The notes under the pieces: generated by a model
Told to the model about the DNA's origin: nothing
Seen by the model: only the letters and a program-made list of their open reading frames with translations
The model's database searches: none
Virus record (IMG/VR): IMGVR_UViG_3300017777_004452
Location: 1-25,871 of that record
Reading direction: 5' to 3' (one strand)
Length of the DNA: 25,871 bases
Source: a virus
Taxonomy: Duplodnaviria > Caudoviricetes
Position numbers and translations under genes: made by a program
Shown: positions 1 through 25,871 of the stretch, piece after piece
How positions within the stretch are numbered: the first letter of the stretch is position 1
How the letters are laid out: each line of letters starts with the position of its first letter

Positions 1-3000
1 ATAAATGTTAAGCTGACTTACATCATCAAGATTTAATGCAGCCATATACTGTCTAGGTCTAAATCCAATTAGTCCATAACTCAATAAGTCATTGTCAGCA
101 ATCAAATTGGCTGAATTGATGTTGTAGCTGTTGCTGAGTTGATCAGCTTTGTTTGCAAGGTTGGCCAGCAATCCTTGTTCGATAAATGTGTAGTCACTCT
201 GATTCCAATCATTATAATTGAACTTGGTGCTAGGTTGTACAATTGTAGCTGCACTCCAGTATGCACCTTTGTACTTTACTATCTCGCCTTTGGCATAAGT
301 TTTTAACCCAGTCCATGTTAAAACATTATTTTGATTTAATATAAAACCTGGTGCATTAACACTGCCGTCCCATTCTGTAGTGGTAGTTCCGTTAATGTAC
401 AATCTACTTTGTCTAGATCCAGTAACAGGATTGAAAATCAAATCGCCAAACAAACTGGCGTTGTCCATGACAATCATACTTTCAAAACTGGTATAACGCA
501 TGTCAATGAAACTTAGACTTTGAGTGGTCAACGGTTGAATAGTAAAGGTGTTATCAGCTCGCACAATGTTGAGATCGCGTGTGGGGAAATCTCTACGGTT
601 CTGATCTAGTATGGCATTTTCTGCAGTTTGTGATGAAATAGTATCCACCACTGCTTGTTCTTTGAATACTGAAAGTTCCTGAGCCAATGGATTTAGATTA
701 ATTAAACTGCCAGTACCCCAGCCCTGCTGGCTCCAGTATATAAACTCGTACACCATCTGTGACCAGGTCATCAAGTAGCCATTGGTTTGATTGTTAAATT
801 CAAAACCTTGTGATTCTAACAACTTTCCATAACTCAATAAAAAGTTGGCCACAGCAGATTCAGTAGCAAACACAAATCCGTATGGAATCTGCGTAATATT
901 TTGTGTGTAGTTGGCTGGCACTTGAATGGTCTTGCCAGCCACGCTGTACGTTTCAAATTGCCCAACTGGAATGCTGGTAAGTGTGTTAAAATATGGTCTA
1001 GCAGTGCTGTAACCAAATACTGCATAACCACTATCAACAACTTGAATTACCACAGAACTGTAGATTAACCTGTCAAATGGTTGATTCTTGTACACCAGCA
1101 GTTGATAACTCTCTGGCGGAATTTGCAAAGAGGCATTAGTTGAATTGGGGCTGGACTTCTCAGTGTAAATTTTCAAATACTGTTTGTCAGAGAATGCCGC
1201 CATTCTATAGCACAGTCGCACATCAAGATTTTGTAAATCTGTTTCTAATGCCGCAGTGCTGTTGGTGCCTGTAATACGATTGTAATCCACAATCCAGTTG
1301 ATGTAGCTGGCCTTGCTGGTGCCGTCGCCATACACTTGTACGCCGTTGGCGTCTAATCTGTAACGACCATTATACAAGTACTGATCAAATTCTGTACTGT
1401 ATTTGTACAAGTCTCTGTCAGCAAACAACGCAAAGAATTTTGCTGGACGAGTGAGTGCCAGCAATCGCATGGCAGTAAATGGATAGTCACTAGAATTCCA
1501 CCACGAAGCTTCTACTGGTCCGCCATCACCGGGTGTCCAACTCTTTTGGAATGACAATGCATTGTTGTATCCGCCTACTACTGAATCTAGTGGCGCCAAT
1601 AATGCACCAGCTGAGTCAGTTGGAAGTACAGAAGTTAGTCCAGGTCTTGCATAGGCTGGTAATGTATATGCTCCAATTGGATCTCTCACAAGACCAAGTT
1701 CTAAATCATCCCACAAATTCATGTTATCAGATGTGTACGGTGCAGGTCCGTATGTGATTTCCCACCACTCAGGTATGACTGAGAAGCCTAGCATTTCCCA
1801 AGGAGTCAATTCTGGTTGTTGAGTATCGTAGAAGTACCGGTTGATGCCGCGCCAGGCGCCAGGCAATGTATCTCCGTTGAGTTTGTTGGTTGAGGAACTG
1901 TAGTTGTAGGTAAACGGATTATTAACACTGTAGTTTTGTGCAGTATAATCCAACTTGTTCCATCCCACATAAGTCAAAAAGTTTGTTTCAAGTATGGTGT
2001 TGATTTCGGCAACACTATACCCAGTATCTCTGAACTGCCCCGGTAGCACATCCACTATGTCAAGGGGTACAGGATTGTCATCTAACTTGATATTGTTATA
2101 AATTCTAGTTTCAAATTCTAACAACACTTCATCGCGGATGTCACCAAAGATAGGAGTTTGACTGCCGTCATGGCCTAATATAACCAGTTGTTCACCTGCA
2201 CTGGTTTTTACTGGAATAATAGCTGGACGCCAAGCAGGATACAATCCCATCTTGCTGGGTGTGTTGGGCACATAGGTACCGTAAGTGGCACTGTATTCTT
2301 GAATGACAATCTTGTCACCAAACGCCAGATCAATCAATATATTAATGCGTGGACCGTCAGTGGCCACTGTGTATTCCAACTCTCTAGTCAAAATTTCATC
2401 GTTAACATACACATTCATACCAAGATAGTTGGCTGACGTATAGTTATAAATTTGCACAGTATCAAATACCTGGCTGGTTGTATAATTTACTGTGTACGTG
2501 GTAGTTGTAAACACAGCAGTTGCCGGCAGCATGTCACTCCAATAGAATGGATTGCTTGATGTGCGGCCTAGAGTAATTTCGCCAATGACTATATCAAGCA
2601 CTTGTGACGCAGTTTCATACTGAATAGTTTGTCTGGTCACTGCTTCCAGCATTTGATTTTTGTACTTTTGATATTCTCTACTGTTGTATTCTAACGCACC
2701 AAAAATATTGTACTGCTGAGATCTCATAAAGTATCCAGCAAGTGTGAGTGGCGAACTTTGTTGTAAGATTATCTGACCATAAGGTATGATATTACCAAGG
2801 TCTCTAGTGTTGTTGGTACCATTGATTGCGCCAGAGAATGTGGTTAAATTTTGGCAGATACTTTGATAATGTGTGCGCAATGTACCCAAGGTAAAACTGG
2901 GACTGTTGGCGTTTAGTGGATTGTTATTGAGATTTAACGGAACTTGATAAAAAGCTACCTGACTAATTTGATCACTTAGTGCTTCAACTTCGATGACATC

Positions 3001-6000
3001 TCCTACTACATGTGCAGTATTAAAAGTAATGGTTGTGGTATTAGCTGTAGTAGCCACTGTGTATGTGCCTGGATCTTGAAAAATTGATCCTACAAAAATT
3101 TTCACACTAGGCACTATAGTTACTGTATCAGACTGTACTGCTACGTCGAGTCTCAATGGGCCAGTGTCATAGATAAATTTAAACTGCTGACTCATTAAGG
3201 TTGGTACTACAGCCGTTTGCCAACCAATTAATCTCTCGTACACAGTTCTTGACGCATACTTATAAACAAATCCTGAACTGATTGGCAAAGTAACACTGGC
3301 ATTGTCGACCACATACACAAATGTATCTGAATACAAATTGTTATCAAACACAATATCTCCTACATTGGTCAATGTGAAGTATTTGAGTACAAGCTGTAAC
3401 ACTGGATCAGTAGTACCTGATCCAGTAGCGTAGCTAAACAATTTTGTGCCAAAGAAGGTTGAACTAGGGTATGTAGTTCTGTTAGACAAACTTACCCCAT
3501 TTGCATCATACACATCAAACAATGGTGCTTGTTGTACTGCGGTTTTTTGCTGTGCTTCTAACCAATTTACACCATCATACCAAAAAGTAACACCAACTTG
3601 TGATCCGCCAAGGCATACTGTATTCTGATTGGTTAAAATTTCTCCGTCAACTGCTTCTACCAAATTTATAATTGGTTGTGCAATTAACGGTGCCACTGTA
3701 TCTGGTATAATAAAATTTACCACATAAATTTTACTGCGTACAGCTGGATCCTCGTCGGCTGCAAAAATTACACGGCTACCATTGACAAATGTATAATCAT
3801 TCACTGAATATTCAGTGCTACCTTCTACATTACTAAACGCATCAGTTTCGGTAAAGTCAATGGTATCCACTGGCTGTTCGGCTGCTGTTCCCATGTTATA
3901 CAGTCTGATACCACCCCGGAATTGTATAATTGGTCGTTTGGCTTTTTGATCGCTATCTATCACAACTGGTGTGTCGTTATATGCGCCGGTGGCATTTAGA
4001 ACATCAATATGGAACCAACGATTGCTACGGCTCCAGGCATTTAGGTCTGGACTCTCTCGACTGATAGTAAGGTAATCAACAGCAGCAGAGGTGGCATATT
4101 CTTCTGGCGTGATGTAATTTTCTACAGGTAACAGTTCTATTGCAGTTCCTACTCCACTCACATAGTATTGTGGATTTTGACTAGAAGTAGCAGTCATTGT
4201 ACCACTGGCAGAAGTTAACGTTAGTGCTGGGCCATTTTTAGTTACACTTACTTTGAATTGACTAGTGCTAAAAACTGTGTGAACATAATAAGTTACACCT
4301 GTGCTCACGCCGCCAAATGGCGTGCCAGTAAAAATAACTTCTTGTCCTACTGCCATTCCTGTTGTGGATTCTGTGGTAATGAGATTAATACCTGCCGCGG
4401 TGTTTGTGCAAATAAAAGCAGTAGACCCAGTGGCATAACTGGCTGGTAACACATTTCCCAAGAATTGAACTTTTAGTCCATTAGTAAACACCACACCATT
4501 TGAGCTGGTGTAGTTGGCATTACCCAAAATATCATCTATGTAAACTGTGCTGTCGTTTTCTTGCTCGATCAATCGTATGGTGCCAAAAATTTCTGGATCA
4601 GTACCATCTTGGTAATACAAAGTATCCAATTTAGCAGTCAGCACTGGAATTTCAATTATGTAGCCGGTTTGATTTTTATACCATTGTGTGCTGGCATAAT
4701 CTGTGCCATATCGTATGGTCCATTTTTCCAAGTTGTTTATAATTTGTATACTGGCCAATGAAAGGTAGGTGAAGTCACCAACTGTGACATAACTTATACG
4801 CCAGAGATTGTAGTAATCAGTAGCAGGATTGCCTAATGAATTAACAAACACCAGAGTTCTTGTGTTAAGTCCAGTTATTCCATCAATGCCGCCATAGGTA
4901 GCAATAAACTGATCTAGTCTTGCACCATCAATGTCTTCAAAATTTAGATCAGTCACAAGATCTACAGTACCAAGGCTAGTAAGACTATAATAAAAATCTT
5001 GTGCTGTTTTTTGTGGCACGTTGAAATTAATTGTTCCAAGATCAAGCCCATTGTCAGTTGCGCCATATATAGATCTAGAGCTTATGTTTGGAGTAACAGG
5101 ATTTTCACCGCTTACTCCTGGATTTGTTTGAATCCAAAATCCTGGTCCGTCGCCGGGCTGAGCGTCAATCACGCTGATAGTGCCGCGCATGAGACTTTGA
5201 TTTTGACAAGAGTAATATAGTGTGTTAGGTGCATCTTGTGGCACAGTAAATGTCACTACACCAGTTGTTGACCCATTGCGTGTGACTCCTGAGTTGTAGG
5301 CATCACCTGTGCCTGTGGTAGCAGCAGTTTTAATCCAGAATGGAAAGTCACCTTGCAAAAACAAATTGAAAGTATAGGTGTTGCCACGAGTTAAAATAAC
5401 AGTGGCGTTGGGTTCATTGTCAATATTATAACTGGTAACGTTGGTACGTGTTACTCGATAATTCACAGACTCTTTGGCATTCTGCGCCACTTGGAATGTG
5501 TAGTTGCCACCTCTAACTAAATTTAGTGTGGGATTGTTTCCAGTGACACCCGAAAATGTGTAAACTCCATTGGCTCTGTTAACAGTAAAATTTTGACTTA
5601 AGGCCACACCCGGAGATTGTACTGTCACTACATCTGGCCCGGTTGGAACCCAGTAGTATTGACTGAAGTTTACAAATGTATCAAAATCTATAAACGGATC
5701 AAATGTGTAATAATCACTGGTGTACAATCTGCTAGGCTGTGTTGATGGACTGCCTTGGTATACCAATGAGTCAGTTATGCCCGGATAGGTAATAGCATCT
5801 ATTATTTTGTTATTGTCTGCAGGGTCAACACTGATCACCCCAGGTTCAAGTTGATAGTCAACACGAGTTTTGCTAGGCTCAAGAACATATTTGTCATTGG
5901 GATTTACCCCCGGCCCAACTGTGCGGCCAATGTAACCTTGAGTCTTTTTAAACTTTGGCTCTTGAATCAACTGATCCAAAGTAGCAGCCAAGAATTGCTT

Positions 6001-6057
6001 GTTGGCGTCAGTCTGAAAAATTTCAGGAAGAAAATCTACTGAGCGTACTTTTGCCAT
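1..6057 (-). CDS. Giant virion structural protein, probably a baseplate wedge protein (gp7-like by position); partial, >2019 aa, runs off the left edge
   Basis: Not in the ORF track. The ATG at 6057-6055 overlaps the upstream stop (TAATG) and reads MAKVRSVDFLPEIFQTDANKQFLAATLDQLIQEPKFKKTQGYIGR. The same frame still reads as protein at the edge (...MAALNLDDVSQLNIY) and in spot checks at 4981-5580. The track lists no closed ORF from this start, which implies no internal stop. Composition is Thr/Asn/Val/Tyr-rich and it follows the gp6-like gene. The gp7 label is inferred from synteny only. Confidence 0.85.
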   Translation of the reverse strand, partial: MAKVRSVDFLPEIFQTDANKQFLAATLDQLIQEPKFKKTQGYIGRTVGPGVNPNDKYVLEPSKTRVDYQLEPGVISVDPADNNKIIDAITYPGITDSLVYQGSPSTQPSRLYTSDYYTFDPFIDFDTFVNFSQYYWVPTGPDVVTVQSPGVALSQNFTVNRANGVYTFSGVTGNNPTLNLVRGGNYTFQVAQNAKESVNYRVTRTNVTSYNIDNEPNATVILTRGNTYTFNLFLQGDFPFWIKTAATTGTGDAYNSGVTRNGSTTGVVTFTVPQDAPNTLYYSCQNQSLMRGTISVIDAQPGDGPGFWIQTNPGVSGENPVTPNISSRSIYGATDNGLDLGTINFNVPQKTAQDFYYSLTSLGTVDLVTDLNFEDIDGARLDQFIATYGGIDGITGLNTRTLVFVNSLGNPATDYYNLWRISYVTVGDFTYLSLASIQIINNLEKWTIRYGTDYASTQWYKNQTGYIIEIPVLTAKLDTLYYQDGTDPEIFGTIRLIEQENDSTVYIDDILGNANYTSSNGVVFTNGLKVQFLGNVLPASYATGSTAFICTNTAAGINLITTESTTGMAVGQEVIFTGTPFGGVSTGVTYYVHTVFSTSQFKVSVTKNGPALTLTSASGTMTATSSQNPQYYVSGVGTAIELLPVENYITPEEYATSAAVDYLTISRESPDLNAWSRSNRWFHIDVLNATGAYNDTPVVIDSDQKAKRPIIQFRGGIRLYNMGTAAEQPVDTIDFTETDAFSNVEGSTEYSVNDYTFVNGSRVIFAADEDPAVRSKIYVVNFIIPDTVAPLIAQPIINLVEAVDGEILTNQNTVCLGGSQVGVTFWYDGVNWLEAQQKTAVQQAPLFDVYDANGVSLSNRTTYPSSTFFGTKLFSYATGSGTTDPVLQLVLKYFTLTNVGDIVFDNNLYSDTFVYVVDNASVTLPISSGFVYKYASRTVYERLIGWQTAVVPTLMSQQFKFIYDTGPLRLDVAVQSDTVTIVPSVKIFVGSIFQDPGTYTVATTANTTTITFNTAHVVGDVIEVEALSDQISQVAFYQVPLNLNNNPLNANSPSFTLGTLRTHYQSICQNLTTFSGAINGTNNTRDLGNIIPYGQIILQQSSPLTLAGYFMRSQQYNIFGALEYNSREYQKYKNQMLEAVTRQTIQYETASQVLDIVIGEITLGRTSSNPFYWSDMLPATAVFTTTTYTVNYTTSQVFDTVQIYNYTSANYLGMNVYVNDEILTRELEYTVATDGPRINILIDLAFGDKIVIQEYSATYGTYVPNTPSKMGLYPAWRPAIIPVKTSAGEQLVILGHDGSQTPIFGDIRDEVLLEFETRIYNNIKLDDNPVPLDIVDVLPGQFRDTGYSVAEINTILETNFLTYVGWNKLDYTAQNYSVNNPFTYNYSSSTNKLNGDTLPGAWRGINRYFYDTQQPELTPWEMLGFSVIPEWWEITYGPAPYTSDNMNLWDDLELGLVRDPIGAYTLPAYARPGLTSVLPTDSAGALLAPLDSVVGGYNNALSFQKSWTPGDGGPVEASWWNSSDYPFTAMRLLALTRPAKFFALFADRDLYKYSTEFDQYLYNGRYRLDANGVQVYGDGTSKASYINWIVDYNRITGTNSTAALETDLQNLDVRLCYRMAAFSDKQYLKIYTEKSSPNSTNASLQIPPESYQLLVYKNQPFDRLIYSSVVIQVVDSGYAVFGYSTARPYFNTLTSIPVGQFETYSVAGKTIQVPANYTQNITQIPYGFVFATESAVANFLLSYGKLLESQGFEFNNQTNGYLMTWSQMVYEFIYWSQQGWGTGSLINLNPLAQELSVFKEQAVVDTISSQTAENAILDQNRRDFPTRDLNIVRADNTFTIQPLTTQSLSFIDMRYTSFESMIVMDNASLFGDLIFNPVTGSRQSRLYINGTTTTEWDGSVNAPGFILNQNNVLTWTGLKTYAKGEIVKYKGAYWSAATIVQPSTKFNYNDWNQSDYTFIEQGLLANLANKADQLSNSYNINSANLIADNDLLSYGLIGFRPRQYMAALNLDDVSQLNIY

Positions 6058-9000
6058 TAAATTACTCCGCTACCAGGTGCAGTACGCAAATTGGTACTGG
6101 TCAATGCATCAATCACAATGATATTGTCGATAGTAGCGCCGTTGACAAATATTTCACTGGGTTCTGCTCGCACTTCGTACATGTCGCCAAAGTATTTTTG
6201 TGTGTCTAGTGGCACCAGTACCACTGAACTGATTATGGTTCCAAGATATCTGTGCAGGTATGCTGCCAGCTCTGAGAAATAAAATGTGTCTCCAAAACTC
6301 CATTTGTCAATGCTAAAATACTCATTCATAGCAGCCAACACAGAACTTTGTATTTCACTATTGCTGGCTGTGGAATTCTGAGCACGAATAACTTTGATTG
6401 TGGCTTGCAATGTCTTGGCTGCTTTGGGCCCAAACAATGGTTTGAACACTACAGAATTTAAAATAATGTTATCACTCAACATTTTGTATTCATTGAGATT
6501 TTGATATTCTGTGCTGAGTGCATCAATAGTTGGCACATCTGGTTCAGACACAGTGCCAGTGGTATCTTTAATCCAATTTTGATATGCAGTGTAGTAGGCC
6601 TGGGTCACAACATACAAGTCAATGATGTTGGTAGTGCCTGGATCAATTCTGTTGGTCAATGGTGAATTATGACGGTACTGGAAATACAGCGCCTGGCGTC
6701 CTGTTCTGGCAATCCACTCACCTTCTGCAGTTTGAGTTATGACTCTAGTGCCGGCAGTATTGATTGTTAATGTGTAAAATAATTCATCACTATAACCATA
6801 AAACACCTGACCAGGGGAATACTGGAATTTCACCAGTTCGATGGAATCATATGTAGGATAGTCTGAATTGACCACACCGGGCTCTACTAACAAGTATCGT
6901 TGCAGATTATCAAAATCCACAGTTTGTTGTAAGAATATCAATTTAAGATTAGGAGTAACACTTGGAGCAACAATTTCATTGAAAAAATCTGGATTATCGG
7001 GCACGCCATCTGAGTCGGAATCTCTATAGCTGATCAATACCTGGAAGTCATCAACGTAGCCATCAGACTCTACAGGCTGGCCAATGATAGTGGTATAAAT
7101 GTCTCCGGGCAATGGAGACGAACTGTCCGGTTTGGTGTTTACTGCCAGCACGTTAATAAAATCTTTGATTGTGGTTCCTGACCGACTGTCGTAGATTTTT
7201 TGATTGCCGTAAAAGAAAAATCTTGTTTGCAGTACTGAACCAAAATAATAAGCAAGTCCTCGGAACGTGATTGTGTATTTGTTGTCCACTGCCACAAACT
7301 GCACCAACCACGAAGCATCTAAATTTTGCCCAGAGGTGTTACCTGCATATGTCTGGCTCCAAGTGGCATCGGCATCTAAGTTGGTACTTGTGATAATATA
7401 CCAAGTGCCGGCGGTACCTGTAATGTCACCGTCGTTGTCGTACCCAAGACCAAAATTTCTATATAACAAAATTTGTTGTGTAATTTCTTCACGAATAGTA
7501 GTGCTTAGGTCAGTAAGGAATACAGGAATAATACTGTCTACAATTGCCCCAGTGGGTACAAAATTATTGAGTGCTACTGGACCTTGCCCATTGGTCAGAT
7601 TGCCAACCCCGCCATTACTGCCGTCACCAACTATGGCAAGAGGACTGGCCCAAATTTCCAAATGATCTTCGGGTCTAGTTGGCAAGCCTGCTTTGAGTCT
7701 ATTGTTGGCATCAAAGTAATAGGGTTGACCGTTAATTACTGGGGGTATAAATTTAATTAAACTTTTTTGTGCCACATATTTAAATGCAGTACTGCTGGAG
7801 GTTCCGACCATGACTGGAGAACCTAACGCATTTTCAAAATACCCAGTGGTCTCATTGGCCAATGTTGTGCTTTGGTGCCAACTGCTGAGTGCGGTAGTAC
7901 CGGTGTTTACAGTTATCCTTGGAAAATTTGCATAATAAAATTGTTTGAATGTAGCGTCGGCAATAGCAGGCTGTACTTGATTGCTAATAAGTTCGGCAAT
8001 TTCGTTGCGGTTGGTCCAGGCAAACAATGTAGCAGGCAAAATATTATTTTCCCACATGGCACCATCACTGGAGAATGTGTTGGTTGATGAATATTTGCCT
8101 GTGTTATCTACCAAGTCTAAATATCGGCTGGTACCAATTGATGCACGATTTACTGCTTTTGATTTGATAATAGAGTTGTAAAGAGTAAACGGAAACAGAT
8201 TGTAGTCTTCGCCGTTGACCATGCGATTTTGTGTGTAGTATCTAGCAGGCGCACGTTGTTTGATAGCATCAATACTTTCCCGACTCTGTGCATTACTTAC
8301 TGGTTGAGTGATGCCACATGTAAATGTCATAGTTTGAATATTACCATTGCGGTCAATATAACTGATTGGTAATACCACGTTTTGCATTTCAGCAGGATTG
8401 ATAATATATTGCAAGCCATTGCTTGCACGAACATACGCACGGAAGATGCCTACCGGAATTTCTGAAAACACGCCATCACCAAACACCATGGTAATCTGAT
8501 CATTGGTTCTACTGGTGGTAGAAAAAATTGGTCTTAGTGTTGCAGTTTGTTCAGCAGCTGACGAATAAATGTTTTCAGTAAATGTCCACTCCCGACTGAT
8601 ACTGCCCACATTGTCTAACTGAAATAGCCAACGGTCATCGTTGTTCACACCTTCAATATTGATGTTTACTGTGCGATTGGCAATGCGTTCAGCCAAGTTA
8701 AAGTCTTGATTTTGCAATGTACCTTGTTTGAAGAAAAAGAAGTATCCATTGTTGGCACTTTGGTACCCCAATTGGTCATTGCGATACAGCACATTAAATG
8801 CAGTATTGGGTTTTGGACTGGGTTCGTAGATATAATCTGTACCAGCTGTGGTCGAAGTTGTGGCTTCAAAAGGCATGTTCACACCATCCACAGTAGCCGT
8901 ATAAGGAATCACTGGCAAGAATCCAGGCACCAAGTTAATACCATATTCGCTAGTATCCACACCCAGAATAGTTTGACGATTTGACGGGCGACCAATTTTT

Positions 9001-9503
9001 TGACTGCTGACCAAGGATGAATTAACAATAGCGTTCCACTGTTCTAGCCAGTCAAAGTTTGTGGGGTCAGCCCAGTTTACTGTGACGTTGGCCAGATTAA
9101 CTCCGTTGTAATCCACAACGTTTTCTGTTGTGGTCACTGAGAACGCTTTGAGTAAGCCTTGGGCGGCTGTGTTGCGTTTGGCAGTGTAGCTAACAAGATT
9201 GGCCAGGCGAGTAACTGAATCTCTACGTTCTGCTGTGTCTAAGTAGTTTTCTCTTGTGTTTAGGTCAGTGCGGAAGGCTAGAGCCTGTCCCATAAACGCA
9301 ATAACGTCTAATAAAGCAATGTATTCTGATGATTCAATATAGTCATTGAATGTTTCTGGATAGTACAAACGCAGGTAATCGGTAAAACTCTTGCGTAGAG
9401 TTTCAAAGTCATAGCTTTGGAAGTCTGCTTCGCGATAGGTTTGATAGATTTGTTTCCAATCTTCTACACCAAATATCGCTGTTTGTCTAGTGGTTTTTGC
9501 CAT
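6057..9503 (-). CDS. Baseplate wedge subunit, T4 gp6/baseplate-J-like (1148 aa)
   Basis: N-terminal DFQSYDFETLRKSF...FNDYIESSEYIALLDVIAF...ENYLDTAERRDSV..LANLVSY, then VFGDGVFSEIP and ESIDAIKQRAPARYYTQNRMVNGEDY, match gp6/J hallmark segments. It lies next to gp25. Confidence 0.85.
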   Translation of the reverse strand: MAKTTRQTAIFGVEDWKQIYQTYREADFQSYDFETLRKSFTDYLRLYYPETFNDYIESSEYIALLDVIAFMGQALAFRTDLNTRENYLDTAERRDSVTRLANLVSYTAKRNTAAQGLLKAFSVTTTENVVDYNGVNLANVTVNWADPTNFDWLEQWNAIVNSSLVSSQKIGRPSNRQTILGVDTSEYGINLVPGFLPVIPYTATVDGVNMPFEATTSTTAGTDYIYEPSPKPNTAFNVLYRNDQLGYQSANNGYFFFFKQGTLQNQDFNLAERIANRTVNINIEGVNNDDRWLFQLDNVGSISREWTFTENIYSSAAEQTATLRPIFSTTSRTNDQITMVFGDGVFSEIPVGIFRAYVRASNGLQYIINPAEMQNVVLPISYIDRNGNIQTMTFTCGITQPVSNAQSRESIDAIKQRAPARYYTQNRMVNGEDYNLFPFTLYNSIIKSKAVNRASIGTSRYLDLVDNTGKYSSTNTFSSDGAMWENNILPATLFAWTNRNEIAELISNQVQPAIADATFKQFYYANFPRITVNTGTTALSSWHQSTTLANETTGYFENALGSPVMVGTSSSTAFKYVAQKSLIKFIPPVINGQPYYFDANNRLKAGLPTRPEDHLEIWASPLAIVGDGSNGGVGNLTNGQGPVALNNFVPTGAIVDSIIPVFLTDLSTTIREEITQQILLYRNFGLGYDNDGDITGTAGTWYIITSTNLDADATWSQTYAGNTSGQNLDASWLVQFVAVDNKYTITFRGLAYYFGSVLQTRFFFYGNQKIYDSRSGTTIKDFINVLAVNTKPDSSSPLPGDIYTTIIGQPVESDGYVDDFQVLISYRDSDSDGVPDNPDFFNEIVAPSVTPNLKLIFLQQTVDFDNLQRYLLVEPGVVNSDYPTYDSIELVKFQYSPGQVFYGYSDELFYTLTINTAGTRVITQTAEGEWIARTGRQALYFQYRHNSPLTNRIDPGTTNIIDLYVVTQAYYTAYQNWIKDTTGTVSEPDVPTIDALSTEYQNLNEYKMLSDNIILNSVVFKPLFGPKAAKTLQATIKVIRAQNSTASNSEIQSSVLAAMNEYFSIDKWSFGDTFYFSELAAYLHRYLGTIISSVVLVPLDTQKYFGDMYEVRAEPSEIFVNGATIDNIIVIDALTSTNLRTAPGSGVI

Positions 9504-9531
9504 TGCGTCTGGGCCTTGTATTCTTTATCTG

Positions 9532-9561
9532 TTATTTATGTAGATAAAAAACGGCGTAGTT
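9532..9561 (-). promoter_or_regulatory. Putative late promoter (TAAATA core plus upstream AACT-N2-GCCGTTTTT element) for the gp6-like gene
   Basis: The minus strand reads AACTacGCCGTTTTTtatctacaTAAATAA. TAAATA resembles the T4 gp55 promoter TATAAATA, and the same motif recurs at 17941-17970. Confidence 0.6.
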
Positions 9562-9934
9562 ATACGTAGCTGGCCGAACGGCTGACTTGATTGAAGAACA
9601 CATTCAGTATTTCGGCATTAACACCGCCTACAGTCTGTATTTCTAATTCAATCAGCATGCCATTTTCTTGTGGATACACATTGATGTTGCTGATGAATAT
9701 TCTGGGATCGCCACCAGCCACTCGTTGCACTTCATTCACAATGCCTTGTTGAACAGCGTCAACTTGATTTTCAAACAAGTAGTTCCACAGTATTGTACCA
9801 TACGCAGGACGTCCAGGCAATTGTCCTTGGCGAATGTTAAACGCATTCAAGAGATCGCGTTTGACCAATTCAAAGTCCACAAGTGTGAATTTTTTGTATT
9901 GATTCTGTGTGTTAAAGCCAACAAAGGTAGTCAT
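9560..9934 (-). CDS. Baseplate wedge / sheath initiator, gp25/GPW-like (124 aa)
   Basis: LVDFELVKRDLLNAFNIRQGQLPGRPAYGTILWNYLFE...DPRI fits the gp25 pattern (GE/Q-x-P-x-YG...LFE...EPR/DPR). Size and position also fit. Confidence 0.85.
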   Translation of the reverse strand: MTTFVGFNTQNQYKKFTLVDFELVKRDLLNAFNIRQGQLPGRPAYGTILWNYLFENQVDAVQQGIVNEVQRVAGGDPRIFISNINVYPQENGMLIELEIQTVGGVNAEILNVFFNQVSRSASYV

Positions 9935-9939
9935 ATCTA

Positions 9940-9949
9940 TATTTATTTA
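9940..9949 (-). promoter_or_regulatory. Putative late promoter core (two overlapping TAAATA) just before the gp25 start
   Basis: The minus strand reads TAAATAAATAtagatATG, with no Shine-Dalgarno between the motif and the ATG. Confidence 0.45.
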
Positions 9950-9952
9950 AAA

Positions 9953-11647
9953 TTAACCGGCGCCACTGTAGCTATTGCTCGATGCTCTGACTGAAATTTT
10001 GTTGGCTAGATCCTTGATTAATTGTCTAATTTCTTCACTGAGCGCGGTCATTGATTTTGCGTCTTTTAATGCAAAATTGTATGTGTTGATAATATCGTTT
10101 CGAGTGTACGTACCTAAGTTCTGACTTTCAATAGCCTCCAATTCTTTAAGAGCAGCACCATTAAGATCGACTAGCCTTGCTCTAACTGTGGCTCGCAGTA
10201 CAACCGCTTCGCCGTTTATAAGATTCCATTGCTCTTGAGTAATAGTTTGATACTCTTGGTTGATTGAATTAATTTTTGTTTTTAACACAGAGAATGATGT
10301 ACTTAGAGAACTTATAAAGTCTGAAAATGCATAGACTGCAATAGAACTACTTGAGCTATTACCGCTGACTTGAGGTACCCGTTCATCACCTGTAACTCGT
10401 TTAGCCGCAGCATCTACTGTGGCGCTGTTAACAGTATCGGCGGCAGCTACTGGTTTGGTTTCTTGCAACACTGGTTCATCCACTTTGGCCTGCGTTAAAT
10501 TCACAGCAAATGCGCCATTTACAGCCGTGGCATCAAATTTAGCTTTGACGTCTGCAGGCAATCCGGGCACATTCTTTGCCCAGTTAGCAGTGTCTGACAC
10601 ACTCTTAGCGGCATTGGTGGCTAGGCCACTAAGTGCTTGCGGAGTCAATTTGTCTGTGGGTATGCCAATTGATTTTAAATCATCAAGCCCTGATTTCATC
10701 AATCCCTGTTGCACTTTGTCCTGTAATCCACTGTTGCCTAACAAGCCGTCAAGGCCTTTTACGCCATCTTTGCCAGTCCACACTGTGGGACTCTTTAGCA
10801 CACTGGTAAGATCATTTTCGCCTGCTGCCAGGAATGCCGCGGCAGTACCGGGCTTCACAAGGCCTGCTCGTTCTAGTTGTCCGGCATCAAACCCAAACTT
10901 GCCGGCACCTAGTGCATTACTGATTGTGCCGGCACCTTGACCTACCAACTTGCTGGCCTGCGCTAGAGCACCAGTGACGTCAGGCAAACTCATGTTGCCA
11001 ATACCACTCAATGCCGGACCTTGTTTGGCAAAGTCTGCTATGTTGATACCATCAGTGGGAGTTCCTCTAATTAACCTAGATAGTGTGCCAACTGCTGTGC
11101 TGGCTAAACTTCCAACTTGACCTGCTGCTCCTGTGAGTGGTCCACTAAGAGCGCCTAGTGTTCCGGAGAATGCTCCTATAGCTCCTGATACACCACCTGT
11201 GGCATAGGCAGAGTCTAACGAAGCATTTCTACCAGTAACTGGATCAAATCCTGCCCCTGCTAGTGATTGTTTAAATGAACTACCAGCAGCGCCGGCTCCA
11301 GTGGTCAATGAATTAAATGCAGCCGCACCGCCTTTTAATGCGCTGGCCACTTGTGTGCCTGCACCTTGTCCCAGTGTTCCTATGCTGGCTGTAAGGCTGC
11401 TTAGATTTGTTCCCCCAGGTAGGTTGCCAGTCAGTGATGCTAGGCCTTGTGTTACTTGACTTTGAGCAGCGGCCAAACCGGCAGCGGCCTGAGTGGCTGG
11501 GCTTAGTACATCACCAACTCTAAATCCTGTGAGGCCGCCGCTGGCTGTTTGTTGGTCAAACACTGCTTTGGCCTGTTCAAACGTAACGCCAGCAGGGGCT
11601 TTGATTTCAAACTTTTGCCCATTAAAATCAAAATTAAATGTACTCAT
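9953..11647 (-). CDS. Gly/Ala-rich tail-associated protein with a possible lysozyme-like central domain (564 aa)
   Basis: Long ORF coupled to the spike gene by an ATGA overlap at 11644-11647. It has a low-complexity Gly/Ala N-terminal half, a central GKFGFDAGQLERAGLVKPG...VWTGKDGVKGLDGLLGN..LQ segment and a helical C-terminus. The function is inferred. Confidence 0.7.
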   Translation of the reverse strand: MSTFNFDFNGQKFEIKAPAGVTFEQAKAVFDQQTASGGLTGFRVGDVLSPATQAAAGLAAAQSQVTQGLASLTGNLPGGTNLSSLTASIGTLGQGAGTQVASALKGGAAAFNSLTTGAGAAGSSFKQSLAGAGFDPVTGRNASLDSAYATGGVSGAIGAFSGTLGALSGPLTGAAGQVGSLASTAVGTLSRLIRGTPTDGINIADFAKQGPALSGIGNMSLPDVTGALAQASKLVGQGAGTISNALGAGKFGFDAGQLERAGLVKPGTAAAFLAAGENDLTSVLKSPTVWTGKDGVKGLDGLLGNSGLQDKVQQGLMKSGLDDLKSIGIPTDKLTPQALSGLATNAAKSVSDTANWAKNVPGLPADVKAKFDATAVNGAFAVNLTQAKVDEPVLQETKPVAAADTVNSATVDAAAKRVTGDERVPQVSGNSSSSSIAVYAFSDFISSLSTSFSVLKTKINSINQEYQTITQEQWNLINGEAVVLRATVRARLVDLNGAALKELEAIESQNLGTYTRNDIINTYNFALKDAKSMTALSEEIRQLIKDLANKISVRASSNSYSGAG

Positions 11648-13149
11648 GCTTTTCTTGCCAGCTCAAATCCCGCAGGCACTGGCACAGCACCCGGATTGGG
11701 TGGCGGTTGTCCTGCTTCCAACGGAATTTCAATATCCACACCTTTGTTGTGATAAGGATACGGTTCGTGTGTGGGTGCTCGAGTCACAATACTTTCTAAA
11801 CCATCTGTTTCAACTGTCCAACCAGTAGCACTGCTGAATGTAGTGTCATCTAAGATGGTTGTGGTCAAGTTGTTGGGTGCAGGCACTGCATCAGCAGCAG
11901 GGCCGTTGAGATCAATTCCACCTGCTGTGAATTTCAATGCACTGCCGCCATCCCAACTTCCTGACGCACTCTGCAATGCCAAGCTGCCATCAGCTTTTAT
12001 GCCAACATAACTTTTGCTATATAGTTTTAAATTTTGTTGTGCAATTGCTGTGAGGTCTGCATCAGCTTGCAAGGTAATATCTTCTACTGCTTTGGCTTTG
12101 ATGCTGCCACCTGCATACATGTTGATGTCTCTATCAGCATGCAAATTGATGTCGCCACGAGTGCGCAAGTTAATTGAATTTGTGGCATACACATCTAGTG
12201 TGCCTTGAGAACCAAGTTCAAACCAAGCAAGTCCATTGGCATGAGTGATGTAGAAAAAGTCTCCGCTGTCACTCATTGTGATTTGATGACCAGAGGTGGT
12301 TCTAAAACGCAACAATCGATTGGAGCCATCAATATCGCCATCATCCATTACCATACTGTGGCCACCCACACGGCCTATCACTTTGAGGTCTTGAGGTTTT
12401 AGTGTTCCAGCATCAATTTGTTCTTGTATTTCTCCAAATTTCATGCCGCCTTGATACACAGCAGATCCCGGTGTGCTGATGCCGTACACAGCAGAAGGTG
12501 ACTCACGTTGACTTGAACTACCAATGGGACCACGTTCTGGATCTTTGATTAGGCCTTGACGAAACATGGTTTCTGCAACCACACTGTGTACAGGTTTGGG
12601 TTTGTCAAAGAATCGGCTAGACTCTTCTAATGCCAAGTTGTTTGTGTTGATTTCTACCACAGGCAATCGAATAGCGCCTTCAAAGTAAGCGGCTTGATTT
12701 TCATTTTCGGTAACAAATGATGTGCTGGCACCAACAGCAGGAACCATGTGTCCTATGCTTTGATCAGGTGCTGTGCCAATGTAATAACCTTGACTACGGT
12801 CACCATTTACAAACACACACAAAACTGTGATGCCCACGTCCGGTGGAGTAAACCACATGCCATAGCTGTTGGAGTTGCCGTCAATGTATGACCCTAATCC
12901 TTCTTTGGCAGGATTGTAAGGAGTTGATCCAAAAAACTGTGGCATGTAACTTACTGTGGTCCATTTGGAAGTGTCATCTTCATTGCCATCACTGAATGCC
13001 GTAATGTATACCTGTATGCGTCCTGATCTTATTGAATCATTGGTATTTTTTACAACACCATAGAAAGGACCAAACTCTGCAGGAGCTCCTCCGCGATCAA
13101 ACTTGTAATTTTTGTTACGCCCTCTACTGCGTTGAACTTGTTCTGCCAT
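11644..13149 (-). CDS. Baseplate central spike, gp5/VgrG/gpV-like (OB fold plus beta-helix, 501 aa)
   Basis: GVVKNTNDSIRSGRIQVYI and GMWFTPPDVGITVLCVFVNGD match the gp5/Vgr OB fold. RTTSGHQITMSD is followed by 8-residue beta-helix repeats (SINLRTRG DINLHADR DINMYAGG). An AAGGA RBS lies upstream. Confidence 0.85.
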   Translation of the reverse strand: MAEQVQRSRGRNKNYKFDRGGAPAEFGPFYGVVKNTNDSIRSGRIQVYITAFSDGNEDDTSKWTTVSYMPQFFGSTPYNPAKEGLGSYIDGNSNSYGMWFTPPDVGITVLCVFVNGDRSQGYYIGTAPDQSIGHMVPAVGASTSFVTENENQAAYFEGAIRLPVVEINTNNLALEESSRFFDKPKPVHSVVAETMFRQGLIKDPERGPIGSSSQRESPSAVYGISTPGSAVYQGGMKFGEIQEQIDAGTLKPQDLKVIGRVGGHSMVMDDGDIDGSNRLLRFRTTSGHQITMSDSGDFFYITHANGLAWFELGSQGTLDVYATNSINLRTRGDINLHADRDINMYAGGSIKAKAVEDITLQADADLTAIAQQNLKLYSKSYVGIKADGSLALQSASGSWDGGSALKFTAGGIDLNGPAADAVPAPNNLTTTILDDTTFSSATGWTVETDGLESIVTRAPTHEPYPYHNKGVDIEIPLEAGQPPPNPGAVPVPAGFELARKA

Positions 13150-13158
13150 TGATATTCC

Positions 13159-15975
13159 TTAATAATCTCTTGATATAATTTGCGGAGTAGATGGTGAGTT
13201 GTCTAGACCATCTGCTGTGATTCTGCCGGACAGCGCACCTGGTGGCACAAACGGATCTCCTACGTCTAAATTTTCTCCCGAGCCCGACGTTGCCGGCTGC
13301 GGTGGTGGTACCGGACTTGCGTTATCATTTGGTCCCGGGGCCGACGTATTTAAAGTTTGTGGCGAGTTATTGCTGGGATTTACATTCACTTGCGGTGCTG
13401 TTGGCATTGACGATTGCGTGGCTGCTACTCTAGAATCAAAGCCGGTAGTTGCTCTGCCGCGCTCATCTCTTTCATTTGTTGGTATAGGAAGTGACGCATC
13501 TGGTGCTTTGTTTGATCCATCTGGTTTGGGAAGATTGACCAATGTTCCAGAAATTGATTGTTCAAATTTACCTTGTTTAAATTCACTAGTTACAGTTGTG
13601 GCAAGATACACTCTGCTTTTGGTTTTGTTTTTTTTACTGGTAGGAGCAGCCATACCTGTAGCAAGGTCATAGTCATCTGGGCGATTCCATGCGACTTCGT
13701 ACATGATTTGTTCGCCGTCAAAGTTGATTGTGCCGTCGGGCAAAAAACTACCAATCTCAAGATCAGCAGCAGTAACGCCACCACTGAGACTGCCTTGTTG
13801 AATCCATGCAGGATCTCCAATGATCTTTAAAGTGCTGTTAGCAAGATCTGCACCGCCATACAGACTGTCTGCCAGGTTGGCAGACGCTTCGTTGCCACGG
13901 TCTTTACTGCCTTGCATGGATTCACCACTATTTGGGCCGTATGTGTAAATCACTATGTCTTGCATGGTGGCTGCAATTTGTTTTCGTGTAGTTTCGCTAC
14001 CAGAGTCTTGAGTATCACTGCCACTGACCAACATGTTGTAGGCAGTATTTAAAGTTTCTTGATACTCAAGTACCGCAGTATTTTTGCCGGTAAACCACCA
14101 AGGATAGCTTTTGTGAACACCTCTAAAAGTTCCTACTGGAAAATATTTACTGTCATATTTGTCAATTTTATACACACTGATAATATAGCGTATCTTGTAT
14201 GCGTAGTCATTTCGTAAATTATCTGGTTTGATTGGAATTGCTTCAAAATTTATTCTAAACCAATTTACAGGTTTGTTTGCGGCCTCAGGATTGGGTTGTT
14301 CACCACCGCCATCTAAATCTGTTGGGCCACCAAACGGATTGATTTGAGTTAGCTGTTGACTGGTTATATAACTGCTGTTTCTGATGACCTTATCAATTAA
14401 CTGCACTATGGATTGCCCGGCAACAGCTGGAATAATTTTCTGAGTGACATTTTTTTTATCAGTAGTAGGACTTGCACTTTTGGCATCTTTTGTTTGTGTT
14501 GTCCCCATTGGAGTTTGATTGGCTTCTTTTTTTTCCCCAGGCAATACAATGGTAGCATCACCAATAAGTTGTTTGGCTGCACCAACAAACACTATCTCAT
14601 ACTGATCAGCAACCTGGTAAAGTGGTCTTGTTCCAGTGGTCAGTTGATTGACATGTTCGTTCATGGCTGCCATAAGTCCAACTTTGACTGCTGGATCAGG
14701 ATTGCCGGCTGCATTGGCCTTTGGGGGTGCTGCCGCAGCATTAGCTGCCCCACTTTGATCCGGTGTTGAAGAAGTGGTTGATGCGCCTGGAGCAGCAGCA
14801 GTTGCTGTTTGGGTTGCCACCGTACCGCCTAACACGTCAGCCACAGTACTACCGCTAAGTTGCATGTTATATGGCACTGCGCCTCGTCTGGTTCCGCCGG
14901 CTACATACTGATCAATTGGAGTACAATCAAAATCGTAGTTGACTAATTTGCTGTTGACTGACCAGTTGATTCCGTTGATAGCAAACGGAATAAATTTTTC
15001 AACCACAGCATTTGGATCGCTAAGGGTTGGACCACCTTTGATTAAATTTCCATCAATGTCATATCCATACCACCGCAATACCATAAGATATTGAGCGGTA
15101 GTGTAGTTAATTTTTCCTGTGCCTTGTTCTTTGGGAGCTTGATCCTGAACTGCCTGATATATTCGATCAAGTAGTGTAATTCCCATTGGCTCTATCACTG
15201 TAAATTTTAACTGAGTCGCACTGTGTGAAATTCCTGTAGCCTGACCTTGCGATAAATTTGAAATAGTAATACTATCAATATAAAAGTCCAAAGGAAATGC
15301 AGGATTGCGTCCGGCATCTGCTGCATTAAAATTAATTGTGTTTGCACCGCCAGTTGCGTCGTTGGCATTTGTATTCAACGCACCAGTAAAGCCGCCCTGG
15401 CTGGCCGGAGCGCCACCACTCTGAAACAACAAGTTATATCCATTAATTGATTTTTTTTGACTTCTAATCAACTGTTGATATTGGTCAGACGTCATGAGAT
15501 ACACACTGGCCCGGTAGGTGTAACTGGCAAATCTATCTAGTATGTTACCACGAGGTACAATTTGTTTTCGGCTGTTGGTACCTGCTGCACCAGCAACTGT
15601 GCCTTGTTGTGCTTTGATAATTGCATCTTGTTCAGCTTGTGTGGCGCCGCCATATGACGCATCAGAATTTGCAATATCAGCGTCAGAAGTATTACTGCTA
15701 GTGTTGTTATTGTTGGTGTTATCATCAGTTGCGCCTACTCCGGCGCGAGTTGGGGCAACAGTATTAAGAGGTTCGCCAGTGACAGAATTAATACCGCCAG
15801 TGGGATTGGTTGTTAGCCGTGGATCACTAGATGGTGTGGCTTGAGTTTGAACAAGTGTTCGTACAGGAGGATTAGTGCCGGTATCGCGTGCAGCGGCTCG
15901 TGCGGCAGCATCGGCTGCAAATTTTTGTTGCAGTAACCGATATTGATATCTTGCGTATTCTCCGTTATCGGCCAT
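13159..15975 (-). CDS. Probable baseplate hub protein (gp27/GpD-like) with low-complexity termini (938 aa)
   Basis: It sits between the gp53-like and spike genes. LKFTVIEPMG near the N-terminus and TLKIIGDP...VTSEFKQGKFEQSI near the C-terminus resemble hub proteins. The call rests largely on synteny. Confidence 0.6.
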   Translation of the reverse strand: MADNGEYARYQYRLLQQKFAADAAARAAARDTGTNPPVRTLVQTQATPSSDPRLTTNPTGGINSVTGEPLNTVAPTRAGVGATDDNTNNNNTSSNTSDADIANSDASYGGATQAEQDAIIKAQQGTVAGAAGTNSRKQIVPRGNILDRFASYTYRASVYLMTSDQYQQLIRSQKKSINGYNLLFQSGGAPASQGGFTGALNTNANDATGGANTINFNAADAGRNPAFPLDFYIDSITISNLSQGQATGISHSATQLKFTVIEPMGITLLDRIYQAVQDQAPKEQGTGKINYTTAQYLMVLRWYGYDIDGNLIKGGPTLSDPNAVVEKFIPFAINGINWSVNSKLVNYDFDCTPIDQYVAGGTRRGAVPYNMQLSGSTVADVLGGTVATQTATAAAPGASTTSSTPDQSGAANAAAAPPKANAAGNPDPAVKVGLMAAMNEHVNQLTTGTRPLYQVADQYEIVFVGAAKQLIGDATIVLPGEKKEANQTPMGTTQTKDAKSASPTTDKKNVTQKIIPAVAGQSIVQLIDKVIRNSSYITSQQLTQINPFGGPTDLDGGGEQPNPEAANKPVNWFRINFEAIPIKPDNLRNDYAYKIRYIISVYKIDKYDSKYFPVGTFRGVHKSYPWWFTGKNTAVLEYQETLNTAYNMLVSGSDTQDSGSETTRKQIAATMQDIVIYTYGPNSGESMQGSKDRGNEASANLADSLYGGADLANSTLKIIGDPAWIQQGSLSGGVTAADLEIGSFLPDGTINFDGEQIMYEVAWNRPDDYDLATGMAAPTSKKNKTKSRVYLATTVTSEFKQGKFEQSISGTLVNLPKPDGSNKAPDASLPIPTNERDERGRATTGFDSRVAATQSSMPTAPQVNVNPSNNSPQTLNTSAPGPNDNASPVPPPQPATSGSGENLDVGDPFVPPGALSGRITADGLDNSPSTPQIISRDY

Positions 15976-15978
15976 ATA

Positions 15979-16281
15979 TTAAAATCCCAGTGCTGATTGC
16001 AATGTGGCGATCTTTGGAAGATAAATTGTGGTATCAGCAGCAAAGTCTAACGGAGGAGCAGTTAATGTGTTGGGATTGCGCTGATAAAACACCCACCATA
16101 GTGTGGGATCACCGTATAGGTCATATGCCAACAAATCTGGTCGGTACTGATAGGTTACATTTATAATCCATAGTATGTCGTCACTTTGTTTGGGAATGGG
16201 TCTGTTGACCATGAGGTCTAGATAAAACTGATTGAACCCAGTGGTAAAATATGCACTGGTACTAGAATATGAAATAGCCAT
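15979..16281 (-). CDS. Baseplate wedge protein, gp53/LysM-like (100 aa)
   Basis: YQYRPDLLAYDLYGDPTLWWVF...NPN...IYLP is the gp53/tail-X LysM signature. Confidence 0.8.
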   Translation of the reverse strand: MAISYSSTSAYFTTGFNQFYLDLMVNRPIPKQSDDILWIINVTYQYRPDLLAYDLYGDPTLWWVFYQRNPNTLTAPPLDFAADTTIYLPKIATLQSALGF

Positions 16282-17924
16282 TACCAGAATCCTCCTTTGA
16301 GCAAATCACCATTGGCGAAATTTTCTAGACTAAACTGCTGACTGACTTGACTGCGAGTTTGTATTGGCGACAATGTTACTGAAATTTCCATCTTGGTAGG
16401 CACGTAAGTACTGTTGACAGAATTTTGATTGGCAACGTTTTGATTAACTGTGCTGGAGTTTGGAACTTTAGTTACTGCGCCTGGCTTCAATCCAGATGTT
16501 GTTAATCTGCTAATGATAGCCAACACAGTGCCTAAACTGCCGCCCGGCGGTGGTCCTGAACTTGGGTTTTTGCGATTTGACATGTTCAATCCAATGTTGT
16601 TGAATCCATTGGCACGAATATAATCAACGTCTGATGGAAGATTATACGAAAAATTTGTAACCACGCAGGGATGATTGTTAAACTGATATTGTCCAAGGCC
16701 GCTCAAGTATACCAGTGGTGGAGGGGTTCCGGCCTGTGGGTCTTGCCCGTAAAACATTTTTGTAACAGATCTAAAAAAGTGAATTACTGCCAACAAATAA
16801 GAAGCTTCCCGAGTGTCTTGTGCTGTGAATGTTCCACGAATAACTATGTCACTGACTGAACTACTTTGATAAAAATGGCCTTTGTAGTTGCTGTGTATAA
16901 GATTTGTTTTGGCGTAATCAGCAACATAACTGGTTTCAATACTGGGTGTATAAGGAAATATCACACCATTGGTGGGACGCAATGGTGCAAGTATGCCTGG
17001 TCCACCTGTGCCATTTTGATTGGCCGGAGCGTTGTACAAATAAGAAGAATTTTGTGCTAGACTTATTCGCACACGCCAATCGGCCGCTGCAGGTTGATTC
17101 ACACGAGTTTGATCGGTGCTTTGAGCTTGTGCTCGATTTGTTGCAGCGGCTGTGCTGACACCTGGTGGTACTACTGCGTCTGGCGGCGGCGGATTTGGTT
17201 CTGTTTGTGGACCAGGTGGAACAAAAACAGCCGCAGGTGCTGTTGTTGGCGGTTCTTGATTGACGTTTGTACCTGCACCACCTGTGGGATCGCCGCCGTT
17301 GGGATCAACACCAGGTGTACCGGCGCCAATGGCGACTGGTGCTGGATTTGTATTTGGCGGTGGGGTTACAACCCTATCTGCCGCACCCTCAAACTCCGCC
17401 GGTGCTAATATTCTACCGCCAACAGTTAACGGTTCAAATGCTACGGGCGCTGGTGCTATAGGTGTAGTTTCAACAACAGGAGTTGGAACTACAATGGGCT
17501 GTACAGCTGGTGGTGTTGCTACTACTGGTAGAGTTGTTATGTCTGGACCCGGGGGTGGTGTTTGAGGTGCAGGCAGGCCTTCAACAATTGCAGTTGCTGG
17601 TGCATCGTTAGGTGCAGGAGCTCGTACTTCTACCAATCGATTTACAGCTCCTGGAACTGGGGCTATACTCAATGGTAACAAGGCTGCTGGAATTTCTGCT
17701 GGGCTAGTTATTGGAGTTTGTGTAACAAAATTACCGCCAGTCACAGCTCCAAACTTATCTCCGACGGTATAACTTTGCCCAAATGTAGAATTAGCCAGGG
17801 CAATTGTGGCATTGTCTGCTGCTGTTCGTACAGAGTCTGGTATGGAGCCGCCGCGCCGGATCGCCGCTTGCTGTTGTGACGTAAGCGGAATTTTTGTTTG
17901 TATTGAATAGCTGTATGTTGCCAT
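16281..17924 (-). CDS. Tail-tube initiator / baseplate junction-like protein (gp48/gp54-like) with a long Pro-rich N-terminal region (547 aa)
   Basis: The C-terminal domain VIFPYTPSI...IVIRGTFTAQ...GTPPPLVYLSGLGQYQFNNHPCVVTNFSYNLP...PTKMEISVTL fits tube-fold proteins of contractile tails. It is the first gene of the minus-strand operon and overlaps the next gene via TAATG. Confidence 0.65.
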   Translation of the reverse strand: MATYSYSIQTKIPLTSQQQAAIRRGGSIPDSVRTAADNATIALANSTFGQSYTVGDKFGAVTGGNFVTQTPITSPAEIPAALLPLSIAPVPGAVNRLVEVRAPAPNDAPATAIVEGLPAPQTPPPGPDITTLPVVATPPAVQPIVVPTPVVETTPIAPAPVAFEPLTVGGRILAPAEFEGAADRVVTPPPNTNPAPVAIGAGTPGVDPNGGDPTGGAGTNVNQEPPTTAPAAVFVPPGPQTEPNPPPPDAVVPPGVSTAAATNRAQAQSTDQTRVNQPAAADWRVRISLAQNSSYLYNAPANQNGTGGPGILAPLRPTNGVIFPYTPSIETSYVADYAKTNLIHSNYKGHFYQSSSVSDIVIRGTFTAQDTREASYLLAVIHFFRSVTKMFYGQDPQAGTPPPLVYLSGLGQYQFNNHPCVVTNFSYNLPSDVDYIRANGFNNIGLNMSNRKNPSSGPPPGGSLGTVLAIISRLTTSGLKPGAVTKVPNSSTVNQNVANQNSVNSTYVPTKMEISVTLSPIQTRSQVSQQFSLENFANGDLLKGGFW

Positions 17925-17940
17925 TAGATGTTCCTATAGC

Positions 17941-17970
17941 TTATTTACCGCTGACAAAAACGGCTCAGTT
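17941..17970 (-). promoter_or_regulatory. Putative late promoter heading the tail/baseplate operon
   Basis: The minus strand reads AACTgaGCCGTTTTTgtcagcggTAAATAA, followed by an AGGA RBS and the ATG at 17924. Motif and spacing are the same as at 9532-9561. Confidence 0.65.
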
Positions 17971-17980
17971 TAACAAGAGG

Positions 17981-18008
17981 TTGACAATTGTTGTAAATAT
18001 GCTACAAT
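17981..18008 (+). promoter_or_regulatory. Host sigma70-type promoter for the gp55-like gene
   Basis: TTGACA (17981-86), a 16-nt spacer ending in TGc, and TACAAT (18003-08, extended -10). An AAGGAG RBS lies at 18015-20. Confidence 0.7.
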
Positions 18009-18033
18009 CCTAGTAAGGAGACCTTGTCATACT

Positions 18034-18930
18034 ATGACTCTATTACCAAAAGCGGCACCTCGTGTCAATTACCTAAACAACCGTGATATTTTGAAAGAAA
18101 TACACTTCAGCAAGAACACCTATTGCTGGTATCGAGATCCTGTACAGGACCACCAGTTTGATTTGATACTGCCCGGCCTGGACAAAATTAATCAACGCAC
18201 TGTAGTTGAAGCAAGAAAAAATCGTGCTGATCGTATCAAGCGCGAAACAGGCGAAGTGATTGATCAAAAGAAAATTCCCAACACTGATTTAGTTTTCCGC
18301 ATCACCTGTTGGGATCACATTCCCCGAGCACCTAAAAAAATTACCAAGGCCGAAGCCAAGCGCAAAAAGCTAGAAGACATTTTTGAACTGGATGATGTGG
18401 CAGAAGATCCACTAGCAGACATTGTGGATGTGCCTGTGTTGGACCTAAATCACGTGCGAGTGAACTTTCCTCCGTTTGAACAGTATAGACTGGACGAAGA
18501 AAAGAAACCGTACCTTGTGGGTCGTAGTCACTGGAAAGGTGATTTGGCCACAGGAGAGTTTTCCAAAGATCACGGCAACATGACTCGCAAGTTAGCCATG
18601 ATGTTTATGAAACTGTGCGAACGCTATGCTACACGTTCCAACTGGCGCGGCTATACCTACAACGAGGAAATGCGTGGACAGGCTTTACTTCAACTTAGTC
18701 AAATTGGTTTACAATTTGACGAATCTAAATCGCAAAACCCCTTTGCTTACTACACCGCTGCGATCACTAATAGCTTTACACGTATTCTTAACATTGAAAA
18801 GAAAAATCAAAATATCCGAGATGACATCCTGGAGATGAACGGACTCAACCCATCATGGACTAGACAGAACTCCGGCAAAGCTGGCATGGCTGCCATGTCC
18901 GGACCGGTTGTATCTAGCTTGGATGAGTAG
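18034..18930 (+). CDS. gp55: Late-transcription sigma factor, T4 gp55-like, with a large insertion (298 aa)
   Basis: N-terminal NYLNNRDILKEI and C-terminal NWRGYTYNEEMRGQALLQL...FDESKSQNPFAYYTAAITNSFTRILNIEKKNQNIRD match gp55. The 55-47-46 gene order is as in T4-like phages. Confidence 0.85.
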   Translation: MTLLPKAAPRVNYLNNRDILKEIHFSKNTYCWYRDPVQDHQFDLILPGLDKINQRTVVEARKNRADRIKRETGEVIDQKKIPNTDLVFRITCWDHIPRAPKKITKAEAKRKKLEDIFELDDVAEDPLADIVDVPVLDLNHVRVNFPPFEQYRLDEEKKPYLVGRSHWKGDLATGEFSKDHGNMTRKLAMMFMKLCERYATRSNWRGYTYNEEMRGQALLQLSQIGLQFDESKSQNPFAYYTAAITNSFTRILNIEKKNQNIRDDILEMNGLNPSWTRQNSGKAGMAAMSGPVVSSLDE

Positions 18931-18936
18931 TATACT
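18908..18936 (+). promoter_or_regulatory. Putative sigma70-type promoter for gp47, near-leaderless
   Basis: TTGTAT (18908-13), 17 nt, TATACT (18931-36). The ATG at 18943 lies where +1 is expected. Confidence 0.45.
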
Positions 18937-18942
18937 AGCAGG

Positions 18943-19959
18943 ATGACTAATCTATTCCGCAAAGCCGCAATCTTCACTGACATACACTTTGGACTCAAAA
19001 GCAATTCAACCTTACACAATGAAGATTGTTTGGCTTTTGTAAAATGGGCAACTGCCAAGGCCCGAGAGGAAGGTTGCGAAACTGCCATGTTCCTAGGTGA
19101 TTGGCACAACAATCGGGCCAGCCTGAACATTGTCACACTAAACTACAGTCTTCGATCACTGGAACATCTAAATGCTAATTTTGACCGCGTGTATTTTATA
19201 CCTGGGAATCACGACCTTTATTATCGCGACAAGCGTGATATTCAGAGCGTGGAGTGGGCACGTCATCTCCCCAATGTGGAAATATGTAACGATTGGTTTA
19301 GTAGCGGTGACGTCGTTATTGCTCCTTGGCTGTGCGGTGACGATCACAAGAGGATACCCAAGCTAACTGGCAAGTACATGTTTGGACACTTTGAACTGCC
19401 CGGCTACTTGATGAATGCCATGATAGAGATGCCAGACTATGGAGAAGTACGTAGAGAAGACTTTGAGAATTTTGAACATGTATTCACCGGACACTTTCAC
19501 AAGCGACAGACTAAAAAGAATATTACCTACATCGGTAATGCGTTCCCTCACAATTATGCAGATGCTGGTGACGACGAACGAGGACTTACTGTACTGGAAT
19601 GGGGAGCAGCGCCTGCGTTTCATGCTTGGCCTGATCAACCAACCTATCGTGTATACGGTCTTGCAAACCTTATCGACAACGCTCCATCGCTTCTTAAGCC
19701 CAAGATGCATGTGCGTGTTGGACTAGACATTGAAATCTCATACGAAGAAGCCAACTTCATTAAAGAAACATTTGTAAAAGACTACAATCTGCGTGAGATG
19801 AGTTTGATTCCAAACAAAAACTCAGATGTAGACACAGACATGGCGCCTGGCGAAATCAAATTTGAGTCAGTTGATCAAATTGTCACAGACCAGCTCACAA
19901 ACATTGAATCAGAATTCTACGACAACCGACTACTGTTGAAGATTTATCAAACACTATGA
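18943..19959 (+). CDS. gp47: Recombination nuclease subunit, gp47/Mre11/SbcD (338 aa)
   Basis: Metallophosphoesterase motifs DIH, GDWH, GNHD, GHF and GHFH occur in order, and a Rad50-like gene lies downstream. Confidence 0.92.
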   Translation: MTNLFRKAAIFTDIHFGLKSNSTLHNEDCLAFVKWATAKAREEGCETAMFLGDWHNNRASLNIVTLNYSLRSLEHLNANFDRVYFIPGNHDLYYRDKRDIQSVEWARHLPNVEICNDWFSSGDVVIAPWLCGDDHKRIPKLTGKYMFGHFELPGYLMNAMIEMPDYGEVRREDFENFEHVFTGHFHKRQTKKNITYIGNAFPHNYADAGDDERGLTVLEWGAAPAFHAWPDQPTYRVYGLANLIDNAPSLLKPKMHVRVGLDIEISYEEANFIKETFVKDYNLREMSLIPNKNSDVDTDMAPGEIKFESVDQIVTDQLTNIESEFYDNRLLLKIYQTL

Positions 19960-20021
19960 TCTATAGTATTCAATATCTTAGTAGTTGTTCAAACATTTTG
20001 ATTATTGAAAATGCAGTATAA
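19956..20021 (+). CDS. Possible 21-aa peptide ORF (MIYSIQYLSSCSNILIIENAV)
   Basis: The ATG overlaps the gp47 stop (ATGA). The ORF fills nearly the whole spacer and ends 6 nt before, and in frame with, the radical SAM ATG. It may be a chance ORF or a relic. Confidence 0.25.
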   Translation: MIYSIQYLSSCSNILIIENAV

Positions 20022-20027
20022 AATAAC

Positions 20028-21476
20028 ATGCTTAATTTAGATCAATATGATATTGTAGCACAACTCGACCTGGCTGATGTAAGTTATGATCACACCACGG
20101 TTTACAAGTTGTTTGACGCTTACTGGCAAGAGAAATTTAATCACAATCAACGTATTGTTTTTTATACCTCTAGACATCCTCCTAAAAAATTATTAGAGCA
20201 TATAGAACGTGCAGCGCAGATTATTGATATTTCTGAATATTTTATTTTGATCTGTTGCCCGGTTGAGCTGACTACTAGTTTACAAAGTATAGTTACGGAG
20301 GTAGAAGAAACTAAAGTTTTTAAAGACAACTATACAATTCCCAGTTCGATTTGCCCTATACCGTGGTCGCACATAGAAGTTGATATTTCTGGCAACTACA
20401 AACCTTGTTGCATATATTCCGAGTCAATGCAAAAATCTGTCAGAGATTCAACTATCAACGAAGCGTTTAATAGTGCCTATATGAATAAGCTGCGTGATGA
20501 TTTTTTGCAGGGCATCAAACCTGGCGGGTGTAGTCATTGCTGGAAAACAGAAGACAACAATTTAACAAGCAATCGAATAAGGCATTTAAATTTTCTACAA
20601 AAAAAATTATTTGTAAACTATTTAGATAACGTTAAAATACGATCTATTGATGTGAAGTGTGGTAATGCTTGTAACTTTAAATGCCGAATTTGCAGTCCTG
20701 TTAGAAGCTCGTTGATTGCCGCCGAAGTTATAAAAACGTATCCAGAAAAAACTTTCAAAATCAAAGACATGTTGATCAAGAATAAATGGACAGATGATGA
20801 TACCATCACGTTCTTTGACGATTTAGAACATGCTCTGCCAGATTTAGAAAATATTGATATGACAGGTGGAGAAACGTTTTTAGTTAAAAAAATTGATAAA
20901 ATAGTACACACCGCAGTAAAAAGTGGGCACAGCAGTCACATTCGATTGCATTATAATAGCAACGGATCAATTTTTCCCAACAACCAAGCAAAATTGTGGA
21001 ACAAATTTAAACAAGTTGATCTTGCGTTAAGCATTGACAACACAGGTGAACAATTTGAGTTAGAACGCGGCGGCATCTGGCTGGATGTAGAAAACAATAT
21101 TAAAAAGTTTTTAGAATTAAATCTACCCAATTTAAACATTTATATCATGCCCACAGTCAATATACAAAACGTATTTTACATGCCAGAATTGTTAGAATGG
21201 GCAACTTCGCTGAAGTTAAACACAACGTTTAACTATTTAGAAGCGCCAATGGCTTTTAATATTGACTATCTAACAACTGAATGCAAACAACTGGTAGTTG
21301 AAAAATATAAAAGATACAGTCATCCAGAACTTGATGCTATAGCTATTCGCATTGAGAATTCCAAAGGGAGTGACGGAATCATGTTTGTTAACGAAGTAAC
21401 TCGACTTGATGGTATAAGGAGTCAATCTTTTCAAAAGACTCACCCAGAGGTTGCAAAAGCAATGGGATATGTGTAA
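20028..21476 (+). CDS. Radical SAM enzyme with an N-terminal SPASM/Twitch-like Cys cluster (482 aa)
   Basis: CNFKCRIC (CX3CX2C, 20670-20693), TGGET, YNSNGS and LSID. The SPASM-like CPIPWSHIEVDISGNYKPCC...CSHCW precedes the core. Confidence 0.88.
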   Translation: MLNLDQYDIVAQLDLADVSYDHTTVYKLFDAYWQEKFNHNQRIVFYTSRHPPKKLLEHIERAAQIIDISEYFILICCPVELTTSLQSIVTEVEETKVFKDNYTIPSSICPIPWSHIEVDISGNYKPCCIYSESMQKSVRDSTINEAFNSAYMNKLRDDFLQGIKPGGCSHCWKTEDNNLTSNRIRHLNFLQKKLFVNYLDNVKIRSIDVKCGNACNFKCRICSPVRSSLIAAEVIKTYPEKTFKIKDMLIKNKWTDDDTITFFDDLEHALPDLENIDMTGGETFLVKKIDKIVHTAVKSGHSSHIRLHYNSNGSIFPNNQAKLWNKFKQVDLALSIDNTGEQFELERGGIWLDVENNIKKFLELNLPNLNIYIMPTVNIQNVFYMPELLEWATSLKLNTTFNYLEAPMAFNIDYLTTECKQLVVEKYKRYSHPELDAIAIRIENSKGSDGIMFVNEVTRLDGIRSQSFQKTHPEVAKAMGYV

Positions 21477-21479
21477 AAT
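21451..21479 (+). promoter_or_regulatory. Putative sigma70-type promoter for gp46, embedded in the end of the radical SAM gene
   Basis: TTGCAA (21451-56), 17 nt, TAAAAT (21474-79). The gp46 ATG is at 21488 with no Shine-Dalgarno. Confidence 0.45.
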
Positions 21480-21487
21480 AAGACTTT

Positions 21488-23569
21488 ATGATTCATATTA
21501 AAAATCTCACCGTGAAGAACTTCATGAGTGTGGGCGCAGCCACACAGGCCATTGACTTTGATCGTAATGACCTTACCTTGGTGCTGGGTGAAAACTTGGA
21601 TCTAGGCGGAGATGGATCACGCAACGGTACAGGCAAAACCACAATCATCAATGCACTCAGTTATGCATTGTATGGGCAAGCACTGTCAAACATACGCAAA
21701 GATAACTTAGTAAACAAGACCAATGCCAAACACATGTTGGTTAGTTTAGACTTTCACATCAGTGGCACTGACTACAAAATTGAGCGTGGACGCAAACCCA
21801 ACGTACTCAAATTCTATGTGAACAACGAACACAAGGCCGCCGAAGACGAAGCACAAGGAGATTCAAGAGAGACACAAGACGCTATAGAGCGTATTATCGG
21901 CATGAGTCACGACATGTTCAAACATGTGCTGGCGCTAAACACATACACAGAACCGTTCCTAAGTTTAAAGGCCAATGACCAGCGCACAATCATTGAGCAG
22001 TTGTTGGGCATTACCTTGTTGAGTGAACGTGCTGACCGCATTAAAGAACTCAACCGGCAGACCAAAGATGCTATTCAGTTGGAAGAGTTTAGAATTCGTG
22101 CTGTGCAAGAAGCCAACAAACGCATTGAAGAACAGATTGAAAGTTTAAAGCGTAGACAAGTACTTTGGCAAAAGAAGTATGACAGTGACTTGGCTTACCT
22201 AGTTGGGCAGTACGACGATCTAGCAAAGATCAACATTGAACTAGAGCTACTGGCTCACAAAGATCTAGCTGTGTGGTCTGCAAGAAAACAACAACAAGAT
22301 GCATATACTGCTCTTGTGGGTCGACAAACTGCGTGGAAACAAAAACAACACAAAGACATCGGTGAGTTAGAATCAACCTACAACAAACTCAGCCACATTG
22401 ACATTGCAGCAGAGCTTCGGGCACATATAGACTTGGCTGCTTACACCCAGCGAGCCAAAGATATAGCTGACCTTGAAAAATATATTGCTAGGTGTGTAGC
22501 GGACGAAGCCAAAGAACAAAAAGTTATTGATAAACTCCGAGCCGAAATTGAAGAATTAAAAGATCACAAGTGCTATGCGTGTGGACAAGACTTCCACGAT
22601 ACCAGTCACGAAACAGTGTTGGCTGCAAAAGAAAAAGCCTTGCAAGAAGCAGCACTACAAGCGTTAAGCACCAACACTCAGTGGATGGAAAATACCAATG
22701 CACTGAGCGCACTAGGCAAGTTGGGCACCAAACCTACCGCCCACTACAAAACAGAAACAGAAGCAATTCGACATTCTAGTGAGCTAGAAAACATTCAGCA
22801 CAAGATTGATGCCAAACGTGCAGAAACAGATCCCTATGCCGAACAACTAGCAGAACACACACCTGTAGAAGTTGGCACACAGCCTGTCACGCATTATGAT
22901 ACCGAAACACAGGCAATTGATCATCGCAGTCGCATGAACACCATGCTCACACAGATTGATAATAAATCACAAGAGACTGATCCATATACAGAACAAATTA
23001 TCGAAATGCAACAACAGGCCCTGCAGGTTGTGAGTTATGATCACTTGAATGAACTCACAAGAGTGCAAGACCATCAAGACTTCTTGCTCAAACTGCTAAC
23101 CTCAAAAGATTCGTTTGTGCGCAAGAAGATCATTGACCAGAACTTGAGTTATCTCAACAGTCGTCTCACACACTACTTAGATAGAATTGGCTTGCCACAC
23201 ACAGTGAAGTTCATGAACGATCTAAGTGTGAGCATTGAAGAACTGGGTCGTGAATTGGACTTTGACAACCTAAGTCGTGGCGAACGAAATCGACTAATTC
23301 TAAGCATGAGCTGGGCATTCCGTGATGTTTGGGAAAGTTTGTACTCGCCCATCAACTTGTTGTTTATTGACGAGATGATCGACAACGGGTTGGACACACA
23401 AGGTGTAGAGAATGCACTGGGCTTGTTGAAGAAGATGAGTAGAGAACGTCACAAGAGTATTTGGCTCGTGAGTCACAGAGATGAGTTAACCAGCAGGGTA
23501 GAGAACATTCTCAAGGTCGTCAAAGAAAACGGCTTTACCAGTTACAATACAGACATAGACTTAGCATGA
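21488..23569 (+). CDS. gp46: Recombination ATPase subunit, gp46/Rad50/SbcC (693 aa)
   Basis: KNFMS, Walker A NGTGKTT, coiled coil with a central CYAC zinc hook (22571-22582), signature LSRGE, Walker B LLFIDE, D-loop NGLD and H-loop VSH. Confidence 0.93.
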   Translation: MIHIKNLTVKNFMSVGAATQAIDFDRNDLTLVLGENLDLGGDGSRNGTGKTTIINALSYALYGQALSNIRKDNLVNKTNAKHMLVSLDFHISGTDYKIERGRKPNVLKFYVNNEHKAAEDEAQGDSRETQDAIERIIGMSHDMFKHVLALNTYTEPFLSLKANDQRTIIEQLLGITLLSERADRIKELNRQTKDAIQLEEFRIRAVQEANKRIEEQIESLKRRQVLWQKKYDSDLAYLVGQYDDLAKINIELELLAHKDLAVWSARKQQQDAYTALVGRQTAWKQKQHKDIGELESTYNKLSHIDIAAELRAHIDLAAYTQRAKDIADLEKYIARCVADEAKEQKVIDKLRAEIEELKDHKCYACGQDFHDTSHETVLAAKEKALQEAALQALSTNTQWMENTNALSALGKLGTKPTAHYKTETEAIRHSSELENIQHKIDAKRAETDPYAEQLAEHTPVEVGTQPVTHYDTETQAIDHRSRMNTMLTQIDNKSQETDPYTEQIIEMQQQALQVVSYDHLNELTRVQDHQDFLLKLLTSKDSFVRKKIIDQNLSYLNSRLTHYLDRIGLPHTVKFMNDLSVSIEELGRELDFDNLSRGERNRLILSMSWAFRDVWESLYSPINLLFIDEMIDNGLDTQGVENALGLLKKMSRERHKSIWLVSHRDELTSRVENILKVVKENGFTSYNTDIDLA
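22151..22445 (+). repeat. Degenerate in-frame tandem duplication (56-aa period) in the gp46 N-terminal coiled-coil arm
   Basis: RQVLWQKKYDSDL..L...YDDLAKINIELELLAHKDLAVW aligns with RQTAWKQKQHKDI..L...YNKLSHIDIAAELRAHIDLAAY. The Trp codons at 22166 and 22334 are 168 nt apart. Confidence 0.8.
22721..23005 (+). repeat. Degenerate in-frame tandem duplication (50-aa period) in the gp46 C-terminal coiled-coil arm
   Basis: GTKPTAHYKTETEAIRH...IDAKRAETDPYAEQL aligns with GTQPVTHYDTETQAIDH...IDNKSQETDPYTEQI. The Gly codons at 22724 and 22874 are 150 nt apart. Confidence 0.85.
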
Positions 23570-24078
23570 AGATACTAATCACTGGTACTCGAGGCCTTGC
23601 ATATGAATTAAGCAAAGCATATACCAATCATGAAGTGACGTTAGCCAGTCGTTCCACTGGGTTTGATGTCAATAATATCGATCACTGGGGGCATGAGTTT
23701 TTAGAGTATGATTGTGTGTTTAACTGTGCATATGATGGCTTCGCACAAGTCAAAGTATTAGAATTTTTTTACACTCAGTGGAAGCACGATGTAAACAAAC
23801 AGATTGTGTCTATTGGAAGTCGCACTATCACATTTAGACGATCAGAAAATGAATCAGGATATTGGGCATATCGATTGCACAAGCAGGCATTACAACAAGC
23901 GCATGACTCAATGCTGTTGGATGCAAAATGTGATATGAAAATTATCAATCCAGGACCTGTTGATACTGACATGATTCGTCATCTCAATTGTGTAAAATTA
24001 GATACAACAGCCCTGGCCAATGCTATAAAAAACATTTCTGCCGATGCCACTATCAAGCGAGTTGACCTATGGGCGTAA
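23566..24078 (+). CDS. Minimal short-chain dehydrogenase/reductase (Rossmann fold, 170 aa)
   Basis: MKILITGTRGLA (nucleotide-binding loop), VFNCA, IGS (catalytic Ser), YRLHK (YxxxK) and INPGPVDTDM. It overlaps the gp46 stop via ATGA. Confidence 0.78.
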   Translation: MKILITGTRGLAYELSKAYTNHEVTLASRSTGFDVNNIDHWGHEFLEYDCVFNCAYDGFAQVKVLEFFYTQWKHDVNKQIVSIGSRTITFRRSENESGYWAYRLHKQALQQAHDSMLLDAKCDMKIINPGPVDTDMIRHLNCVKLDTTALANAIKNISADATIKRVDLWA

Positions 24079-25172
24079 ACTGGCAGTTTTATCATTGGCA
24101 TTTAGAACCCAGTGCAGTATGCACATTAAAATGTCCTAGATGTCCCAGAACAGAGCATCCAGATACAGCATGGCTGAATAAAAACATGACCTTGGAGTTT
24201 GTTAAAAAGTTTTTTACAGAAAACATGTTACGTAATCAAGTGCGTAGAGTTACCATGTGCGGCGATGTAGGCGATCCTATCTACTGCAAAGAGTACATTG
24301 AAATTTGCAGATACATTAAAAGTATAAATCCACAGATACACATCTTTACAATTACCAACGGCAGTCACAAAAAACCTGCATGGTGGGCAGAATTGGGCTC
24401 TGTACTAAACGAATATGATGCAGTTAATTTTAGTGTAGACGGTTACGACGATCTGTCTAACAACATGTACAGAGTCAACAGCAACTGGAACAGTATTGTT
24501 GACGGTATCACTGCTCTGCGACAAGCCAACAAAGACGTTTTTATAAATTGGGCCATGATCATGTTTCGGTTCAATCAAGATCATGTAGACTCAATCAAAC
24601 AACAGGCGTTTACATTAGGCATGGACGCATTACAAATTACAAGATCAACTAAATTTGGCAGTAAGTATGGTAATGCATACGGGGGTGCAGATGACTTGCT
24701 AGAACCTCGTGTAGAAAATATCAGTTCCACACACAGGTACGAGCGTGAAACACACAACTTGTCAGGCCGTCAAATTAACAATCATGAATACTTAAAACAC
24801 AACAAACAAAAATATCTACAAATCAAACAACAATATCACAATCAACCAGTCACACCGCTATGTGAAATTGGCAATAGAGGAATCTATGTCAATGCAGAAG
24901 GTGTTGTTTTTCCTTGCAGTTGGACAAGTTTTCCTTATACAAGTCTCACACATCAGGACAAAACCATACACTGGCCAGACAGTTTTTTTGCAAAATATCG
25001 GCAGCAAATGAATTTGAACAACAGAACTTTTGAAGAAATCATACAAGATCCACTGTGGAACATGTGTAGCACTGGATTCACTGACCCTGCTAAAACTTGG
25101 GTAGAGTGCAGTCAGAAGTGTTCTACCAATTTGGTTACAGAAAACTACGCAGTTGGGTGGGAAACAAACTAA
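24069..25172 (+). CDS. Radical SAM enzyme with a C-terminal SPASM/Twitch-like domain (367 aa)
   Basis: CTLKCPRC (24120-24143), CGDVGDP (GGEP variant), TNGS, FSVDG, and C-terminal CEIGNRGIYVNAEGVVFPC...CSQKC. It overlaps the SDR gene by 10 nt. Confidence 0.88.
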   Translation: MGVNWQFYHWHLEPSAVCTLKCPRCPRTEHPDTAWLNKNMTLEFVKKFFTENMLRNQVRRVTMCGDVGDPIYCKEYIEICRYIKSINPQIHIFTITNGSHKKPAWWAELGSVLNEYDAVNFSVDGYDDLSNNMYRVNSNWNSIVDGITALRQANKDVFINWAMIMFRFNQDHVDSIKQQAFTLGMDALQITRSTKFGSKYGNAYGGADDLLEPRVENISSTHRYERETHNLSGRQINNHEYLKHNKQKYLQIKQQYHNQPVTPLCEIGNRGIYVNAEGVVFPCSWTSFPYTSLTHQDKTIHWPDSFFAKYRQQMNLNNRTFEEIIQDPLWNMCSTGFTDPAKTWVECSQKCSTNLVTENYAVGWETN

Positions 25173-25175
25173 GTA
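25170..25175 (+). promoter_or_regulatory. Possible late-promoter variant TAAGTA before the GIY-YIG gene
   Basis: TAAGTAagatagATG parallels TAAATAtagatATG before gp25. There is no Shine-Dalgarno, and the motif overlaps a TAA stop, so it could be chance. Confidence 0.3.
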
Positions 25176-25181
25176 AGATAG

Positions 25182-25610
25182 ATGACATGGCTTTACAACA
25201 ATCAATCTGTAGAAACTCTCCCAGATGATTGCATTGGTTTTGTTTATCTAATCACAAATAATCTCACTGGACGCAAGTACATAGGCAAAAAATTAGCAAA
25301 ATTTTCGAAAACAACTACAAAAACAGTTAAACTCAAAAACGGCACAAAGAAGCGGAAGAAGATACGCTCAAAGATCGATTCGGATTGGAGAGAGTACTAT
25401 GGGTCAAGCCCAGAATTAACCGCAGACGTAATCACCCTAGGCACCGAAAACTTTACCAGACAAATACTTTACTATTGTAAATCAAAATCAGAATGTTCGT
25501 ACATTGAAGCAAGAGAACAGTTTACAAGAAAAGTATTAGAATCAACAGATTATTACAACGGCCATATCCAAGTTCGTGTGCATGGCTCGCACATCATAAA
25601 CAAACTTTAA
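25182..25610 (+). CDS. Stand-alone GIY-YIG nuclease (SegE-like catalytic domain, 142 aa)
   Basis: GFVYLITNNLTGRKYIGKK (GIY-YIG variant), YYGSS, ENFTRQIL, YIEAREQ (catalytic Glu helix) and YYN. It has a highly basic insertion and no C-terminal DNA-binding domains. Confidence 0.85.
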   Translation: MTWLYNNQSVETLPDDCIGFVYLITNNLTGRKYIGKKLAKFSKTTTKTVKLKNGTKKRKKIRSKIDSDWREYYGSSPELTADVITLGTENFTRQILYYCKSKSECSYIEAREQFTRKVLESTDYYNGHIQVRVHGSHIINKL

Positions 25611-25619
25611 TCACGACTC

Positions 25620-25871
25620 TGTGCTGAGTGTTTGACTCAGCCCCATTGCGGAACGGTGCGATACCCGGTCCAGACTTGGGCGTCAAAGGCAACTGTTAAC
25701 TTAAGGCAGTAAATGGTTTGGGCTCTGTGAAAAAGCAACCCATGCTCGTAGGATTTAGATCTATTCTGGATTACTAGGGTTCCGTTGATATGTGAAGCTA
25801 GAGTAGGGGGTACCGGTCAACCGCCTCCGTGTGTGCAAACACAATCTCTTTAGAATAGATGACTGCGGTCA
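25620..25871 (+). ncRNA. Putative large structured non-coding RNA of unknown class, truncated at the window edge
   Basis: There is no credible ORF: stops occur in all six frames within 25760-25871. GC is about 48% by hand count (116/240 over 25621-25860). It has many stems, including a GCAA tetraloop hairpin, and G-U pairs that favour the plus strand. Confidence 0.6.

Follow-up and report, generated by a model that had tools for sequence, protein, structure and literature searches.

A pseudoknotted RNA with twin direct repeats downstream of a GIY-YIG nuclease gene in lake T4-like jumbo phages, with relatives in Rak2-like phages: a candidate replication-origin primer

The window analysed here, the whole 25.9-kb stretch (25,871 nt), is a fragment of a T4-like jumbo phage. 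Baseplate genes occupy its minus strand and are followed by a plus-strand run encoding, in order, the late sigma factor, a gp47-like protein, a radical SAM protein, a gp46-like protein, an uncharacterised ORF, a second radical SAM protein and a 142-aa GIY-YIG protein. The gp55 late sigma factor, gp47-like and gp46-like genes (18034..23569, +) head this run, which ends in the nuclease and a structured RNA. The two radical SAM genes lie within the gp55-47-46 run (20028–21476 and 24069–25172), one of them between gp47 and gp46, and similar cargo stands ahead of the nuclease at two other loci, L146 and L160. The nearest cultured relatives, judged by gp46, are PA5oct, Atu_ph07 and the Rak2-like phages. 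A related complete genome, G001, encodes its own tmRNA (110821–111310) and 27 tRNAs.

The nuclease gene (25182..25610, +) encodes a stand-alone small GIY-YIG protein assigned to PF19835 (SegE_GIY-YIG, profile E 2.6e-33) and belongs to phrog_447, which is wrongly labelled 'NAD synthetase'. PF19835 is its sole domain; the HNH and RuvC domains typical of HEARO/OMEGA nucleases are absent. The Lys-rich arm noted in the first-pass annotation is present; in the predicted structure it forms a long beta-hairpin (mean pLDDT 81.5). Residues Y22, Y33, G35, E109, E112 and N126 are invariant in 30/30 sequences; no residue was recognised as equivalent to the catalytic arginine of I-TevI. Foldseek searches with the model gave no match at E < 0.001, the best-probability PDB match being a weak one to the I-TevI catalytic domain (probability 0.66, E 0.45), and a sequence search of the PDB returned nothing significant. 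The family is very large, matching 8000/8000 scored candidates and 463 phage records. Small GIY-YIG enzymes such as T4 Endo II, Slx1 and Eco29kI are active without an appended domain or RNA.

In related phages, the position following gp46 is occupied by a GIY-YIG protein, a phrog_244 protein (RusA/Hjc-like) or a T4 Endo VII (gp49)-type enzyme, three proteins with mutually unrelated folds. Loci that display the alternation are the window (25182–25610), L146 (2690–3202), L160 (3492–3998), L205, L206, L207, L291 and L292. A GIY-YIG gene and a phrog_244 homologue were found together in 0/16 records, 0/80 loci each way and 0/5 half-genomes; G003, S-SRM01 and phiN3 carry the GIY-YIG gene plus PF02945 matches elsewhere in the genome. 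Because the three enzymes alternate in one slot, the PF19835 protein is likely, by analogy, to be a Holliday-junction or branch-cutting counterpart of Endo VII or the RusA/Hjc-like enzyme. T4 Endo VII is described as resolving branches and working with gp46/47 at regressed forks (PMC3016281). A literature search found no resolvase activity for PF19835 proteins. If the protein does stand in for Endo VII, the common 'NAD synthetase' annotation would be corrected.

Downstream of the nuclease gene lies a structured RNA, here termed type A, with a full length of ~325 nt, of which the window holds the first ~260 (25615..25871, +; ~257 nt). The contig end cuts it ~3 nt short of the first of two twin repeats, a position taken from L005, whose element is 98.5% identical to that of the window over 261 nt; because of this truncation, all repeat and tail data come from relatives, chiefly L005. 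Placed from L005, the RNA would continue to the equivalent of ~25933 and a tail of DNA-type hairpins to the equivalent of ~26000. The GC fraction of the RNA region (0.49) lies above that of three other spacers in the window (0.22–0.38), as the first-pass annotation had remarked, and is equalled or exceeded in several coding stretches (0.50–0.57).

Comparison across 29 sequences supports a 13-helix model with two pseudoknots in which 95.8% of cells are paired and both-side (compensatory) changes occur in 38/74 pairs. None of 500 shuffles scored as high, and slid controls were 33–46% paired; helix 12 was out of register in this calculation (46% paired), its correct register coming from a separate comparison. 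An 83-sequence set returned the same helices; it is biased at columns 176–196, which were fixed by the search pattern, a bias of which set A1 is free. The covarying structure includes G-U pairs, and the unpaired bases include invariant ones. The evidence for structure is comparative, because the lone sequence folds no better than shuffles (z -0.56, 41/200 shuffles as good), and single-strand folding was not significant on either strand.

The type A-specific 5' domain (25615..25684, +) comprises P1 (25615–17/25682–84), P2 (GCTGAGT/ACTCAGC, 25623–29/25635–41), P3 (CCCA/TGGG, 25642–45/25677–80) and P4 (25650–58/25662–71). It is followed by the P5 hairpin (25694–97/25705–08), for which covariation is weak, by the P6 hairpin (TGGG/CCCA, 25719–22/25739–42) and by the P7 hairpin (25749–58/25766–76), whose loop (25759–65) pairs with 25854–60 to form pseudoknot a. 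A core common to type A, type B and the Rak2-like copies discussed below (25782..25849, +) contains pseudoknot b (GTTGAT/GTCAAC, 25784–89/25816–21), P8 (25800–03/25846–49), P9 (GGGGGT/GCCTCC, 25806–11/25823–28) and a GNRA hairpin (TGTGT-GCAA-ACACA, 25830–43).

All stems listed in the first-pass annotation are present in the sequence, and their fates diverged once relatives were aligned. Compensatory changes in the 29 relatives uphold P2, P6, P9 and the GNRA hairpin. The proposed ACTGTT/GGCAGT stem is paired in 94.6% of cells, with no both-side change in the 29 sequences and a few in the 83-sequence set. Of a supposed 12-bp helix, the first 7 bp covary and constitute the loop-to-tail pseudoknot a, and the last 5 bp fail. 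The same holds for GCGGAAC/GTTCCGT, CCCGG/TTGGG, CGG/CCG and the terminal TGAC/GTCA; these five stems or stem parts are together paired in 68.6% of cells, a value reached by 488/500 shuffles. Four helices had been missed, namely P1, P3, P7 and pseudoknot b.

Contigs from lake RNA libraries cover the type A element in several runs, and one 151-nt contig spans the nuclease gene end and the RNA with no differences; such contigs carry no strand, end or level information and may include DNA carry-over, and no weight attaches to stretches left uncovered or to runs with a small share.

Rfam scanning of the window gave no match to RF01718 or any other family at gathering score or at E up to 10, and seven type A loci gave no RF01718 match. 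Group I/II introns, RNase P, tmRNA, GOLLD, ROOL and OLE were likewise not found, a search that truncated or remote members could escape. Together with the covariation in relatives, this agrees with the earlier suggestion of a large conserved structured RNA outside any catalogued family, and type A is supported, on comparative sequence evidence, as an uncatalogued RNA class. Of 589 confirmed nuclease loci, 80 were kept, six of which end ~200 nt or less past the stop codon; the remaining 74 all have an RNA downstream, with type A at 32, type B at 34 and type C at 8; six of the 74 loci were reassigned by hand.

Type B RNAs occupy the same position and start with the Polynucleobacter-1 motif (RF01718, 83–118 bits). 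Types A and B have the 3' core, twin repeats and tail in common, and the type B profile matches the type A core at E 6.5e-14; the RF01718 model spans 141 positions, none of them in this core. The type A 5' domain of the window matches neither RF01718 nor any other Rfam model. In the table entries of Weinberg et al. (2010, PMC2864571), the motif has 16 representatives and no function is given; a full-text literature search for Polynucleobacter-1 found it in that paper alone.

Type C (~400 nt) lies downstream of the nuclease at L001, L012, L014, L024, L028, L034, L050 and L062; its body differs, and its twin-repeat end is the same except that C replaces G in both copies. Type E, which follows the phrog_244 gene at L378, L385, L387, L389, L390, L394, L395, L397–L400, L402 and L404, has cGNAg motifs and a core like that of the other types; a hairpin separates its twin GGCAA-type repeats, which are both altered in L394. 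Neither type gave an Rfam match in the four loci of each that were scanned. Searching cultured phages by blastn with type A and type B RNAs yielded nothing useful. A pattern scan of genome contigs produced 38 matches, of which four are clear elements in lake MAG contigs and two more score weakly. Type A/B elements occur in Bacteroidota-binned MAG contigs (L266 and L273, Haliscomenobacter; L261 and L279, Flavobacteriales), two of them with the nuclease. These are probably mis-binned phage contigs, so the binning is no reliable host call. Lake genomes have one element copy each, at a single fixed position; G001 showed no extra copies and one stray descriptor match.

In HEARO/OMEGA systems (IscB, TnpB), a small nuclease gene lies beside a structured RNA, and the locus resembles them in this respect. 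The first-pass annotation had proposed that the RNA serves the GIY-YIG nuclease as guide, scaffold or cofactor. An RNA-pattern search recovered 64 non-redundant type A loci with at least 2 kb upstream, and the GIY-YIG gene is adjacent in 50 of them, which favours the proposal, as do the predicted basic beta-hairpin and the occurrence of type A, B or C at each of the 74 nuclease loci whose downstream sequence is long enough. Against it, 12 of the 64 loci have intervening genes, and two have no GIY-YIG gene and carry instead an unrelated phrog_244 gene ('RusA-like resolvase'). Starting from phrog_244, 80 loci were fetched, from which 21 duplicates and 2 short loci were dropped to leave 57. Type A lies directly after the gene in 20 and at 0.8–1.15 kb in 7 (total 27, some assignments being weak at 57–125 bits), and type B directly after it in 13 and further on in 3; 13 of the 14 loci with neither have type E, with its similar core and twin repeat. 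Nucleases that are 98.6% identical adjoin RNAs of different types (A and C, or A and B) with different 5' domains, and the RNA type differs in 19/49 nuclease pairs at least 95% identical. On a poorly resolved nuclease tree RNA types are clustered, yet 13 changes are needed.

The two also occur apart in cultured phages: five T4-like phages have the nuclease with the next gene 0–150 nt away, leaving no room for the RNA, and Serratia phage BF, with its five related elements, lacks a PF19835 gene. The longest variable unpaired run of the RNA is 9 columns, compared with a guide of ~16–20 nt. HEARO/OMEGA systems differ further in having HNH/RuvC nucleases where a GIY-YIG enzyme stands here, and the present RNA matches nothing in Rfam, lacks a guide-length variable segment and shows no obligate linkage to the nuclease. 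A distribution of the RNA independent of the GIY-YIG gene had itself been named in advance as contrary evidence, and because this is the distribution found, a nuclease-RNA system is not supported; we consider the guide, scaffold or cofactor role highly improbable, and the GIY-YIG gene is likely a replaceable neighbour of the RNA. Separately, a short extra ORF lies between nuclease and RNA at L012 and L014 (4430–4690), genes of ~1 kb lie between them at L002, L015, L021, L046, L054, L064 and L074, and another putative nuclease-like ORF lies just past the RNA at L027 and L071.

The window closes within the TGAC arm that starts the first imperfect direct repeat (25860..25871, +), whose 7-nt covarying part begins ~3 nt further on. 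In relatives, two 7-nt direct repeats follow just past this point. Among 83 type A sequences examined, of which three were unparsed, the repeats are identical in 75/80, the exceptions being three with six matches and two with two matches; they are also identical in 24/25 parsed type B sequences (6 unparsed) and in 7/7 of type C. The strongest type A covariations include two column pairs that are kept identical rather than complementary. With the repeats excluded from tree building, the two repeat positions show 16/16 and 22/21 changes, 16 and 22 being joint, and 10 of 11 independent pairs change in the same direction (p 0.002), which the within-copy control does not. No third, complementary partner for the repeats was found in the alignment or nearby (3/53 vs 5.0 for other states). 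The repeats form part of ~20-nt imperfect units, the TGAC arms of which also covary between copies.

The second repeat is followed by an AT-rich stretch and then by DNA-type hairpins. The first 40 nt of the tail are 66–77% AT, a weak signal as the genomes are AT-rich overall. Mini-hairpins of the cGNAg type are specially stable as DNA. They occur on the top strand of 46/81 type A, 20/28 type B, 5/8 type C and 14/19 Rak2-like tails, compared with 2, 5, 0 and 0 on the bottom strand and with 0.2–0.5% of random windows.

Copies in cultured phages were reached by position, through an 800-nt gap of Serratia phage BF that corresponds to the place of the lake element. The gap sequence matches 62 phage records, and each of the 50 listed has 4–5 matching places. 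BF (NC_041917) has five co-oriented copies, at 30.6, 93.3, 174.9, 259.1 and 335.6 kb; GAP32, Munch and XaC1 also have five and 121Q has four, again co-oriented, as is expected where most genes lie on one strand. These copies are unannotated paralogous elements of ~500 nt in which the hairpin separating the repeats contains a run of six Gs. A descriptor combining core, repeat and hairpin finds exactly five copies in BF and none in ten shuffles; it was written after BF had been seen and recovers just 6/28 type B loci. As the type A and type B sequence profiles did not find the BF copies, their link to types A and B rests on position and this post hoc descriptor. Pseudoknot letters covary among the Rak2-like copies, and most copies have an extended -10-like motif 280–400 nt upstream. 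The last six repeat letters match in 17/19 copies, the middle ones having been fixed by the pattern used, and the first letter differs in 8/19. Gaps between BF copies (52–84 kb) are more even than chance (P 0.005); the corresponding values are P 0.003–0.005 for BF, GAP32 and Munch and marginal for 121Q and XaC1 (P 0.05–0.07), and the five tests are not independent because the genomes are kin. The descriptor recognised no core in the syntenic stretches of PA5oct, Atu_ph07 and Vibrio phage 2.275.O, and a PA5oct pattern match at 99.2 kb has no tail. None of the four ncRNAs tabled for PA5oct (PMC7318152) falls within the syntenic gap, and the CBB paper, as far as its accessible text extends, makes no mention of the element repeats.

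In GAP32, Munch and XaC1, the repeat letters differ between copies of one genome and match within each copy, which fits base pairing better than the specificity of one protein. Repeats that must be identical and that vary between copies point to one repeat pairing with the other's complement, in other words to the RNA pairing with its own template. These observations bear on a DNA-level reading, in which the element is an origin or recombination site whose iteron-like repeats bind a phage protein, transcription serves merely to open the DNA, and the repeats owe their likeness to slippage or conversion. The ~20-nt imperfect units with jointly changing TGAC arms and the placement of DNA-type hairpins after the repeats are in its favour, and among T4 origins oriE is reported to have iterons (PMC3016281). 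It does not account for an RNA structure that covaries over ~260 nt and includes G-U pairs, and the repeat letters switch often in close kin as well as between copies of one genome; we therefore regard it as quite unlikely.

We propose, with about even confidence, that the element is a cis-acting replication-origin primer of T4-like jumbo phages that pairs onto its own template. In lake phages the RNA would form the 3' terminus of the gp55-47-46-nuclease transcript; no promoter-like site was found upstream of type A, which would be read through from the operon. In Rak2-like phages it would be made from its own extended -10 promoter. Repeat 1 of the folded RNA would then pair with the template strand at repeat 2, for which the repeat copies must be identical and not complementary. 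This pairing would nucleate a persistent R-loop through the AT-rich stretch, the displaced top strand could fold into cGNAg mini-hairpins that load a helicase or primase, and the primer would result from RNase H trimming of the RNA, as in ColE1 RNA II and T4 oriF. The lake element lies at a strand switch in most loci, and this position, the identical repeats, the AT-rich stretch, the displaced-strand hairpins and the spaced copies fit an R-loop primer origin. Several points count against the proposal: strand composition, described next, gives it no support, type A yielded no upstream promoter-like site, the descriptor drew a blank in PA5oct, Atu_ph07 and Vibrio phage 2.275.O, the seven-base anchor is short, iteron-like protein sites or gene conversion could likewise maintain repeat identity, and the large 5' domains are unaccounted for because T4 oriF needs no elaborate fold.

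GC/AT skew, computed over all sites and four-fold sites, tracks gene strand, and neither the G001 element nor any of the five BF copies coincides with a switch. The lack of a skew signal is in keeping with a trans-acting or RNA-level role outside replication, as a ribozyme, protein scaffold, antiterminator or transcript-end stabiliser whose repeats bind something as RNA; so are the elaborate two-pseudoknot fold with its invariant unpaired bases and the relatives in lake RNA-library contigs. We judge a role of this kind unlikely, as identical copies have no way of pairing within one RNA, a third partner was looked for and not found, the cGNAg hairpins of the tail are strand-specific, and several copies set at intervals along a genome speak for a cis-acting element.

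Bridge-RNA-like guides have an RNA segment that covaries, by identity, with its own DNA, and the RNA could on this model be the self-targeting guide of a mobile cassette, repeat 1 directing an enzyme to the DNA of repeat 2 and so driving the swapping of RNA types. That swapping beside near-identical nucleases is the observation in its favour. The single fixed position in lake genomes, the want of a constant adjoining enzyme gene and the lack of a reverse transcriptase (PF00078 in 0/5 genomes, control positive in 3/14) oppose it, and its chance of being right appears slim. The same PF00078 result led us to reject a retron, DRT or DGR template RNA.

A broader form of the primer proposal, which we hold at somewhat less than even confidence, is that structured-RNA origins with matched-repeat anchoring may start replication from lake T4-like jumbo phages to Rak2-like coliphages, in at least five swappable types and with 4–5 origins spaced round the 350-kb Rak2-like genomes. 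A literature search found no replication origin for these jumbo phages. If the primer proposal is correct, a structured-RNA origin class would be new for phages and the origins of these jumbo phages would be named; orphan RF01718 would gain a function, its model describing one of several interchangeable 5' domains.

Two known systems invite comparison. ColE1 RNA II anchors by an RNA stretch that pairs with a downstream template repeat. The type A element is like it in being a folded non-coding RNA of several hundred nucleotides with a proposed template hybrid; it differs in that RNA II belongs to a plasmid and the element to phages, in being pseudoknotted, and in that no sequence match was seen and no antisense control RNA identified. 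For RNA II, a persistent hybrid at the 3' end has been proposed, with helicase loading on the displaced strand (PMC5043065). T4 replication is described as starting from several origins, some of them located at strand switches, that feature a promoter, an AT-rich unwinding element and R-loop formation and need ~100 bp with no specific sequence or fold (PMC3016281). The likeness to oriF and oriG lies in the several proposed origins (some at strand switches), a presumed transcript, an AT-rich element and T4-like replication genes nearby, with a promoter-like motif before most Rak2-like copies and none found before type A; the difference is a conserved knotted RNA with twin repeats, present here and not needed in T4.
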